A stretch of 64,000 nt of DNA, from the NCBI GenBank assembly GCA_043797815.1, contig JAZDPG010000063.1, forward strand, positions 226,406 to 290,405, written 5' to 3'. How positions within the stretch are numbered: position 1 is the stretch's first letter; every line of letters begins with the position of its first letter. The position numbers and the translations under genes are program-made. The stretch is from Bacteroidota bacterium. GTDB lineage: Bacteria; Bacteroidota; Bacteroidia; Bacteroidales; GCA-2748055. Positions 1-64,000 of this stretch are shown piece by piece. Under the pieces are notes generated by a model. It saw only the letters and a list, made by a program, of their open reading frames with translations, had not been told where the DNA came from and did no database searches.

Positions 1-32
1 AAAGAAACCTCAACGTTTAAATCCATCGAACC

Positions 33-1538
33 ATGAAAAAAGGCAAATACACCATTTCAATACTGCTTTTTGTTTCGATCATCATCGTGATCAACCTGTT
101 GTCCGGGCAGATCTTTTTCCGGTTGGATCTTACAGAAAACAAACAATATACCCTCAGCCACGCAACCAAAGAGATCCTGAGAAACCTTTCTGAACCTGTT
201 ACCGTGAAGGCTTATTTCAGCAAGGACATACCGGCACAGCTGATTAAAACCAGGAATGATTTCAGGGAGATGCTGGTGGAATTCGGAAAGATCTCCGGTC
301 AGAAGGTGGTATATGAGTTTATCAGTCCGAACGATGATGAATCCCGTGAGCAGGAAGCGATGCAGAATGGAATCCAGCCGGTGATGATCAATGTAAGGGA
401 GAAGGACCAGATGAAGCAGCAAAGGGCTTACATGGGAGCCGTTTTAAGCATGGGAGAACGCCAGGAGATCATACCCGTTGTAGAGCCGGGGCTTGCCATG
501 GAGTATACCCTTTCAACTGCCATAAAAAAGCTGGCAGTGATCCATAAGCCCGTGATTGGATTCCTGCAGGGACATGGAGAAGCCTCCCGGCGCGAACTGT
601 CCCAGGCGGGCCAGGAACTGAATGTCCTCTATGCAATTGAGGATATTCATGTCAATGACTCCACCCCCATTCCGGCAAATATCAAGTCGCTTGCCATTGT
701 TCGCCCTGCCGATACCATTCCTCCCGGGGTGTTTGATGAACTGGACCGTTATCTTGCCGGCGGAGGGAATGTATTCATTGCCATGAACCGGGTCAGCGGA
801 GATCTTCAGACAGGTTACGGGAGCGGACTTTCCACCGGACTGGAGTCTTGGCTGAGTGAAAAAGGACTGCATGTCAATGAGAATTTCCTTGTGGATGAAC
901 ACTGCATTTCTGCCACCATGCAACAGCAAATCGGAAATACCATCCAGCTTTCAAGCGTGGCCATTCCTTATATCCCCAGGGTGAACAGTTTTTCGGATCA
1001 TCCTGTTACCCAGGGATTGGAAGAGGTGATTTTCCCGTTTGCCAGCACCATGGATTTTATGGGGGATTCTGCCACAAAGTTCACGCCCCTGCTTTTTAGC
1101 TCCGGGCTGTCAGGAACCCAGGGGACTCCCACCTATTTTAATTTCCAGAGAAGGTGGACCATGGGAGATTTTCCATTAAAAAGTCAGGTGCTTGGGGGCG
1201 TTCTGGAGGAGACCGGACCGGAAGGAAGGCGTGGCAAAATGGTGGTCATTGGCGATGGTGATTTTGCTGTAAACAACAACGGACAGCAGGTGAACCCTGA
1301 TAATGTGAACCTCCTTGTCAACGGAATTGACTGGCTCAGTGATGATACCGGCCTGATTGAACTGCGGACCAAGGGTGTGAGTTCACGGCCCATCAAGCAG
1401 ATGGAGGACCATCAACGAGCGTTGATCAAATGGATCAATTTCCTGGTACCCATCCTCCTTGTGCTTGTGTATGGACTGTTCCGTTCCCAGCGCCGTAAAA
1501 ATCAGCGAATCAGGCGCATGGAAGTTAACTATTCATAA
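33..1538 (+). CDS. gldG: GldG-like gliding-motility-associated ABC transporter accessory protein
   Basis: 501-aa ORF. An N-terminal TM helix (ISILLFVSIIIVINLL) and a C-terminal TM helix (WINFLVPILLVLVYGLF) flank a large external domain, as in the ABC-type uncharacterised transport system / GldG family. It is followed by a DUF4340-type gene. gldA/gldF would lie upstream of the window. Confidence 0.7.
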   Translation: MKKGKYTISILLFVSIIIVINLLSGQIFFRLDLTENKQYTLSHATKEILRNLSEPVTVKAYFSKDIPAQLIKTRNDFREMLVEFGKISGQKVVYEFISPNDDESREQEAMQNGIQPVMINVREKDQMKQQRAYMGAVLSMGERQEIIPVVEPGLAMEYTLSTAIKKLAVIHKPVIGFLQGHGEASRRELSQAGQELNVLYAIEDIHVNDSTPIPANIKSLAIVRPADTIPPGVFDELDRYLAGGGNVFIAMNRVSGDLQTGYGSGLSTGLESWLSEKGLHVNENFLVDEHCISATMQQQIGNTIQLSSVAIPYIPRVNSFSDHPVTQGLEEVIFPFASTMDFMGDSATKFTPLLFSSGLSGTQGTPTYFNFQRRWTMGDFPLKSQVLGGVLEETGPEGRRGKMVVIGDGDFAVNNNGQQVNPDNVNLLVNGIDWLSDDTGLIELRTKGVSSRPIKQMEDHQRALIKWINFLVPILLVLVYGLFRSQRRKNQRIRRMEVNYS

Positions 1539-1555
1539 CAAATCATATAAAGGCC

Positions 1556-2533
1556 ATGCGTGGAAAGATCAATAACCGAACCCTGTTGCTGGTGCTTCTG
1601 GTTTTTATCACACTATTTGTAATCAGCAGATTTACTTCCTTGAAAAAACCGGACCGTACCCTGAAGGCCAATCTTATACAGATTGATACCAGCCGGGTAT
1701 CCTCCATTCTGCTGTACCCTGAAGCGGAAAAGGGAAAACAGCTGGAATTCAACAAAACAAACACCTCCTGGACCGTATCCCGGGAGGGAATTTCTGCACC
1801 CGCAGATGCAGGTGCAGTGAAAAACACCCTTTCTGAACTTCAGAATTTAAAAGCAGAACAACTGGTGGCCCTCTCTCCTGAAAACTGGATCGAATACCAG
1901 GTTGAGGACAGTTCCGGGACCAGGGTGGTATTGAAGGAGGGAAAAAAGGTGACCCTGGATTTGATCGTGGGCAGGTTTCAATACCAGCCGCCTCCCCAGA
2001 GCAGTTATTCGCCCTATGCACAAAACAGGGGGATTGGCAAAACCTATGTGAGGCTTTCCGGCGAGAACGAAGTTTATTCGGTCAATGGCTTTTTGTCCAT
2101 GAGCCTGAACCAGGAGTTTTCCCGTTGGAGGAACCGGACCATCTCCCGCATGAATTCATCAGGCATCACAAGAATTGTGTTTGATTATCCTGCCGACTCC
2201 GGATTTGTGGCCCAAAGAAGTGAGGCAGGATGGATGGTTTCAGGAATCCTTGCAGATTCAAGCAGCATGGCCAAATACCTGCAGCGGAGCACCAGCAAAA
2301 CCCATTCCCGGTTCGCTGATGGTTTTCAGCCCGGACAAGAGCCCGACTATTCGCTGGTTTTCGAAGGGGATAACATGAAGCCGCAACAGATCAAAGCTTT
2401 TGCGCAAGAGGATGGTTCGATCATCCTGAACAGCAGCTTCAATCCTGGGACCTGGTTTTTGTTCGAAGACAGGGAACTGATCATGGACCTGTTCCCGGCC
2501 TACGGGAAGCTGATCTCCGGAGAAAACTCCTGA
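1556..2533 (+). CDS. DUF4340-like protein (GldG-associated)
   Basis: 325-aa ORF 17 nt after the gldG-like gene, with an N-terminal signal anchor (LLLVLLVFITLFVI). GldG followed by a DUF4340 gene is the conserved order as I recall it. No catalytic motifs seen. Confidence 0.5.
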   Translation: MRGKINNRTLLLVLLVFITLFVISRFTSLKKPDRTLKANLIQIDTSRVSSILLYPEAEKGKQLEFNKTNTSWTVSREGISAPADAGAVKNTLSELQNLKAEQLVALSPENWIEYQVEDSSGTRVVLKEGKKVTLDLIVGRFQYQPPPQSSYSPYAQNRGIGKTYVRLSGENEVYSVNGFLSMSLNQEFSRWRNRTISRMNSSGITRIVFDYPADSGFVAQRSEAGWMVSGILADSSSMAKYLQRSTSKTHSRFADGFQPGQEPDYSLVFEGDNMKPQQIKAFAQEDGSIILNSSFNPGTWFLFEDRELIMDLFPAYGKLISGENS

Positions 2534-2557
2534 TCTTCATCTCCCCCGGTCATGGCA

Positions 2558-5161
2558 TCAAGTGCCTGACCGGGAAAAGACGATCTGTCCGTTTTCCACA
2601 TCGATGATGGTATGGGTGTCCGCCTGCACCTTCCCTTCCAGCATGGCAATGGAAAGCTGGTTGAGGATCTTCTTCTGGACCAGTCTTTTCAGCGGCCTTG
2701 CCCCGAACTGCAGGTCAAAGCCTTCCTGCTTCAAAAAGGAGAAACAGCGGTCTGTCACCTCAAAGGTGATTTGCTGCTTCTGAAGTTTTGTCCGGAGCAG
2801 GTTCAGTTGTATGCGCAGAATCCCTTCCATGTCCTCCATGGTCAGGGGCCGGAACATGACCAATTCATCAATGCGGTTCAGAAATTCGGGCCGGAGATTG
2901 CGCTTCAAAAGTTCAAATACCTGCAATCTCGATTTTTCAAAAACCTGATCGATGGCACCCTCTTCCACATCTGAAAGATTTTGCTGAAGGATTTCCGAAC
3001 CCAGGTTTGAGGTCATGATAATGATGGTATTCTTGAAGTTGGCCACCCGGCCTTTGTTGTCGGTCAGCCGGCCATCCTCCAGCACCTGAAGCAGGATATT
3101 GAAAGTATCGGGATGTGCTTTTTCGATTTCATCCAGCAGGACGACAGAGTAAGGTTTTCTCCGGACCGCTTCAGTGAGTTGTCCTCCCTCTTCATACCCC
3201 ACATATCCCGGGGGAGCCCCCACCAGCCTGGATACAGCATGCCTTTCCTGGTACTCGCTCATGTCAATGCGCGTGATCAGTCTTTCGTCATTGAACAGGT
3301 ATTCGGCCAGCGCTTTGGCCAGCTCGGTTTTGCCCACGCCTGTGGTTCCCAGGAAGAGAAACGAACCGATGGGTCTCTGTTCATCTGAAAGACCGGTCCG
3401 GCTCCGCCGGATCGCTGCCGATACGGCCCCGATGGCCTCCTCCTGACCCACAACGCGTTTTTGGAGCTCTTTTTCAATATGCAAAAGTTTCTCTTTGTCA
3501 CTTTGAAGCATTCGTTTCACCGGTACACCGGTCCACCGCGAAACCACCTCTGCAATATCTTCGGCTGTGATCTCCTCCCTGACCATGCGTTGCCCGTCCT
3601 TTTCATACGCCTGCAGTTTGCCGATGCTGGAAGCCAGTTCAGCTTCTGCTGCCGGCAGCTGACCGTAGCGAATTTCAGCCACTGTACCCAGGTCACTTTC
3701 CCTTTCCGCCTTTTCGGCCCGGTAGCGGAGCTGCTCGATCGACTGTTTACTCTTTTGTATTTTTTCTACCACCGATTTCTCTTCCACCCAGTTGGCCATC
3801 AGCTGTTTGTGTTCATCTTCCAGATCGGCGACCTGCCGGGAAATTTGTTCCACCCGGGTTTTGTCCTTTTCCCTTTTAAAGGCCTCCCTTTCAATTTCCA
3901 GCTGCTGGATTTTCCGCTCCAGGATATCAATAGACACAGGTTTGGAATTCATTTCCAGACGAAGGTGGGCTGCAGATTCATCTATCAGGTCGATGGCTTT
4001 ATCGGGAAGGAAACGATCTGTAATATAGCGGACGGAAAGCTGAACCGCTGCAATGATGGCCTCATCCCTGATCCGGATTTTGTGAAAATTCTCATACTTT
4101 TCCTTGATGCCGCGGAGAATGGAAATGGCATCTTCCTCACCCGGTTCATCGATAAGGATTTTCTGGAAACGGCGTTCCAGGGCTTTGTCTTTTTCAAAAT
4201 ACTTCTGGTATTCATTCAGTGTTGTTGCACCGATGGCCCTGAGTTCCCCCCTTGCAAGCGCCGGTTTGAGGATGTTGGCGGCGTCCATGGCTCCCTCTCC
4301 GCCTCCGCCGGCTCCTACGAGTGTGTGGATTTCATCAATGAACAATACGATTTCACCCTCCGATCCGATCACCTCCTTTACTACCGCCTTGAGGCGTTCC
4401 TCAAATTCTCCCTTGTACTTGGCCCCCGCAATCAGGGCTCCCATGTCGAGGGAGTATATCTGCTTGGACAGCAGGTCGTCCGGGACATCTCCGTTTACAA
4501 TCCTGAGCGCAATCCCTTCGGCAATGGCCGTCTTTCCCACGCCCGGCTCACCCACAAGGATGGGATTGTTTTTTGTGCGGCGTGTCAGGATCTGAAGGAC
4601 CCGGCGGATCTCTTCATCCCTTCCGATCACCGGGTCCAGGTTGCCCGATCCGGCCCGTTCATTCAGGTGAACAGCGTATTTGTCCAGGGCATTGTATGAT
4701 TCTTCGGATGAGCGGGTGTGAACCCGGCTTCCTTTGCGCAGCTCCCTGATGGACTCCCTTAGCTCTTTTTCATTCATACCGGCGTCTTTCAGCATGCTGC
4801 TCACCTGGTTTCCCGTGCGAAGGATTCCAAGAAGCAGGTGCTCCAGGGCAATGTATTCATCTCCGAATTCCTTCAGGGCCGATTGTGCTTTATTGAGCGC
4901 CTTTCCGGCCTCCTGGGAAAAATAGGATTCGGCACCCGAAACTTTCGGATGTTGTTTGATCATCTGGTCGAGGGACTTTTCCACCAGGGCCCCATTCATG
5001 GAGAGTTTCTTCATGATAAACGGGAACACGTTCTCATCCACTTCGAGTATTCCCTTGAGCAGGTGGGTGCATTCGATGGACTGATGCTGAAGCTCCATGG
5101 CGATTTGCTGAGCCTGCTGAACAGCCTCCTGTGCTTTGATGGTAAATTTATCTGGTTCCAT
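2558..5161 (-). CDS. clpB: ATP-dependent chaperone ClpB
   Basis: 867 aa. It has a Clp_N-type N-terminus, two AAA+ modules with Walker A motifs GEPGVGKT and GTTGVGKT, and a long charged coiled-coil middle domain between them. Length and layout match ClpB rather than ClpA/ClpC. Confidence 0.95.
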
Positions 5162-5558
5162 TTCCTTTGGTCTTTAATTCACTGTTTTCTTGTTCTGTTC
5201 TCTTTGATCAAAAGGCGAGCCGTTTTTAGGGTGACCAGGCAGGTATTATTTTGAAACCGTCTCAAAACCTCACAAACAAAGAGATGGCGTGTTAAGCCAT
5301 GTTTGGGAGACGTACAAAACATGACAATATGACAGTTTTTAAAACCCATATATCATGACATAATGACGCCAATATCGTGGTTGAAATCTAAAAAAATGTT
5401 AAATAAGCACCTGAACCTTTGTCATATACTGACTTTTTTTCATTTAGGATCCGATGGCACGCAAATTGAAAATGAAAATGTGCACAGTCCGAGGTGCAAC
5501 AACAAAAAAATGTTTAACAAACGCGTAACAAACGCATTAAAAAATGGAGGGTAAAACC

Positions 5559-6011
5559 ATGACACTTGCAAGATTATCTGACAATTTGAATCCTACGTTC
5601 CCTTCAATATTTAACAGGTTTTTTGAAGGGGACCTGATGGATTGGTCCAACGCAAACTATGCCGGTTCCAATTCAACGCTTCCGGCAGTGAACATCAGGG
5701 AGAATGACAATGAATTTCTCATTGATGTGGCAGCTCCGGGAATGAACAAGGAGCAGATCAACGTGGATTATGAAAACGGGCGGCTGACCATCTCTTCCGA
5801 AAGAAAAGAGGAGAAGAAAGGGAAATCGGAAGACAAATATACCCGCCGGGAATTCAGCTACATGGCCTTTCAAAGGACCTTTACCATTCCCGAAAATCAT
5901 GTGGATGGGGACAAAATCCATGCCAGCTACACCGATGGTATTCTTCACGTTGTCTTGCCCAAAAGGGAAGAAGTCAAGCCGAAACCGGCAAGACAGATTA
6001 AGATCAGTTAA
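5559..6011 (+). CDS. Hsp20/alpha-crystallin small heat-shock protein
   Basis: Alpha-crystallin domain (PAVNIRENDNEFLIDVAAPGM...GILHVVLPK). The track ORF starts at 5544, but the GGAGGG at 5546-5551 lies 7-8 nt before the ATG at 5559, so 5559 is the more likely start. Divergent from clpB. Confidence 0.85.
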   Translation: MTLARLSDNLNPTFPSIFNRFFEGDLMDWSNANYAGSNSTLPAVNIRENDNEFLIDVAAPGMNKEQINVDYENGRLTISSERKEEKKGKSEDKYTRREFSYMAFQRTFTIPENHVDGDKIHASYTDGILHVVLPKREEVKPKPARQIKIS

Positions 6012-6020
6012 ATTCAGGAG

Positions 6021-6038
6021 CAAAAGGGTACCCTTTTG
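6021..6038. terminator. Palindromic hairpin between convergent hsp20 and the oxidoreductase gene
   Basis: CAAAAGGGTACCCTTTTG is a perfect palindrome (AAAAGG-GTAC-CCTTTT) with A/T runs on both sides, placed between two convergent gene ends. Candidate bidirectional intrinsic terminator. Confidence 0.4.
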
Positions 6039-6082
6039 ACACACGCTTTTACTTTTGTGCCAGCTTCTGGATAAATCGGACC

Positions 6083-7489
6083 TTACAGGCTCCAGCCCTC
6101 CCTGAATTTTCGCATGACAAATTCGTTTGCCGGATCAAAATTGGTGATTTTCATATTTTCGGCATCCCACAGCAACTTCTTCCTGCCGGGATAGGATGAA
6201 TTACCTGCTTCGCTGGTCTCCAGCTGGTAGCTGCGGATTGCCAGGTTACCCATCAAAACAGCCTCCGTAAACGGACCGGCATAGGCGAAGGCCGAACTCA
6301 GGTCCGATTCCCCGTAACCCTTCATACAGGCCTCCACCCAGGCCACATAATGTCCTTCGGGGACCCGTTTTTCAGTTCTTGGAATGGCATCAATTTCGTT
6401 CATCAGGGTTTGGGGCAAAAGCACGGGCCTTTCGGTGTGATTGTCAATCATGATCCCCTTGCTGCCTTCAAAGATCACACCGTTGCTTAAATCGCCGGTA
6501 TTGTCCCTGGGTGATAATTCCGCGGGCATTTGCGGACGCAGGCCGCCATCCATCCATGTGAGGTCCACCATACCTTTCCCGTCGGTACGGGGGAATTTTA
6601 AATGGGTAATGGACGAGGACGGACAGCTTTCGGTATAATGGGCTATCCTGAAAAAGCCTTCATAGGCCGTGGTTGCACTGCATTCGACTTCGGTGGGATA
6701 ATCGATGGGCAGGATTCTGAATATGGGATCCATGTTGTGGCAGGCCATGTCGCCCAGCGCCCCGGTCCCGAATCTCCACCAGCCCCGCCAGTTGAAGGGA
6801 AGGTAGGCCGGATTGTAATCGATGTATTCTGCAGGTCCCAGCCACAGGTCCCAGTCCAGTTCACCGGGAATATCATGTTTACCTGTGGGTGCAGGGATGC
6901 CCTGGGGCCAGACCGGCCTGTCGGTCCATGCCCAGACCCTGGAAACCTCCCCGATCAATCCCGCATCCACAATTTCTTTCATTCTTCGAACGGGTTCACC
7001 GGAGGCCCCCTGGTTCCCCATCTGGGTAACCACCTCGTATCTTTTGGCCGCCAGGGTCAAAGCCCGGGCTTCACCAATGCTGTAGGTAAGCGGTTTTTGC
7101 ACGTAGACATGTTTGCCCAGTTGCATGGCAGCCATGGCAGCCACTGCATGGGTATGATCCGGGGTGGAGACGGTGACCGCATCAATGTGTTTATGCTCTT
7201 TGTCAAGCATTTCCCTGAAATCACGATGGTATTTTGCATCGGGGAAATTCTTCCTGGAATTCACCGCCATGCGGTCATCCACATCGCAAAGCAGGGATAT
7301 TTTTGCATGCTTGCTCTCTGCGCAGGAGGTCAGGTCTGATTCTCCTTTCCCTCCAATGCCGATTCCGGCGATGTAGACCGTATCACTGGGAGCAACATAC
7401 CCGGTACCCCCGAGGACAAACCTTGGAACAATGGTGAATACGGAGGCTGCGCCGGTCGTCTTGATGAAGCTTCTTCTGTCGGTTTTCAT
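6083..7489 (-). CDS. Gfo/Idh/MocA family oxidoreductase with twin-arginine signal
   Basis: 468 aa. N-terminal Tat-type signal (MKTDRRSFIKTTGAASVF), a Rossmann-type GIGIGGKG segment, and overall Gfo/Idh/MocA-like sequence. Confidence 0.75.
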   Translation of the reverse strand: MKTDRRSFIKTTGAASVFTIVPRFVLGGTGYVAPSDTVYIAGIGIGGKGESDLTSCAESKHAKISLLCDVDDRMAVNSRKNFPDAKYHRDFREMLDKEHKHIDAVTVSTPDHTHAVAAMAAMQLGKHVYVQKPLTYSIGEARALTLAAKRYEVVTQMGNQGASGEPVRRMKEIVDAGLIGEVSRVWAWTDRPVWPQGIPAPTGKHDIPGELDWDLWLGPAEYIDYNPAYLPFNWRGWWRFGTGALGDMACHNMDPIFRILPIDYPTEVECSATTAYEGFFRIAHYTESCPSSSITHLKFPRTDGKGMVDLTWMDGGLRPQMPAELSPRDNTGDLSNGVIFEGSKGIMIDNHTERPVLLPQTLMNEIDAIPRTEKRVPEGHYVAWVEACMKGYGESDLSSAFAYAGPFTEAVLMGNLAIRSYQLETSEAGNSSYPGRKKLLWDAENMKITNFDPANEFVMRKFREGWSL

Positions 7490-7500
7490 AATAGTTTGTT

Positions 7501-8481
7501 TTACCAGCCCAGCAGCCAGGCAAAGATCAGGGGAGCCACAATGGTGGCATCCGATTCAACAATGAACCGGGGGGTATCCACATCCAGCTTGCCCCAGGTA
7601 ATTTTCTCATTGGGCACTGCCCCTGAGTAGGAACCATAGCTGGTGGTTGAGTCCGAGATCTGGCAGAAATAACTCCAGAAGGGGGTGTCTGTTCTTTCCA
7701 GGTCCTGGTAAAGCATGGGTACCACGCAGATGGGAAAATCACCTGCAATTCCTCCGCCAATCTGGAAGAATCCGATACCGGTTTCCACTGTATTTTCCGT
7801 GTACCAGTCGGCCAGCCAAACCATGTATTCGATCCCCGACTTGATGGTTTGGGGCCTGAGTTCACTTTTGATGCAATAGGAGGCAAAAATATTCCCCATG
7901 GTGGAGTCTTCCCAGCCGGGAACCACAATGGGCAGGTTCTTTTCGGCGGCAGCCAGCATCCAGCTGTCTTCAGGATCGATCTGGTAGTATTGTTCCAATA
8001 CCCCTGAGCGGAGCAACTGGTACATGTACTCGTGAGGAAAATAGCGTTCCGAGCGGGTTTCAGCCCCCTTCCAGAGGTTGAAAATATGCTTTTGAAGGCG
8101 CCTGAAAGCCTCCTCCTCGGGGATACAGGTATCGGTAACGCGGTTCAGCCCATGGTTCATCAAATCCCGCTCCTGTTCCGGAGTCAGGTCACGGTACTCC
8201 GGGATCCGTTTGTAATGTTTGTGGGCCACCAGGTTCATCAGGTCCTCTTCCAGGTTTGCCCCTGTACAGGAGATAATATCCACCTTGCCCTTCCGGATCA
8301 TCTCGGCCAGTGATTTACCCAGTTCGGCTGTACTCATGGCCCCTGCAAGGGTCACCATCATTTTATTTCCCCTGTCAAGTTGTTCCTGATAAGCCTTCGC
8401 AGCATCTACCAGGGCCGCTGAATTAAAATGTTTGAAATGCCGGAGCATGAATTCACTGATGACGCCTTTTTGAACACTCAT
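7501..8481 (-). CDS. Deoxyhypusine synthase-like protein (possible homospermidine-type aminobutyl transferase)
   Basis: 326 aa. The sequence (…VTLAGAMSTAELGKSLAEMIRKGKVDIISCTGANLEEDL…) is of the deoxyhypusine synthase family. It is the last gene of an operon with arginine decarboxylase and agmatinase. Confidence 0.7.
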   Translation of the reverse strand: MSVQKGVISEFMLRHFKHFNSAALVDAAKAYQEQLDRGNKMMVTLAGAMSTAELGKSLAEMIRKGKVDIISCTGANLEEDLMNLVAHKHYKRIPEYRDLTPEQERDLMNHGLNRVTDTCIPEEEAFRRLQKHIFNLWKGAETRSERYFPHEYMYQLLRSGVLEQYYQIDPEDSWMLAAAEKNLPIVVPGWEDSTMGNIFASYCIKSELRPQTIKSGIEYMVWLADWYTENTVETGIGFFQIGGGIAGDFPICVVPMLYQDLERTDTPFWSYFCQISDSTTSYGSYSGAVPNEKITWGKLDVDTPRFIVESDATIVAPLIFAWLLGW

Positions 8482-8484
8482 TTC

Positions 8485-9348
8485 CTAAGATTTTTGAAGA
8501 CTGAATTTAAATGAAAGCAATTTATAGTATAGTTTTGCCACCAGGAAACCCGGGGCCTTCAGCCCTTTGATGGGGGCGAATTCAACAATATCAAAACCAA
8601 CTACTGTTTTTGCAGCGAAGACCTTTTTGAGATATACAAGCAGGGTATACCAGTCCATTCCTCCCGGTTCAGGAGTGCCCGTGGAAGGCATGATGGAAGG
8701 ATCCAGAACATCCAGATCGATGGTCAGGTAAACCCGATCGGTCATCAAGTCAATGGAGCGTTCCATCCAGGAGCTATTCCCATGGATCTGATGGGCGAAA
8801 AAACAGTGGTCAGGATTCAAAAACGGTTTCTCAGAGGTATCCATGCTTCGGATTCCGACCTGTACCAGGTTGGTCTCCCTGCTGGCGGCGTGCAGGGCAC
8901 AGGCATGGCTGTAAGGGGAGCCCAGGTACTCTTCCCTCAGATCTGCATGGGCGTCCAGTTGCAATACGGTCAGGTCTGAATATGCTTCCCGGAAGGCTTC
9001 AATAATGCCGATGCTTACGGAGTGTTCTCCACCGAAGAAGGTAAGGAACTTGCCGGTTTTAAGCAATTCACAGGACTTCAGCTTTACTGCTTCATAAACT
9101 GTTTCGGGAGAGGAGGATTCAGAAATTTCGTTCAGGATGTGGACGCCATGCTTATATACTTCCGAATCGGTTTCAATATCATAGATCTCCATGTTTTCAG
9201 CCGCTTCCAAAAAAGCCTCAAAACCGCCGTCGGCCCCCTTTCCCCAGGTGCTTGTACCGTCGTAGGGAATGGACTGAAGCAAAATGGCTGCCTGGTCAAA
9301 ATCTGTATTCCCGCTTTCAATACCGGCAAAGATTCTCGATTTACTCAT
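8485..9348 (-). CDS. speB: Agmatinase (ureohydrolase family)
   Basis: Ureohydrolase Mn-binding motifs are present: GGEHSVS, LDAHADL, DLDVLDPS. The track ORF extends to 9435, but the ATG at 9348 (MSKSRIFAGIESG…) overlaps the upstream gene's stop by 8 nt (ATGAGTAA) and gives a normal length. Confidence 0.85.
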   Translation of the reverse strand: MSKSRIFAGIESGNTDFDQAAILLQSIPYDGTSTWGKGADGGFEAFLEAAENMEIYDIETDSEVYKHGVHILNEISESSSPETVYEAVKLKSCELLKTGKFLTFFGGEHSVSIGIIEAFREAYSDLTVLQLDAHADLREEYLGSPYSHACALHAASRETNLVQVGIRSMDTSEKPFLNPDHCFFAHQIHGNSSWMERSIDLMTDRVYLTIDLDVLDPSIMPSTGTPEPGGMDWYTLLVYLKKVFAAKTVVGFDIVEFAPIKGLKAPGFLVAKLYYKLLSFKFSLQKS

Positions 9349-10747
9349 TGTAACCCAGTATGTTGAACATTTCATCAACCGACTGCTCCTCGCGGTACAC
9401 ATGATCAACAATGTTCCCTTTCGAATCGCGGTCAATGATTACATGTTTGGGGGAAGGAATCAGGCAGTGCTTGATTCCTCCGTACCCGCTGATGGCGTCC
9501 TGGTAGGCTCCTGTGTGGAAGAAACCCAGGTAAAGGGGTTCCTTTTCCTTGTTGCTGTATTTGGGAAGCAGCACTTCCTGGTTCAGGTCTTCCGAATTGT
9601 AATAGTCCGAATGGTCGCAGCTGATCCCGCCGATATTGACCCTTCCGTACTCATTGTTCCATTTGTTAACAGGCAGTAAAATGAATTTCTCATGGATCGA
9701 CCAGGCATCGGGGATGGTATTCATCAGGCTGTTGTTGATGATGTACCAGGCTTCGGTGTCATTCTGCAGTTTTTGTTCCAGGACCTTGAAGATGATGGCG
9801 CCTGCCTCACCCACGGTATACCTGCCGAATTCGGTAAAAATATCAGGTTCCATTACTTTCTCTTTTTCACAGGCCTCCTTCAAATTTATAATGATCTCAT
9901 TGATCATGTATTCATAGTCGTATTCGAAACCCAGGTGGCTTCGGATGGGAAATCCTCCTCCCAGGTTGAATGAATTCAGATTTTCGCTCTCCTTTTTGAG
10001 TTCAACATATAGTTTAAGGGCCTTCTGAAACTCACCCCAGTAATAGAGGGTGTCTTTGATCCCGGAGTCCACAAAGAAATGAAGCATCTTTAATTCGACC
10101 CTTTTATTGTCCCTGATGTGTTTTTTAAAGAAAGCAACGATTTCATCGGGAGGAATGCCCAGCCGGGAAGTATAATAGGCAGACTGAGCCTCTTCCTCAA
10201 TGGCCATTCTTAATCCGATCTTGATGGGGGAATCAGTTTTATATTTAAGCAAGCGGTCCAGTTCCTGCGTGCTGTCAAGAATGACGACTGAATTCTGAAA
10301 ACCAGCCTGCTGCAGTTGTATGATCCTTTTGAGATAATCGTCTGTCTTATATCCGTTGTGAACGATCAGACGGTCCTTATCCAGTTTTTTCTTTTCATGA
10401 AAATTCAGTATCAGATCAATATCAAAAGCTGAGGAAGTCTCAATATCGACCTTGTGTTTGAGAGCTTCGTTGATCACATGGTAAAAATGGTTGCATTTTG
10501 TGCAATAGCAAAAATGATAACTGCCCCTGTAGTCGTTGTTTTTGATGGCCCGGTTGAACAGATTCCGGGCTTTCTTAATCTGGTCCCCGATTTTTGGTAA
10601 ATAGATAAACCGGAAAGGCGTACCATGCTTCTCGATCAGGTGCTTCAGGGAGACTCCGTGGAAGGTCAGCGAACCGTCTCTCAGGTCAAAGCCTTCCTGG
10701 GGGAAATAGTAGGTTTGCTCTATCAGGTCGAAGTAGGTATTTTTCAT
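9341..10747 (-). CDS. Arginine decarboxylase (PLP-dependent Orn/DAP/Arg decarboxylase fold)
   Basis: The true start is judged to be the ATG at 10747 (MKNTYFDLIEQTYYFPQEGF…). The track start at 10966 adds 73 residues that do not look like protein. Fold-type III decarboxylase motifs are present (NLGGGFPI, HTGAYQ). Operon context with agmatinase supports the call. Confidence 0.75.
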   Translation of the reverse strand: MKNTYFDLIEQTYYFPQEGFDLRDGSLTFHGVSLKHLIEKHGTPFRFIYLPKIGDQIKKARNLFNRAIKNNDYRGSYHFCYCTKCNHFYHVINEALKHKVDIETSSAFDIDLILNFHEKKKLDKDRLIVHNGYKTDDYLKRIIQLQQAGFQNSVVILDSTQELDRLLKYKTDSPIKIGLRMAIEEEAQSAYYTSRLGIPPDEIVAFFKKHIRDNKRVELKMLHFFVDSGIKDTLYYWGEFQKALKLYVELKKESENLNSFNLGGGFPIRSHLGFEYDYEYMINEIIINLKEACEKEKVMEPDIFTEFGRYTVGEAGAIIFKVLEQKLQNDTEAWYIINNSLMNTIPDAWSIHEKFILLPVNKWNNEYGRVNIGGISCDHSDYYNSEDLNQEVLLPKYSNKEKEPLYLGFFHTGAYQDAISGYGGIKHCLIPSPKHVIIDRDSKGNIVDHVYREEQSVDEMFNILGYNE

Positions 10748-11008
10748 CCGATTATAAATTAGTGCCCCGAAATTAAAATATTTATTAATTCGGTGTTGGT
10801 GTTTTTGTGATTTTCTTAACAAATTAAGGCAAAACCATTTAGCAATCAGAAGGTTGTGCCAGCTATCACCTTCAGATGGGATGCCGGACCTGTAAACTGG
10901 CATCTGCATACGGTGGTGAGGGCCCCCAATGGCAATGGTTACGGGAAGGAGTTGCTCAAATTCCAAATTATTTCCTTATGTTTCGATTCCGAAACCGCCA
11001 TCTGATCT

Positions 11009-13120
11009 ATGAACCAACATAACCATGCCAGGCGTGAAAAGAAACCGGGACGGGAAGTCCTGTTCAGGCTCATTTCTGTCAGTCTGCCCTTGCTTTTTCT
11101 GCTGCTTCTGGAAGGTGTATTAAGGCTGGTTTCCTACGGAGATAACCTGGGCCTGTTTATTCAGAATCCGGTGGAAGGGTACGAAGCCTACATGATCGTA
11201 AACCCGGTTGTAGGGAAAAAGTACTTTCATAAACTGGAACATACAGCTCCGCCCAATGATATTTTCCTGAAGAAAAAGCCCGAAGGGACCTTCAGGGTAT
11301 TCGTGATGGGCAGCTCCACCGTGGTAGGGTTTCCCCATGAAAGCAACCTGATGTTTTCCCGGATTTTGCACAAGAGACTTGAAGATGCGTTTCCCGGGAG
11401 AGATATCGAAGTGGTCAACACGGCCATTACTGCCATCAACAGCTATACCCTCCTGGATTTTGCGGGTCAGATCGTCAAATATGAACCCGATGCCATACTG
11501 GTATATGCCGGCCACAACGAATTCTATGGCGCCTTCGGGGCGGGTTCCAACGAAAGCATGAGCAAGAGCCGGTGGCTGACCAGGCTCAACCTGGCCTTGA
11601 TGGATTTCAGATTCTTCCAGCTGGTCAGGAATACTGCCGATAAAATAGGAGCCGGCAAATCGGAACCGGTACACGGAACCCTGATGAAACGCATAGTGGC
11701 CAGTCAGGATATTCCCTATGAGAGTGAAACCTACCGGCTGGCCATGACCCGGTACGCGCAGAACATGGGTGATCTGCTGGCCATATTCAGTGACAGGGAG
11801 ATCCCTGTTTTCATCAGTGAAGTCGTGAGCAATGTGAAGGATATCAAGCCATTAAGTGCTCTTTCCGCAGGGAAGGAAGACGAAGCATGGAAAACATATG
11901 TGCAGGCTGCCGCTGCCTGTAAAAAGGGTGAGTATGATTATGCCCGGGACTTCTTTTATAAGGCCAAGGACCTGGACGGAGTCCGGTTCAGGGCCAGTGA
12001 GGAGGTGAATGAGATCATCCGGAAGCTTGCCGGGGAATACAGCATATACCTCGTGCCCATGCTGGATCAGTTTCAGGCCGCTTCGCCCCACGGTCTGATC
12101 GGGAACAACCTGATGACAGAGCATGTGCATCCGAATATTGCAGGGGCGTTTTTAATGGCCGATGCATTTTACAGGGCGGTTGCAGCATCAGGCATCCTGG
12201 GAGAGGAAGATCAGCATTCATACCATCCATCTGCATACTACAAGGCCAACTGGGGCTACACCGAACTGGACAGTTTGCTGGCCCATCACCGGATTGCCAA
12301 CCTGAAAACACACTGGCCCTTTGTTCCCGTAGAGACAGGCGAAAAGGATTACCGGCTGACTTACAGTCCTGTCTCCATGCTGGATTCAATCGCATTTTCC
12401 GCCATGAAAGATCCGGGAAAATCACTGTTTGAAAGGAGACTCTCCCTGGCACGGGAATATGAATCCAAAGGAAACCTGGCAGCTGCCTATGGCGAGTATG
12501 AGGCCATGTTGCGGACCAATCCATACCGGGCAGTGAACTACCGCGATGCAGCCTCGGTGCTCATTAAGCTGGGCGACCTGCCCCTTGCATTGGCCTATTT
12601 CAAAAAATCGCTGGTATATGAGCCCTCGTTTTATGCCATTTACAGGATGGGGGAAATCTGCTTGATCAAGGGGGATGATGCCAGTGCAAAAAAATACTTC
12701 CGGGAGGGATTTTCCCTGGCCAAAGACAACGGGGACAAGCTGAAGTCACTGGGCAAACTTTATCAGTCGTGCGTTTATGACAATCAGCCGGCTGAGGCAA
12801 AAGCCATTGCGGGGCAGCTGCAGAAATATGGCGCCACCCAATATCTAAGGATCCCTCCCAAAAGTTATACCTATACCCGGTACATTCCATTTCAAACCAG
12901 AAATCAGGTTTTGGATGCAGAACAGATGATGTCAGAGGGCCGGTTTGCTGAAGCCGTTGAGATCCTGGAAGCCTCACTGAAACGATATGACTCCCATATG
13001 GCCCGCCGGTATCTGGGCGAATGCTATCTTCAGACGGGGGATACCCTCAGTGCCCGTAGTCAGCTTGAAAGGGTGAAGGAGGAGTTTGCCTTTGATCCTG
13101 ATTTTAAGCTAATTCAATGA
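11009..13120 (+). CDS. SGNH/GDSL-like hydrolase fused to C-terminal TPR repeats
   Basis: 703 aa. It has an N-terminal TM/signal anchor, an SGNH-like block I (FRVFVMGSSTVVG) and a later GHNEF block. The C-terminal third has TPR-like repeats (AAAYGEYEAMLRTNP…, ALAYFKKSLVYEP…). Confidence 0.55.
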   Translation: MNQHNHARREKKPGREVLFRLISVSLPLLFLLLLEGVLRLVSYGDNLGLFIQNPVEGYEAYMIVNPVVGKKYFHKLEHTAPPNDIFLKKKPEGTFRVFVMGSSTVVGFPHESNLMFSRILHKRLEDAFPGRDIEVVNTAITAINSYTLLDFAGQIVKYEPDAILVYAGHNEFYGAFGAGSNESMSKSRWLTRLNLALMDFRFFQLVRNTADKIGAGKSEPVHGTLMKRIVASQDIPYESETYRLAMTRYAQNMGDLLAIFSDREIPVFISEVVSNVKDIKPLSALSAGKEDEAWKTYVQAAAACKKGEYDYARDFFYKAKDLDGVRFRASEEVNEIIRKLAGEYSIYLVPMLDQFQAASPHGLIGNNLMTEHVHPNIAGAFLMADAFYRAVAASGILGEEDQHSYHPSAYYKANWGYTELDSLLAHHRIANLKTHWPFVPVETGEKDYRLTYSPVSMLDSIAFSAMKDPGKSLFERRLSLAREYESKGNLAAAYGEYEAMLRTNPYRAVNYRDAASVLIKLGDLPLALAYFKKSLVYEPSFYAIYRMGEICLIKGDDASAKKYFREGFSLAKDNGDKLKSLGKLYQSCVYDNQPAEAKAIAGQLQKYGATQYLRIPPKSYTYTRYIPFQTRNQVLDAEQMMSEGRFAEAVEILEASLKRYDSHMARRYLGECYLQTGDTLSARSQLERVKEEFAFDPDFKLIQ

Positions 13121-13186
13121 GCTCAATAAAACTTTTTTAAATGGATGGTGTTTTATAGATCAGACGCAATACAAATATTCAGAACC

Positions 13187-13594
13187 ATGAATTTACACAG
13201 GACCATACTCACAGTTTTTCTTTCGGTTTTTTTCTTGGCCATTCAAGCCCAGAATCAGAGCACAACCATCAAAATTACCGATATAAACGGAGTTACCACA
13301 GTGGTGAAAAATGCCACCTCTTCTTCTTCCACCTCGTGCAATTCACCCGATTTCCCTGCCCTCAAAGGCGGATCCCGAAGGGATATCAACTTTAATGAAC
13401 TGAAGTTTATCACTGTTGTTCATGACCGTATCGCGGGTGAAAATGACATCTATATTGGTGTGGAACTGGAGTACAGGAACGGAAGTACCGAACCGGTTGA
13501 GATGATCAGGAACATCCGTTTCTCGGGCAAATCCGATGCAGGCGATTTCAGCATTGCGGTGAAGGAGATCAGCCTTGTGGAGGTTCTGCATTAG
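13187..13594 (+). CDS. Hypothetical secreted protein
   Basis: The ATG at 13187 gives a classical signal peptide (MNLHRTILTVFLSVFFLAIQAQ). I recognise no family. Confidence 0.45.
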   Translation: MNLHRTILTVFLSVFFLAIQAQNQSTTIKITDINGVTTVVKNATSSSSTSCNSPDFPALKGGSRRDINFNELKFITVVHDRIAGENDIYIGVELEYRNGSTEPVEMIRNIRFSGKSDAGDFSIAVKEISLVEVLH

Positions 13595-14580
13595 GTTACC
13601 AGCAGGTTACATCCCCGGACATCGGAGTGGTCGAACCGGCCCAGCACCTCAAAGGAGCCGTCCTTAAAACATTTCCCCAGGTCGCCCGTGGCAATGAAGG
13701 AACAGCTGTACAGGTTGGCCAGGTCAATGACATTCAGGCCGCCGGTCTGCCCCTCTTCAACCGGTGAGAGCGGATCGTTGGGATCCCTGGCCAAAACATG
13801 CATCCAGGGGGGGCAATAAAAGATCCCGTTCCCGGAGGAGTAGGCCTGGGACAACAGCTCGGTCATCCCGTACTCGGAATGAATGGAAGCAACACGGAAT
13901 ACGCCAGTGAGCACCTCATGCAATTCACTTCTTACCATCTCTGCTCTTCTCCCCTTCATCCCGCCGGTTTCCATCACACTGGTGTTTTTCCAGAGTTCAA
14001 GCGGATGTTGTTCGGCCAGGTCAAGCAGGGCGAAACTTACTCCAAGAAGCAGGGTTGGATGGCCATCCTTGTTTCGTTTTTGCAGGATGGATGCCAGCGC
14101 CTCCAGATTGTCCAGCCAGAACCCGCTGTCCGGGTGCTTCGACCACCGGATCAGCCGGTCCATCATGTAAACCAGGGAGCTGGCTGTGCGCTCCAGGTAT
14201 GAGGGCAGCAGGGCCAGGATGCAGAGATCTTCCGGTGAACCATAAAAAGCATTAAAACTCCGAAGGAAGCTCTCCCGGTAAAGGGAGGCCCTGGCCACAT
14301 GGTGCCTGGCCGGATTGTCCAGGGTGGTGCCGCTGCTCTCAAAGACCACCTCGGCTTCCATGCCTTCACAAATGACTTTGTGCGATTTGAAAAATTCCAC
14401 AGGCAAAAACGGGATATCCTCCATCTCCTTTACACCTGCCGGATCCACCCCCAGGGCCCCCAGGTACTCCCGGTACACCGGTACCGATTCAGCCTGGAAT
14501 TGAAAAACCTCCAGGGCAGCCGCCCTGAAGGTTCTATCATCCTGTATCTTAAACATCCGTTCTGTAAAAGCCTGATCCAT
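13591..14580 (-). CDS. LuxE/PaaK-like acyl-protein synthetase / acyltransferase family protein
   Basis: The N-terminal pattern (MFKIQDDRTFRAAALEVFQFQAESVPVYREYL) and the ~325-aa length match the Bacteroidota LuxE-like family as I recall it. The start is ambiguous (14580 or 14556). The track start at 14682 is probably too long. Confidence 0.5.
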   Translation of the reverse strand: MDQAFTERMFKIQDDRTFRAAALEVFQFQAESVPVYREYLGALGVDPAGVKEMEDIPFLPVEFFKSHKVICEGMEAEVVFESSGTTLDNPARHHVARASLYRESFLRSFNAFYGSPEDLCILALLPSYLERTASSLVYMMDRLIRWSKHPDSGFWLDNLEALASILQKRNKDGHPTLLLGVSFALLDLAEQHPLELWKNTSVMETGGMKGRRAEMVRSELHEVLTGVFRVASIHSEYGMTELLSQAYSSGNGIFYCPPWMHVLARDPNDPLSPVEEGQTGGLNVIDLANLYSCSFIATGDLGKCFKDGSFEVLGRFDHSDVRGCNLLVT

Positions 14581-14718
14581 TTCTTCCTTCTTTCCTTTTC
14601 CCACCAAGGCACAGGCATCATAAATGTGCTCTGGCATGCTTGCGAAACAACCTGGCATTTTTTTGCTTTGCAAAATAAGCACGTTGTGAGAAATGCATGC
14701 CAGAGATATTTTAGAGTC

Positions 14719-15936
14719 TTACCCCCTGATGGCCTTGATACCCGGCAGTTCCTTGCCTTCGATGTACTCCAGCATGGCCCCGCCGCCTGTGGATACGTAG
14801 CTCACCTTGTCAGCCAGCCCGAATTTGTTCACCGCAGCCACAGAGTCGCCTCCGCCCACCAGGCTGAAAGCTCCCGCTGCAGTCGCATCAGCGATGGCCT
14901 GGGCAATGCTCACAGTCCCCTTCTGGAAGTTGGGCATTTCAAATACACCCATGGGTCCGTTCCAGAGAATGGTTTTGGAGTTCCTGATCACCTCAGAGAG
15001 TGTTTCCACCGATTTGGCTCCGATGTCCAGACCCATGTAGCCCGCTTTGCCCTTGTCAATACCGGCAAGTTCGGTTGAAGCATCGTTGTCAAACTTATCG
15101 GCCAGTACCTGGTCCACAGGAAGGATCAGGTTCACACCTTTGGCTTTCGCCTTTTTCACCAGCCCGGTGGCCACATCCAGCTTGTCATTTTCACAGAGTG
15201 AGTTCCCGATCTCGCCTCCCCGTGCCTTGATAAAGGTATAGGTCATCCCGCCGCCAATGATCAGGTTGTCCACCACATCCAGCAGGTTTTCGATCACCTG
15301 GATCTTGTCAGAAACCTTGGCCCCGCCCATGATGGCTGTCATGGGTTTCTCGGAGTTGTGAAGCACCTTGTCCATGGCTTCGATCTCCCTGTTGATCAGG
15401 AATCCGAACATTTTGGAATCCGCATCGAAAAAGTCTGCAATCACCGCCGTGGAGCCATGGGCACGGTGGGCGGTTCCGAAAGCATCGTTCACATAGACAT
15501 CAGCATAAGTGGATAACTTTTCCGCAAATACCCTCGTGGCCGCCCGCTCTTCATCGGTCTTGATCTTGTCCTCGGCAGAATGGAAACGGAGATTTTCCAA
15601 TAAAAGCACCTGTCCGGGCTGAAGGGCGGCAGACTTTTCCACAGCCTCTTTCCCCATGCAGTCATTTGCAAACTGAATCTCCATACCAAGGTGATCAGAA
15701 AGGTTTGGAATCACATGCCTGAGGGAGAATTTCTCTTCGGGACCGCCTTTTGGACGTCCAAGGTGAGACATAAGGATGGCGGAACCACCGTCGGCGAGCA
15801 CCTTTTTAATGGTGAGAAGCGCACCACGGATCCGGGTATCGTCGCTTACCTCATACTGGGCGTTCAGGGGTACATTGAAGTCGACCCTGATGATGGCTTT
15901 TTTACCCGCAAAGTTATAATTATCAATAAGTTGCAT
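14719..15936 (-). CDS. pgk: Phosphoglycerate kinase
   Basis: From the ATG at 15936 the protein reads [25 protein letters not shown]…[10 protein letters not shown]…, the PGK signatures. The 580-aa track ORF (to 16461) is an artefactual 5' extension that runs antisense into holB. Confidence 0.95.
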
Positions 15937-16024
15937 ATCAGATAAATTTAAATTAATGATTACAAAACGGATTAGGAATTCCAAAGGTAAAAAAGAAAAT
16001 CTACATTTACAGTGCCAAAAGGAT

Positions 16025-17170
16025 ATGTTGTTCAGGGAGATCATCGGACAGAGGGAGATCAAGCGCAGACTTCTGAATATGGTGGATGAAGACCGCACCC
16101 CCCATGCACTGATGCTATTTGGTCCCCAGGGTACGGGAAAACTGAGTCTTGCAGTGGCTATGGCGCAGTACCTGGCCTGCCTCGATCGCCGGCCCGGCGA
16201 TGCCTGCGGGGTATGTCCGTCGTGTATCAAGTTCAGTAAACTGATCCACCCCGACCTGCACTTCGTGGTGCCGGTGACCACAACCCAGAAGGTGGCGTCC
16301 AAACCAACCACCGACTCCTTCCTGGAGTCCTGGAGAGAGGCTTTCCTGGACAATCCCCACCTTTCTGAAAACCAGTGGTACGAGGCCATCGGGGCAGAGA
16401 ACAAACAGGGGATCATCAATGTGGCAGAGAGCCAGGCAGTCATGGTCAAGCTGGGATTCAAACCCTATGAGTCGGATTACCGGATGATGATCATCTGGCT
16501 TCCTGAAAAGATGAACCAGGCTGCCGCAAACAAACTGCTTAAACTAATCGAGGAGCCCCCGGATAAAACATTGATCATCATGGTGGCAGACCATACCGAC
16601 AGGATTCTTCCCACCATTCTGAGCCGGACACAACTGTTGCATGTACCGCCCCTGGCCCCGGGTGAGGTCAGGGAGGGGCTGCTGAAGGAACCGGGTTGTG
16701 ATCCGCAATTCATTGAGGATGCGGTACGCAGGGCCAATGGCAATTATAACCTGGCCCTGACAACCCTGCGGAGTGATGAACAGGAACGGCTGTATTATGA
16801 TTTGTTTACAGGGCTCATGCGGCTTGCTTACGCAAGGAAGATTCTTGAGATCAACGTTTGGGTGGATGAAGTTTCGGTGATGGGCCGCGAGCGCCAGAAA
16901 CAACTGCTGGATTACTCCCTGAGGATTCTGCGCGAAAATTTCATGCTTCACATGAAGCAGGACGATCTGAACTTCATGTCGGCGAAGGAGGCGGAATTTT
17001 CTGAAAAGTTCAGTCCCTTCATCCACGAAGGGAATATTCATGGGCTGGTCGAGCAGTTCACGCTTGCTGGAAACCACATCGAAGCCAACGGTTATCCAAA
17101 AATTGTATTGATGGACCTCTCCATCAGGGTGATCCGCTTGTTGCTGCAGAAGGCTCCGCAGGAAGGTTAG
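16025..17170 (+). CDS. holB: DNA polymerase III subunit delta-prime
   Basis: Clamp-loader AAA+ features are present: MLFREIIGQ…, GPQGTGK, the zinc module CGVCPSC, and a following SRTQ-like TILSRTQ. The ATG at 16025 is preferred over the track start at 15956. Confidence 0.8.
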
Positions 17171-17208
17171 CCAGGTTTTGTTTTCGAATTCCGATTCCCT
17201 ATTTTTGC

Positions 17209-18432
17209 ATGATGGAAAACCTGAAGGCAAGAGGTTGCTGCACCGAGAAACAGCTGGAGATATCCGGTGACAATGCCGAGCGCATTGATTCCTATTTCAG
17301 TACATGTTCAAAGCTGGATTCTTATAACTGGCTTAGAGAGGTTTCGGACATGGATATTCCCGAAGTAGTGGAGATCCGGTTTAAAAACACCCGGAAGGGA
17401 TTCTACCGAAATGTGAATGACCTTCGCCTGAAACGTGGAGATATTGTGGCAGTGGAGGCCTCGCCGGGCCATGATATTGGTATCGTCAACCTGGCAGGAG
17501 AGATCGTAAATAAACAACAGGAAAAAACCAAATACAACCCGGCCGAAGAGCTGAAGAAAGTCTACCGGAAAGCCAAGGAAGCAGACATTGACAAATGGAG
17601 GGAATCCATCGCAAAAGAAAAGGAAACCATGCTTCGAAGCCGTCAGCTTGCCTCTGACCTGGGACTGAACATGAAGATCGGAGATGTGGAATTCCAGGGT
17701 GACAATACCAAGGCAGTTTTTTACTATATTGCTGATGAACGGGTGGATTTCCGGCAGCTGATCAAGGTGCTGGCCGAATCGTTCAGGGTCCGCATTGAGA
17801 TGCGGCAGATTGGAGCAAGGCAGGAAGCCGGGAAGATCGGGGGAATTGGTACATGCGGCAGGGAGTTGTGTTGTTCCACCTTTATCACCAATTTTGTTTC
17901 CGTAAGTACTTACGCGGCACGGATCCAGGAGGTGGCACTGAATCCCCAGAAACTTGCAGGACAATGCGGAAAGCTGAAGTGCTGCCTGAACTATGAGATG
18001 GCGGGGTATGAGGATGCCAGGAAAAAGTTTCCAAAAGTAAGCACACCTTTGAAAACCACAACCGGGGAAGCCCATCTTCTGAAAACTGATGTGTACAGGG
18101 GGATCATGTGGTATGCCTATGGCGGAGGCGGATCCCAGGCCCTGCTGCCCGTTTCAGTGGAAAGGGTGGCGGAGATAATCGAAATGAACAGGAGTGGAAA
18201 ATTTCCAGATGAAATCATCGAATCAGGTACGCTGAAGCAGGCTCCCAAACTGGACTATACCAGCGGGGTTGGAGAGGAGAGCCTTACCCGGTTTGAAACC
18301 AATCGTCCCAAAAGGAAGAAAGACGCAACCCGCCACGCAATCCACAGTCTAAATCATGATACGCTCCAGGTTTCTGCTTCTCATCTTTCTCATCCTCCCG
18401 GTTTCATCATGCGACCCCCTGATGGTGTATGA
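17209..18432 (+). CDS. ricT: PSP1 domain protein (RicT/YaaT-like)
   Basis: PSP1 C-terminal region with a cysteine cluster (GTCGRELCCSTF…GQCGKLKCCLNYE). It lies directly after holB, as in many bacteria. The 3' end overlaps gldH by 77 nt. Confidence 0.75.
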   Translation: MMENLKARGCCTEKQLEISGDNAERIDSYFSTCSKLDSYNWLREVSDMDIPEVVEIRFKNTRKGFYRNVNDLRLKRGDIVAVEASPGHDIGIVNLAGEIVNKQQEKTKYNPAEELKKVYRKAKEADIDKWRESIAKEKETMLRSRQLASDLGLNMKIGDVEFQGDNTKAVFYYIADERVDFRQLIKVLAESFRVRIEMRQIGARQEAGKIGGIGTCGRELCCSTFITNFVSVSTYAARIQEVALNPQKLAGQCGKLKCCLNYEMAGYEDARKKFPKVSTPLKTTTGEAHLLKTDVYRGIMWYAYGGGGSQALLPVSVERVAEIIEMNRSGKFPDEIIESGTLKQAPKLDYTSGVGEESLTRFETNRPKRKKDATRHAIHSLNHDTLQVSASHLSHPPGFIMRPPDGV

Positions 18433-18823
18433 TGAATATATGAACACCAAAGACGGGCAGTGGAAGTGGACTGATGTGGGTGTTTTCCAGGTGGAGATGA
18501 CCGATACAATATCCCTTTACAACATATTCCTGCAGGTACGGCATACGGTTGACTATCCCATGAGCAATCTCTATATGTTTGTTTTGCTGAAAAGCCCCTC
18601 AGGGCAATTTGTCAGGGATACGGTCAACATGAACCTTGCTGCCCCCGACGGAAAATGGACCGGGAATGGTACAGGCCGGTTCCGTGAGCTAAGGCTGCTC
18701 TACAGACAGCAGATCCGTTTCAGCGAACAGGGTATTTATACCATCTCACTTGAGCAGGCCATGCGAAAATCCGAGCTTCCGGTAACCAATGTAGGGGTTC
18801 GCATCGAACGGATAAAGCTTTAA
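18356..18823 (+). CDS. gldH: Gliding motility lipoprotein GldH
   Basis: 155 aa. Lipoprotein signal with lipobox (LILPVSSC). The sequence (…WKWTDVGVFQVEMTD…YPMSNLYMFV…APDGKWTGNG) matches my memory of GldH. The PSP1-gldH gene order is as in Flavobacterium. Confidence 0.75.
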   Translation: MIRSRFLLLIFLILPVSSCDPLMVYDEYMNTKDGQWKWTDVGVFQVEMTDTISLYNIFLQVRHTVDYPMSNLYMFVLLKSPSGQFVRDTVNMNLAAPDGKWTGNGTGRFRELRLLYRQQIRFSEQGIYTISLEQAMRKSELPVTNVGVRIERIKL

Positions 18824-18828
18824 GTATT

Positions 18829-19536
18829 TTGGGAAAGAACAAGCTGAAAAGATTCAGGGAACTGGAGACTCTCAGCCGGATATTTCAGCCGGCGTTTGAA
18901 GAGGTCTATCAAAAGGATTATCATCTGAAGGGCAGGTGGGGGCAGGAAGTTTTTAAAAATGACAATCCCCTGATCCTTGAACTGGGGTGCGGAAAAGGGG
19001 AGTATACTGTTGGACTGGCCATTATGAACCCGGACAAGAATTACATGGGACTGGATATCAAGGGTGCACGGATCTGGAGGGGAGTACGCGAGACCAATGA
19101 CGGAGGATTGAAGAATGTGGCTTTCCTCCGCACACGTATCGATGTCATTAACTCCTTCTTTACCCCTGGTGAAGTGGATGAGATATGGATAACTTTCCCC
19201 GATCCCCAGGAAAAGAGACGCCGCCAAAAAAAGCGCCTCACAGGAGCCCTCTTCCTGAACCGGTACAGGGAAATAATGAAGGATGGAGGAATCATTCACC
19301 TGAAAACCGATAACCGCGGACTCTACACCTATAACCTGGAACTGGCCCGGTATAACGGGCTGGCAATAGACAGGTATACGGACGACCTTTACCTTACGGA
19401 CTGGGATGATGAAACGGTGTCGATCCAGACTTTTTACGAGACCCGGTTCAGGGAGGAGGGGGCCAGGATCCATTTTATCCGGTTCAGGCTACCCGTTAAC
19501 AGGGAGATCAAGGAATTACCCCATGACACCGAATAA
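18829..19536 (+). CDS. trmB: tRNA (guanine46-N7)-methyltransferase
   Basis: SAM-binding motif ILELGCGKGEY and the conserved FPDPQEKRR… (FPDPW/H-like) block. Typical TrmB length. Confidence 0.85.
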   Translation: MGKNKLKRFRELETLSRIFQPAFEEVYQKDYHLKGRWGQEVFKNDNPLILELGCGKGEYTVGLAIMNPDKNYMGLDIKGARIWRGVRETNDGGLKNVAFLRTRIDVINSFFTPGEVDEIWITFPDPQEKRRRQKKRLTGALFLNRYREIMKDGGIIHLKTDNRGLYTYNLELARYNGLAIDRYTDDLYLTDWDDETVSIQTFYETRFREEGARIHFIRFRLPVNREIKELPHDTE

Positions 19537-19861
19537 TGGTTTTTTCACCAGGGTTTATCAGGTGGTCAGGCTTATCCCACCGGGAAGGGTCACCTCTTAC
19601 GGAGCCATAGCCCGATACCTCGGCGCTCCGGGTGCAGCCAGGATGGTTGGATGGGCCATGAACCAGTGTCACACCCATCCCGAATATGTGCCTGCCCACC
19701 GTGTGGTCAACCGGGTGGGACTTCTCACCGGGAAGCATCATTTCCATGGGCGGAATCTGATGCAGGAACTGCTGGAAAACGAAGGCGCTGTCATTGATCA
19801 GAACCGCATTGTCAATTTCAAAGATCTTTTCTGGGATCCCCTTGGGGAATTGGGGCTATAG
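19523..19861 (+). CDS. MGMT-family DNA-binding protein, alkyltransferase-like (ATL; no active-site Cys)
   Basis: The ATG at 19523 overlaps the trmB end by 14 nt. It has the MGMT C-terminal domain (RVYQVVRLIPPGRVTSYGAIA), but the PCHRV active site reads PAHRV. An Ala replaces the acceptor Cys, as in ATL proteins. Confidence 0.7.
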   Translation: MTPNNGFFTRVYQVVRLIPPGRVTSYGAIARYLGAPGAARMVGWAMNQCHTHPEYVPAHRVVNRVGLLTGKHHFHGRNLMQELLENEGAVIDQNRIVNFKDLFWDPLGELGL

Positions 19862-19917
19862 TAACTTAATCTAAATAAAAAAAAGGCTATCTTTGGGCCT
19901 CAAACAGTGGGTAAATC

Positions 19918-21018
19918 ATGGAAATTCAGAAGGAGAAAATCTTAGAAGTTTTAAATGGTATCATACACCCGGAATCCAGGGAGAGCATTGTTTCCATGGG
20001 CATGGTCAGCGAAGTTGTATACAGGGAAGGAGATCTTTGGATCGCGTTGCAGTTCAGCAGGGCAAACGATCCCTTCATCCAGTCCATTAAGAAGGCATGC
20101 ATGAGGAGCGTGAACAATGCATTTGGTGAGGAAACCTTAAAGAAAGGTCACATCCAGGTGATGGTTCCTGAGCCTCCTCCGCCTCGCCAGGTGCTTCCTG
20201 GGGTAAAAAACATCGTGGCAGTGGCATCAGGGAAAGGAGGCGTGGGAAAATCAACCGTGGCTGCCAACCTGGCGGTGGCGCTGGCCATGACCGGTTCCAG
20301 GGTGGGACTGATCGATGCCGATGTGTATGGCCCCTCCATACCCAAAATGTTCAATGAGGAAGAAAAGAAGCCTGCAGCAAGGACAGAAGAAGGGACAGAG
20401 TGGATCATTCCCATTGAGAAGTACGGAGTTAAACTGCTTTCGGTCGGATTTTTCGTCCGGCCTGAAGATGCAGTGATCTGGCGCGGGCCCATGGCCACAA
20501 GTGCATTGAAACAGCTTATATCACAGGGGGACTGGGGTGAGCTGGATTACCTGCTCATCGACCTGCCTCCGGGTACGGGCGATGTGCACCTGACCATGGT
20601 CCAGGAAGTGCCAGTTACAGGAGTGGTCATCGTGAGCACACCGCAGGATGTGGCCCTGGCCGATGTGGTGAAGGGGATCAACATGTTTGCGGGTGACAAG
20701 ATCAACGTGCCGGTACTGGGCATCATCGAGAACATGTCTTGGTTTACTCCGGATGAGCTGCCCGATAACAGGTATTACATCTTCGGGAAGGAGGGTTGCA
20801 GGAAGCTGTCTGAAAAAACCGGAATCCCCCTGCTGGGAGAAATCCCCATTGTACAGGGAATCAGGGAATCCGGAGATACGGGAGAACCGGTGGCTCTGTT
20901 CCCAGATAAGCCTTCCGGGAAAGCCTTCCACGTCCTGGCTGAAGCAGTCCGGAAGGCTGTTGACATAAGGAATTCCGAACTTCAGCCCACCCGGAAGGTA
21001 GAGATTACAACCAAATAA
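19918..21018 (+). CDS. apbC: Mrp/NBP35 (ApbC) iron-sulfur cluster carrier ATPase
   Basis: N-terminal DUF59-like domain, deviant Walker A VASGKGGVGKST, and the ENMSWF block. Confidence 0.9.
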   Translation: MEIQKEKILEVLNGIIHPESRESIVSMGMVSEVVYREGDLWIALQFSRANDPFIQSIKKACMRSVNNAFGEETLKKGHIQVMVPEPPPPRQVLPGVKNIVAVASGKGGVGKSTVAANLAVALAMTGSRVGLIDADVYGPSIPKMFNEEEKKPAARTEEGTEWIIPIEKYGVKLLSVGFFVRPEDAVIWRGPMATSALKQLISQGDWGELDYLLIDLPPGTGDVHLTMVQEVPVTGVVIVSTPQDVALADVVKGINMFAGDKINVPVLGIIENMSWFTPDELPDNRYYIFGKEGCRKLSEKTGIPLLGEIPIVQGIRESGDTGEPVALFPDKPSGKAFHVLAEAVRKAVDIRNSELQPTRKVEITTK

Positions 21019-21040
21019 TTGAACAGTTTAAGCAAATCAT

Positions 21041-21280
21041 ATGGAAGCGATTAGAGAACGCGTTGAGAAGGCACTGGTGAAGATCAGGCCCTATCTGGTG
21101 GCCGATGGAGGAGATATTAGTGTGGTGGAAATTACGGAAGATATGGTGGTCAGGGTAGAGATGAAAGGGGCGTGCCATGGCTGTCCTTACAGCATGCAGA
21201 CCCTCAAGGCAGGGGTAGAAATGGCTATTCGGAACGAAGTTCCCGAAATTAAAGAGGTGGTGGATATTAACAATATTTAA
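21041..21280 (+). CDS. NifU-like (Nfu C-terminal domain) protein
   Basis: 79 aa with the CxxC motif in GACHGCPYSMQTLKAGVE. Adjacent to apbC. Confidence 0.85.
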   Translation: MEAIRERVEKALVKIRPYLVADGGDISVVEITEDMVVRVEMKGACHGCPYSMQTLKAGVEMAIRNEVPEIKEVVDINNI

Positions 21281-24061
21281 TTGCAAAAGCAGTTAGTTAT
21301 TTGTAAGCCTCCGCAGGAGCTTCACCCAATCATTGTTTCCTTTTTGAAGAGATTCACAAATAACCGGACCGTCAATCCACACAGGATCATCCTGGTGTAT
21401 GGTATTGGAATATTTTTTCTTTCCGGGGCGATCTCCTGCAGTGTGGAAAAAAACACCTCCATAAGCAGGAATTACCACAATCTTACTTCACATTACAACG
21501 TCTATTTCAACGGTCTGGAGAGCTACAAAAAGGGGATTGAAAAAGCCGGAACCTCCATAAAGTTAGATTATACCAACATTCTGCCCATATTTCTTTACGA
21601 ACAGGAAGAGGTACACTCGGCTGTGAATGCCGATATGAAAAGAGCCATCGACAAAGCCACCAAGGTGATTACCTACCACTCCATCAAGGCCAAGCCTGAG
21701 GTGAAGGAGGGTGACCAGTCTGACAAAGACCAGGCATTTTATGAGCGGAACGAATACAACAAATGGGTGGATGACTCTTATATGCTCATGGGACAGTCAT
21801 ATATGTACCAGGGAGAGTACTTCCTGGCCATCGAAACTTTCAAGCATGTGCTGGTCACCTTCCCTGTGGATGATATCCGCTTCCTGGCTATGATTTGGCT
21901 GGCCAGGGCCCACATCATGATCGATGAGATGCGGGAAGCGGAAAGGATACTCATCTCCCTGTCTGATCAGCATGGGCTTCCGGAGGAATACCTGGGCGAC
22001 TATCTGACCACACAAACACAGTTCAGGCTGAAAAAAAAATCCTATGCAGAGGCTGCCGGGTACCTCGAAAATGCGCTGAATCAGAAAGGGCTGAAAAAAG
22101 AACAGAAGATCAGGTTTACCTTCATCCTTGCACAGTTGTATGAGGAAGCCGGAGAAAATAGCCTGGCGCTGGAGAAATACAAGCGGGTGAACAGGTTTAA
22201 TCCTCCCTATGAGATGGCTTTCAATGCCAGGGTGAGCATGGCAGAAGTTTTTGAGACAGGCAGTGCCAGTAGTGAGGATCTGAAAAAACTGCTGAATAAA
22301 ATGCTTCGGGACAGCAAAAACAAGGAATACAAGGACCAGATCTATTTTGCCCTGGGGAACATTGCATTTGAAGAGGGTGACAGGGAAGGCGCCATAACCT
22401 GCTACCAGCTTTCGGTGGCCTCAAGCATTCAGAACCAGTACCAGAAAGGTTTCTCGTCGGTAACCCTTGCGAAGATCTACTACGATGAGCCCGATTACAT
22501 CCTCTCGGCTGCCTATTACGATTCGGCCGTCTCGTTCCTGAACAAGGATTACCCGGGGTACAGCGGACTGGTCACCCTTTCAGCCAGCCTGAGCCGTCTG
22601 GTCTACAACGTCAATATTTTTGAGCTGGAGGACAGCGTCCAGATGCTTGCCGCCCTGCCTGAAGCAGAAAGGCTCTCCATCATTGACGGGATTATCGAAC
22701 AGGTTCGCCAGGCCGAGGAAGAAGCCCGTCAGGCCGAGCAGCAGGCCATGCAGGACATGGCATTTAACCAGTCCATGATGTTTAACAACAACCAGCCGGG
22801 AGGTCAGTCCGGCCAGCAGGGAGGAACGTGGTACTTTTACAACCTGAATGCAAAAAGCTTCGGTCAGCCCGAATTCAGAATGAAGTGGGGAACACGGCGG
22901 CTGGAGGACAACTGGCGCCGGAAGAACAAGCAGTCCCTCTCATCCTTGATGCCGGGGCAAGGAACCAGTGGCGACAGTATAAACGGAGGAGGGGGGGCAA
23001 CAACTATTTTTGACAACAAGTCGAGGGAATACTACCTGGCCACCATTCCACTCAACGATTCGGCCATGGAGCAGTCCAACATCAGGCTCGAGGAGGCACT
23101 CTACAACATGGGAGTGATCTACAAGGAGAACCTCCTGGATTATGACGAGGCCATCCTGGCCTTTGATCAGGAGCTGAACAGGTTTCCCTACCCTGCGGGA
23201 AGATACAACGACCGGGTCATGTACTACCTCTACGAGCTGTACAATTCCACCCAAAAAACTGACCGGGCAGACTTTTACAAAGGCCAGCTGGTGGCCCTGT
23301 ATCCCGAATCCCACTATACCAAGCTGCTGCACAATCCCAATTATATTGACGAACTGGAAGCGGAAGCGATGCGGGTCACCCGCATGTATGAAGGGATATT
23401 CGAAAAGTACAAGTCCGGGGATTACTCCGGAGTGATTGCTGGTGCCGGCAATGCCATTGCTGAAAACCCGGACGATCCGCTGGTTCCCAAGTTCAAGTAC
23501 ATCAAAGCGCTGTCCGTAGGGGCGCTTGAAGGGAAGGAAGAAATGAAGGTGGAATTTGATTCGCTCATTGCCCAGCATCCGGGGACCGGGGAGAGCCTGC
23601 AGGCGCAGGAGATCATCGATTACATGTTTGTGGCATTCCCCGTGATCAGGGAGGCTGAAGAAGCCAGGGTGGCTGAGGAGATCTATACAAGCTACGATCC
23701 CGGCCAGGAGCACTACTTCCTTCTGGCACTCCAACAGAATGAAAATGTGAACCAGGTCAGTTTCGACCTGCTGAATTTCAACCTGGATCATTTCAATGAA
23801 TACGACCTGTCCATTGAAAAGCTCCAGCTTAAAGACGGGTACCAGATGTTGGTTGTCAGGACCTTTTTGAACAAGGAGGGGGCCACACGGTACCTGGAGG
23901 CGGTCAGCAAGAACAAATCCCAGATCCTGGCGGGTATCTCCGAAGACCATTACAGGATGATGGTGATCTCACTGGATAACTTCGCCACCCTCACCCGGCA
24001 TAAGGTTGGCAATGCTTACTACCTCTTTTATCTGAATCATTATTTAAACCAGGTACAATGA
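21281..24061 (+). CDS. TPR-repeat lipoprotein, SprE/PorW-like (putative T9SS component)
   Basis: About 900 aa. Candidate lipoprotein signal (IFFLSGAISC), then NYHNLTSHYNVYFNG, multiple TPR-like repeats, a Q/N/G-rich linker, and a WYFYN…WGTRRLEDNWRR block. Its stop overlaps the porX start (ATGA). The SprE/PorW assignment is from remembered architecture only. The track start at 21281 is a TTG, so the true start is uncertain. Confidence 0.5.
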   Translation: MQKQLVICKPPQELHPIIVSFLKRFTNNRTVNPHRIILVYGIGIFFLSGAISCSVEKNTSISRNYHNLTSHYNVYFNGLESYKKGIEKAGTSIKLDYTNILPIFLYEQEEVHSAVNADMKRAIDKATKVITYHSIKAKPEVKEGDQSDKDQAFYERNEYNKWVDDSYMLMGQSYMYQGEYFLAIETFKHVLVTFPVDDIRFLAMIWLARAHIMIDEMREAERILISLSDQHGLPEEYLGDYLTTQTQFRLKKKSYAEAAGYLENALNQKGLKKEQKIRFTFILAQLYEEAGENSLALEKYKRVNRFNPPYEMAFNARVSMAEVFETGSASSEDLKKLLNKMLRDSKNKEYKDQIYFALGNIAFEEGDREGAITCYQLSVASSIQNQYQKGFSSVTLAKIYYDEPDYILSAAYYDSAVSFLNKDYPGYSGLVTLSASLSRLVYNVNIFELEDSVQMLAALPEAERLSIIDGIIEQVRQAEEEARQAEQQAMQDMAFNQSMMFNNNQPGGQSGQQGGTWYFYNLNAKSFGQPEFRMKWGTRRLEDNWRRKNKQSLSSLMPGQGTSGDSINGGGGATTIFDNKSREYYLATIPLNDSAMEQSNIRLEEALYNMGVIYKENLLDYDEAILAFDQELNRFPYPAGRYNDRVMYYLYELYNSTQKTDRADFYKGQLVALYPESHYTKLLHNPNYIDELEAEAMRVTRMYEGIFEKYKSGDYSGVIAGAGNAIAENPDDPLVPKFKYIKALSVGALEGKEEMKVEFDSLIAQHPGTGESLQAQEIIDYMFVAFPVIREAEEARVAEEIYTSYDPGQEHYFLLALQQNENVNQVSFDLLNFNLDHFNEYDLSIEKLQLKDGYQMLVVRTFLNKEGATRYLEAVSKNKSQILAGISEDHYRMMVISLDNFATLTRHKVGNAYYLFYLNHYLNQVQ

Positions 24062-25614
24062 CCAGGCAGATCCACATTTTATGGACAGACGATGAGATTG
24101 ACCTTCTGAAGCCCTATATCCTTTTCCTGGAGGAGAAGAATTACCGGGTTTCGACGGCAGCCAACGGGACCGATGCCATCAGCCTGGTGGAGACCAGTGA
24201 TTTCGACCTGATCTTCCTGGATGAGAACATGCCCGGAATCTCAGGTCTTGAAACCCTGGAACAGATCAAGAACATCAAACCCTCCATCCCGGTGGTGATG
24301 ATCACCAAGAATGAGGAGGAGGATATCATGGATGAAGCATTGGGAGGCAAGATCGCGGATTACCTCATCAAACCGGTCAATCCCAAGCAGATTTTACTGA
24401 CCATCAAGAAGAACATTGATTCCAAGCGGCTGGTTACCGAGAAAACCACATCAGGCTACCAGGCACAGTTCAGCCAGATCGGGATGAAAATCAACATGGC
24501 CAGGAGTTTCCGGGACTGGGTGGAGATATATACCCGTCTGGTCTTTTGGGAAATGGAGCTGGGATCCACCAACAAGGGTGGGATGGATGAGGTTTTACGC
24601 ATGCAGAAAACCGAAGCCAACAACGGATTTTCCAGGTTCATCCGTTCCAATTATGCCGGTTGGTTTTCGGGTACATCTGAGGATGTCCCCCTGCTTTCAC
24701 ACCAGCTTTTCAGGAACAAGGTATTTCCCCTCCTGGAGCAGGGGAAGGTGGTGGTTGTACTTATAGATAACCTCCGCTTCGACCAGTGGAAGATTATTGA
24801 GCAGGAGATTGTGTCGTTCTTCCGGACCGAAGAGGAGCATATCTTTTCAAGTATTCTGCCCACAGCAACGCAATATGCACGGAATGCCATGTTTTCCGGA
24901 ATGATGCCTGCCGAGATCCAGGAGAAACACCCCGGGCTCTGGGTGGATGAAGAGAAAGAGGATGGGAAAAATGCCCATGAGGAGGAACTTTGCAGGATCC
25001 AGATGAAACGGTTGGGACTGGACTACTCGTTCAATTACGAGAAAGTCACCAATCAGAGGGTTGGAAAGAAGATCCTTGAAAAATACAATGACCTGCTCAA
25101 TTTCGACCTGAATATCCTGGTCTACAACTTTGTGGATATGCTATCACACGCGCGGACCGAAATGGAGATGATCAGGGAGCTGGCATTTGATGAGGCGTCA
25201 TACAGGTCCCTGATGCACAGTTGGTTTCAGCACTCTTACCTCTACGATTTGCTGAAGCAGCTGGCACAGCATGACCTGAAACTGGTGGTCACCACCGACC
25301 ATGGGGCGGTCAGGGTGACCAACCCGGTGAAGGTGATCGGGGACAGGAAAACATCTGTCAACCTCCGGTACAAGCAAGGGAAAAGCCTGAATTACAATCC
25401 CAGGGAGGTTTTTGAAATCACCCGGCCCGGCGACATCCTGCTTCCCAAATCCAACATGACTTCCAGTTATATTTTTGCCATGAACAACGATTTCATGGTT
25501 TACCCCAACAATTACAACCATTTTGTGAACCACTTCAGGAACACATTTCAGCACGGGGGCATCTCCATGGAGGAGATGCTGATCCCTCTATCCATCCTTT
25601 CACCTGTCAGGTAA
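24058..25614 (+). CDS. porX: PorX-type response regulator (CheY receiver + PglZ/alkaline-phosphatase-like domain)
   Basis: 518 aa. The receiver domain has the acidic pocket and phospho-acceptor context (DLIFLDENMPGISG). The C-terminal domain is PglZ-like (…VVTTDHGAV…QHGGIS). Size and architecture match T9SS PorX. Confidence 0.8.
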   Translation: MTRQIHILWTDDEIDLLKPYILFLEEKNYRVSTAANGTDAISLVETSDFDLIFLDENMPGISGLETLEQIKNIKPSIPVVMITKNEEEDIMDEALGGKIADYLIKPVNPKQILLTIKKNIDSKRLVTEKTTSGYQAQFSQIGMKINMARSFRDWVEIYTRLVFWEMELGSTNKGGMDEVLRMQKTEANNGFSRFIRSNYAGWFSGTSEDVPLLSHQLFRNKVFPLLEQGKVVVVLIDNLRFDQWKIIEQEIVSFFRTEEEHIFSSILPTATQYARNAMFSGMMPAEIQEKHPGLWVDEEKEDGKNAHEEELCRIQMKRLGLDYSFNYEKVTNQRVGKKILEKYNDLLNFDLNILVYNFVDMLSHARTEMEMIRELAFDEASYRSLMHSWFQHSYLYDLLKQLAQHDLKLVVTTDHGAVRVTNPVKVIGDRKTSVNLRYKQGKSLNYNPREVFEITRPGDILLPKSNMTSSYIFAMNNDFMVYPNNYNHFVNHFRNTFQHGGISMEEMLIPLSILSPVR

Positions 25615-26042
25615 TGCATCACCTGATCCCCATATCATCACTGAAGAATCTTCCGGCTGCAGCCAAATCCTTCCTGGATGCCACCGGGGAGACAAAGGTG
25701 CTTGCGTTTTCGGGCGATATGGGCGCAGGGAAGACCACCTTTATTCAGTCCCTGTGCCTGGCCCTGGGTGTCTCCGTTGAGGTGAACAGCCCCACCTTTT
25801 CACTTGTGAATGAGTATTTTACGGACCAGGGTGAATCCATCTTCCATTTCGACCTGTACCGGATTGAAGATCCGGCTGAATTGTTTGACATGGGGTATGA
25901 GGAGTATTTTTATTCGGGAAGCCGCTGCTTTATCGAATGGCCCGAAAAGGCAGGTCACCTGATTCCGGAAACTGCACTTACAGTCCGCATCAGCGTTTTG
26001 GATGACCAATCCCGCCAGATTGAATTTGAACTTCCGGATTAA
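25614..26042 (+). CDS. tsaE: tRNA t6A biosynthesis ATPase TsaE
   Basis: 142 aa. P-loop GDMGAGKTT and the SPTFSLVNEY motif. The start shares one base with the porX stop (TAATG). Confidence 0.85.
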   Translation: MHHLIPISSLKNLPAAAKSFLDATGETKVLAFSGDMGAGKTTFIQSLCLALGVSVEVNSPTFSLVNEYFTDQGESIFHFDLYRIEDPAELFDMGYEEYFYSGSRCFIEWPEKAGHLIPETALTVRISVLDDQSRQIEFELPD

Positions 26043-26188
26043 CGACCCGGGTATAAATTGTTCAGAACCAATGCCGTGATAAAATATCTTGACAAAACTC
26101 CCTAATTGTCTTAATTTAGGGTCCCTTAAATGCTGAATTCATGGAAAAATCCGGACCCCCATCATTTAATTTGCGCAAAGAGGGATTG

Positions 26189-27362
26189 ATGCCCCAGGAA
26201 GAGACCCTTGAGGTAGGGAATAAACAGAAGCAACTGAAGATCGGGATCCCCTCAGAGGATCATACCGTGGAGAGCCGGGTACCGATTACCCCGGAAGCAG
26301 TGGAGATCCTCACCGGGCATGGCCACGAAGTGATCCTGGAGAAAGGAGCAGGCAATGCAGCCAATTACCCCGACACCGATTATTCCGAGAAAGGCGGGAT
26401 GATCGCTGAAAACCGGCAGGATGTATTCGGTGAAAGTGACATCCTTCTGAAAATCAGTCCGCCGACCCATGAAGAGATCAGCTGGATGAAGGAGCGGCAG
26501 ACCCTTCTTTCCTCTTTCCAGGTGGCCACCCACCAGGATGAGAAATATGTCCGGATGCTCATGCAGAAACGGGCGACAGCCATTGCATTTGAACGCATCC
26601 AGGATGAACACAAATGCTACCCGGCCGTCCGGAGCATGAGCGCCATTGCCGGGACAACCAGCATGCTGATCGCTGCGGAGTACCTGAGCAATGTGCGGGG
26701 GGGCAAAGGAGTGATGCTGGGCGGCATTACAGGAATTACACCCACCGAAGTGGTGATCCTCGGTGCAGGCACAGCAGCGGAATACGCAGTCAGGGCTGCC
26801 ATGGGACTGGGATCGGAAGTCAAGGTTTTTGACCACTCCATCCACCGGCTACGCAGGTTGCAGGACGCAGTGGGACACATGATCCCCACTTCCATATTTC
26901 ATCCCAAGGTGATTTTAAAAGCACTCCGGTCGGCTGATGTGCTGATCGGCGCCATCCGGAGGGACGAGACCTACAAAGGTTATTTTATCACCGAGGAAAT
27001 GGTGATGGAGATGAAGAAAGGTTCGGTGATCATAGATGTGAGCATCGACAGGGGCGGATGCATAGAAACCTCGGAACTGCGGACCCAGGTTGATCCTGTT
27101 TTTGTAAAGCATGGCGTTATTCATTACTGTGTTCCCAACATCCCCTCGCGGGTGGCCCGGACAGCCTCCATTGCCATATCCAATGTGTTTGCACCACTGA
27201 TCATTGGCATGGGGGAACAGAGTGGAGAAGGAAGGCACCTGAAAGAAAATGTGGGCTTGCGCCATGGCGTTTATATCTACAATGGCATACTGACCAGCGA
27301 AATCCTGGGGCGGAACCTGGGCATCCCCTCCAAGGATATTGATTTATTGATGGCGGTAATCT

Positions 27363-27364
<2 letters not shown>
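26189..27364 (+). CDS. Alanine dehydrogenase/PNT-family NAD-dependent dehydrogenase
   Basis: AlaDH/PNT N-terminal and NAD-binding domains (VVILGAGTAAEYAVRAA). The ATG at 26189 is preferred over the track start at 26141. The substrate is not determinable from sequence. Confidence 0.65.
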
Positions 27365-27467
<103 letters not shown>

Positions 27468-27502
27468 GGGAAAAGGAAAAAGTGAAAAGGAGAAAGGAGA
27501 AA

Positions 27503-28069
27503 GTGAAAAGATGTGGCTTGATACTGGTTACAGGGATCATGTTGGTGATGCTGGCGGGATGTGACAGCAACAAGGGGCCCGACTATAGCGGGGAAATCCA
27601 GTTGAGTTCCCAGTTGTTCGGTACGGAGAATTACTATTTGCTTGGATATTCATTTGAGGATAGCGAATATTATAAGTTTCCATTGGACGGGGAGCATGTT
27701 CCGGAGATTATCAATGAAGGATACCTGGTGATGGAGGGGCCCAAACAGGTCTCCCTTCCCGGTTTCAATGCTCCCGGACAAGGCTCCGGTTTTGCACTGG
27801 TGCGGGAGTTCGCAGCGGGGGAGGAAGCCCGCTCGTTTTTTAATGCCTATGCAGAGGTGGAAGGAGAATTGAAGTTCACACAGGTGAGCGATACTGTAAA
27901 ACTTCACCAGGTCTGGGTGCAGCGGACAGCCGGAGGCAATTATGTGAAGATGGTCATTACGGTCATCCGGCAGTTTGAGGTTGAATCGGGCAGGCCTTAC
28001 AACGAAGTCAACCTGGAATACGGTTATGCTCCCAACGGGTCCAAAGTCTTTCAGGTGTTACCCGATTGA
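27503..28069 (+). CDS. Hypothetical lipoprotein
   Basis: The GTG at 27503 gives a textbook lipoprotein signal (M)KRCGLILVTGIMLVMLAGC|DSN and is preceded by the purine-rich AGGAGAAAGGAGAAA. An in-frame GTG at 27482 is an alternative. The track ORF start at 27371 reads through the heptamer repeat and is probably not real. No known family. Confidence 0.55.
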   Translation: MKRCGLILVTGIMLVMLAGCDSNKGPDYSGEIQLSSQLFGTENYYLLGYSFEDSEYYKFPLDGEHVPEIINEGYLVMEGPKQVSLPGFNAPGQGSGFALVREFAAGEEARSFFNAYAEVEGELKFTQVSDTVKLHQVWVQRTAGGNYVKMVITVIRQFEVESGRPYNEVNLEYGYAPNGSKVFQVLPD

Positions 28070-28091
28070 CCGCTTTTTTCTATATTAGGAC

Positions 28092-29531
28092 ATGAATTTC
28101 GCGCTTCTTGGTTTCATTTTGTACCTGGCAGTGATCCTCGTGGTGGGATTTATCACCTACAGCAGCAACAAATCACACAAAGACTTTTTTATAGCTGACA
28201 GGAGACTGCGTCCCTGGGTCATTGCATTTTCTGAAAGGGCATCGGGGGAGAGCGCCTGGTTGCTGCTTGGCCTGCCCGGGGCGGCCTATGCTGCCGGATT
28301 GATGGAATTCTGGTCGGCCCTGGGATGTGTGACGGGAATCATATTCTACTGGTTTTTTATAGCCAGGGCTCTGCGGGAGGAGACTGAGAAACTGGGAGCC
28401 ATTACCCTGCCCACCTTTCTGGCTGCAGGATATCAGAAGGGGCAGTCCCTGATCAGGGTGCTGGCCACCTTCATTATCATCTTTTTCTTTATTTTTTATC
28501 TCTCCGCCCAGTTTAACGGTGCCGGTAAAATTCTGAATGTGACCTTTGGGATAGACCAGCGCATAGGGATGATCATCGGTGCTGCGGTGATCATTTTCTA
28601 TACCATGATGGGCGGTTTTTTCGCGGTGGCGTGGACCGATGTGGTTCAGGGAATCATCATGATCGGCACCCTGGTGGTGCTGCCCCTGGTAGGACTTGTG
28701 GAACTCAGGGAGATCAGTGAAGGGACAAAACCGCTTGCGGAGATGAATGCAGCCGGTGGATACCCGCTCCTGTCATTTACAGGCGGTAAAACAGGGTGGG
28801 CAGCGGCGGCTGTGATTATCAGCGGCATGAGCTGGGCCCTGGGATACATGGGTCAGCCCCACCTGCTCACCCGTTTCATGGCCATAGACAAAGCTGAGAA
28901 CATCAGGATCTCCCGCCGGATTGCCATCGCCTGGGTGATCCCTGCCTTTACCGGAGCAGTGGTCATTGGGCTTGTGGGCGCAGGGCTTTACGGTCAGGGT
29001 GTTTTTGATGATATTGAGAAAGTAATGCCCCACCTGGCCAATGACCTGCTTCCCGCATGGCTGGCAGGGGTTTTTGTCAGCGGGGCCATTGCAGCCATGA
29101 TGTCCACGGCCGACAGCCAGCTGCTGGTGATCAGTTCATCCATTATAGAGGATCTTTTTCACCAGACCCTGGGCAGGGAGGTGGGGGATGCATTGCTTTT
29201 GAAAGGCAGCCGCATGATCACCATCATCGTGGGAATTACCGCCTTTGTGATCGCCCTTACTTCCGATAAACTGATCTTTTCCATGGTTTCCTATGCATGG
29301 GCCGGACTGGGTTCTTCTTTCGGCCCCCTGATCCTGCTGATGCTTACCTGGAAAAAAGTGACGCGGCAGGGTGTGATCGCGGGACTGGTCACCGGATTTG
29401 TTTCCACAGTGGTCTGGTCGGAGATTACCCTGCTCGACCAGGTGATCAGTGTGAGGTTCACCTCCTGGGTGCTGGCACTTGCAGCAGTGTGGATTACCAG
29501 CGTTATCACCTTCCAAAAACCGGCAGACTGA
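28092..29531 (+). CDS. Sodium:solute symporter family (PutP-like) transporter
   Basis: 479 aa with about 12-13 predicted TM helices. The N-terminal pattern (…DFFIADRRLRPWVIAFSERASGESAWLLLGLPG) is typical of SSF transporters. Confidence 0.8.
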   Translation: MNFALLGFILYLAVILVVGFITYSSNKSHKDFFIADRRLRPWVIAFSERASGESAWLLLGLPGAAYAAGLMEFWSALGCVTGIIFYWFFIARALREETEKLGAITLPTFLAAGYQKGQSLIRVLATFIIIFFFIFYLSAQFNGAGKILNVTFGIDQRIGMIIGAAVIIFYTMMGGFFAVAWTDVVQGIIMIGTLVVLPLVGLVELREISEGTKPLAEMNAAGGYPLLSFTGGKTGWAAAAVIISGMSWALGYMGQPHLLTRFMAIDKAENIRISRRIAIAWVIPAFTGAVVIGLVGAGLYGQGVFDDIEKVMPHLANDLLPAWLAGVFVSGAIAAMMSTADSQLLVISSSIIEDLFHQTLGREVGDALLLKGSRMITIIVGITAFVIALTSDKLIFSMVSYAWAGLGSSFGPLILLMLTWKKVTRQGVIAGLVTGFVSTVVWSEITLLDQVISVRFTSWVLALAAVWITSVITFQKPAD

Positions 29532-29538
29532 TCCTGGA

Positions 29539-30768
29539 ATGAGACTCATCTATAACATAGGGATCAGGTTATACCAGCTGGTGGCGATCATCATCTCTCC
29601 CTGGAACCCCAAGGCGAAGAAATGGGTGAAGGGAAGAAATGGCTGGTACAAGAAGCTTCAGAATGCATTTGAGCCGGGTGACCGGGTGGTTTGGTTCCAT
29701 TGTGCCTCGCTGGGTGAGTTTGAGCAGGGACGGCCGGTGATAGAAGCCATGAAGGAACGCTGCCCGGAATATAAAATTTTGCTTTCCTTTTTCTCCCCCT
29801 CAGGCTACGAAAAACGTAAAGACTATGAGGAAGCGGACCATGTGATGTACCTGCCCCTGGATACTGCAAGGAATGCAAAACGGCTGGTGACTTCCGTTTC
29901 CCCGGAGATGGTATTGTTTGTCAAGTATGAATTCTGGTTCCATTTCCTCTCCAGGATAAAAAAAGAGGGGATACCGGTCTACCTGATATCTGGAATTTTT
30001 CGTCCCGGCCAGATCTTTTTTAAGTGGTACGGCCGGTGGTACAGGCGCTTCCTTGATGCTTTTACACATATTTTTGTGCAACAGGAAGCTTCCCGCAGAT
30101 TGCTGGAAGAAAGCGGATTTGACAGGGTTTCGGTGAGTGGCGATACCCGTTTCGACCGGGTGAAACAATTGGTGCAATCGGAATACAGTAATCCGGCACT
30201 TGAGGCCTTCACTTCGGAAGCCCAGGTGCTTGTGGCAGGAAGTACCTGGGAGCCCGACGAACAGATCCTGGAGGAGGCATACAAAGAGCTTCCTTCAAGT
30301 CTGCTTTGGATCATAGCTCCTCATGAGTTGTCCAACAGCCATCTTGAGAAACTGCAAAAACGTTTTCCGGAAAGCGTGTTATTCACGGAGACAGGTAAAA
30401 AAATCCCACCGGATACCCGGGTGGTGATTGTGAATACCATTGGCCACCTTTCCCACCTCTACCGCTATGGCACCCTGGCCTACATCGGTGGCGGATTTGG
30501 CAAAGGAATCCACAACATCCTGGAGGCTGCCACCTATGGCCTGCCTGTCTTTTTCGGCCCCAATTACAGAAAATTTTCAGAAGCAATTGAGCTTTCCGAA
30601 CGTGGTGCAGCCTTTCCTGTTTCCGGGACCAGGGAATTGTTATCCACCATTCATCAACAACTGGGAAATTCACAGCTGTTGAAAACCACCTCCGGTATTG
30701 CTTCTAACTATGTAATACAAAGGGTTGGAGCAACATCCCGAATTCTTGAAAAGCTGTGCAAAAAATAA
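29539..30768 (+). CDS. waaA: 3-deoxy-D-manno-octulosonic acid (Kdo) transferase
   Basis: The ATG at 29539 (MRLIYNIGIRLYQL…) is preferred. The conserved WFHCASLGEFEQGRPVIE block and the C-terminal GGSF/GG-type glycosyltransferase region are present. Confidence 0.85.
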   Translation: MRLIYNIGIRLYQLVAIIISPWNPKAKKWVKGRNGWYKKLQNAFEPGDRVVWFHCASLGEFEQGRPVIEAMKERCPEYKILLSFFSPSGYEKRKDYEEADHVMYLPLDTARNAKRLVTSVSPEMVLFVKYEFWFHFLSRIKKEGIPVYLISGIFRPGQIFFKWYGRWYRRFLDAFTHIFVQQEASRRLLEESGFDRVSVSGDTRFDRVKQLVQSEYSNPALEAFTSEAQVLVAGSTWEPDEQILEEAYKELPSSLLWIIAPHELSNSHLEKLQKRFPESVLFTETGKKIPPDTRVVIVNTIGHLSHLYRYGTLAYIGGGFGKGIHNILEAATYGLPVFFGPNYRKFSEAIELSERGAAFPVSGTRELLSTIHQQLGNSQLLKTTSGIASNYVIQRVGATSRILEKLCKK

Positions 30769-30940
30769 GGATTCAAAATGTCAAAGAACAGATTTCTGAG
30801 CCGGGATTTCTTTCTACTTTTGGTCATATGACGCCCTGTTGCTGCAATCTAAACCATTTCTTTAGAATTTATTAACATGAACTGAACTGTGCGGGTATAT
30901 ATTCGCACCCAAGATTACTCTTAAATAAAAACAAAAGTCT

Positions 30941-33900
30941 ATGAAAAACATGCAAAAGTTATTACTTACATTTTTTGTTTTTTGCCTTATAACAATTCCT
31001 GCTTATTCGCAAATTACCACTTCAGGTATGAATGGTACAGTTGTAACGGAATCTGGCGAAAAACTTCCCGGGGCTACGGTAGTAGCTGTTCATGAACCTT
31101 CCGGAACACAATACGGGACTGTTACCAATTCCGAAGGCCGTTTCAACTTGCAAGGTATGCGGCCCGGTGGGCCATATGCTGTGAAGGTATCATTTGTGGG
31201 CTATTCAACCGCTTCTTATACCGATATTACCTTGTTTTTAGGTGAATCATTTAATTTAGGTGCACAAATTAAGGAAAGTACTGTTGAAGTTGCTGAAGTT
31301 ACGATTGTAGGTTCCAAACCTTCGAAATTCAGCACCACCAAGACCGGGGCAACAACCAATATTTCGAACGAACAGTTGAATTCCATGCCTTCTATCAACA
31401 GGAGTATTGCCGACATTGCCCGGATTTCACCCTATGCAAATGGCATGAGCTTCTCAGGCGGAGATGGCCGTTCTACCAACTTCACGGTGGACGGAGCCAA
31501 TTTTAACAACAACTTTGGTTTGAGTTCCAGCCTGCCGGGCGGTGGAAACCCTATTTCCTTAGATGCTATTGAAGAAATACAGGTGGTAATTGCACCATTC
31601 GATGTTCGCCAGACCAATTTTATTGGAGGAGGTATCAATGCAATCACAAAATCAGGGACCAATACCTTCAAGGGTTCGGCCTACACCTATCTTACAAACC
31701 AGAATATGCGGGGCAATAAGATCGGAGATGTTGATTTCGGAGACCGCGATAAAGAATCACGGCAAACCTACGGTGTTACGCTGGGCGGTCCTATCATTAA
31801 GAACAAATTGTTCTTTTTCGTGAACGGAGAATATGAATTGAAGCCGGGACAGGTCGTAACCTGGAGGCCATCGACAGACGGGGTTGCCAATACCGACCGT
31901 ATGCTATCGCGCACCAGCACTTCGGATATGCAACTGGTTAAACAACATTTAATCAATAATTATGGTTATGATCCGGGCTCTTACAGTGATTACCCCGCCA
32001 ATGAAAGCAACAGGAAACTTCTGGCCCGTATCGACTGGAATATCAATGATGCCAACAAATTGAGTGTCCGGTACAATTATACCAAGAACCAGGGATGGAA
32101 TCCCACAAACGGCAATTCAACCGATGCGGGTTTCCGTAACAGGTCAATGGATCGGATCTCTCAGTACTCCATGGCTTTCTCTAATTCCATTTATTCAATG
32201 GATAACATTGTTAATTCGGTTTCCGTGGATTTAAACAGCCGGATTTCGGATAAGGTTTCAAATCAGTTCCTGACCACCTATTCAAAAATTAATGATGTCC
32301 GTGGATCCACTTCTGACAAGTTCCCGTTTATTGACATCATGTATGGAGTGAATACGGATGGAAGTCAGATACTTGAACCGTATATATCTGCAGGTTATGA
32401 ATTGTTCACATGGAACAACGGTGTAAATAACAATATTTTCAATATCATAGACAACATCACCTACTCCTTAAGCAATCATAAAATTACAGCCGGGTTAAGT
32501 TTTGAACATCAAATGGCAAACAACTCCTACATGCGTAACGGTACGGGATATTATCGTTATGCCAGTCTTGACGATTTCTTAAACCAGGCTGCACCAAGAG
32601 ATTTTGCATTGACCTATGGGTACGACGGAGAACTGAATCCGGCTGCGGAAGTTGCCTTTAATCAGTTTGGCATCTATGCTCAGGATGAATGGAACGTTAG
32701 TTCTGATTTCAAATTAACGTTTGGCATACGTGCCGATTATTTAAAATATGTAGATAACGTTATCAGAAACAACGCCATTTATGAACTGGATTTCGGTGGC
32801 AGGAAAATTGATACCGGCGAATGGCCGACGGCTAATGTTCAGTTTTCGCCAAGAGTCGGGTTCACATGGGATGTAATGGGTGATCAGACCTTGAAACTTC
32901 GGGGAGGTACAGGTATTTTTGCAGGAAGGCTGCCGCTGGTCTTCTTCACCAATATGCCAACCAATTCAGGAATGGTACAGGGCAGTTATGCCGCTGTTAC
33001 CAGGTATGATGCCGATGGTAATGTAACAAGCGAAGATCCTGTTTTGGCATCTTTGGCCGGACCAATGATTACCGATGTGGATGAAATGATCAGTACACTG
33101 GGCCTGCCCAATACAATTTCTCCCGAAGACGGCTTATTGCCACGCGATATTAATGGCATTGACCCCGATTTTAAAATGCCTCAGGTGTGGAAAACTTCCC
33201 TGGCTGCAGATTATGATCTTCCGGTTTCATTTCCGATGACAGTTACACTGGAAGGAATTTACACGAATAATATGCATGGCGTCATGCTGCAAAACTACAA
33301 CCTGGAACAACCCGATAATACCTGGCAGCGTTTCAGCGGAGATGATGACAGATATATGTATCCCGTTGCAGCCGACATTACCTATACGTCGAGAAATGCA
33401 TACATACTGGCCAATACCAGCGAAGGATGGGGAGCCATTGGAAATATCACCATTACCGCAGAACCTGTTAAAAACCTGAATGTAATGGCGGCTTATATCC
33501 TCACCGAATCCAAAGAGGTTTCGGGTATGCCCGGCAGCAACGCAGCTTCTGCGTACAGCGGCCTTATTCAGGTGGATGGCCCGCACCTGCCCTGGGTTCA
33601 GCGTTCGCAATATGTTGTTCCAAACAAAGCCATTGCTTCTGTTTCTTACACGATACCCTATGCCAAGGATCATATGTCAACATCAGTAAATTTGTTCTAT
33701 TCCGGATATTCTGCCGGCGGATATAGCTTTACCTATGCAAATGACATGAATGGCGATGGTTATGCAGCAGATCTGATCTACATACCGAATGCCAAGGGCG
33801 ACCTGCAGTTTGTAAGTGCTGCTGATGAAAACGCATTCTTTGCATTTATGGAACAAGACAGTTATCTGAGCAAGCATCAGGGTGGATATGCCGAAGCAAA

Positions 33901-34225
33901 TGCTGCAAGAGCTCCCTGGGTGCATAGCTTTGATTTACGTGTGGCACAGAATTTCAGCATCAATACAGGTAGCACCAAGCATACTTTGCAATTAACCGTT
34001 GACTTTTTGAACTTCGGTAATTTGCTCAACAGCAAATGGGGTGTTAGCAAGATTATGTACAACGGCGGACAGATTCTGACCTATGAAGGCGTGGATGCTG
34101 GCAATGTTCCCAGCTTTTCAATGGCTACAGATGCCGATGGCAATTACCTGACAGAATCATATTTTACTAATTATGATTACTCTCAATGCTGGTATCTGCA
34201 GATCGGAGCACGTTACTTCTTCTAA
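30941..34225 (+). CDS. TonB-dependent receptor with N-terminal carboxypeptidase-regulatory-like domain (Oar-like)
   Basis: 1094 aa. Signal peptide, then a CarboxypepD_reg-like domain (GTVVTESGEKLPGATVVAVHEPSGTQYGTVTNSEGRFNL), a plug region, a long beta-barrel, and a C-terminal aromatic end (…GARYFF). Confidence 0.85.
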   Translation: MKNMQKLLLTFFVFCLITIPAYSQITTSGMNGTVVTESGEKLPGATVVAVHEPSGTQYGTVTNSEGRFNLQGMRPGGPYAVKVSFVGYSTASYTDITLFLGESFNLGAQIKESTVEVAEVTIVGSKPSKFSTTKTGATTNISNEQLNSMPSINRSIADIARISPYANGMSFSGGDGRSTNFTVDGANFNNNFGLSSSLPGGGNPISLDAIEEIQVVIAPFDVRQTNFIGGGINAITKSGTNTFKGSAYTYLTNQNMRGNKIGDVDFGDRDKESRQTYGVTLGGPIIKNKLFFFVNGEYELKPGQVVTWRPSTDGVANTDRMLSRTSTSDMQLVKQHLINNYGYDPGSYSDYPANESNRKLLARIDWNINDANKLSVRYNYTKNQGWNPTNGNSTDAGFRNRSMDRISQYSMAFSNSIYSMDNIVNSVSVDLNSRISDKVSNQFLTTYSKINDVRGSTSDKFPFIDIMYGVNTDGSQILEPYISAGYELFTWNNGVNNNIFNIIDNITYSLSNHKITAGLSFEHQMANNSYMRNGTGYYRYASLDDFLNQAAPRDFALTYGYDGELNPAAEVAFNQFGIYAQDEWNVSSDFKLTFGIRADYLKYVDNVIRNNAIYELDFGGRKIDTGEWPTANVQFSPRVGFTWDVMGDQTLKLRGGTGIFAGRLPLVFFTNMPTNSGMVQGSYAAVTRYDADGNVTSEDPVLASLAGPMITDVDEMISTLGLPNTISPEDGLLPRDINGIDPDFKMPQVWKTSLAADYDLPVSFPMTVTLEGIYTNNMHGVMLQNYNLEQPDNTWQRFSGDDDRYMYPVAADITYTSRNAYILANTSEGWGAIGNITITAEPVKNLNVMAAYILTESKEVSGMPGSNAASAYSGLIQVDGPHLPWVQRSQYVVPNKAIASVSYTIPYAKDHMSTSVNLFYSGYSAGGYSFTYANDMNGDGYAADLIYIPNAKGDLQFVSAADENAFFAFMEQDSYLSKHQGGYAEANAARAPWVHSFDLRVAQNFSINTGSTKHTLQLTVDFLNFGNLLNSKWGVSKIMYNGGQILTYEGVDAGNVPSFSMATDADGNYLTESYFTNYDYSQCWYLQIGARYFF

Positions 34226-34246
34226 AAACAGAATCCATTTCATTTG

Positions 34247-34283
34247 AAAAAAGGGTTGCCGCTTGCCGGCGCCCTTTTTTTTT
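34247..34283 (+). terminator. Rho-independent terminator after the TonB-dependent receptor gene
   Basis: AAAAAA-GGGTTGCCG-CTTGC-CGGCGCCC-TTTTTTTTT. The stem has 8 pairs including one G-U, with one bulged T and a 5-nt loop. It is followed by a run of 9 T and then a second T-run. Confidence 0.75.
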
Positions 34284-34783
34284 GGCGTTTTTTTTTGGAC
34301 CAATTTACCGTAAAAGTCCGAAGGCCCGGGAACATTGGCCTTCAGCGATTGCCTCCAGGTACCACTATTGTCCAACACTCATAAAATCAGGCATATAACA
34401 ATCCAAAATATCCTTTGGAAGCATGATTTATCTCATGTGTCTGCCATTCATTGAGTTAGCTTCAGGGTTGATTTCTTGTTAATAAAATGGAATGAATTTC
34501 ACCCCTCCTGCTATTGATTTCTTCTTATTTTCATTTCCCGGAATCTGTATCAAGAAGGACCCCTTTTTCATCACTTTTTAGGAAGAGCCATTCGAGTTTT
34601 GCTATGTGGAAATGGGGATGATTGGCCCTGGTCGGAAGGGCTTTTATTTTAAAAGGCAGACTGCCAGGATGTTACAAGCTTGTTAATATCCGTTCATAAC
34701 TACGATTGAAACAGGACCGTCCAATGACTATTTTGGTGTTACTTTTGGCACCCCGCGAAACCACTTGAATAAAAAAGAGAAGA

Positions 34784-37396
34784 ATGGCAGACAAGGCAGT
34801 ACCGCAAAAGAACCTGACGTTTGAGGCAAAAGAGTCTGTAATTGCAGGAAGCAAAGCCGGGGAAAAACAGAAGCCCGAACAGACATATGGTTTCGATGAA
34901 GCCTTTAGAGCCTCCAGGGATTACTTCAAAGGAGATGAACTGGCCGCAAGGGTGTGGGTGAACAAATATGCACTGAAAGATTCAGCCGGCAGGATTTACG
35001 AACGTACCCCGGACGACATGCACCGCCGACTGGCTTCGGAGATCAGCCGCATCGAAAAAAGATATCCCCATCCCATCTCTTTTGACGTTCTTTTTGGTTT
35101 GATGCAGGGGTTTAAATACATCGTGCCCCAGGGATCACCCATGACGGGTATTGGAAACAACTTCCAGATCGCCAGCCTCTCCAATTGTTTTGTGATCGGC
35201 CATGAAGGCCGCGCAGACTCCTATGGCGGGATCATGAAGATCGACCAGGAACAGGTACAGCTCATGAAACGCCGGGGGGGAGTGGGACATGACCTGTCGC
35301 ACATCAGGCCCTCCGGAAGCCCTGTGTTGAACAGCGCGCTTACATCCACGGGAGTGGTTCCCTTCATGGAACGCTATTCCAATTCGACCAGGGAGGTGGC
35401 CCAGGACGGGCGAAGGGGTGCGCTGATGCTCAGTATCGAGGTGAAACATCCCGATGCGGAACATTTCATTGATGCCAAGCTGGTGTCGGGAAAAGTAACC
35501 GGGGCCAATGTATCCGTAAAGATCAATGATGAGTTCATGAAGGCTGTGGTGGAAGGAAAAACCTATACCCAGCAATATCCCATCAATTCTGATACACCCA
35601 CCCATACCAAAGAGATCGATGCCCGCGATTTGTGGCAAAAAATTGTACACAATGCCTGGAAATCGGCAGAACCGGGAATCCTCTTCTGGGATACGGTGAT
35701 CCGCGAATCGGTGGCAGACAGTTATGCCAGCGACGGATTCAGAACAGTTTCCACCAATCCGTGCGGTGAAATTCCGCTCTGCCCCTACGACAGCTGCCGC
35801 CTTCTGGCCGTGAACCTTTACAGCTATGTGGAAGAACCATTCACTGCCCATGCAAAGTTTAACTGGGAAAAGTTCAGGAAACATGTGGGGATGGCCCAGC
35901 GAATCATGGATGATATTATCGACCTGGAGCTGGAGAAAGTGGATGCAATCCTTGAGAAAATATACTCCGATCCCGAAGATGAAGAGATCAAGCAGGTAGA
36001 GATCAATCTTTGGAGAAACATCAAGCGCAAAGCCCTGGAAGGCAGGAGAACCGGTGTGGGAATCACGGCAGAAGGTGATATGCTGGCCGGGTTGGGACTT
36101 CGTTATGGCAGCGAAGATGCTGTCGATTTTTCAGTGGAGGTCCACAAGACACTTGCCCTGGAGGCTTACCGCTCTTCGGTGAATCTGGCCAAAGAACGCG
36201 GTCCTTTCGAGGTATTCGATTTTAACAAGGAAAAGGACAATCCTTTCATCAACAGGATTGGGAAAGAGGACCCCGGACTCATTGAGGCCATGAAAACATA
36301 CGGCCGGAGGAACATCTCCCTCCTGACCATTGCACCCACAGGAACCACCAGCCTGATGACACAGACCACTTCGGGAATCGAACCGGTTTTCCTTCCGGTT
36401 TACAAGCGGCGCAGAAAAGTGAATCCAAATGACAAAGATTCCAACATTACCTTTGTGGATGAGGTAGGGGACAGCTGGGAGGAGTACAATGTATTCCATC
36501 ACAACTTTCTTACCTGGTTGGAGGTGAACGGACTGAAGACGGATGAGGTGGCGAACCTGAGCGACCAGGATGTGGAGGAGCTGGTAAAGCGTTCCCCCTA
36601 TTACAAGGCCACTTCCAATGATGTGGACTGGATGCAGAAGGTTAAGATGCAGGGTGCCATTCAGAAGTGGGTGGATCACTCCATCAGCGTTACCATCAAC
36701 CTGCCTTCGGATGCCAAGGAGGAGCTTGTGGGCGATCTTTACATTCATGCCTGGAAAAACGGATGCAAGGGGGTGACTGTTTACCGGGACGGCTCCCGTT
36801 CGGGTGTGCTGCTGGCTGCTGATAAGAAGGGTACAGAGGAGACACAGTTTCCCATCAAGCGGCCCAGGGAGCTTGATGCGGAGATCCTCAGGTTCAAAAA
36901 CAATGACGAAGACTGGATCGCATTTATCGGTCTGCTGGATGGAAAACCTTATGAGATCTTCACAGGCCGCAAGGAGGAAGACACCTTCCCCATTCCTTCC
37001 AAGGTAAAAAAAGGCAAGATCCTGAAAAACCGGAACGAGGACGGCACCAAGCGTTACGATTTTCAGTATGTGGACAAATACGGGTACAAGGTAACCATGG
37101 GAGGCTTGTCCCACCAGTTCAACAGTGAGTTCTGGAATTACGCCAAACTGATCTCCGGGGTACTCAGGCACGGAATGCCCGTGATGGATGCCATCAACCT
37201 GATCAGCTCCCTGAGGCTGGATAACGAGTCCATCAATACCTGGAGCGCCGGTGTGGTTCGCTCTCTGAAAAAATACATTCCCAACGGCACCAAGGCCAAA
37301 TCGGGACTTAAATGCGAAGAGTGCAGTTCAGATAATCTTATTTATCAGGAGGGCTGCCTGATCTGTACCAATTGCGGCAGCTCCAAGTGCGGATAA
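34784..37396 (+). CDS. nrdJ: Adenosylcobalamin-dependent (class II) ribonucleotide reductase
   Basis: 870 aa. The N-terminal region (…FKGDELAARVWVNKYALKD…), the catalytic core (…STNPCGEIPL…), and the C-terminal Cys-rich tail (CEECSSDNLIYQEGCLICTNCGSSKCG) are typical of monomeric/dimeric NrdJ. Confidence 0.85.
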   Translation: MADKAVPQKNLTFEAKESVIAGSKAGEKQKPEQTYGFDEAFRASRDYFKGDELAARVWVNKYALKDSAGRIYERTPDDMHRRLASEISRIEKRYPHPISFDVLFGLMQGFKYIVPQGSPMTGIGNNFQIASLSNCFVIGHEGRADSYGGIMKIDQEQVQLMKRRGGVGHDLSHIRPSGSPVLNSALTSTGVVPFMERYSNSTREVAQDGRRGALMLSIEVKHPDAEHFIDAKLVSGKVTGANVSVKINDEFMKAVVEGKTYTQQYPINSDTPTHTKEIDARDLWQKIVHNAWKSAEPGILFWDTVIRESVADSYASDGFRTVSTNPCGEIPLCPYDSCRLLAVNLYSYVEEPFTAHAKFNWEKFRKHVGMAQRIMDDIIDLELEKVDAILEKIYSDPEDEEIKQVEINLWRNIKRKALEGRRTGVGITAEGDMLAGLGLRYGSEDAVDFSVEVHKTLALEAYRSSVNLAKERGPFEVFDFNKEKDNPFINRIGKEDPGLIEAMKTYGRRNISLLTIAPTGTTSLMTQTTSGIEPVFLPVYKRRRKVNPNDKDSNITFVDEVGDSWEEYNVFHHNFLTWLEVNGLKTDEVANLSDQDVEELVKRSPYYKATSNDVDWMQKVKMQGAIQKWVDHSISVTINLPSDAKEELVGDLYIHAWKNGCKGVTVYRDGSRSGVLLAADKKGTEETQFPIKRPRELDAEILRFKNNDEDWIAFIGLLDGKPYEIFTGRKEEDTFPIPSKVKKGKILKNRNEDGTKRYDFQYVDKYGYKVTMGGLSHQFNSEFWNYAKLISGVLRHGMPVMDAINLISSLRLDNESINTWSAGVVRSLKKYIPNGTKAKSGLKCEECSSDNLIYQEGCLICTNCGSSKCG

Positions 37397-37420
37397 ACCG
37401 TGAAGTCTGCTTGTTAAAAA

Positions 37421-37442
37421 GGCTGCCCCTTCCGAGGCAGCC
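37421..37442 (-). terminator. Hairpin terminator between convergent nrdJ and a small membrane-protein gene
   Basis: GGCTGCC-CCTTCCGA-GGCAGCC (7-bp stem). On the minus strand it is followed by TTTTT (AAAAA at 37416-37420 on plus). Confidence 0.55.
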
Positions 37443-37479
37443 CCATTTGCATTGATCAGGAAGTAAAAAAAAGAGGTGT

Positions 37480-37821
37480 TTATGCTTTCTCTTCCGGTGC
37501 GTTCTTCTGAATCAGGAAGGCAATGGCAAGCCCGGCTCCGCCAAAAAAGAGGGCACATGCTGTATAAGTAGACTCTTCCGGCATCGAGCTATAGGTTTCC
37601 AGGATGCTTCCAATGAAAACGCCCAGTCCCACACCAACCAGCAGGAGGGCCCATTTGAGGATCCCGTAAATGCTCCATTTCCTTTGTACCAGAAAATCCT
37701 TTGCGTTCACGCCTTTTTCAATCATTGCCATCCGCTCCTTGTTCCTTGCAGAGACAACTACATAGACAATTCCGAAAATAGCGCCAAAAACCACGAGGGG
37801 TATTAAAATGTCTTGAGCCAT
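37480..37821 (-). CDS. Small three-TM membrane protein
   Basis: 113 aa with three hydrophobic helices. Divergent from an ECF sigma factor gene. The family is not recognised with confidence. Confidence 0.5.
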   Translation of the reverse strand: MAQDILIPLVVFGAIFGIVYVVVSARNKERMAMIEKGVNAKDFLVQRKWSIYGILKWALLLVGVGLGVFIGSILETYSSMPEESTYTACALFFGGAGLAIAFLIQKNAPEEKA

Positions 37822-37961
37822 GTCAGTAAAATTAAGTTTAACAATGTTTGTTGACTCTTTGACGCAGGCGATTCAATTCATGTTACACATCCGTCGCAAA
37901 CTTTTTCGTATAATTGCAGGGAGGTGTAACGTTTTTTCATAACCCGCGTCTTATACATTGC

Positions 37962-38534
37962 ATGGACGTTCAAGGTGAAAAATACCATATCGGCAGGGTA
38001 AAAGCCGGGGACAGGGAAGCATTTTCCTGGGTGGTGGATCAGTACAAGGATATGGTCTATACCGTATGCCTGAGGATGCTGACAGATGAAGAGGATGCAG
38101 GGGATGCGGCCCAGGAGGTGTTTGTGAAGGCATACAGGTCCATGGGGAACTTCCAGGAAAGGTCAAAATTCTCCACTTGGATCTACCGGATTGCCTACAA
38201 CCATTGCATCAGTGAGATCCGGAAAAAGGTAAAGGTCATTGACCTGGTGGATGAGCTGCCCGACACCGAAGAAAGCCCGGGGGAGATGAGCGGCCTGGAG
38301 ATCCTGGGCAGGGAGGAGAGGACCCGGTACCTGCAGATGGCTGTGGAGGCCCTGCCAGAAACCGACGCAGTGGTGGTAACGCTCTTTTATTATGACGAGC
38401 TGTCGCTGGAAGAAATTGCCGAAGTAACCGGGCTGACCAGCAGCAACATCCGAATCAAACTTCACCGCTCAAGAAAAAAAATGTACCAGGTGCTGAGCGG
38501 ACTGTTAAAATCAGAACTTAATTCAATTGCATAA
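37962..38534 (+). CDS. ECF-type RNA polymerase sigma-70 factor
   Basis: Region 2 (…AFSWVVDQYKDMVYTVCLRML…AQEVFVKAY) and region 4 (LSLEEIAEVTGLTSSNIRIKLHRSRKKM) are present. The ATG at 37962 is preferred because the track start at 37914 is a TTG. Confidence 0.85.
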   Translation: MDVQGEKYHIGRVKAGDREAFSWVVDQYKDMVYTVCLRMLTDEEDAGDAAQEVFVKAYRSMGNFQERSKFSTWIYRIAYNHCISEIRKKVKVIDLVDELPDTEESPGEMSGLEILGREERTRYLQMAVEALPETDAVVVTLFYYDELSLEEIAEVTGLTSSNIRIKLHRSRKKMYQVLSGLLKSELNSIA

Positions 38535-38535
38535 C

Positions 38536-38925
38536 ATGAAACGGGATCCGCAAATATCAAAGCTAATCAGGGAAAACGGTGTTGTGCCGGCCCCTGAGGG
38601 ATTCACAAGCAGGGTGATGGATCTTTTGGCTGCAGAGCCTGAAAGAAAAGTTTACAAACCTTTGATCGGCAGGGGGGGCAGGATCATGATCATACTCATT
38701 GTGATTGCCATCGTTGTGCTGTCCATGGTCTATTCCGAGCCCGGGGGCCGCTACGTGGAGTCATTGGGGATTTCGGGCCTGGACTGGCACATCCCCCAAT
38801 TCAACTGGAACTTCAGCTTTCTGTCCGAAATCAGGATTTCTACGGGAGTGCTTGCAGCCATTGTGGCTATTTTCATTCTGGTATTGTCCGATGCGGGGAT
38901 CAGCAGGCGGAAATTTATTCTTTAG
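38536..38925 (+). CDS. Putative membrane-anchored anti-sigma factor
   Basis: The ATG at 38536 is 1 nt after the sigma-factor stop. The product is a small protein with a cytoplasmic N-terminus and two TM helices. The call rests on position only. Confidence 0.4.
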   Translation: MKRDPQISKLIRENGVVPAPEGFTSRVMDLLAAEPERKVYKPLIGRGGRIMIILIVIAIVVLSMVYSEPGGRYVESLGISGLDWHIPQFNWNFSFLSEIRISTGVLAAIVAIFILVLSDAGISRRKFIL

Positions 38926-38933
38926 GGTTTCCC

Positions 38934-40121
38934 TCAGATCACCCCCAGCTCTTTCCCGATCTTTTTAAATCCTCTGATGGCCTTATCCAGGTGGTCCCTG
39001 CTGTGGGCGGCTGACAGCTGTACCCTGATCCGTGCCTGGTCCCTGGGAACCACAGGGAAATAGAATCCGATCACATAGATACCTTCCTTCAGCAGCCTGG
39101 AGGCGAACTCCTGTGAGAGTTTGGCATCATAAAGCATCACCGCACAGATGGCCGATTGGGTGGGCTTGATGTCGAACCCGGCGGCGGTCATGTGTTCCAT
39201 GAAGTAGGCGGTATTGTCATGCAGCTTCTCCTGCAGTTCGGAGGTTTCATCCATCATGTCGAACATGCGGATCCCCGCTCCCACCACCGCAGGGGGAAGC
39301 GAATTGGAGAAGAGATAGGGCCTTGAGCGCTGGCGAAGCATCTCGATGATCTCTTTTTTACCGGTGGTAAAACCGCCAATGGCCCCTCCAAAAGCTTTCC
39401 CGAGGGTACCCGTAATGATGTCCACCTTTCCCCTGATCCGGAACAGTTCCGTCACTCCGCGTCCGGTGTCACCCACCACACCGGCCGAGTGGCACTCGTC
39501 CACCATGACCAGGGCATTATATTTCTCAGCCAGCGCACAGATCCGATCCACAGGGGCTACGTTCCCGTCCATGGAAAAAACCCCGTCGGTGACGATAAGC
39601 CTGAAACGCTGGTCCTGTGCTGCAATGAGCTGCCGTTCCAGGTCCTGCATGTCGGCGTTCTGGTAACGGTAACGCTGGGCTTTGCAAAGCCTAACCCCGT
39701 CGATGATGGAGGCATGATTCAGCGAATCGGAGATGATGGCATCTTCGTCGCCCAGCAGGGGCTCAAATACCCCGCCGTTGGCATCAAAACAGGCGGCATA
39801 AAGGATGGTATCTTCGGTACCGAAAAACGCGGCAATCTTTTGTTCAAGAACCTTGTGAATATCCTGCGTACCGCAGATGAAGCGTACCGAGGACATACCG
39901 AATCCGTGTGTATCCAGTGCATCCTTGGCTGCCTGGACCAGGCCGGGATGATCGGACAGTCCCAGGTAGTTGTTGGCACAGAAGTTCAGGACTTTCTCTC
40001 CGCTTGCCAGAGAGATTTCGGCGGATTGGGAGGAGGAAATGATCCGTTCCCTTTTGAACAACCCGGCTTCTGAGATGGCGTTCAGTTCCTGTTTCAGATG
40101 CGTTTGGAATTTTCCGTACAT
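38934..40121 (-). CDS. kbl: Glycine C-acetyltransferase (2-amino-3-ketobutyrate CoA ligase)
   Basis: 395 aa. Alpha-oxoamine synthase family with a PLP lysine context (TGTLGKAFGG). Adjacent to a threonine dehydrogenase-type gene. Confidence 0.85.
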   Translation of the reverse strand: MYGKFQTHLKQELNAISEAGLFKRERIISSSQSAEISLASGEKVLNFCANNYLGLSDHPGLVQAAKDALDTHGFGMSSVRFICGTQDIHKVLEQKIAAFFGTEDTILYAACFDANGGVFEPLLGDEDAIISDSLNHASIIDGVRLCKAQRYRYQNADMQDLERQLIAAQDQRFRLIVTDGVFSMDGNVAPVDRICALAEKYNALVMVDECHSAGVVGDTGRGVTELFRIRGKVDIITGTLGKAFGGAIGGFTTGKKEIIEMLRQRSRPYLFSNSLPPAVVGAGIRMFDMMDETSELQEKLHDNTAYFMEHMTAAGFDIKPTQSAICAVMLYDAKLSQEFASRLLKEGIYVIGFYFPVVPRDQARIRVQLSAAHSRDHLDKAIRGFKKIGKELGVI

Positions 40122-40123
40122 GG

Positions 40124-41077
40124 TTATTTTTTTAACTTGTTTTTCACTTCTTTCAACATGATTCCGGTCATTTTCTCCAGGTCGTAGGATTGCTTAAACC
40201 CCCAGTCCACCCGGGCGATGGTATCATCTACGCTTTGGGGCCATGTATCGGCAATGGCCTGCCTGAAATCAGGTTTGTAACGGATGGAGAAAGACGGGAT
40301 ATGCTTCCGGATCTCCTGGTACATCCGGGCAGGGGTGAGGCTCATGCCCCCAAGATTGTAACTGCTGTGAATGGTCAGTCTGGAGCGTTCTGTCTCCATC
40401 AGCCTGATGGTGGCCTCTATGGCATCGGGCATAAACAACATGGGCAGGGCGGTTCCTTCACTCAGGAAACACTCATACTGTCCGTTGCGCACAGCCTCAT
40501 AGAAGATCTCCACGGCGTAGTCTGTTGTCCCGCCCCCGGCCTCTGTCTTGTATGAGATCAGCCCGGGATAACGCAGGCTTCTCACATCCACCCCGAATTT
40601 GTTAAAATAGTAGTCGCACCAGCGCTCACCGGCCAGCTTGCTGATCCCGTAAACGGTCACAGGCTCCATGACCGTCAGCTGCGGGGTGCTGATCTGCGGG
40701 GTGGTGGGGCCAAACACGGCGATGGAACTGGGCCAGAATACCTTTTTGACTTCCTCCACCATTTTGGCCACTTCAAGGATGTTCATCAGGCTGTCCATGT
40801 TGATGTTCCAGGCCTGGGTGGGCAGCTTTTCCGCATTGCCGGAGAGCACCGCGGCCAGGTGATAGATCTGGTTGATCTTGTGACGGATAATGAAGTGGAT
40901 CAGCTGTTTGTCATCCATCACATCCAGAACCTGGAAAGGGCCTCCCTCCACGATGTCTCTGGGGGCCAGCTTGATATCCGTGGCAAACACATGCTCGTTG
41001 CCATAGATTTTTCGGAGCTCCACCACCAGTTCAGATCCGATCTGACCGGCGGCACCTATCACCAGAATATTGTCCAT
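40124..41077 (-). CDS. tdh: NAD-dependent epimerase/dehydratase-fold L-threonine 3-dehydrogenase
   Basis: 317 aa. Rossmann motif VIGAAGQIGSEL. Extended-SDR type TDH, inferred from its tight operon (2-nt gap) with kbl. Confidence 0.7.
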   Translation of the reverse strand: MDNILVIGAAGQIGSELVVELRKIYGNEHVFATDIKLAPRDIVEGGPFQVLDVMDDKQLIHFIIRHKINQIYHLAAVLSGNAEKLPTQAWNINMDSLMNILEVAKMVEEVKKVFWPSSIAVFGPTTPQISTPQLTVMEPVTVYGISKLAGERWCDYYFNKFGVDVRSLRYPGLISYKTEAGGGTTDYAVEIFYEAVRNGQYECFLSEGTALPMLFMPDAIEATIRLMETERSRLTIHSSYNLGGMSLTPARMYQEIRKHIPSFSIRYKPDFRQAIADTWPQSVDDTIARVDWGFKQSYDLEKMTGIMLKEVKNKLKK

Positions 41078-41152
41078 TCACGCAGTTGATTTGGTTGTCT
41101 GCGAAATTAGGAGTTTCCGGGTCCCAAAAAAATGATAAACAACATAAGGGGA

Positions 41153-41890
41153 TCAGAAGCCGGAGGTTTTGTCCACTTGCATTTTCTGTCTGAGCGGGGG
41201 GGAAGCGAAGCGGCGGAGAAGTACCTGGTAAATATTGATGGCAGGGAGCAGGAGCCCCATGAGGTAGATGAAATCCTCCAGGGGGATGGCCCAGATCCTG
41301 ATTCCCAGGTTTTCGGCATTGTTGTACCACACCACCGGAAGGGAGGTGAGGATCCCGTTGACAATGATAAAGGGTACCAGCGAGAGCAGGTAGGCCAGCA
41401 GGAATCCGGAGAACCAGGTATTGTAGGTTCTCTGCACCAGCTGGAGCACCAGCATCAGGGAAGTGAAGGAGAGGGCAGCCAGGGTGTAAATTTTCCCGGT
41501 GACAAATGGGATCATGCCCAGAAAAAGCACCAGCAGCGCCACGATGACGATCCTGGACATCACCGGGTGATGGAACTGCTTAACAAAGTATCTCAACACC
41601 TCGAAGAGAAAGATACAGGCATAGGGGACAACCAGGAAAAAAAGCCACTCCTCCAGGGGCAGTCCGCCCAGGTAAACATCCCTTGTGTAGTTGTGGTTGA
41701 ATCCCCAGATCCCTGTCCGGGTGAACCAGATGTCCCAAACCACATACACGGTCCCGATGGCCAGGATGCCGGGAAAAATGAAGCGTAATTTCCGGTGCAT
41801 GTAAATGCGCTTCTCAAAACTCTGGGCCAGCGGGTAAAGCATGGAAATTCCCAGGATGGCCATGTATGTCCAGGAGGCCCTTTCCATCAT
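41153..41890 (-). CDS. crtY: Fusion-type lycopene cyclase (CrtYc/CrtYd domains)
   Basis: 245-aa polytopic membrane protein of the lycopene-cyclase-domain type (heterodimeric CrtYcd fused). It is the last gene of the crtI-crtB operon, with a 4-nt overlap with crtB. Confidence 0.7.
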   Translation of the reverse strand: MMERASWTYMAILGISMLYPLAQSFEKRIYMHRKLRFIFPGILAIGTVYVVWDIWFTRTGIWGFNHNYTRDVYLGGLPLEEWLFFLVVPYACIFLFEVLRYFVKQFHHPVMSRIVIVALLVLFLGMIPFVTGKIYTLAALSFTSLMLVLQLVQRTYNTWFSGFLLAYLLSLVPFIIVNGILTSLPVVWYNNAENLGIRIWAIPLEDFIYLMGLLLPAINIYQVLLRRFASPPLRQKMQVDKTSGF

Positions 41891-42720
41891 GCCAGCCTGA
41901 GTTGGAAACGGATCCAGAGGGACGCCAGGAGCAGAATTTTCCGGCTGTTGGGGATCCGGTAACGCTTGCAGAACAGGTTGGGGGCGCTGGTCCGCCTGAT
42001 CTTCCTGAAAAGCTTCAGGTAGTAGGTATAGGAGACCAGAACACCCAGACGGGATGCCCTGTTCAGCTTCACAATTCCTTTGTATGCCTCTTCAAAATCA
42101 AATGCAATGTCCTTTTCAATTTCCTTTTTGGTGCTTTCATCCAGGGTATCCAGCTTGATCCCGGGAAAATAGAACCTGCCCCGCTCCGAATAGTCAGAGC
42201 GGATATCCCTGAGGAAATTGATTTTCTGGAAGGCCTCGCCCAGTTTCTTGGCAGGGTACATCAAAGATTCATAAGCCTGGTCATCATCCCTGTAAAACAC
42301 CCGCAGGCACATGAGCCCCACCACCTCGGCCGATCCATATACATATTTCTTAAAACTCTCAGCCGTATGCTTCCTGTCGGTCAGGTCCATTTCCATGCTG
42401 TCCAGAAAAGCGTGGATCAGGTTGTGATCGATGTTGTACTGGTTGACCACCCACTGGAAACTGTGAAGGATGGGATTGGTGCTGATCTTCTGCGCGATGG
42501 CCTCGAAGGTTCTCACCCGGAAATCCCGGAGCATCTCTGCCTGGTTGTGGTCATGAAAGGTATCCACAATCTCATCGGCCACCCGGACAAATCCGTAAAT
42601 GGCGTAGACCGGCAAGCGGAATTCACGTTGCAGGAGGCTTACCCCAAAGGAGAAAGAGGTGCTGTAGTGTCGGGTGGTGAGCCTGCTGATATTCAGCGAA
42701 TTGATATCAAACTGATCCAT
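41887..42720 (-). CDS. crtB: Phytoene synthase
   Basis: 277 aa of the squalene/phytoene synthase family with an Asp-rich motif (VADEIVD). It overlaps crtI by 14 nt. Confidence 0.85.
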   Translation of the reverse strand: MDQFDINSLNISRLTTRHYSTSFSFGVSLLQREFRLPVYAIYGFVRVADEIVDTFHDHNQAEMLRDFRVRTFEAIAQKISTNPILHSFQWVVNQYNIDHNLIHAFLDSMEMDLTDRKHTAESFKKYVYGSAEVVGLMCLRVFYRDDDQAYESLMYPAKKLGEAFQKINFLRDIRSDYSERGRFYFPGIKLDTLDESTKKEIEKDIAFDFEEAYKGIVKLNRASRLGVLVSYTYYLKLFRKIRRTSAPNLFCKRYRIPNSRKILLLASLWIRFQLRLA

Positions 42721-44188
42721 GGTCTCCTGTAATTCGCCGGGTTACCAGCTTTGAACTGATCACGGTCATGGGAAGCCCGGTTCCGGGAATGGTCGATGCC
42801 CCCGTATAGTAGACGTTCCCATAGATCTCGTCCTTGTTTTTTGGCCTGAAATAACCGATCTGGTTCAGGTCATGGGCCAGTCCCAGTCCGCTTCCCTTGT
42901 AGAGATTGAAATGGTCCCTCCAGTCTGTGGGATCATAGATGGTCCGGCTTACCAGGTTCGCACGGATGTCGAATCCCGATCGCTCTGAAAGATCTGCTAC
43001 GATGTCACCGGCCAGCTTCTCCCTGTCGCTCCAGTCAGGTTTGTACCGCAAATCGGGTACAGGGCACAGGATGAACAGGTTTTCATGCCCCTCGGGGGCC
43101 ATCTCCGGGTTGAACCTGGAGTTTACATTCACATAGTAGTATGGCTTGTCCAGGGAGATGGAATTTTTAAAGATCTTCCCGGCATACTCCTCGAAATTGT
43201 CCCCCAGGAAATAGTTGTGGTGTTCCAGTCCCCCGATCTTCCCCTTCACACCCAGGTACATGGTAAAGGGTGCCAGGGTCCACTTCATTTTGTCCAGCTT
43301 CTCTTCGGTAAATTTTGGCCTGTGGAACACCTGGTACCTGAAACCGGCCGCATCGCTGTTGATCACAAACAGATCCGACTCCCATTTTTTCCCCTGCTTG
43401 TCAAGCAGGTACTCCAGCTGTCCGTTCTTCTCTCCATACCCGGTAATCTCGGTGTTGTAACGGATGGTGATCCCCCGCCTTTCCGTTTCGCCCAGGAGCC
43501 CCTCAACGATTTTGTACATGCCGCCTCTTACATTGTGATAGCCGTCGTGTACCAGTTCGGTGTAGGTAAGCAGGGTGTAAATGGCCGGTGTATCATAAGG
43601 CGTGGCCCCCAGGAAAAAGGCCACCAGCGAAAAGATCTGCTTTACCTCTTCGGAAGCAAAATGCCGCTCCAGTTCCTTCCATACAGACCGCACCAGTTTT
43701 GGGGTATGCCCCAGGGGAACGCGGGCCAGGGTGAACAGCCACTGGAGCATGTTGTTGTAATTTTTCTTGATCACCAGATCGTCGGTGTCGTGGAAAAACT
43801 TCCCGGCAGAGGCCAAAAGCTTCTCCATGTTCTTCTTGAAATCCGGCTCCACTTCGCTGAACTCCGATGCCAGCCTGTCCAGGTCGCGATAAATGGTATA
43901 TTTTTTCCGGCTGTTGCGGAACTGAACCGAATAGAGGGGGTCCAGCTCCACAAACTCAAAGGGGGCTTTCATCTCCATGAAATTGAAGAATTCGTCGAAT
44001 TCATAGCTCATGCTGAAAAACGAAGGCCCCACATCCCATGTAAATCCGTCTTTCTTCAACTGGTTGAGCCTTCCTCCCGCCTGGTGGTATTTCTCCACCA
44101 TCTCCACAGAGTAGCCCAATTTCGAAAGTCTGAGTGCTGTGGTGAGGCCCGCGAGCCCGGTCCCCACTACCAGAACTTTTTTTTGCAT
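42707..44188 (-). CDS. crtI: Phytoene desaturase
   Basis: 493 aa. N-terminal FAD dinucleotide fold (VVGTGLAGLTTALRLSKLGYSVEMVEK). CrtI-type length and C-terminal conserved region. Confidence 0.85.
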   Translation of the reverse strand: MQKKVLVVGTGLAGLTTALRLSKLGYSVEMVEKYHQAGGRLNQLKKDGFTWDVGPSFFSMSYEFDEFFNFMEMKAPFEFVELDPLYSVQFRNSRKKYTIYRDLDRLASEFSEVEPDFKKNMEKLLASAGKFFHDTDDLVIKKNYNNMLQWLFTLARVPLGHTPKLVRSVWKELERHFASEEVKQIFSLVAFFLGATPYDTPAIYTLLTYTELVHDGYHNVRGGMYKIVEGLLGETERRGITIRYNTEITGYGEKNGQLEYLLDKQGKKWESDLFVINSDAAGFRYQVFHRPKFTEEKLDKMKWTLAPFTMYLGVKGKIGGLEHHNYFLGDNFEEYAGKIFKNSISLDKPYYYVNVNSRFNPEMAPEGHENLFILCPVPDLRYKPDWSDREKLAGDIVADLSERSGFDIRANLVSRTIYDPTDWRDHFNLYKGSGLGLAHDLNQIGYFRPKNKDEIYGNVYYTGASTIPGTGLPMTVISSKLVTRRITGDHGSV

Positions 44189-44336
44189 CTTTTTATACGT
44201 AATTTAATCCCGGAACCTGGAAGCAGAAATTCACTTATTGGTATTTTGTTTATTAATCAAATTCAAACATTAAACAAATCAGGATCCATATTGTTTAAAA
44301 CGCATGTGATCCATTATTAACCCGGGATTCAACAGG

Positions 44337-45800
44337 ATGCAAAAATCGGCGATCATCGTAGGAGCGGGTATAGCCGGACTGGCCACCTCCATCAGGCTGG
44401 CCTCCAGGGGTTTTCATGTCACCGTGTTTGAACGGTCAGAAAAGCCAGGAGGCAAACTGAATTTCATTCGCTGGGAAGGGTTCCGCTGGGATACGGGCCC
44501 TTCGCTTTTTACCCTGCCCGACATGGTGGAGGAACTCTATGTTTTGGCCGGGGCCGAGATGAAAACCTCCATCCGCATGCAAAAACTGGATGTGATCACC
44601 CGGTATTTTTACGAAGATGGGAAAATGCTGAATGCCTGTGGGGATCCTGACCTTTTCGCCGGGGAGGTGGAAAGGGTGCTGGGGGAACCTGCTTCAAGGA
44701 TTGCGGATCACCTGGAGAGAAGCCGTAAGATCTACAACCTGACCAGCGAGGTGTTTATCTTCAGAAGTTTTCTTCACATGGGGACCCTGGTGTCTCAGAA
44801 ATTCCTCAACGCCCTCCTCCAGATATGGAAGCTGGATTCACTGAGCACCATGCATGATGTGAATGCCAGGCGGTTTGAGTCCAAACACCTCGTACAGCTG
44901 TTTGACAGGTACGCCACCTACAACGGATCGGATCCCTACAGGGCTCCCGGTACGCTGAACGTGATTTCCCACCTGGAGCATAACCTGGGTGCCTGGTTCC
45001 CGGAAAGAGGCATGTATTCCCTGGCGACCGGACTCAAAGAACTGGCCGATTCACTGGGTGTGGTATTTCACTTTAATGAGCCGGTTGAACAGGTGGTGCT
45101 GGATAAAAAGACGGTCCGCGGGGTGGTCACCGGGTCGGGAATCTACTCTTCGGATATCGTGGTCAGTGATATTGATGTTTTCTACCTCTACAGGGACCTG
45201 CTGGAGGGGGTACCTTTCCCCGTGAAGCAGTTCAGAAAAGAGCGGTCCACCTCGGCCCTCATCTTCTACTGGGCCATGGACCGGGAGTTTGCCCAGCTGG
45301 ATCTCCACAACATTTTCTTCTCTGCCAACTACAGGGAGGAATTCCGGGTTCTGAGCCACAAGCAGGAAATTTATGACGATCCCACGGTTTACATTTTCGT
45401 AAGCTCCAAGGTAGTCACCGGCGATGCGCCACAGGGAAAGGAGAACTGGTTCGTCATGATCAATGTGCCGGAAAACCTGGGGCAGGACTGGGATGTCCTG
45501 GTGGAGAAAGCCCGCAGGAACATACTTAACAAGCTATACAGGATGCTTGGAACCAGGATCGAACCCCTGATCCTGAAAGAGTTTGTGGCCGATCCCCGTT
45601 CCATCGAAGCCAATACCTGGTCCCACCGGGGTTCACTTTACGGCAACAGTTCAAACAGCAGGGTGGCCGCATTCAGCAGGCATCCCAATTTCCTGAGGAA
45701 ATACAGGGGGCTCTATTTTGCAGGAGGGAGTGTGCACCCGGGCGGGGGAATCCCCCTCTGCCTGGCTTCGGCCCGAATCGTTGATAAGCACATCAGATAG
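44337..45800 (+). CDS. crtD: CrtD-like carotenoid 3,4-desaturase (phytoene desaturase family)
   Basis: 487 aa. FAD fold (IVGAGIAGLATSIRLASRGFHVTVFER). A second CrtI-family paralog, next to cruF-like and crtW genes. Confidence 0.65.
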   Translation: MQKSAIIVGAGIAGLATSIRLASRGFHVTVFERSEKPGGKLNFIRWEGFRWDTGPSLFTLPDMVEELYVLAGAEMKTSIRMQKLDVITRYFYEDGKMLNACGDPDLFAGEVERVLGEPASRIADHLERSRKIYNLTSEVFIFRSFLHMGTLVSQKFLNALLQIWKLDSLSTMHDVNARRFESKHLVQLFDRYATYNGSDPYRAPGTLNVISHLEHNLGAWFPERGMYSLATGLKELADSLGVVFHFNEPVEQVVLDKKTVRGVVTGSGIYSSDIVVSDIDVFYLYRDLLEGVPFPVKQFRKERSTSALIFYWAMDREFAQLDLHNIFFSANYREEFRVLSHKQEIYDDPTVYIFVSSKVVTGDAPQGKENWFVMINVPENLGQDWDVLVEKARRNILNKLYRMLGTRIEPLILKEFVADPRSIEANTWSHRGSLYGNSSNSRVAAFSRHPNFLRKYRGLYFAGGSVHPGGGIPLCLASARIVDKHIR

Positions 45801-45809
45801 GAGGGTGCC

Positions 45810-46487
45810 ATGACAGACAAGCTGCTTCAAAAACTTCAATCCATAAACCTGGTCCCCGTCCTGGCGTTTTACTTTGCCGCAGGAGCAGCCGGATTGATCA
45901 TCCCGGCCTCACGGGAGTGGTTTATCAGGGCGGTTCCCTTTACCTTGCTGGTGAGTCTGGCCTTGCTGTTCCTTTATCATGGAAAAATATCATCCCGTAC
46001 CTGCTTGGCCGGACTGCTGATTTTTGTCCTGGGTCTGCTCATCGAGATGACAGGTGTGGGCACCGGACTTATTTTCGGGAATTACCGGTACGGGGATACC
46101 CTTGGGCTGAAGGTCTTCCATACACCCCTGATGATCGGGGTGAACTGGCTCATACTGGTTTACTGCAGTGTGGTTGTTGCAGGCAGGTTTGTGGAGCCCC
46201 TCTATTTCAGGTCCATCGTGGCAGGTTCCATGATGGTTGCGTATGATTTTGCCCTCGAACCGGCAGCCATCCGCCTGGACATGTGGAGCTGGGCAGGGAT
46301 CGCCGTGCCACTCCGGAATTATCTGGCCTGGTTTGTGATTGCTGCGCTTCTCAGCTATCTGGCAGCCTGGTTGCGCCTGCCCAATCCAAAGAACAAAATG
46401 GCCGGCCCCATCTATTTCATTCAGCTGATTTTCTTCATCGCACTGGATATATGGATATACGCTGAAAGGATATGGGGATCCTTATAG
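45810..46487 (+). CDS. cruF: Carotenoid biosynthesis membrane protein (DUF422/CruF-like 1,2-hydratase)
   Basis: 225-aa polytopic membrane protein between crtD and crtW. The family assignment comes from context and remembered DUF422/CruF features. Confidence 0.55.
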   Translation: MTDKLLQKLQSINLVPVLAFYFAAGAAGLIIPASREWFIRAVPFTLLVSLALLFLYHGKISSRTCLAGLLIFVLGLLIEMTGVGTGLIFGNYRYGDTLGLKVFHTPLMIGVNWLILVYCSVVVAGRFVEPLYFRSIVAGSMMVAYDFALEPAAIRLDMWSWAGIAVPLRNYLAWFVIAALLSYLAAWLRLPNPKNKMAGPIYFIQLIFFIALDIWIYAERIWGSL

Positions 46488-47185
46488 CCTTAACGATCAT
46501 GGTTGTGTGGGGAGTCCACCTGGTCTTTTCCATCGCACTGGTGGAGGTCTCCTGGGCCAATCCTTGGATGTATCTTCATGTGCTGATCCAGGCCTATCTG
46601 TATACCGGACTTTTCATTACCGGCCATGATGCCATGCACCAGTCCGTTTCAAAAACCAGGCGGATCAACAACCTGCTGGGAACCCTGGCGGTATACCTTT
46701 TTGCAAGTCTTTCCTACCGCAGGCTGATCAAAAACCACTGGGATCACCACAGGTATCCCGGTACAGAAAAAGACCCTGATTTTTATACCCGGTCACAGAA
46801 CTTTTTTGCCTGGTGGTTTATGTTCCTGGTGCGCTATGTGACCGTCTGGCAGTTTCTTTCCATGGCAGTCATCTTTAACATTCTGAAGCGCCTGGCAGAC
46901 GTGCCGGGGCCCCCGCTGGTGGTATACTGGATCATCCCCGCCATCCTGGGTACCTTTCAGCTGTTCTATTTCGGCACCTTTGTTCCCCATCGCGAGCCTC
47001 ATACGGAGGAAATGGGAAAACACAGGGCCAGAACCCTGGGCCGCAACCATCTGCTGGCCATGCTCACCTGCTATTTCTTCGGATACCACCGGGAACACCA
47101 CGAGGCCCCGGGAATCCCCTGGTGGAAATTATACAAAACCAAAATTCCCCGGAAACCATTTTCTATATTTGTCAAAACGGATTGA
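46472..47185 (+). CDS. crtW: Beta-carotene ketolase (CrtW, fatty-acid-desaturase-type di-iron enzyme)
   Basis: Three His boxes are present: HDAMH, HWDHH, HREHH. About 237-aa membrane protein. It overlaps the cruF-like gene by 16 nt. Confidence 0.75.
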   Translation: MGILIALTIMVVWGVHLVFSIALVEVSWANPWMYLHVLIQAYLYTGLFITGHDAMHQSVSKTRRINNLLGTLAVYLFASLSYRRLIKNHWDHHRYPGTEKDPDFYTRSQNFFAWWFMFLVRYVTVWQFLSMAVIFNILKRLADVPGPPLVVYWIIPAILGTFQLFYFGTFVPHREPHTEEMGKHRARTLGRNHLLAMLTCYFFGYHREHHEAPGIPWWKLYKTKIPRKPFSIFVKTD

Positions 47186-47189
47186 AAGA

Positions 47190-48716
47190 ATGAGTCAGAA
47201 CATCAGGGTCAGATTTGCGCCCAGTCCCACCGGGCCCCTGCATATTGGCGGTTTGCGGACAGCACTTTTTAACTACCTGTTTGCCAGAAAAAACGGGGGG
47301 ACATTTATCCTTCGCATTGAGGATACCGACCAGACCCGGTTTGTTCCGGGAGCCGAGGATTATATCATAGAGTCGCTGGAGTGGTGCGGTCTGATCCCGG
47401 ACGAGGGTCCCCGCCAGGGTGGAGGTTTTGGCCCTTACCGCCAGTCCGAACGAAAAAGCCGTTACGGGAAGTATGCCCTGGACCTGGTAGAGAGCGGAAG
47501 TGCCTACTACGCATTTGATACGCCTGAAGAGCTTGACCGGCTTCGCAGCGACCATGAGTCAAAGGGAGAAACATTTGTTTACGATGCCAGGGTGAGGGAT
47601 CGCCTGCGGAATTCACTGGTCATGGAAAAGTCACATGTTGAGGAGCTGATCGGCAAGGGCAGCCCCTACGTGATCCGCTTCAGGTTCGAACCCGGAAGGG
47701 ATATCCCCATGCACGATCTGGTGCGGGGTGAAATGCTTGTGAATTCTTCCACACTGGATGACAAGATCCTTTTCAAATCGGACGGCATGCCAACCTACCA
47801 CCTGGCCAATGTGGTGGATGACAGCCTGATGGCCATCTCTCATGTGATCCGTGGTGAGGAATGGCTCCCGTCCCTGCCCCTTCATGTGTCCCTGTACAGG
47901 GCCTTTGGCTGGGAGCAACTAATGCCTTCCTTTGCCCACCTGCCACTTATCCTGAAACCCACGGGAAAAGGGAAACTGAGCAAGCGGGATGGTGAAAAAG
48001 GAGGATTCCCGGTTTTCCCGCTGGAGTGGAGAGACCCGGTTTCGGGAGAAATCTCCCCGGGCTACAGGGAAGAGGGCTATCTCCCGGAGGCGTGCATCAA
48101 CATGCTGGCATTGCTGGGCTGGAATCCCGGAACCGAACAGGAGTTGTTTTCCATGAATGAGCTGATCCGGGAATTCCAGATCGAAAAGGTAGGACGGTCC
48201 GGATCCAGGTTCGATCCGGAAAAATCAAAGTGGTTCAACCACCAGTACATGCAGCTGATCCCCGATACGGACCTGCGAACGGCATTCAGGGAAATGTTGG
48301 CCAGGAAGGGTGTAAACTGTTCAGATACCCAGCTGGCCACACTGATACCCATCATCAAACCCAGGATCACATTTGTCGAAGAAGTGTGGGAAGAGGCGTG
48401 GTTCTTTTTCAGGGCACCTGATTCCTACGACCCGGCAGTGCTTAAAAAATGGTGGAAGCAGGATACCCCCGGAAAGATGAATCAACTGGCCGCGGCACTG
48501 GCGTCCTGTGAACCATTTACAGCGGAATCTGTTGAAATTGCAGTAAAGAGCCTGATCACTGAAAAGGAGTGGGGCATGGGGGCCATGATGAATGCCTGGC
48601 GGCTGATCATTGTGGGAGCTGCCAAAGGACCGGGCCTTTTTGAACTGGCAGAATTCCTGGGAAAGGAGGAGGTCATTGCCAGGATCCGCAGGGGAATCGA
48701 TTCTATACAAATATAA
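47190..48716 (+). CDS. gltX: Glutamate--tRNA ligase
   Basis: From the ATG at 47190 the protein reads MSQNIRVRFAPSPTGPLHIGG (HIGH-class motif), with KLSKR (KMSKS) later. The track ORF start at 46980 is an upstream read-through inside crtW. Confidence 0.95.
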   Translation: MSQNIRVRFAPSPTGPLHIGGLRTALFNYLFARKNGGTFILRIEDTDQTRFVPGAEDYIIESLEWCGLIPDEGPRQGGGFGPYRQSERKSRYGKYALDLVESGSAYYAFDTPEELDRLRSDHESKGETFVYDARVRDRLRNSLVMEKSHVEELIGKGSPYVIRFRFEPGRDIPMHDLVRGEMLVNSSTLDDKILFKSDGMPTYHLANVVDDSLMAISHVIRGEEWLPSLPLHVSLYRAFGWEQLMPSFAHLPLILKPTGKGKLSKRDGEKGGFPVFPLEWRDPVSGEISPGYREEGYLPEACINMLALLGWNPGTEQELFSMNELIREFQIEKVGRSGSRFDPEKSKWFNHQYMQLIPDTDLRTAFREMLARKGVNCSDTQLATLIPIIKPRITFVEEVWEEAWFFFRAPDSYDPAVLKKWWKQDTPGKMNQLAAALASCEPFTAESVEIAVKSLITEKEWGMGAMMNAWRLIIVGAAKGPGLFELAEFLGKEEVIARIRRGIDSIQI

Positions 48717-48727
48717 ATCCTGAACCA

Positions 48728-49417
48728 ATGCAAAAGGAGAGCAAGCTTTACGTAAACATCCACGGGCACAGGCAGGCCAACAACATACAGGAGTGGGTGA
48801 TGATGAACCTGATGGCCAGTGAGTATCCGCCCGATGATATTGAAAACGGATACTATTCGGTTGGTTTTCACCCCTACAACGTGGGGAAGGTGGATGAAGA
48901 GGAAACCCTGAAAAAGGTACGCCTGGCCACGGAAAACCCCAATGTGTTTGCACTGGGGGAAATCGGACTGGACAAATCCATTGAGGCTCCTTTGGATGTC
49001 CAGCTGCGTATTTTTGAACGGCAGATGGACATCGCCGAATTCGCCGATCTTCCCGTGATCCTGCATGTGGTCAGAGCTTTCAATGAGATACTTGGTTTCA
49101 TGAAATCCCATCAGCCATCGGTCCCCATGATTATCCACGGCTACAACGGCAGCCGGAAGATGGCCGAAGATCTTATCAAAGCCGGATTTCTTATTTCTTT
49201 CGGTGAGGCCATTGCCGGAGAGCACTCCAGGATCGTGGAATCGTTGCTATCGGTACCTGTGGAAAAACTATTCCTGGAAACCGACGAAGGTATGCTTGAT
49301 ATCAGGGAGATTTATCATGCAGCGGCAGAAGTGAAAGGCGTGTCCCTGGATCACCTGCGGATCCAGATCGTTGAAAATGCGAAGACGCACCTGCCCAGGT
49401 TTGCAGCGCTTTTCTGA
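48728..49417 (+). CDS. TatD-family metal-dependent hydrolase
   Basis: 229 aa. It has an N-terminal His pair (NIHGH), later EIGLD, and HxxR/H…D blocks of the TatD/amidohydrolase fold. Confidence 0.6.
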   Translation: MQKESKLYVNIHGHRQANNIQEWVMMNLMASEYPPDDIENGYYSVGFHPYNVGKVDEEETLKKVRLATENPNVFALGEIGLDKSIEAPLDVQLRIFERQMDIAEFADLPVILHVVRAFNEILGFMKSHQPSVPMIIHGYNGSRKMAEDLIKAGFLISFGEAIAGEHSRIVESLLSVPVEKLFLETDEGMLDIREIYHAAAEVKGVSLDHLRIQIVENAKTHLPRFAALF

Positions 49418-49429
49418 TCCTACTGCTGA

Positions 49430-50167
49430 ATGACACAAAGCGGACCACATCCAGGCTGGCAGGAGCGAACCATCCAACTTTTCGGATTGGAGCGGTATGC
49501 CAGGCTTGAAAAAGCCAATGTACTGGTGGCCGGTATGGGCGGAGTAGGTTCCATGGCTGCAGAGATGATTTGCAGGAGCGGGGTGGGAAAAATGACCATT
49601 GTGGACGCCGACACCATCCAGCCTGGCAACCTGAACAGGCAGATCCCTGCCACCCACAGCAGCCTGAACAGGGCAAAGGCTGTGGTGATGGGAGAACGCC
49701 TTCTGGACATCAACCCGGGACTTCAGCTTACCGTGCTCAATGAGTTTATCAAAGAGGGCCGGATACCGGAGCTCCTGGACAAACCCTTCGACTTTGTGGT
49801 GGATGCCATCGATACCCTCTCCCCCAAGATTCACCTCATCTACCATACCGTGAACAGGGGGATCAGACTGGCCAGTTCCATGGGTTCGGGCGGCAAGGCA
49901 GACCCCGCACAGATTCATGTAGCGGATTTTGGTGAGACCTATAACTGCCGGCTGGCTTACATCCTGCGCAAGAAGCTCAGAAAGATGGATGTGCATGGAG
50001 GGTTCAGGGTGGTTTTCTCCACCGAGCAGGTCCCCAAAGAGATGATCATCCCTGTGGAGGGGGAACGCAATAAAAAATCCACCGTGGGCACCACTTCTTT
50101 CATTCCTGCCATTTTCGGATGCACCCTGGCATCCATTGTGATCCGGGACCTTGCCGGAAATGGTTGA
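49430..50167 (+). CDS. tcdA: tRNA threonylcarbamoyladenosine dehydratase (ThiF/E1-like)
   Basis: ThiF-type Rossmann motif (VLVAGMGGVGSMAAEMICRSGVGKMTIVDADTIQPGNLNRQ). About 245 aa, typical of TcdA/CsdL. Confidence 0.8.
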   Translation: MTQSGPHPGWQERTIQLFGLERYARLEKANVLVAGMGGVGSMAAEMICRSGVGKMTIVDADTIQPGNLNRQIPATHSSLNRAKAVVMGERLLDINPGLQLTVLNEFIKEGRIPELLDKPFDFVVDAIDTLSPKIHLIYHTVNRGIRLASSMGSGGKADPAQIHVADFGETYNCRLAYILRKKLRKMDVHGGFRVVFSTEQVPKEMIIPVEGERNKKSTVGTTSFIPAIFGCTLASIVIRDLAGNG

Positions 50168-50254
50168 TAAATTCCTTGATTTTTCAGGGATCGTGCAACC
50201 ATTAGCCGTATTTTACCGTACAAAAATTGTTTTTCGAACACAAACCAAAACCGA

Positions 50255-50905
50255 ATGATCATGAGAAAACTGATTATAATTGTTGCAGCAGCTTTTCTGC
50301 TTGTGCCCTTTGCTGATGCACAGATGTTCAACATCGGGCTCAAAGCGGGCCTCGGATTATCAAACCTGAAATTCGATGATCTGACCGGGATAGGAAGCGG
50401 AAGCGATGTGTACCAGCTGGCTACGGGAGACAGGGTAGCGGCCTACCATGTGGGACTTCAGACCCGGATCACCATCGCCACCTTCTTTGTGCAGCCCGAG
50501 TTGTATTTCAATGATGGAGGCGGGACCATTAACACGATCGCTGCAAACGGAGCCAGTGAGCTGTTGAATGTGGATTTGAAAACGGTTAACCTTCCCCTCA
50601 TGCTGGGCGTGAAACTGGGACCGGCAAGGATCAATGTGGGCCCGGTTGGATCCTATGTACTGAAAGAGGAGTCCATCCCTCTTGAAATCGGCGGTGTCAT
50701 TGAGGATTATACCCTGTTTACAAGCGGGATGAGCTGGGGATTCCAGGCCGGCGTGGGAGTGGATGTGTCCAAAATCTCCCTGGATGTGCGCTATGAGGGA
50801 TCCCTGAGTGCGCTGGGTGACTCATTCACAGTGGGCGGTCAGACATTCAACCTGGATGCACGTCCCCGCCAGTGGGTCTTCTCCCTGGGGTTCTGGTTCA
50901 GGTAG
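50255..50905 (+). CDS. Outer-membrane beta-barrel (porin-family) protein
   Basis: Signal peptide (LIIIVAAAFLLVPFADAQ), an alternating-hydrophobic beta-strand pattern, and a C-terminal aromatic residue (…FSLGFWFR). Confidence 0.7.
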   Translation: MIMRKLIIIVAAAFLLVPFADAQMFNIGLKAGLGLSNLKFDDLTGIGSGSDVYQLATGDRVAAYHVGLQTRITIATFFVQPELYFNDGGGTINTIAANGASELLNVDLKTVNLPLMLGVKLGPARINVGPVGSYVLKEESIPLEIGGVIEDYTLFTSGMSWGFQAGVGVDVSKISLDVRYEGSLSALGDSFTVGGQTFNLDARPRQWVFSLGFWFR

Positions 50906-50985
50906 TTGAACCACGAAAACATAACAAAACTAACATTATAAGCATCCCTTAGAATTGAATAGAAAAAGACTTTTGAGATAGGGAA

Positions 50986-51405
50986 CTATTTGAAGATATC
51001 GGACTTGTATATCCCTTTGATGGTCCGTTTCCGGAGGATCAGAAAGAGGATGAAGTGGAGGACCAGAAAGCCGCTCCAGATCAGCAGGGTGATATGCACC
51101 ATGCGGATTGATTCTTGCCTGGCACCCAATCCCAGCAGGAACCAGGCTTCGGATACACCCCCCCATACAAGAAAGGTGGTCAGGCTCCACCGGAGGCCGG
51201 CATCAAACAGGAAATTCTCCATGCCGTCCCTCCGCCCGGTCATCCAGGCAGTGGCGAAGATGGCGGCCCCGTAAAAAAATGCAAGTACCCAAACCCAGGT
51301 ATATTTCTCAGCGTTTAGCAGGTCGCTCAATCCGAACCGGAAAAGCAGCGTATACACAAACAGCAGGCCGGCGAACAGCAGCAGGTTTTTTGATATGATT
51401 TTCAT
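50986..51405 (-). CDS. Four-TM membrane protein downstream of PadR
   Basis: 139 aa, hydrophobic. It lies 32 nt after a PadR-family regulator on the same strand. Confidence 0.45.
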   Translation of the reverse strand: MKIISKNLLLFAGLLFVYTLLFRFGLSDLLNAEKYTWVWVLAFFYGAAIFATAWMTGRRDGMENFLFDAGLRWSLTTFLVWGGVSEAWFLLGLGARQESIRMVHITLLIWSGFLVLHFILFLILRKRTIKGIYKSDIFK

Positions 51406-51437
51406 GGTATTTTGTTTTGCAGGTTAAATGATCCTTG

Positions 51438-51815
51438 TCAGGACAACAACAAAGCTTTCAGCGGTTCTTCAAAGAAGAGAAGGATGTTTCTTTCCACGAA
51501 AGAATTCAGGAGCGCCTCTCCCAGCGGGGTCAGCTGGTAGTATTTCCTGTCCGGTCCCTTGTACCCTTTTCCCGTACTGAAATCGACCATTTTCAGGTGA
51601 TAGAACTTGCGCAGGGTCCGGTAGAGGCTTTGTTCCTCCGCCCTGATGGTCCCCTTTGAAAAACGGTCGATGGATTCCTGAAGCCCGGTCACATACTTGG
51701 GACCCTCTTTCAGCGAGAGAAAGATCCAGAGGGTCAGCTGGCCTTTTTTATAGGTCTCCTCCCACGCTGCCAGCAGCTCTTCCTTCAATTGTTCATTCTC
51801 TTTCATAATATACAA
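51438..51815 (-). CDS. PadR family transcriptional regulator
   Basis: Winged-helix PadR pattern (…GPKYVTGLQESIDRFSKGTIRAEEQSLYRTLRKFYHLKMV…YYQLTPLGEALL). The start may be the ATG at 51806. Confidence 0.8.
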   Translation of the reverse strand: MYIMKENEQLKEELLAAWEETYKKGQLTLWIFLSLKEGPKYVTGLQESIDRFSKGTIRAEEQSLYRTLRKFYHLKMVDFSTGKGYKGPDRKYYQLTPLGEALLNSFVERNILLFFEEPLKALLLS

Positions 51816-51889
51816 TTAGTATTAAACAAGATGAATAATACAAATGTAATACTATTATATTGAGAATGTCAGGTATTTCGGGATTTTTT

Positions 51890-52684
51890 TTAGTGGCCGG
51901 TTTGCAGCTGCCGTCGTTCACGGAGCATTTTGAACCGTTTAAAACCCAGGCCATAGAGGTGATCCAGGTCAAAGTCGACCATCCCCTTCAATTTACGCGG
52001 ATGCAGTCTGTTGGAACACCAGTCGGAAGTAATACCCAGCTGAAGCATAAAGGTCAGGTATCTCCGGAGGGGTTGATAGGCGGCCAGTTTCTTGTTGGTT
52101 TCCGAGATCTTCCAGTAGCAGATCCTGTCGGGGCAGGTCAGTGCGCAGCCTGCATTCCCGAACAGGGTGATACGCTCTTTTTGAGCGATGGAAGCAAGGA
52201 AACCGGTTTTTTGGTTCAGGTTCATGGGCAGGATTACCGTATCGTACAGATCCAGGGCCCTGTCGATCTTTTCATGGGTATCGGTCTCTTTGAGAATGCT
52301 GGCTTCGATCTGGTAACCCGGAAAGTCCCGCCTGATCCACCGGGCCAGCTTGTCATCGGTACAGATGACAGAGTTCCCTTTTCGCTCATATTTTTCAAAA
52401 AAGGGGATGTGCTGCCTGTATTCCTCCCCGGATACCAGGTGATTGGTACAGGGGATGCGGACCCCGATACTGTTTTCATACATCCAGGCCGTATCAGCTT
52501 CGGACAGCTGCCTGGCCAGAAAGGGTCTTCCGCTGTAGAGGGTTGATGGTTCAAGGAATCCGAACACACTGTCCACCTGCCTTAAAGGGATGGTGGAGAA
52601 ATGGGTTTCCAGGAATTCCCCGATGGGCAGATGCTCTTTTTTTCCCCGGGCAGATATGGTAAATGTGATTTCCCTGTTGATCAT
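51890..52684 (-). CDS. Hypothetical protein with C-x3-C-x4-C cysteine cluster
   Basis: 264-aa ORF with good coding appearance. It contains GNAGCALTCPDRIC plus a later WC. The region loosely resembles the peptidase-U32 Cys signature, but I cannot assign a family. Confidence 0.4.
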   Translation of the reverse strand: MINREITFTISARGKKEHLPIGEFLETHFSTIPLRQVDSVFGFLEPSTLYSGRPFLARQLSEADTAWMYENSIGVRIPCTNHLVSGEEYRQHIPFFEKYERKGNSVICTDDKLARWIRRDFPGYQIEASILKETDTHEKIDRALDLYDTVILPMNLNQKTGFLASIAQKERITLFGNAGCALTCPDRICYWKISETNKKLAAYQPLRRYLTFMLQLGITSDWCSNRLHPRKLKGMVDFDLDHLYGLGFKRFKMLRERRQLQTGH

Positions 52685-52695
52685 GCACAGCCGGT

Positions 52696-53178
52696 TTACA
52701 GGATCCAGTGCTTGTCATGGGTGGTATAATCCAGGACCCTGACCCCCAGTTCCCGTCCCAGTTTGAGCGCTTCCTCCTTCATTTTTTCAAGGGATCCGCG
52801 GCAAACGGTAATAAACCGCATGTCGCCCTCCACCACCAGGTTGACCTTGAAGACTTTGGCCGCTTTCCCTGCCTCGGGCAAAATCATGGGATTGAACTGG
52901 TTTCGCTCGCTCGAAAGGTTGATCCGCACCAGGGTCACATAGCTGGGTTTGGGAAGCTTCTCCCACCGGCCGATGCGGAATTTTACAAAACGGTCGTACC
53001 TGATGAAGCGCTGTCTGACCCCGTCAATGCGGATCCCTGTGTAGGACCAGGTAAGCAGCGCCCCCAGGGCCAGGGAGATGATGGCGCCAATGTATTCATT
53101 GTAAGCCAGGAAAGCGATGACCATGATTCCGAGCAGAAGGGTGATGATCCTGAAATTGTATCGCTCGTAGGTATACAT
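52696..53178 (-). CDS. Hypothetical two-TM membrane protein
   Basis: The ATG at 53178 (MYTYERYNFRIITLLLGIMVIAFLA…) is preferred. The longer track ORF (to 53478) would overlap the divergent CPBP gene. 11-nt gap to the downstream hypothetical gene. Confidence 0.45.
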   Translation of the reverse strand: MYTYERYNFRIITLLLGIMVIAFLAYNEYIGAIISLALGALLTWSYTGIRIDGVRQRFIRYDRFVKFRIGRWEKLPKPSYVTLVRINLSSERNQFNPMILPEAGKAAKVFKVNLVVEGDMRFITVCRGSLEKMKEEALKLGRELGVRVLDYTTHDKHWIL

Positions 53179-53230
53179 GTCTTGTCCGGTGTATGCCAAA
53201 CAAGTTAAGAAACTTTGGCTTATCTTTAAA

Positions 53231-53884
53231 ATGAGACATTCCTCACCGATGGGTAGAAAGCTGATCCGGATCCTTGAGTTTGTAATCCTCTTTTTCGGGA
53301 TCCCCTTGCTCATATACCTGGACAAGGGCTTCATCCATCCCAGCATGATCATCCTGCCGGTACTGGCATTTATTTTCATTGTGCTGCGGCGCACCACCGA
53401 TTTCCAGTGGAAGGAGCTGACGCGGTGGGGTATCTCACGCCGCACCATGGTAAAAAACGGGATCATCGCACTCATCACGCTTTTGCTGATGCTGGGCTAT
53501 GTCCTCATTTTTGAAAGGGAACATCTCTTCGACCTGCCCCGGGCCCATCCATGGATCTACCTGGCCATGTGTCTTTTTTACCCGGTCTTCTCAGCCTACG
53601 GACAGGAGGTGATCTACCGCACCTTTCTATTCAGGCGCTACGGGAAGCTGTTCGGATCCGGCTGGCCCACCATCCTGGCATCGGGGATCACCTTCTCATT
53701 TTTGCACATTGTATACTATGATCCGGTCTCCATCATTCTTACCTTTACAGGCGGCATCTATTTTGCACAGGTGTACAGGCAAACCCGCAGTGTGCTTTTT
53801 ACAGCCGCGCTGCACGGGGTCATGGGGATTATTTTGTTCGGGGTGGGACTGGGAAGGTACTTCTGGCTGGACATGCCGGTGTAG
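53231..53884 (+). CDS. CPBP-family intramembrane glutamic endopeptidase (CAAX protease-like)
   Basis: Polytopic membrane protein with motif 1 (GQEVIYR, the EExxxR type) and motif 2 (FSFLH, the FxxxH type), plus a later ALHG. The ATG at 53231 is preferred. Confidence 0.7.
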   Translation: MRHSSPMGRKLIRILEFVILFFGIPLLIYLDKGFIHPSMIILPVLAFIFIVLRRTTDFQWKELTRWGISRRTMVKNGIIALITLLLMLGYVLIFEREHLFDLPRAHPWIYLAMCLFYPVFSAYGQEVIYRTFLFRRYGKLFGSGWPTILASGITFSFLHIVYYDPVSIILTFTGGIYFAQVYRQTRSVLFTAALHGVMGIILFGVGLGRYFWLDMPV

Positions 53885-53993
53885 TTGCCAGCAAATGCTG
53901 GCAGAAAGGGGTTCGCAAAGCGAACGTTATTGGGATAGTAGCTTGCTTCGCAAGCGATGGTTAGGAAAAAGGTAAAACATAAAGGGAATAAAG

Positions 53994-54824
53994 ATGAGGA
54001 AAATATTTACAGTGTTTGTATGCTTGCTGGCCGTTGGAGCCTTGGCCGGCGAGCCGGTGGAACTGATCACCTATAACATCAGGCTGAATATCCCGGTGGA
54101 CGGGGAACATGCCTGGCCCCACCGGAAAGCCGGTGTGATCAGTCTGCTCCGCTTTCACCGGGCCGATATTTTCTGCGTTCAGGAAGCACTGCCGGACCAG
54201 GTGGATGACCTGGCGGCAGCATTCCCCGTTTTTTCCTTTGAAGGGATTGGACGGGATGACGGGAAGCGGGCGGGGGAGTTCTCGGCCGTATTTTACAATC
54301 ACCTGCGGTTCAAAAAACTGGACGGGGGGACTTTCTGGCTCTCCGAAACACCCGGGGAGCCCAGCTATGGATGGGATGCGGCCTACAGGAGGGTCTGCTC
54401 CTGGGTAAAACTGGAGGAGCTTTCGGGAGGAAGGATCCTGCATGTGTTCAACACCCATTTTGATAACGAGGGCGTGGAAGCCCGGAAAAATTCCGCATCG
54501 CTGATCCTGCAAAAAATAGGGGAGATCACAGGCGGGGAAGGGGCGGTGGTGCTCTGCGGCGATTTCAACCTTCCCCCCGAATCGGAGCCCATCGGGCTGA
54601 TCCGGGAAATTCTTCATGATGCCTTTGAGGTCAGCCGGCTGCCGCCCCATGGTTCGGTGGCCACTTTCCATGGATTCACCTATGATGATCCGCCCAAACT
54701 CCGGATCGATTATGTGTTTGTTTCGGACGGGGTAAGGGTTCAGCGCTACGGGGCGCTCACCGATTCCCGCGACCGCGCCTTCTTTTCCGACCACCTGCCG
54801 GTGCTGGTCACCCTCGAATTTTAA
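53994..54824 (+). CDS. Endonuclease/exonuclease/phosphatase (EEP) family protein, secreted
   Basis: Signal peptide. N-terminal ITYNIR, internal …FNTHFDN…, and C-terminal …IDYVFVS…SDHLPV motifs are characteristic of the EEP fold. Confidence 0.8.
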   Translation: MRKIFTVFVCLLAVGALAGEPVELITYNIRLNIPVDGEHAWPHRKAGVISLLRFHRADIFCVQEALPDQVDDLAAAFPVFSFEGIGRDDGKRAGEFSAVFYNHLRFKKLDGGTFWLSETPGEPSYGWDAAYRRVCSWVKLEELSGGRILHVFNTHFDNEGVEARKNSASLILQKIGEITGGEGAVVLCGDFNLPPESEPIGLIREILHDAFEVSRLPPHGSVATFHGFTYDDPPKLRIDYVFVSDGVRVQRYGALTDSRDRAFFSDHLPVLVTLEF

Positions 54825-54948
54825 TACAGCCAGCGGTTCCGTTCGTCAAGCGATTCATTCCCCCGGTGGAATAAGGTAAACCCGGGAGGGGACTTCCCGT
54901 ACATGCTTAAGGTTTCACACCTGTAAGATGACCCTAAAGAAGTATACA

Positions 54949-55737
54949 ATGAATCCAGTCCGCGTTCTCATTCCGTTTTTTATCCTTCTCCTTCTCTGCT
55001 CATGCGAAACTTTCCAGGAAGAGGAGGCCATCGTATGTCTTCCGCAGAATATGTCTGCCACGATTGTACAGGGCTCCAATACCACCAAGATCATTGCCGA
55101 TTATTATTACCTGCCCGGGACCGGTCAGCTGGACCACATTACCTGGAGCAACCACCAGACCCATTCCTTTGAATACAATGAGGCAGCGGAGCTGGTGGTG
55201 GTGCGCCAGATGAAGGTGAAGGAGAAGGTGCAGGATGAGATGTGGTTTGAATACGACGGCGCCCTGGTCTCCAAAGTGATCCTGGTGAAAAAGAATTTGG
55301 ATTATACCTACCTGGAACCCGTCGACTCGGCCTATACGGGACACATTGACCTGGAATATGAGGGCAGCCTGATTGTCCGCGAGCTCCGTTACGGGATGGC
55401 TGTTGAAGGAGGCAGTGAGAGGATGATCTCATCAACGGAATACGGGTATGACGACCTGGGGAACATCCTGAGCAGCACCATCTCCTATGAAGAGGACGGG
55501 AAAACCGAGACCGTGCAGATGACCTACGATTCGGGCAACCATCCTTTCTCAGGGCTCCGGACCTATTTTAGCGGGGAATCCTTTGTGAACAACCAGCTGA
55601 CCAAATCCTCCGGGTTTGGCAATACGGAATATCAGTACGACATCCGCTACAATGCCCGGGAATATCCGGAAACCATTTACGAAAAGCTGGGAAGCACCCA
55701 TACACGCATTATCAAATATACCTACCTGTACCAGTAG
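54949..55737 (+). CDS. Hypothetical lipoprotein with YD-repeat-like beta-hairpin repeats
   Basis: The ATG at 54949 gives a lipoprotein signal (MNPVRVLIPFFILLLLCSC). The body carries reiterated xEYxxxxxLV / YGYDDLGNIL / MTYDSGNHPF segments resembling YD repeats. Confidence 0.5.
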   Translation: MNPVRVLIPFFILLLLCSCETFQEEEAIVCLPQNMSATIVQGSNTTKIIADYYYLPGTGQLDHITWSNHQTHSFEYNEAAELVVVRQMKVKEKVQDEMWFEYDGALVSKVILVKKNLDYTYLEPVDSAYTGHIDLEYEGSLIVRELRYGMAVEGGSERMISSTEYGYDDLGNILSSTISYEEDGKTETVQMTYDSGNHPFSGLRTYFSGESFVNNQLTKSSGFGNTEYQYDIRYNAREYPETIYEKLGSTHTRIIKYTYLYQ

Positions 55738-55752
55738 AAGACACAGGTTTTC

Positions 55753-55923
55753 TTACTCACGGGCTGTATACAGCTTCATACATTCGGGACAGATGCAGTC
55801 TGTATAGAGCCCTAAAATCTCCAGCATCTGCACCTTGTGGATCTGCACCTTTTCGCACCAGCAGTCCCTGTCCCCCTCGCACCTGAATTTGGCCCCGCAC
55901 CTCGGGCATATCTTTTCACGCAT
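55753..55923 (-). CDS. Cysteine-rich CWC-family small protein (56 aa; absent from the ORF track)
   Basis: My own translation of the minus strand: MREKICPRCGAKFRCEGDRDCWCEKVQIHKVQMLEILGLYTDCICPECMKLYTARE*. It has a CPRCG knuckle, a CWC motif and CxCPEC. Its ATG overlaps the folB stop (ATGCGTGA). Confidence 0.6.
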   Translation of the reverse strand: MREKICPRCGAKFRCEGDRDCWCEKVQIHKVQMLEILGLYTDCICPECMKLYTARE

Positions 55924-56278
55924 GGCTACGGCTCATGGTTACACCAACAGAGCGGATGGAGCCGCCCATGGGAGGGTGCATCTTACGGACCCGTACCGTG
56001 GCCTTTTCGATCCCCTCCATCTCGGCAAACAGTGCATCGAGGATCCGCTTGCCAATATTTTCCAGAAGGTTTGACTTTTTCCGCCGCATCTCATTTTTGA
56101 TGAGCTGGTAGGCTTTCTGGTAGTTCACGGCGTCCTCCAGCCGGTCGGACTCAGCCGGTGCCGCCATGTTGGTTTCCAGCTCCAGGTCCACCAGGAACCT
56201 GTTGCCCACGATCTGTTCTTCCTGGTAGTGGCCGTGGAATGCGTAGAATTCCATCTCTTCGATAATGATTTTGCCCAT
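55916..56278 (-). CDS. folB: Dihydroneopterin aldolase
   Basis: 120 aa. MGKIIIEEMEFYAFHGHYQEEQIVGNRFLVDLEL… is the typical FolB N-terminus. Confidence 0.85.
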   Translation of the reverse strand: MGKIIIEEMEFYAFHGHYQEEQIVGNRFLVDLELETNMAAPAESDRLEDAVNYQKAYQLIKNEMRRKKSNLLENIGKRILDALFAEMEGIEKATVRVRKMHPPMGGSIRSVGVTMSRSHA

Positions 56279-56347
56279 ATGCGGATGCCCCGGATGAATG
56301 TGTATTTGCCTTTACAAATTTACTAATTTTGTGACGCCTTTTAAAAC

Positions 56348-58042
56348 ATGACAATGACCGAGAAAAACCAAGTGTCCAGCGAAAAGAAAAGCCTCAATTT
56401 TATCGAGGCCATCGTGGAAGAAGACCTGCGTACCGGAAGGGACCAGGGAAGGATCCATACACGCTTCCCGCCCGAGCCCAACGGTTACCTGCACATAGGG
56501 CACGGGAAGGCCATTTGCATGGACTTCGGGATTGCTGAAAAATACGGCGGGAAGTGCAACCTCCGCTTCGACGATACCAATCCCACCAAAGAGGATGTGG
56601 AGTATGTGGACTCCATCAAGGAGGACATCCGCTGGCTGGGATTTGACTGGGAAGACAGGGAGTATTATGCATCCGACTATTTTGGAAGGCTCTTTGAATT
56701 TGCCAGGGCGCTGATCCGCAAAGGGCTGGCCTATGTGGATGACCAGTCCTCGGAGGAGATCGCCAGTCAGAAAGGAAGCCCCACCGTACCGGGAACCCCC
56801 AGTCCGTTCAGAAACCGCCCGGTGGAAGAGAACCTGGACCTGTTTGAGCGCATGAATGCCGGGGAGTTCCCCGAGGGGTCCCGGGTGCTCAGGGCCAGGA
56901 TCGATATGGCCTCCCCCAACATGCACATGCGCGACCCGGTGATCTACCGGATCATCTTTCACCCGCACCACCGCACCGGCGACACCTGGAAGGTCTATCC
57001 CATGTATGATTTCGCCCACGGGCAGTGCGACTATTTCGAAGGGGTTACCCATTCGCTCTGCACCCTGGAGTTCGAGGTACACCGACCGTTGTATGACTGG
57101 CTTGTGGAACACCTCAGGGAGAACGATTACAGGCCCCGGCAAACCGAATTCAACCGGCTGAACCTGACCTATACCGTACTCAGCAAACGGGTATTGCTCA
57201 ACCTGGTCAAAGAGGGGCATGTGAAGGGCTGGGATGATCCGCGGATGCCCACCCTGAGCGGGATGCGAAGAAGGGGTTACACCCCCGAATCGATCCGGAA
57301 CTTCAATGACAGCATCGGCTATACCAAGGTGATGGCCCAGAACGATGTGGGACTGCTGGAATTTGCCGTCAGGGAAGACCTGAACAAAAAGGCCCCCAGG
57401 GTAATGGCGGTTCTGAATCCCCTGAAGGTGATTATCACCAACTACCCGAAAGACCTGTGCGAGGAGATGGAGACCATCAACAACCCGGAGGATCCGTCCA
57501 TGGGCAGCCGCACCATTCCGTTCTCCAGGGAGATCTATATTGAGCGGGAGGACTTCATGGAAGACCCCCCCAGGAAATTCTTCCGCCTGGGCCCGGGACG
57601 CGAGGTGAGGCTCAAGTCGGCCTACATCATCCAGTGCCAGGGTGTCAGGAAGAATGAGAAGGGGGAGATCATGGAGATTCATTGCATCTATGACGAAGCC
57701 TCCCGCAGCGGCGGGCCGGAGGCGGACCGGAAGGTGAAGGGAACCCTCCACTGGGTATCGGCCCGGCATGCGGTGGAGGCCGAGGTAAGGTTGTACGACC
57801 GGCTTTTCACCGACCCCGACCCCGCGGGCCACAAAGACAAATCCCCGGTGGATTTCCTGAATCCGGACTCCCTGAAGGTGATCACTGCTTACGTGGAGCC
57901 CTCCTTAAAGAAAGCCAAACCTTTGGAACAGTTCCAGTTCCAGCGGCTGGGCTATTTCAATGTGGATCCCGACTCAAGTCCCGGAAAGCTGGTATTCAAC
58001 CGCACGGTGACCCTGAGGGACAACTGGGAGAATAAGGGATAG
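56348..58042 (+). CDS. glnS: Glutamine--tRNA ligase
   Basis: 564 aa. HIGH motif ([10 protein letters not shown]), KMSKS-like VLSKR, and a GlnRS-type C-terminal anticodon-binding beta-barrel region. Confidence 0.95.
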
Positions 58043-58055
58043 CAGAAATCGACTC

Positions 58056-58880
58056 CTACCCCTTGTGATTGTAGAGGTGAACGTCCTGCTGGGGGAAGGG
58101 GATGGAGATCCCGGCTGCGTCGAAATTCTTCTTGACGCCTTCGGTGATATCGAAAAACAGGCCCCAGTAATCTTCCGACTTCACCCAGGTCCTCAGCTTC
58201 AGGTTCACGGAGCTGTCGCCCAGCGCCTCCACCATCACCTCGGGAGGATTCTCCTCTTTCAGTACCCGCCCGTCTTTTTGCGCCATCTCCAGAAGGATTT
58301 TCTTGGCCTTATCAATGTCGTCGGAGTAACTGATCCCGAAAGAGAAATCGATCCGGCGCGTAGGCATGGCCGAGAAATTGGTGATCGAGCCGGTGGCCAG
58401 GGGAGAATTGGGGATAATTACCTTCCGGTTGTCGGGAGTTGTCAGAATGGTGGTAAAGATCTGGATCTCCATCACGGTTCCCATAAAGCCCTGTGCTTCG
58501 ATGAAATGGCCCACCTCGTAGGGCTTGAACAGCAGGATCATCACGCCCCCGGCGAAGTTCTGGAGGGTGCCCTGCAGGGCCAGGCCGACGGCCAGACCGG
58601 CAGCACCGAGCACGGCTATAAAGGAGGTCATCTGGATCCCCACCATGCCCATGACACTGATCACCAGCATCACCTTCAGCAGGATGTTGGTCATCGACCT
58701 CAGGAACGGGATCAGTGATGCATTTACATTTGATTTTTTCATGAGGCGTACCATGGCCCTGGTGATCCACCTGATCACGATCAGACCAACGATCAGGACC
58801 ACCAGCGCAAGGACGAATTTCATGCCATAGCGGATAAACAGGGCATACATTCTTTCGAGAATTTCCTGGAATTTTTCCAT
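58056..58880 (-). CDS. mscS: Mechanosensitive ion channel (MscS family)
   Basis: 274 aa. Three N-terminal TM helices, then the conserved MscS beta-domain (…FKPYEVGHFIEAQGFMGTVMEIQIFTTILTTPDNRKVIIPNS…). Confidence 0.85.
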   Translation of the reverse strand: MEKFQEILERMYALFIRYGMKFVLALVVLIVGLIVIRWITRAMVRLMKKSNVNASLIPFLRSMTNILLKVMLVISVMGMVGIQMTSFIAVLGAAGLAVGLALQGTLQNFAGGVMILLFKPYEVGHFIEAQGFMGTVMEIQIFTTILTTPDNRKVIIPNSPLATGSITNFSAMPTRRIDFSFGISYSDDIDKAKKILLEMAQKDGRVLKEENPPEVMVEALGDSSVNLKLRTWVKSEDYWGLFFDITEGVKKNFDAAGISIPFPQQDVHLYNHKG

Positions 58881-59262
58881 TGTGCAGATGTTTTAATGTT
58901 ATTTCTATGGGGTTATACCCGAAAAGTACAAAAAAAAAGAGAGGGCGCCTCAAACAAGCATCCCTTAGAAAGAAGAAGAAGGTAAGCCTTTCGGGACACC
59001 CTGTTCCTCATGGGGATATCCAGGAGGAAGCAGATGCCATCAAGACCTGTGACGCAGCCTCAAGATTGACCAAATCGCCAACGATTTGTTAATAATTGAC
59101 GTATAGCCTAATTTTATAACAAAACACATCCTACCCTGAATGCATTGATAAGGAATGTAAAGACAAGAAGCGACTACGGCGTCTAAATATCATTCTTATG
59201 AACACAAGTACAGAAAAACTATACTATATTTACAAATACTTCAAGTAATATCAGCTTTATTT

Positions 59263-59547
59263 ATGCCTAATATTTCCGTAAAAAGCGTCATATCCCGCGA
59301 GATGGTCGGTAAATACGAACGTAACGAAGCCGTCCCTTCGATCAAAGCAGCAAAGAAAATTGCAGATACCTTCGGCGTTTCTCTGGATTATCTGGTGGGA
59401 GAAGGCATTAATGCCCATTTTGATAAAAAAACAGTGCAGAGGATACAAGATCTGGAACTGCTCGAAGAAGACAAAAAGAAGACCCTCTTTGATTTGATGG
59501 ATACATATATCCGGGATGCCAAAACAAGACAGGCGTATTCGGCCTGA
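59263..59547 (+). CDS. XRE-type HTH protein, N-terminally short
   Basis: It aligns by eye with the recognition helix and later parts of HTH_3 domains (…VISREMVGKYERNEAVPSIKAAKKIADTFGVSLDYL). The frame is open upstream only to 59161 and has no ATG/GTG/TTG, so helix 1 appears to be missing. This is the first gene of the AT-rich block. Confidence 0.5.
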   Translation: MPNISVKSVISREMVGKYERNEAVPSIKAAKKIADTFGVSLDYLVGEGINAHFDKKTVQRIQDLELLEEDKKKTLFDLMDTYIRDAKTRQAYSA

Positions 59548-59553
59548 CAACCC

Positions 59554-59799
59554 ATGCAGAAATTAAAGTTTACAAATTATTTTCTGCATACCAGGCAACG
59601 GCCCGACAGAGAGAATATTAAAATGGAGTGGATTGAACAGGTGTACCGGTTCCCCGAACATCAGGTAATTCAGTCCGACGGAAGAAAAAGATTGTGGGGA
59701 TATATTAAAGAAGTCGATAAGTATTTACGCGTCGTGGTACTGGAAGACCATCAAACGATACACAACGCTTTCTTTGACAGGGATTACAAAAAAGACTGA
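59554..59799 (+). CDS. DUF4258-like protein (putative toxin component)
   Basis: 81 aa. The pattern …RPDRENIKMEWIEQVYRFPEHQVIQSDGRKRLWGYI…YLRVVVLED…IHNAFFDR resembles DUF4258. Paired with a DUF2283-like gene 1 nt downstream. Confidence 0.5.
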   Translation: MQKLKFTNYFLHTRQRPDRENIKMEWIEQVYRFPEHQVIQSDGRKRLWGYIKEVDKYLRVVVLEDHQTIHNAFFDRDYKKD

Positions 59800-59800
59800 T

Positions 59801-60004
59801 ATGAAGATTACTTACTTCAAAGATACCGATACGCTACTGGTTAATTTCAACGACAATGAGATTGCCCTTACCCAAGATCTGAACGAAAACGTTCTGGTGG
59901 AGATGGACAAAAACGGTGTCATGGTCTCAATGACCATTGAACATGCACAACATCAGACAGAGATTCAAAGCTTCTCTTTCAATCAGGTAGATAAAGCGGT
60001 ATAA
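59801..60004 (+). CDS. DUF2283-like protein (putative antitoxin component)
   Basis: The ATG at 59801 gives MKITYFKDTDTLLVNFND…VLVEMDKNGVMVSMTIEHA, the DUF2283 pattern. The track start at 59774 is probably too early. Confidence 0.55.
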   Translation: MKITYFKDTDTLLVNFNDNEIALTQDLNENVLVEMDKNGVMVSMTIEHAQHQTEIQSFSFNQVDKAV

Positions 60005-60034
60005 AAAAGCCCCAGAGGATTCCGAGACTTTTCG

Positions 60035-60460
60035 CTATGGGTATGTTATTGTCCAGTCCAGCCTGTCAAGGTCATCTAAACTAAGATCATACCTTTTTAA
60101 TATTAGGTGTTGAGAAATCACTGTATCCCAAGGTGTTGACTCTAATGTCTGTGTGTCAAACACATAAACCATAAATGTGTCAGAAGCAATTAGATCTTTG
60201 TATATTATCTCAATACAATCCCTACCACCCAAAACATTATTATTAGTCTCGTGGGGCTGAACTTTCGTGAAATTCGGATTTAATATAGGATTTGGTTGGA
60301 TCGTGAAGCTTAAAGTATCTGGGTACTCTGTAGAAGATGTCACATACAACGATGTTTCTGTTTGATTGAGGAATGTAATTGTTTTATGGCAATCATCTTC
60401 TTCATTACCACACGACTGACTAATCGCCAAGAAGGCTGCAAGAACATATAATAATCTCAT
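60035..60460 (-). CDS. Putative immunity lipoprotein (paralog of 62939-63367)
   Basis: 141 aa. Signal/lipobox (LAAFLAISQSC). It starts 14 nt after the toxin ORF stop. Its C-terminus LKRYDLSLDDLDRLDWTITYP is almost identical to that of the second copy. Confidence 0.6.
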   Translation of the reverse strand: MRLLYVLAAFLAISQSCGNEEDDCHKTITFLNQTETSLYVTSSTEYPDTLSFTIQPNPILNPNFTKVQPHETNNNVLGGRDCIEIIYKDLIASDTFMVYVFDTQTLESTPWDTVISQHLILKRYDLSLDDLDRLDWTITYP

Positions 60461-60474
60461 TTTATCACTTTTTG

Positions 60475-61635
60475 TTAGTACTGATGGTTTTGTATGATAG
60501 CATCCAAAATCCCAGACAACAGAATATTTGGACCGAGTAAATAATCATACCAGCTTAATCTAAGTCGTCCAACATCTAGTACAGCTTGATTTGCAGGATC
60601 ATTGAATCCTAATCGTCTATTATAACCTGTTATAGGATTACCATACCCGCTTGAAAAATCCCAGCCAGAATAACCAGGAATGTACTTATTGAAGTAAGAA
60701 AATGCTCTAATATTAGCATCTTGCTCTGTTGGATGTAGACTATGAGCAGTCCCCTCTTTGCTTGTCGCACTCGGGATGCCATATTTTGATAAGTAGAATA
60801 AGCCAGAGGTCTGACTTTGAAGATAATGACCAAATTCATGTTGGAACAGACTATTATTAGGATCAGCGATCAATCCATCAGATCCAATAATATAACTACC
60901 AAGTGTTATCCCAAAATAATCATTAGTGTATGATTCAATAGCTGTGGCTCCACCGTAATATGAGACGCTTTTTATACCTCCTAAGAAGCCGTGTATTTGC
61001 GAACTAGAGTACCCTAAGCTCGTTTGTGGGTTTTGCCAAGTAAACCTTGAAACAACTTGTATGAACTGGCTGAAATCCCCTCCGAGATTCTCGTCTACTT
61101 GAAATAAACCTTTAGAAATATTCCAGGAATCATTCATCCGTTTGGATGCTTCGTCAAATCCACCTTGAAGTCCATTTCTATTGGATAATCCAGTAACAAA
61201 ACCAAATGTTCCAGCGATTGAAGCATCTGCAATATTTGTTGCAACAATGGTTTCTACTGTTCCAGGAGGAATAATCCCCAGTCCCATGGCAGCCAATGCC
61301 CAGTGCCACCATTTTTCACCTGTGGGATCGGTATAGATGAGTGGGTTATTGAGGGCATAAGTGTACCAGTAAAGCCCCTCTGAGGTCGTACATGCGCAAT
61401 ATAGAACCCCGTTTTCTTCGTATACATGCAAGTATACAGGCTCCTCTATCTTTTCTTCAAAGACAGGTTCCTGCATTACAAAATAATCGTATTGCTGCGG
61501 TTCAGAAGAGGAGTACTGGGATTCGCTGAACATCAGCTTAAAGTTAAATTTTTTCTTTTCAGTTGAGTGATTTTCAGTTGAAAAGAAAATAACAGGAGTG
61601 AGCTTGTCCCCCGCAGTTTCTGGCACATTCCACAC
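60475..61635 (-). CDS. Orphan polymorphic-toxin C-terminal module (RHS-core tail + HExxH domain)
   Basis: It contains LYWYTYALNNPLIYTDPTGE (the end of an RHS-type repeat-associated core), a hydrophobic segment, and then a domain with FQHEFGHYLQ. The ORF opens right after an in-frame TGA and has only a GTG at 61635. The first in-frame ATG codons are internal. AT-rich. Confidence 0.6.
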   Translation of the reverse strand: MWNVPETAGDKLTPVIFFSTENHSTEKKKFNFKLMFSESQYSSSEPQQYDYFVMQEPVFEEKIEEPVYLHVYEENGVLYCACTTSEGLYWYTYALNNPLIYTDPTGEKWWHWALAAMGLGIIPPGTVETIVATNIADASIAGTFGFVTGLSNRNGLQGGFDEASKRMNDSWNISKGLFQVDENLGGDFSQFIQVVSRFTWQNPQTSLGYSSSQIHGFLGGIKSVSYYGGATAIESYTNDYFGITLGSYIIGSDGLIADPNNSLFQHEFGHYLQSQTSGLFYLSKYGIPSATSKEGTAHSLHPTEQDANIRAFSYFNKYIPGYSGWDFSSGYGNPITGYNRRLGFNDPANQAVLDVGRLRLSWYDYLLGPNILLSGILDAIIQNHQY

Positions 61636-61639
61636 CCTT

Positions 61640-62220
61640 CACCGGTAGTTGAACATCTGTGCCTTGGAACATAACCAGCCTTAACAATGGATTAGGCACC
61701 TGTTCAAGCCGTGGGAGGGCAAGTGTCAAGGTTCCCCGCCAGGGGACCCTTCAGGGCTTGACCTTGACTGTGGGAGGAGCTGGCTTATCTTGCCGGATCC
61801 GGTTTTAAGGCGTTTCTGAGATTGGTGGTTGCAGTTTTTATACAGGATACATCGTAGGTTTCTAGCGCACTGGCTTCACTGGCTATTTAGCATAATAGCC
61901 TTATAGGGCACGGGCTGGGGGTTAGCAGTGTTTTCTTTGGATCTTAGGCCATTGTGTTTCTTGTAGAAGCGGGTAGATTGATACGTGGCCCTATAAGAAG
62001 CTGTTATGTCAACATAGCTTGGGGGCGCCTTTGCCGGCAGGAAGGCTTGCAGCTCTTTGTAAAGTATTTGGTTCCGGCGTTAGCCTGTGTGGCTTTACAA
62101 TGTGCTGCAACCAGGGCAGGCGAGGCAAAGCGCCAGAAGGGCGGGGTGCGGAACAAAATAAAAGACCGGGCGAGCCTTAAGCGAAGTGAGAGGCGGGGAT
62201 TTTGTTTTGTGGGGAAGGAT
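61640..62220. other. GC-rich, ORF-free, hairpin-dense spacer (candidate structured RNA or decayed core remnant)
   Basis: No credible ORF in six frames. Multiple helices were read directly from the sequence (see findings). The composition contrasts with the AT-rich flanks. Confidence 0.4.
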
Positions 62221-62223
62221 CTC

Positions 62224-62520
62224 CTAGTAGGGCAACTTTCCTGGATCCTGCCGGTTGTCCCAGAATACAATCAATTGAAGTTCCTTTTTTCTCGGCCTTA
62301 CCCGGTAGTACAGTGTATTCTGCTTGGTGACTAAACCCTTTCTGATGTTCTTCTTTTTCCTGGATTCCTCGAACATCTCAGGGTTTTGCTTGATCTGTTC
62401 CAGCAGATGATCAACCTCGCTTATGAAGTTTTGGATTTCTTTTTCTGTCCAGACTTTTTCCAGGTGTTCAAGGACCTTAAAATATGTACGTCTGGCTGTG
62501 GGTGTCCAGAGGATCTCCAT
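62224..62520 (-). CDS. RelE/ParE-family type II toxin
   Basis: 98 aa. MEILWTPTARRTYFKVLEHLEKVW…LYYRVRPRKKELQLIVFWDNRQDP is the typical Bacteroidota RelE/ParE pattern. The start shares a base with the upstream antitoxin stop (TAATG). Confidence 0.75.
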   Translation of the reverse strand: MEILWTPTARRTYFKVLEHLEKVWTEKEIQNFISEVDHLLEQIKQNPEMFEESRKKKNIRKGLVTKQNTLYYRVRPRKKELQLIVFWDNRQDPGKLPY

Positions 62521-62771
62521 TAGTCCAGCTTGTATTTTGCCCGGACCTTTTCCATCACTTCCTCATGGGGTATCAGCTCGCCACGATCCGCCTCGGCAAG
62601 ACCTTCTTCGATAGCTGTCCTTTCAGCGTCACTGATCTCATCCCACCAGTCGGCTCCTTTCTCTTTTTTAAATACCGCCTCTACCTTCGCCAGTACGGAA
62701 GGTTTTTCGGTATTCAGGATCATTTGGACCAGCTCCAGTTTTTTTGCCTGTAGATTCATGATTGCTTTCAT
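62520..62771 (-). CDS. Antitoxin partner of the RelE/ParE toxin
   Basis: 83 aa, an acidic helical protein (…WWDEISDAERTAIEEGLAEADRGELIPHEEVMEKV…). Translationally coupled to the toxin. Confidence 0.65.
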   Translation of the reverse strand: MKAIMNLQAKKLELVQMILNTEKPSVLAKVEAVFKKEKGADWWDEISDAERTAIEEGLAEADRGELIPHEEVMEKVRAKYKLD

Positions 62772-62779
62772 TAGTTATA

Positions 62780-62787
62780 CAAATTTA
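62780..62787 (-). promoter_or_regulatory. Candidate Bacteroidota -7 promoter element (TAAATTTG) for the toxin-antitoxin operon
   Basis: The minus strand reads TAAATTTG, matching the TAnnTTTG -7 consensus. It ends 8 nt before the antitoxin ATG, which implies a very short or absent leader. Confidence 0.3.
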
Positions 62788-62938
62788 ACGATTAATCTCC
62801 ATTTATGGTTTTCTATCCAGGTGTCGCATTTTGCGATACCATGTCTATACCAGTAAAGCAAAATCACCACCAATACTTCAAAGTACCCCAATTGTATCCC
62901 TTTCAAAGAACGCAACACAATGTATTGACTCTTATACT

Positions 62939-63367
62939 TTATGGATAGGTTATAGTCCAATCCATTCGCTCAAGATCATCATAGCTTAGGTCATAACGTT
63001 TGAGAACCTTATAACCATTTCTTACTTCTTCCCAAGAATACTTATTCAATGTATCCGTAATGAAGACAAAAACAGAAATTGTATCCTTGGGAAGCATTGA
63101 ATAAACATCTTCCCATTTATTTCCGCTGCCCGCAATATGGGTTGATTTTGGTAAAACATCGTATATGACATACTCATCTGTTTGAGGTAAAGTAGTATCT
63201 GGATACTCTGTACCCTTTTCACCCCCTAAAGCAAGATACCAGCTTGTCGAAAAGGTAGTATTGTTTTCTAAATATAAAGGATAGTCCTTTTCTAAACAAC
63301 AATCGCACAGAAAGACTATAACTGGAAATAAGAAGAAAATAAGCAATTTAAACATATATCGTTTCAT
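62939..63367 (-). CDS. Putative immunity protein (paralog of 60035-60460)
   Basis: 142 aa. Signal peptide with Cys cluster (FFLFPVIVFLCDCC). It starts 10 nt after the restored toxin stop. C-terminus LKRYDLSYDDLERMDWTITYP. Confidence 0.6.
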   Translation of the reverse strand: MKRYMFKLLIFFLFPVIVFLCDCCLEKDYPLYLENNTTFSTSWYLALGGEKGTEYPDTTLPQTDEYVIYDVLPKSTHIAGSGNKWEDVYSMLPKDTISVFVFITDTLNKYSWEEVRNGYKVLKRYDLSYDDLERMDWTITYP

Positions 63368-63377
63368 GTTAGATGGA

Positions 63378-64000
63378 TTAACGGGTAGTAGGATATCTTT
63401 TAAATTTTGTCCAGTCTATGCCATAATACTCTTCAAAATAATCAGCCGCATTCCGATTCGCATTTAGTTCATACCACTTTAGTATATGGGAAGTTATGTA
63501 ATAGGGCTCTCCAGCTACAGGTCCTGAATTACTGGCACTTATCAGGCTGGGTAACCCTATAAAAATAAATATGACATACCAAAAGACCGGCTATCAAATG
63601 TATGTCCATATTCATGCATATAGAGAGGATCAGAGATCACATGATTCTCAAATTCTCCTTCAATCTCATCGTCCGTATTGATATTAATGTAATTCCCAAT
63701 TGATATCCCATTTCGTCCAGACTGATTTTCTCTTGTAGAGAAGGTTGCTCCCCCGAAATAATCAACCCGGTCGACATGGCCAAACATGTTTCTAGCATGA
63801 GTATAGGTTCGCCCTAATTCAGTTTGAAGATGTTCCCAGGTAAATCGTGAAAACAGTTGCCACGCTTGTTCTCCATCACTTCTGTTAGGATCTGTTTGAA
63901 AAAGTCCTAAATCAATATCCATGGCTTGTTGAAACTTGCTATTTGCCTCGTAATAGTTATCGTTGAAAAGAACATTAAAATATTGAACTGTATAGCCCAA
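63378..64000 (-). pseudogene. HExxH polymorphic-toxin gene tip, interrupted by a 1-nt deletion (continues beyond the window)
   Basis: The frame ending at TAG 63557-63559 reads …YMHEYGHTFDSRSFGMSYLFL*. The next frame (stop at 63378-63380) reads GLPSLISASNSG…WYELNANRNAADYFEEYYG…, which aligns with the paralog's …YGIPSATS…TEQDANIRAFSYF…. One missing base in a TAY codon explains the break. Confidence 0.65.

Follow-up and report, generated by a model that had tools for sequence, protein, structure and literature searches.

The DNA between an orphan RHS-tip toxin gene and a ParE/RelE-family toxin gene (positions 61640–62220 of the window, by which we mean the whole stretch of 64,000 nucleotides that was analysed) raises the question of what an apparently gene-free and structured block might represent inside an RHS toxin array. 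The earlier note had described this segment as GC-rich, free of open reading frames and dense in helices, and had considered a large structured RNA, a decayed RHS core or a recombination/attachment scar. The two neighbours had been assigned correctly, and all six frames across the segment are indeed broken. With 52–56% GC, the segment does stand out against the toxin and immunity flanks (35–40%), but not against the window mean of about 50%; the GC step would mark the border between the backbone of an element and its AT-rich cargo. Since the toxin most likely starts at ATG 61533 (MFSES..., a start kept in the homologous locus L006), the non-coding span is probably 61534–62223. ARAGORN found no tRNA or tmRNA, the segment is not repeated elsewhere within the 64-kb window, and a blastn search of the segment against plasmids and phages returned nothing, as did exact-protein look-ups for the flanking genes. 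Scans for sigma-70 promoters, terminators and the Bacteroidetes −7 motif gave only the promoter of the toxin-antitoxin (TA) module, which lies outside the segment.

A decayed GC-rich RHS core, or a remnant of other coding DNA, would fit the location immediately ahead of an orphan RHS-tip toxin as well as a GC content that resembles the coding DNA of the genome. As far as the tools reach, this idea is refuted, and we accord it next to no probability. The six-frame translations of the segment had no Pfam match in any frame at E≤10, a concatenated six-frame pseudo-protein (a search aimed also at spurious ORFs called on homologous DNA) had zero matches among 5.8 billion proteins, and neither strand is purine-rich. 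What is retained of the RHS core domain, its last ~22 residues (aa 85–106), sits in the toxin ORF itself, followed by an HExxH-type tip. Homologous DNA in other contigs is uncalled and non-coding, and there it lies behind ParE, as part of a recombinase/primase element and not of an rhs gene.

A search for homologues, as the earlier note had suggested, found homologous DNA in metagenomic contigs, behind close homologues of the ParE toxin. The segment is colinear with the gaps behind these genes, with 87.6% identity over 169 bp to locus L001, where the high similarity stops at site A (Table 1); further homologous blocks are present in L003, L005 and L008. A shared order of HTH genes/primase, two XerC/XerD-family recombinases, RelB/ParE, a gene-free region of 0.6–1 kb and an orphan RHS-tip toxin with its immunity gene is common to L001/L178, L003/L006, L004, L007, L176, L095, L097, L150 and L169. 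The two adjacent recombinases match the NCBIfam XerD/XerC models at E ~1e-50, with XerA and XerD as best PDB relatives, and the primase is of the DnaG type (DnaG/Toprim) rather than a rolling-circle Rep; the loci showed no RCR Rep, relaxase or Rep_3-type initiator. In the window, a Bacteroidetes-type −7 box (TAAATTTG) at ~62787 precedes the TA module, whose DNA is 83–89% identical to that of the modules of L001–L010. The primase and recombinases share only 30–37% amino acid identity between elements with 83–89% identity in TA and non-coding DNA. This conservation on divergent backbones therefore indicates modular exchange. On the far side of the cargo, the block with the HTH-XRE gene is 90% identical to a block located divergently upstream of the primase gene in L003/L006.

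We consider it likely that the segment represents non-coding DNA that is conserved in a family of mobile elements from Bacteroidota, with an inverted pair of dif-like sites as its core and a relic copy in the window. The backbone of such an element would comprise the HTH genes/primase, the two Xer-family tyrosine recombinases, RelB/ParE or a DUF1016-like gene, the non-coding region and the AT-rich cargo. Four conserved modules were recognized in the gene-free region, namely hp1, hp2, a 126-bp unit and modX.

Table 1. Coordinates of the features discussed, in window positions.
Feature	Position	Strand	Remarks
Chromosomal genes (MscS, GlnRS)	start at 58880		
HTH-XRE, 81-aa ORF and DUF2283 genes	59263..60004	+	
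Cargo: orphan RHS-tip toxin and 141-aa immunity gene	60035..61533	-	AT-rich
AT-rich repeat/hairpin TCAACTGAAAATCAC TCAACTGAAAAGAAA	61548..61590	-	just upstream of probable toxin start ATG 61533
modX	61650..61830	-	includes three-way junction 61725-61768; GTGCCT/AGGCAC helix at 3' end
Helix GTGCCT/AGGCAC	61659-64 with 61694-99		coordinates verified
Three-way junction GTCAAGGT/ACCTTGAC	61725-32 with 61761-68		encloses TCCCC/GGGGA and CCC/GGG; verified
Long-range complement TCCCCGCC/GGCGGGGA	61733-40 with 62192-99		coordinates verified
Whole unit with short flanks	61877..62022	-	126-bp unit 61887-62012, inverted dif-like pair, 7/5 centres
Helix GGCTATT/AATAGCC	61881-61900		coordinates verified
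Dif-like site A'	61885..61911	+	inverted relative to A; holds the GGCTATT-TAGCAT-AATAGCC 'hairpin'
Site A' XerD-type arm ATTTAGCATAA	61885-95	+	
Site A' 5-nt central region TAGCC	61896-900	+	
Site A' XerC-type arm TTATAGGGCAC	61901-11	+	
Variable centre	61912..61985	.	predicted loop of forked hairpin; outer bases lengthen inner stem (GGGC-ACG / CGT-GCCC)
Dif-like site A	61986..62014	-	inverted relative to A'; motif matches reverse complement of predicted Bacteroidetes dif
Site A XerC-type arm TTATAGGGCCA	61996-61986	-	
Site A 7-nt central region CAGCTTC	62003-61997	-	
Site A XerD-type arm TGTTGACATAA	62014-62004	-	
hp2	62020..62140	-	imperfect hairpin, ~115 nt
hp1	62136..62223	-	nearly invariant; directly 3' of ParE stop codon
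Helix AACAAAAT/ATTTTGTT	62152-59 with 62199-206		coordinates verified; part of hp1
ParE/RelE-family toxin	62224-62520	-	part of TA module 62224..62771
RelB-like antitoxin	62520-62771	-	part of TA module 62224..62771

The attachment scar came nearest of the three earlier ideas, in that the core of the segment is a pair of dif-like XerC/XerD-type sites. The motif CCTATAAN{5,7}TTATGYYAA has exactly two matches within the window (0.00 expected from 100 window shuffles), which are inverted with respect to each other (61887–61907 and 61990–62012). They take in the GGCTATT/AATAGCC helix and a 10-bp helix that had been missed (CTTATAGGGC/GCCCTATAAG). Changes in the homologues break the local hairpin at GGCTATT, which is therefore read as a conserved site and not as a helix. 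The chromosomal dif predicted for Bacteroidetes, TTGTACTATAA TTTATA TTATGTWAAAT (Kono 2011, PMC3025954 Additional file 2), has this motif as its reverse complement. The consensus of the sites in the units consists of an XerD arm ATTTAACATAA, which is the exact reverse complement of the dif arm TTATGTTAAAT, and an XerC arm TTATAGG. The XerC arm, in the form TTATAG(G/T)nnnn, agrees with TTGTACTATAA at the inner 6–8 of 11 positions, while the outer ones are variable and form base pairs with the partner site. The central regions CAGCTTC/TTGAC differ from the chromosomal dif centre TTTATA.

The best-conserved bases of the region are exactly these dif arms, and matches with zero or one mismatch are restricted to gene-free gaps (first 56 loci); the short XerD arm alone is unspecific (15 matches versus 15.8 expected). 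In 24 GC-rich units, the length is 123–133 bp and the central regions measure 7+5 in 18, 7+7 in four and 7+6 in two. The arm cores are spaced by 79–91 nt (84 in the window), and the sequence of the centre varies among elements. In L005, the DNA exactly between two TATGTTAA cores is missing, and the unit is absent from the available DNA of the related loci L007, L009, L010 and L018. The sole place found in the window by nhmmer with an 18-unit profile is that given in Table 1, a match by construction since the window unit was among the 18. No second unit was detected in the window with unit and half-site profiles, and modX is thus not recognizably a diverged unit. Neither the unit core nor the modX tail turned up in scans of IMG/VR; one loose-pattern match, L057, looks like chance.

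The same forked hairpin is predicted for all units. Fold z-scores are −3.4 and −4.7 for intact units and weaker, −1.7/−2.0, for the window unit. Part of this hairpin signal is trivial because inverted repeats pair by construction. The inner-stem extensions differ between units and yet stay complementary (CCCGG/CCGGG, CCGCC/GGCGG, AAAAGGG/CCCTTTT and CTCGC/GCGAG). Since bulges shift the register of these extensions, column-wise pair counting on the unit alignment was replaced by a permutation test on duplex energies, in which pairing within units beats pairing across units (p = 0.0009, with ~8 independent stem variants).

This arrangement resembles attP(+) of the filamentous phage CTXphi, in which two inversely oriented dif-like sites with non-canonical centres (12 and 5–7 bp) lie 90 bp apart and which is functional only when folded (PMC4246890). 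Both have inverted dif-like XerC/XerD sites with ~85–90 bp between them and unequal, non-canonical centres, so that neither site looks functional as double-stranded DNA in either system. Pairing within the strand turns the CTXphi site into a forked hairpin resembling a single dif whose centre is unpaired, as is predicted for the unit. The 126-bp unit is inferred to be the recombination site of the element-encoded Xer-like pair and would act as a folded single strand: the XerD-type arms would form the outer stem, the 7-nt and 5-nt centres a bubble, and the XerC-type arms with the variable extension the inner stem. Binding of the recombinases at such a putative site would serve either integration or multimer resolution. 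The two systems differ in several respects. CTXphi is a filamentous ssDNA phage (IMEX) that relies on host XerCD, whereas the elements described here carry genes for an Xer-like pair of their own and for a primase, are not found in IMG/VR and show no ssDNA replication genes. Their centres are 7/5 as opposed to 12/5–7, and do not match the host dif centre.

Folded single strands are also the substrates in integrons, where attC sites are recombined by a Xer-related tyrosine recombinase. These sites are imperfect inverted repeats of 57–141 bp with conserved outer boxes (R' = GTTRRRY), extrahelical bases and a centre that varies; their neighbours are typically TA cassettes and AT-rich cargo. The consensus outer box of the unit, GTTAAAT, fits R' (the window copy reads GCTAAAT), the unit length of 123–133 bp lies within the attC range, and both the 7/5 asymmetry and a bulged G could be read as extrahelical bases. 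In contrast to integrons, there is no cassette array, the units are found only ahead of the cargo and not after each gene, and the arms have the full 11 bp of dif arms, not the 7 bp of R/L boxes. The recombinases reach 65–119 bits with integron-integrase models (cutoff 265), below their XerC/D scores.

Alternatively, the sites could be ordinary double-stranded sites, either bounding an invertible ~84-bp switch or forming the borders of pdif-like 'dif modules', with Xer recombination shuffling the TA module and the toxin/immunity module. The pdif systems of Acinetobacter plasmids likewise have plasmid- or element-borne dif-like sites in alternating orientation, TA modules as typical cargo and shuffling between backbones. 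TA and non-coding DNA have clearly moved between divergent backbones here, and the high similarity to L001 ends at a site. We nevertheless regard double-stranded sites as improbable. While the 7-nt centre of site A is within the 6–8 bp range of double-stranded Xer sites, the 5-nt centre of A' is below it, and the 7+5 pairing is systematic; the covarying complementarity also extends past the arms, which a double-stranded site would not need. In pdif systems, the centres measure 6 bp, a site lies at either side of a gene-sized module, and recombination relies on host XerCD. The pair described here is separated by 84 bp, has 7/5 centres and lacks a partner on the other (upstream) side of the TA module. 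Searches for further dif-like sites were negative at the element/chromosome junction (58860–59280), in front of the TA module, between the toxin and immunity genes or behind them, and at the element ends in the window and in L178.

Xer core sites next to stability functions are also known from the plasmid multimer-resolution sites cer and psi, each with ~150–200 bp of adjacent accessory sequences. There, a single double-stranded core site is acted upon by host XerCD together with ArgR/PepA or ArcA, and there is no inverted partner site as in the units.

Xer-family recombinases have been linked to toxin cargo in the rAID-1 clusters of Bacteroidales, in which an XerD-family recombinase is accompanied by co-oriented, low-GC polymorphic-toxin cargo, with conserved motifs between genes that have been described as integron-like (bioRxiv 10.1101/471110). 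Compared by description, the elements here share the XerD-family recombinase followed by co-oriented low-GC cargo. The rAID-1 clusters have one recombinase, long orphan immunity arrays and repeats between ORFs, whereas the present elements have two recombinases, a primase and a TA module, sites only ahead of the cargo, and one or two complete RHS-tip toxin/immunity pairs as cargo.

Orphan RHS-tip cargo after the unit is also present in L001/L178, L006, L095, L097 and L117, and in L178 the element immediately follows a large DUF6443 (RHS-type) gene and is not at a recognizable dif. We put forward tentatively, as a possibility with the odds against it, that these elements form a new Bacteroidota family in which the element's own XerC/XerD-like pair and a CTXphi-attP-like double-dif hairpin move the element and its RHS-tip cargo into rhs loci, possibly in single-stranded form. 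If so, this would be a third independent use of tyrosine recombination on a folded hairpin, after integron attC and CTXphi, and a dedicated vehicle for swapping polymorphic-toxin tips. What had been an unexplained structured segment would become a decayed recombination/backbone module of a mobile element inside an RHS toxin array, from a family in which orphan RHS-tip toxin/immunity pairs are immediately preceded by Xer-type recombinases, a TA module and a double-dif hairpin. A functional hairpin would offer a testable mechanism for the arrival of new toxin tips at rhs loci, and would add Bacteroidota to the Vibrio phages and integrons in which Xer recombination on folded substrates is known.

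The window copy itself is probably a mutated, inactive relic of the recombination module, because substitutions affect nearly invariant positions in both of its XerD arms and no recombinase gene was found. The arms match the dif arm at 10 of 11 (A') and 8 of 11 (A) positions, and an arm of site A has a G where nearly all homologues show an A. No integrase or primase homologue was found in the 64 kb, which stop 1.2 kb past the antitoxin gene. The weak fold of the window unit was also counted towards relic status. The substitutions in both XerD-type arms and in hp1 are disruptive, and the usual place of the primase and recombinase genes does not contain them.

The modules hp1, hp2 and modX accompany the unit, and have been gained, lost and inverted independently among the elements. 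In hp1, a GC-rich centre is flanked by an A-rich arm (ACAAAACAAAA) and a T-rich one (TTTTGTTTTGT); the module has homologues in 10 loci, behind ParE or a DUF1016-like gene, and is missing from L001. A G>A change in the window copy breaks one C-G pair. A role of hp1 as an intrinsic terminator was considered and dropped, as its stem is weak (folding z ~0). hp2 is formed by the stems GGCGCTTTGCC/GGCAAAGGCGCC, TTGCAGC/GCTGCAA and TTGTAAAG/CTTTACAA, with a DNA fold of −25.4 kcal/mol (z = −3.0, 0 of 200 shuffles as good) and compensatory changes at 7 of 30 pairs. Its homologues are found in 10 loci, with an inverted copy in L007. modX has homologues in L093, L005 and L095 (nhmmer E 1e-37 to 1e-19) and, more weakly, in L001/L076. 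It has an invariant tail (CTTGACACTKG..CCCACGGCTT), its P1 helix has two compensatory pairs and two pairs that are broken in some sequences, and one of its hairpins is lengthened compensatorily in L095. The tail GCCCTCCC, which we take to resemble the nic region of RSF1010, was rejected as an RSF1010-like nic since it is not conserved in the homologues. The three modules may be accessory sequences, a terminator, or priming or transfer signals.

The last of these possibilities leads to a different reading of the whole cluster, in which hp1, hp2, the unit and modX would jointly signal replication or transfer in single-stranded form, be it as initiation sites on single strands for the DnaG-type primase, as an oriV carrying iterons or as an oriT. 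The dif-like arms would then be secondary, for example as a multimer-resolution site beside an origin. Four consecutive conserved hairpin modules beside a primase gene would suit this, as would an iteron-like 15-nt motif that is tandem in the primase ORF and appears again at the toxin-proximal end of the region, and the position of the invariant modX tail 3' of a hairpin, like oriT nic regions. A TA module beside a resolution site is moreover a classic layout of plasmid stability regions (RK2 par). The best-conserved bases, however, coincide with the dif arms, some unit-bearing elements lack modX and hp2 or have them inverted, and the loci show neither a relaxase nor a Rep_3-type initiator. 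A replication or transfer signal thus appears unlikely, and the inverted dif-like pair is preferred as the core.

Every helix listed in the earlier note is present in the sequence (Table 1). The description of the segment as helix-dense did not survive a shuffle control: folding of the whole segment (588 nt) is within chance, with RNA minimum free energy z-scores of −1.53 for the + strand (7 of 100 shuffles as good) and −0.31 for the − strand, and z is close to 0 for most of the 120-nt windows within the segment. The long-range 8-nt complement does exist but is explained by chance, as ~2.6 such pairs are expected (588^2/2 × 4^-8). The G-U pairs in hp1 had been taken to indicate a + strand transcript, and changes in the homologues speak against this. 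In eight of nine homologues the 3' arm of hp1 is GTTTTGTT and not ATTTTGTT; the argument is unsupported because GTTTTGTT lets T pair with G when the − strand folds, and leaves the + strand with an A.C mismatch.

A structured RNA, as a long 5' leader of the toxin gene (− strand) or a + strand transcript, would account for the several compensatory changes in the modX three-way junction and hp2 and for a region kept as a block ahead of the toxin gene. No Rfam family reached its gathering score in the 64 kb, with chance-level matches only at E≤10 (61300–62600), and Rfam (15) had no match in the homologous gap of L001. The large structured RNA that had been proposed also lacks support because the best-conserved 'helices' appear to be inverted copies of a DNA recombinase-binding site. 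Taken with the whole-segment folding, the hp1 changes, the lack of a Bacteroidetes-type promoter motif inside the segment and modules that come, go and invert independently, these results make an RNA very unlikely. Given the few compensatory changes in the modX three-way junction, a small structured part around it may exist, as RNA or single-stranded DNA.

The AT-rich repeat at the toxin-proximal end of the region has a z-score of ~−3 in sliding windows and is conserved with L003/L006. Its 15-nt motif recurs inside the primase ORF of L178.

An RHS-tip toxin ORF and a ParE/RelE-family toxin gene flank the gene-free segment (61640–62220; the non-coding span is probably 61534–62223), and an 83-aa antitoxin-like gene precedes the ParE/RelE-family one. 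Each of the six frames is interrupted, and every helix listed in the earlier note is present where the note places it. The segment had been called GC-rich, which holds against the AT-rich toxin/immunity flanks (35–40% GC) but not against the window mean (~50%). With 52–56% GC, its composition is normal, and it is the flanks that stand out; the GC step is the border between a backbone of ~50% GC and AT-rich cargo. Nor does its helix density exceed chance: the 588 nt fold with z = −1.53 for the + strand and −0.31 for the − strand, and z is near 0 for most 120-nt sub-windows. About 2.6 pairs like the proposed 8-nt long-range complement are expected by chance in 588 nt, by our arithmetic. The 64 kb gave no Rfam match at gathering score and 61300–62600 only chance-level matches at E ≤ 10. 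No tRNA or tmRNA was found for the segment, no second copy in the window, and no relatives among plasmid or phage records. The idea of a decayed RHS core is refuted at the available sensitivity: six-frame translations match no Pfam family at E ≤ 10, a concatenated six-frame query returned 0 matches among 5.8 billion proteins, and the sole RHS-core-like residues are aa 85–106 of the toxin ORF itself.

The ParE-like protein of the window has many close relatives. Contigs encoding the closest share, in order, an HTH-XRE gene with small, divergently transcribed genes, a DnaG/Toprim primase (~900 aa), two adjacent tyrosine recombinases (int1 and int2), a RelB-like antitoxin with ParE (the TA module), a gap of 0.7–1.05 kb without a called gene, and a toxin with an RHS-core end (Ntox24 plus Imm53 in locus L001). 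These gaps are homologous to and colinear with the segment, read in the ParE direction (87.6% identity over 169 bp in L001, and more blocks in loci L003, L005 and L008). Scanning one genome per species brought up further loci of this type in MAGs, mostly labelled Bacteroidales or Bacteroidota. The TA genes and gap share 83–89% DNA identity, whereas amino-acid identity among the primases and recombinases that these elements encode is only 30–37%; thus, the TA/gap part has been exchanged between diverged backbones. The TA module also occurs without the non-coding region, as the ParE fragment most similar to that of the window (L013 1–147, 98% aa identity over residues 49–97) immediately precedes metabolic genes, and no remnant of the region is seen there. 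Both recombinases belong to the XerC/XerD family (E about 1e-50 to NCBIfam XerD/XerC, under the equivalog cutoffs); integron-integrase models score lower, and among solved structures XerA and XerD come closest. In the searchable literature, no account of this specific family of elements was found, which does not prove novelty.

From the ParE stop codon toward the toxin gene, four conserved modules follow in an order that is identical in independent metagenome contigs.

Features of the segment and its flanks
Feature	Window position	Remarks
ParE/RelE-family toxin gene	62224–62520	− strand
hp1	62223–62136	nearly invariant in 10 loci; behind ParE or DUF1016-like gene
hp2	62140–62020	115-nt hairpin, z = −3.0
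unit	62012–61887	126 bp; inverted pair of dif-like sites
modX	about 61830–61650	holds the three-way junction
AT-rich repeat	61590–61548	ahead of probable true toxin start, ATG 61533
RHS-tip toxin ORF	60475–61635	− strand

Module hp2 shows some compensatory changes and is inverted in L007. The three-way junction singled out in the earlier note is a real conserved feature: conservation of modX extends to L093, L005 and L095 and, less strongly, to L001/L076, its P1 helix (GTCAAGGT/ACCTTGAC) has 2 compensatory pairs and, in some sequences, 2 broken ones, an inner hairpin is compensatorily lengthened in L095, and an invariant tail follows. No Rfam family matches the homologous gap of L001. The junction could be a single-stranded DNA signal, an accessory sequence or a small RNA. 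The 386-aa toxin ORF probably starts at ATG 61533 (MFSESQYSSSEPQQYDYFVMQEP), because the toxin of L006 begins with the homologous MFSESHYTASVAQQYSYFVMQDP (MFSES... conserved); the 34 codons upstream (61533–61635) overlap the AT-rich repeat. A 15-nt motif, TTCAACTGAAAA(C/G)A (window 61548–61590; L178 6041–6085, 9096–9112 and 11240–11274), occurs in three tandem copies within the primase ORF, encoding STENS repeats, once in int2, and in 1–2 copies just upstream of the cargo toxin gene. In the window, two copies stand 15 nt apart. The motif is iteron-like in its arrangement.

The unit is built from a ~27-bp motif present in two inverted copies, TGTTGACATAA CAGCTTC TTATAGGGCCA on the − strand and ATTTAGCATAA TAGCC TTATAGGGCAC on the + strand. 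In homologues, the first arm reads ATTTAACATAA and, once reverse-complemented, equals the XerD arm in the predicted Bacteroidetes chromosomal dif (for example Gramella TTGTACTATAA TTTATA TTATGTAAAAT; Dyadobacter ...TTATGTTAAAT; Kono et al. 2011), and the second, TTATAG(G/T), is the inner part of its XerC arm. A degenerate site pattern has exactly 2 matches in the window, in inverted orientation (0.00 expected, 100 shuffles), and among the first 56 loci, hits to the site with 0–1 mismatch lie only in gaps downstream of ParE. The GGCTATT/AATAGCC "hairpin" of the earlier note falls within one site, in its XerD-type arm; sequence changes in homologues disrupt this local hairpin, which favors a conserved site rather than a helix. 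A strong helix absent from that list, CTTATAGGGC/GCCCTATAAG, represents the two XerC-type arms facing each other. In L005 (1387–1700), a split DUF1016-like gene precedes hp1, exactly the stretch that separates the two TATGTTAA cores of the unit is missing (GCTATGTTAAAGAACC), and modX is kept, 82% identical to the window; this locus represents either a unit that collapsed or an empty site.

Metagenome contigs were scanned with TTAACATAA-N5-7-TTATWG-N85-105-TTATGYWAA, and at least 120 matched. Among the matches listed, most are AT-rich and Flavobacteriia-like, with a first site that nearly exactly matches the predicted chromosomal dif and, in 4 of 5 contigs with checked context, an MFS-transporter gene 170–280 bp from it and variable genes on the opposite side; these findings independently confirm the identity of the motif. 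In dozens of these contigs among L058–L177 (e.g. L060 108–228, L067 292–412 and L116 3846–3966), dif (ATTTAACATAATATAAATTATAGTACAA) is followed within 95–200 nt by more XerD-arm-like motifs and often a second, inverted dif-like site; a conserved structure next to dif or very small Xer-dependent insertions could account for this. In L079, a group II intron domain (RF00029, 55.9 bits) at 1140–1216 is ~900 nt away from the dif-like unit of that contig. A minority of the matches listed are GC-richer inverted pairs like that of the window, several adjoining primase-int-int(-TA) genes. The 24 units of this kind that were catalogued measure 123–133 bp, with central regions of 7+5 nt in 18, 7+7 in 4 and 7+6 in 2. 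With DNA folding parameters, a forked hairpin is predicted for each: the XerD-type arms form the outer stem, the center is an asymmetric bubble, and the XerC-type arms plus an extension form the inner stem, whose sequence varies among elements while complementarity is kept. Over the 13 nt beyond the arms, pairing is better within than between units (permutation p = 0.0009), and the folding z of intact units is −3.4 and −4.7.

This layout agrees with the published description of CTXphi attP(+), in which a folded strand carries two inverted dif-like sites with non-canonical, unequal centers (PMC4246890). The sites of the unit are likewise inverted, about 85–90 bp apart and unequal in their non-canonical centers; neither looks competent as double-stranded DNA, and the folded strand mimics one dif site. 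The unit also resembles integron attC sites in layout. It is therefore read as the recombination site of the Xer-like pair, which would recombine there, probably on a folded strand. We infer recombinase binding, folding in vivo, a target site and a role in either integration or multimer resolution. Several points oppose or qualify this reading: the elements carry a primase, with no rolling-circle or relaxase gene seen, the centers (CAGCTTC/TTGAC) differ from that of dif, the element ends yielded no dif-like site, and some relatives have no detectable unit. In the main rival explanation, the modules other than the unit serve the primase as a signal for replication or transfer. The rAID-1 clusters of Bacteroidales combine an XerD-family recombinase with integron-like intergenic motifs, and an AT-rich cargo boundary is described there too (10.1101/471110). 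The element family and its double-dif hairpin extend the known Xer/dif-type sites and folded attP/attC-like substrates, and deserve follow-up.

We read the window copy as a relic. Each XerD-type arm has one substitution at a position that hardly varies across the 18 aligned units (TTGACATAA and TTAGCATAA), and the two are not complementary to each other; hp1 contains a pair-breaking change, and the unit folds weakly (z only −1.7 to −2.0). Locus L117 shows comparable decay. No primase or recombinase homologue occurs in the 64-kb window; upstream of the antitoxin, an immunity gene and a toxin gene occupy the int2 position of relatives. The HTH-81aa-DUF2283 block, located before the primase gene in L003/L006, lies in the window beyond the other toxin/immunity pair, which adjoins the segment, and abuts the chromosomal MscS and GlnRS genes. 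The gene order is either a circular permutation of an intact element or what is left of tandem copies. Overall, the earlier observation holds in part. Of the interpretations offered earlier, a recombination or attachment scar came closest, in that the core consists of inverted dif-like sites in a decayed copy. As such a copy, the window finding is modest in itself.

Orphan RHS-tip toxins with immunity-like genes follow the unit in L095, L097, L117, L006 and L001/L178. In L178, a DUF6443/MAM/CBM96 (RHS-type) gene, whose product has at least 1494 aa, and a 149-aa gene immediately precede the whole element. The element, its orphan toxin and the Imm53 gene are bracketed by two terminator-like direct repeats of 35 nt (80% identity; L178 3870–3904 and 12456–12490), right after the immunity-like gene of the large DUF6443 (RHS-type) gene; these repeats may be att-like or simply terminators that resemble each other. 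Elsewhere in the window, a tandem heptamer array (AGTGCTC/AGTACTC, ~18 copies, 27349–27474) lies at the end of or just past ORF 26141–27364. Two paralogous toxin/immunity pairs flank the window TA module: the toxin tips (63557–64000 and 60475–61199) are homologous HExxH-type domains, and the immunity ORFs (62939–63367 and 60035–60460) share their C-terminal ends alone (...RYDLSxDDLxRxDWTITYP).
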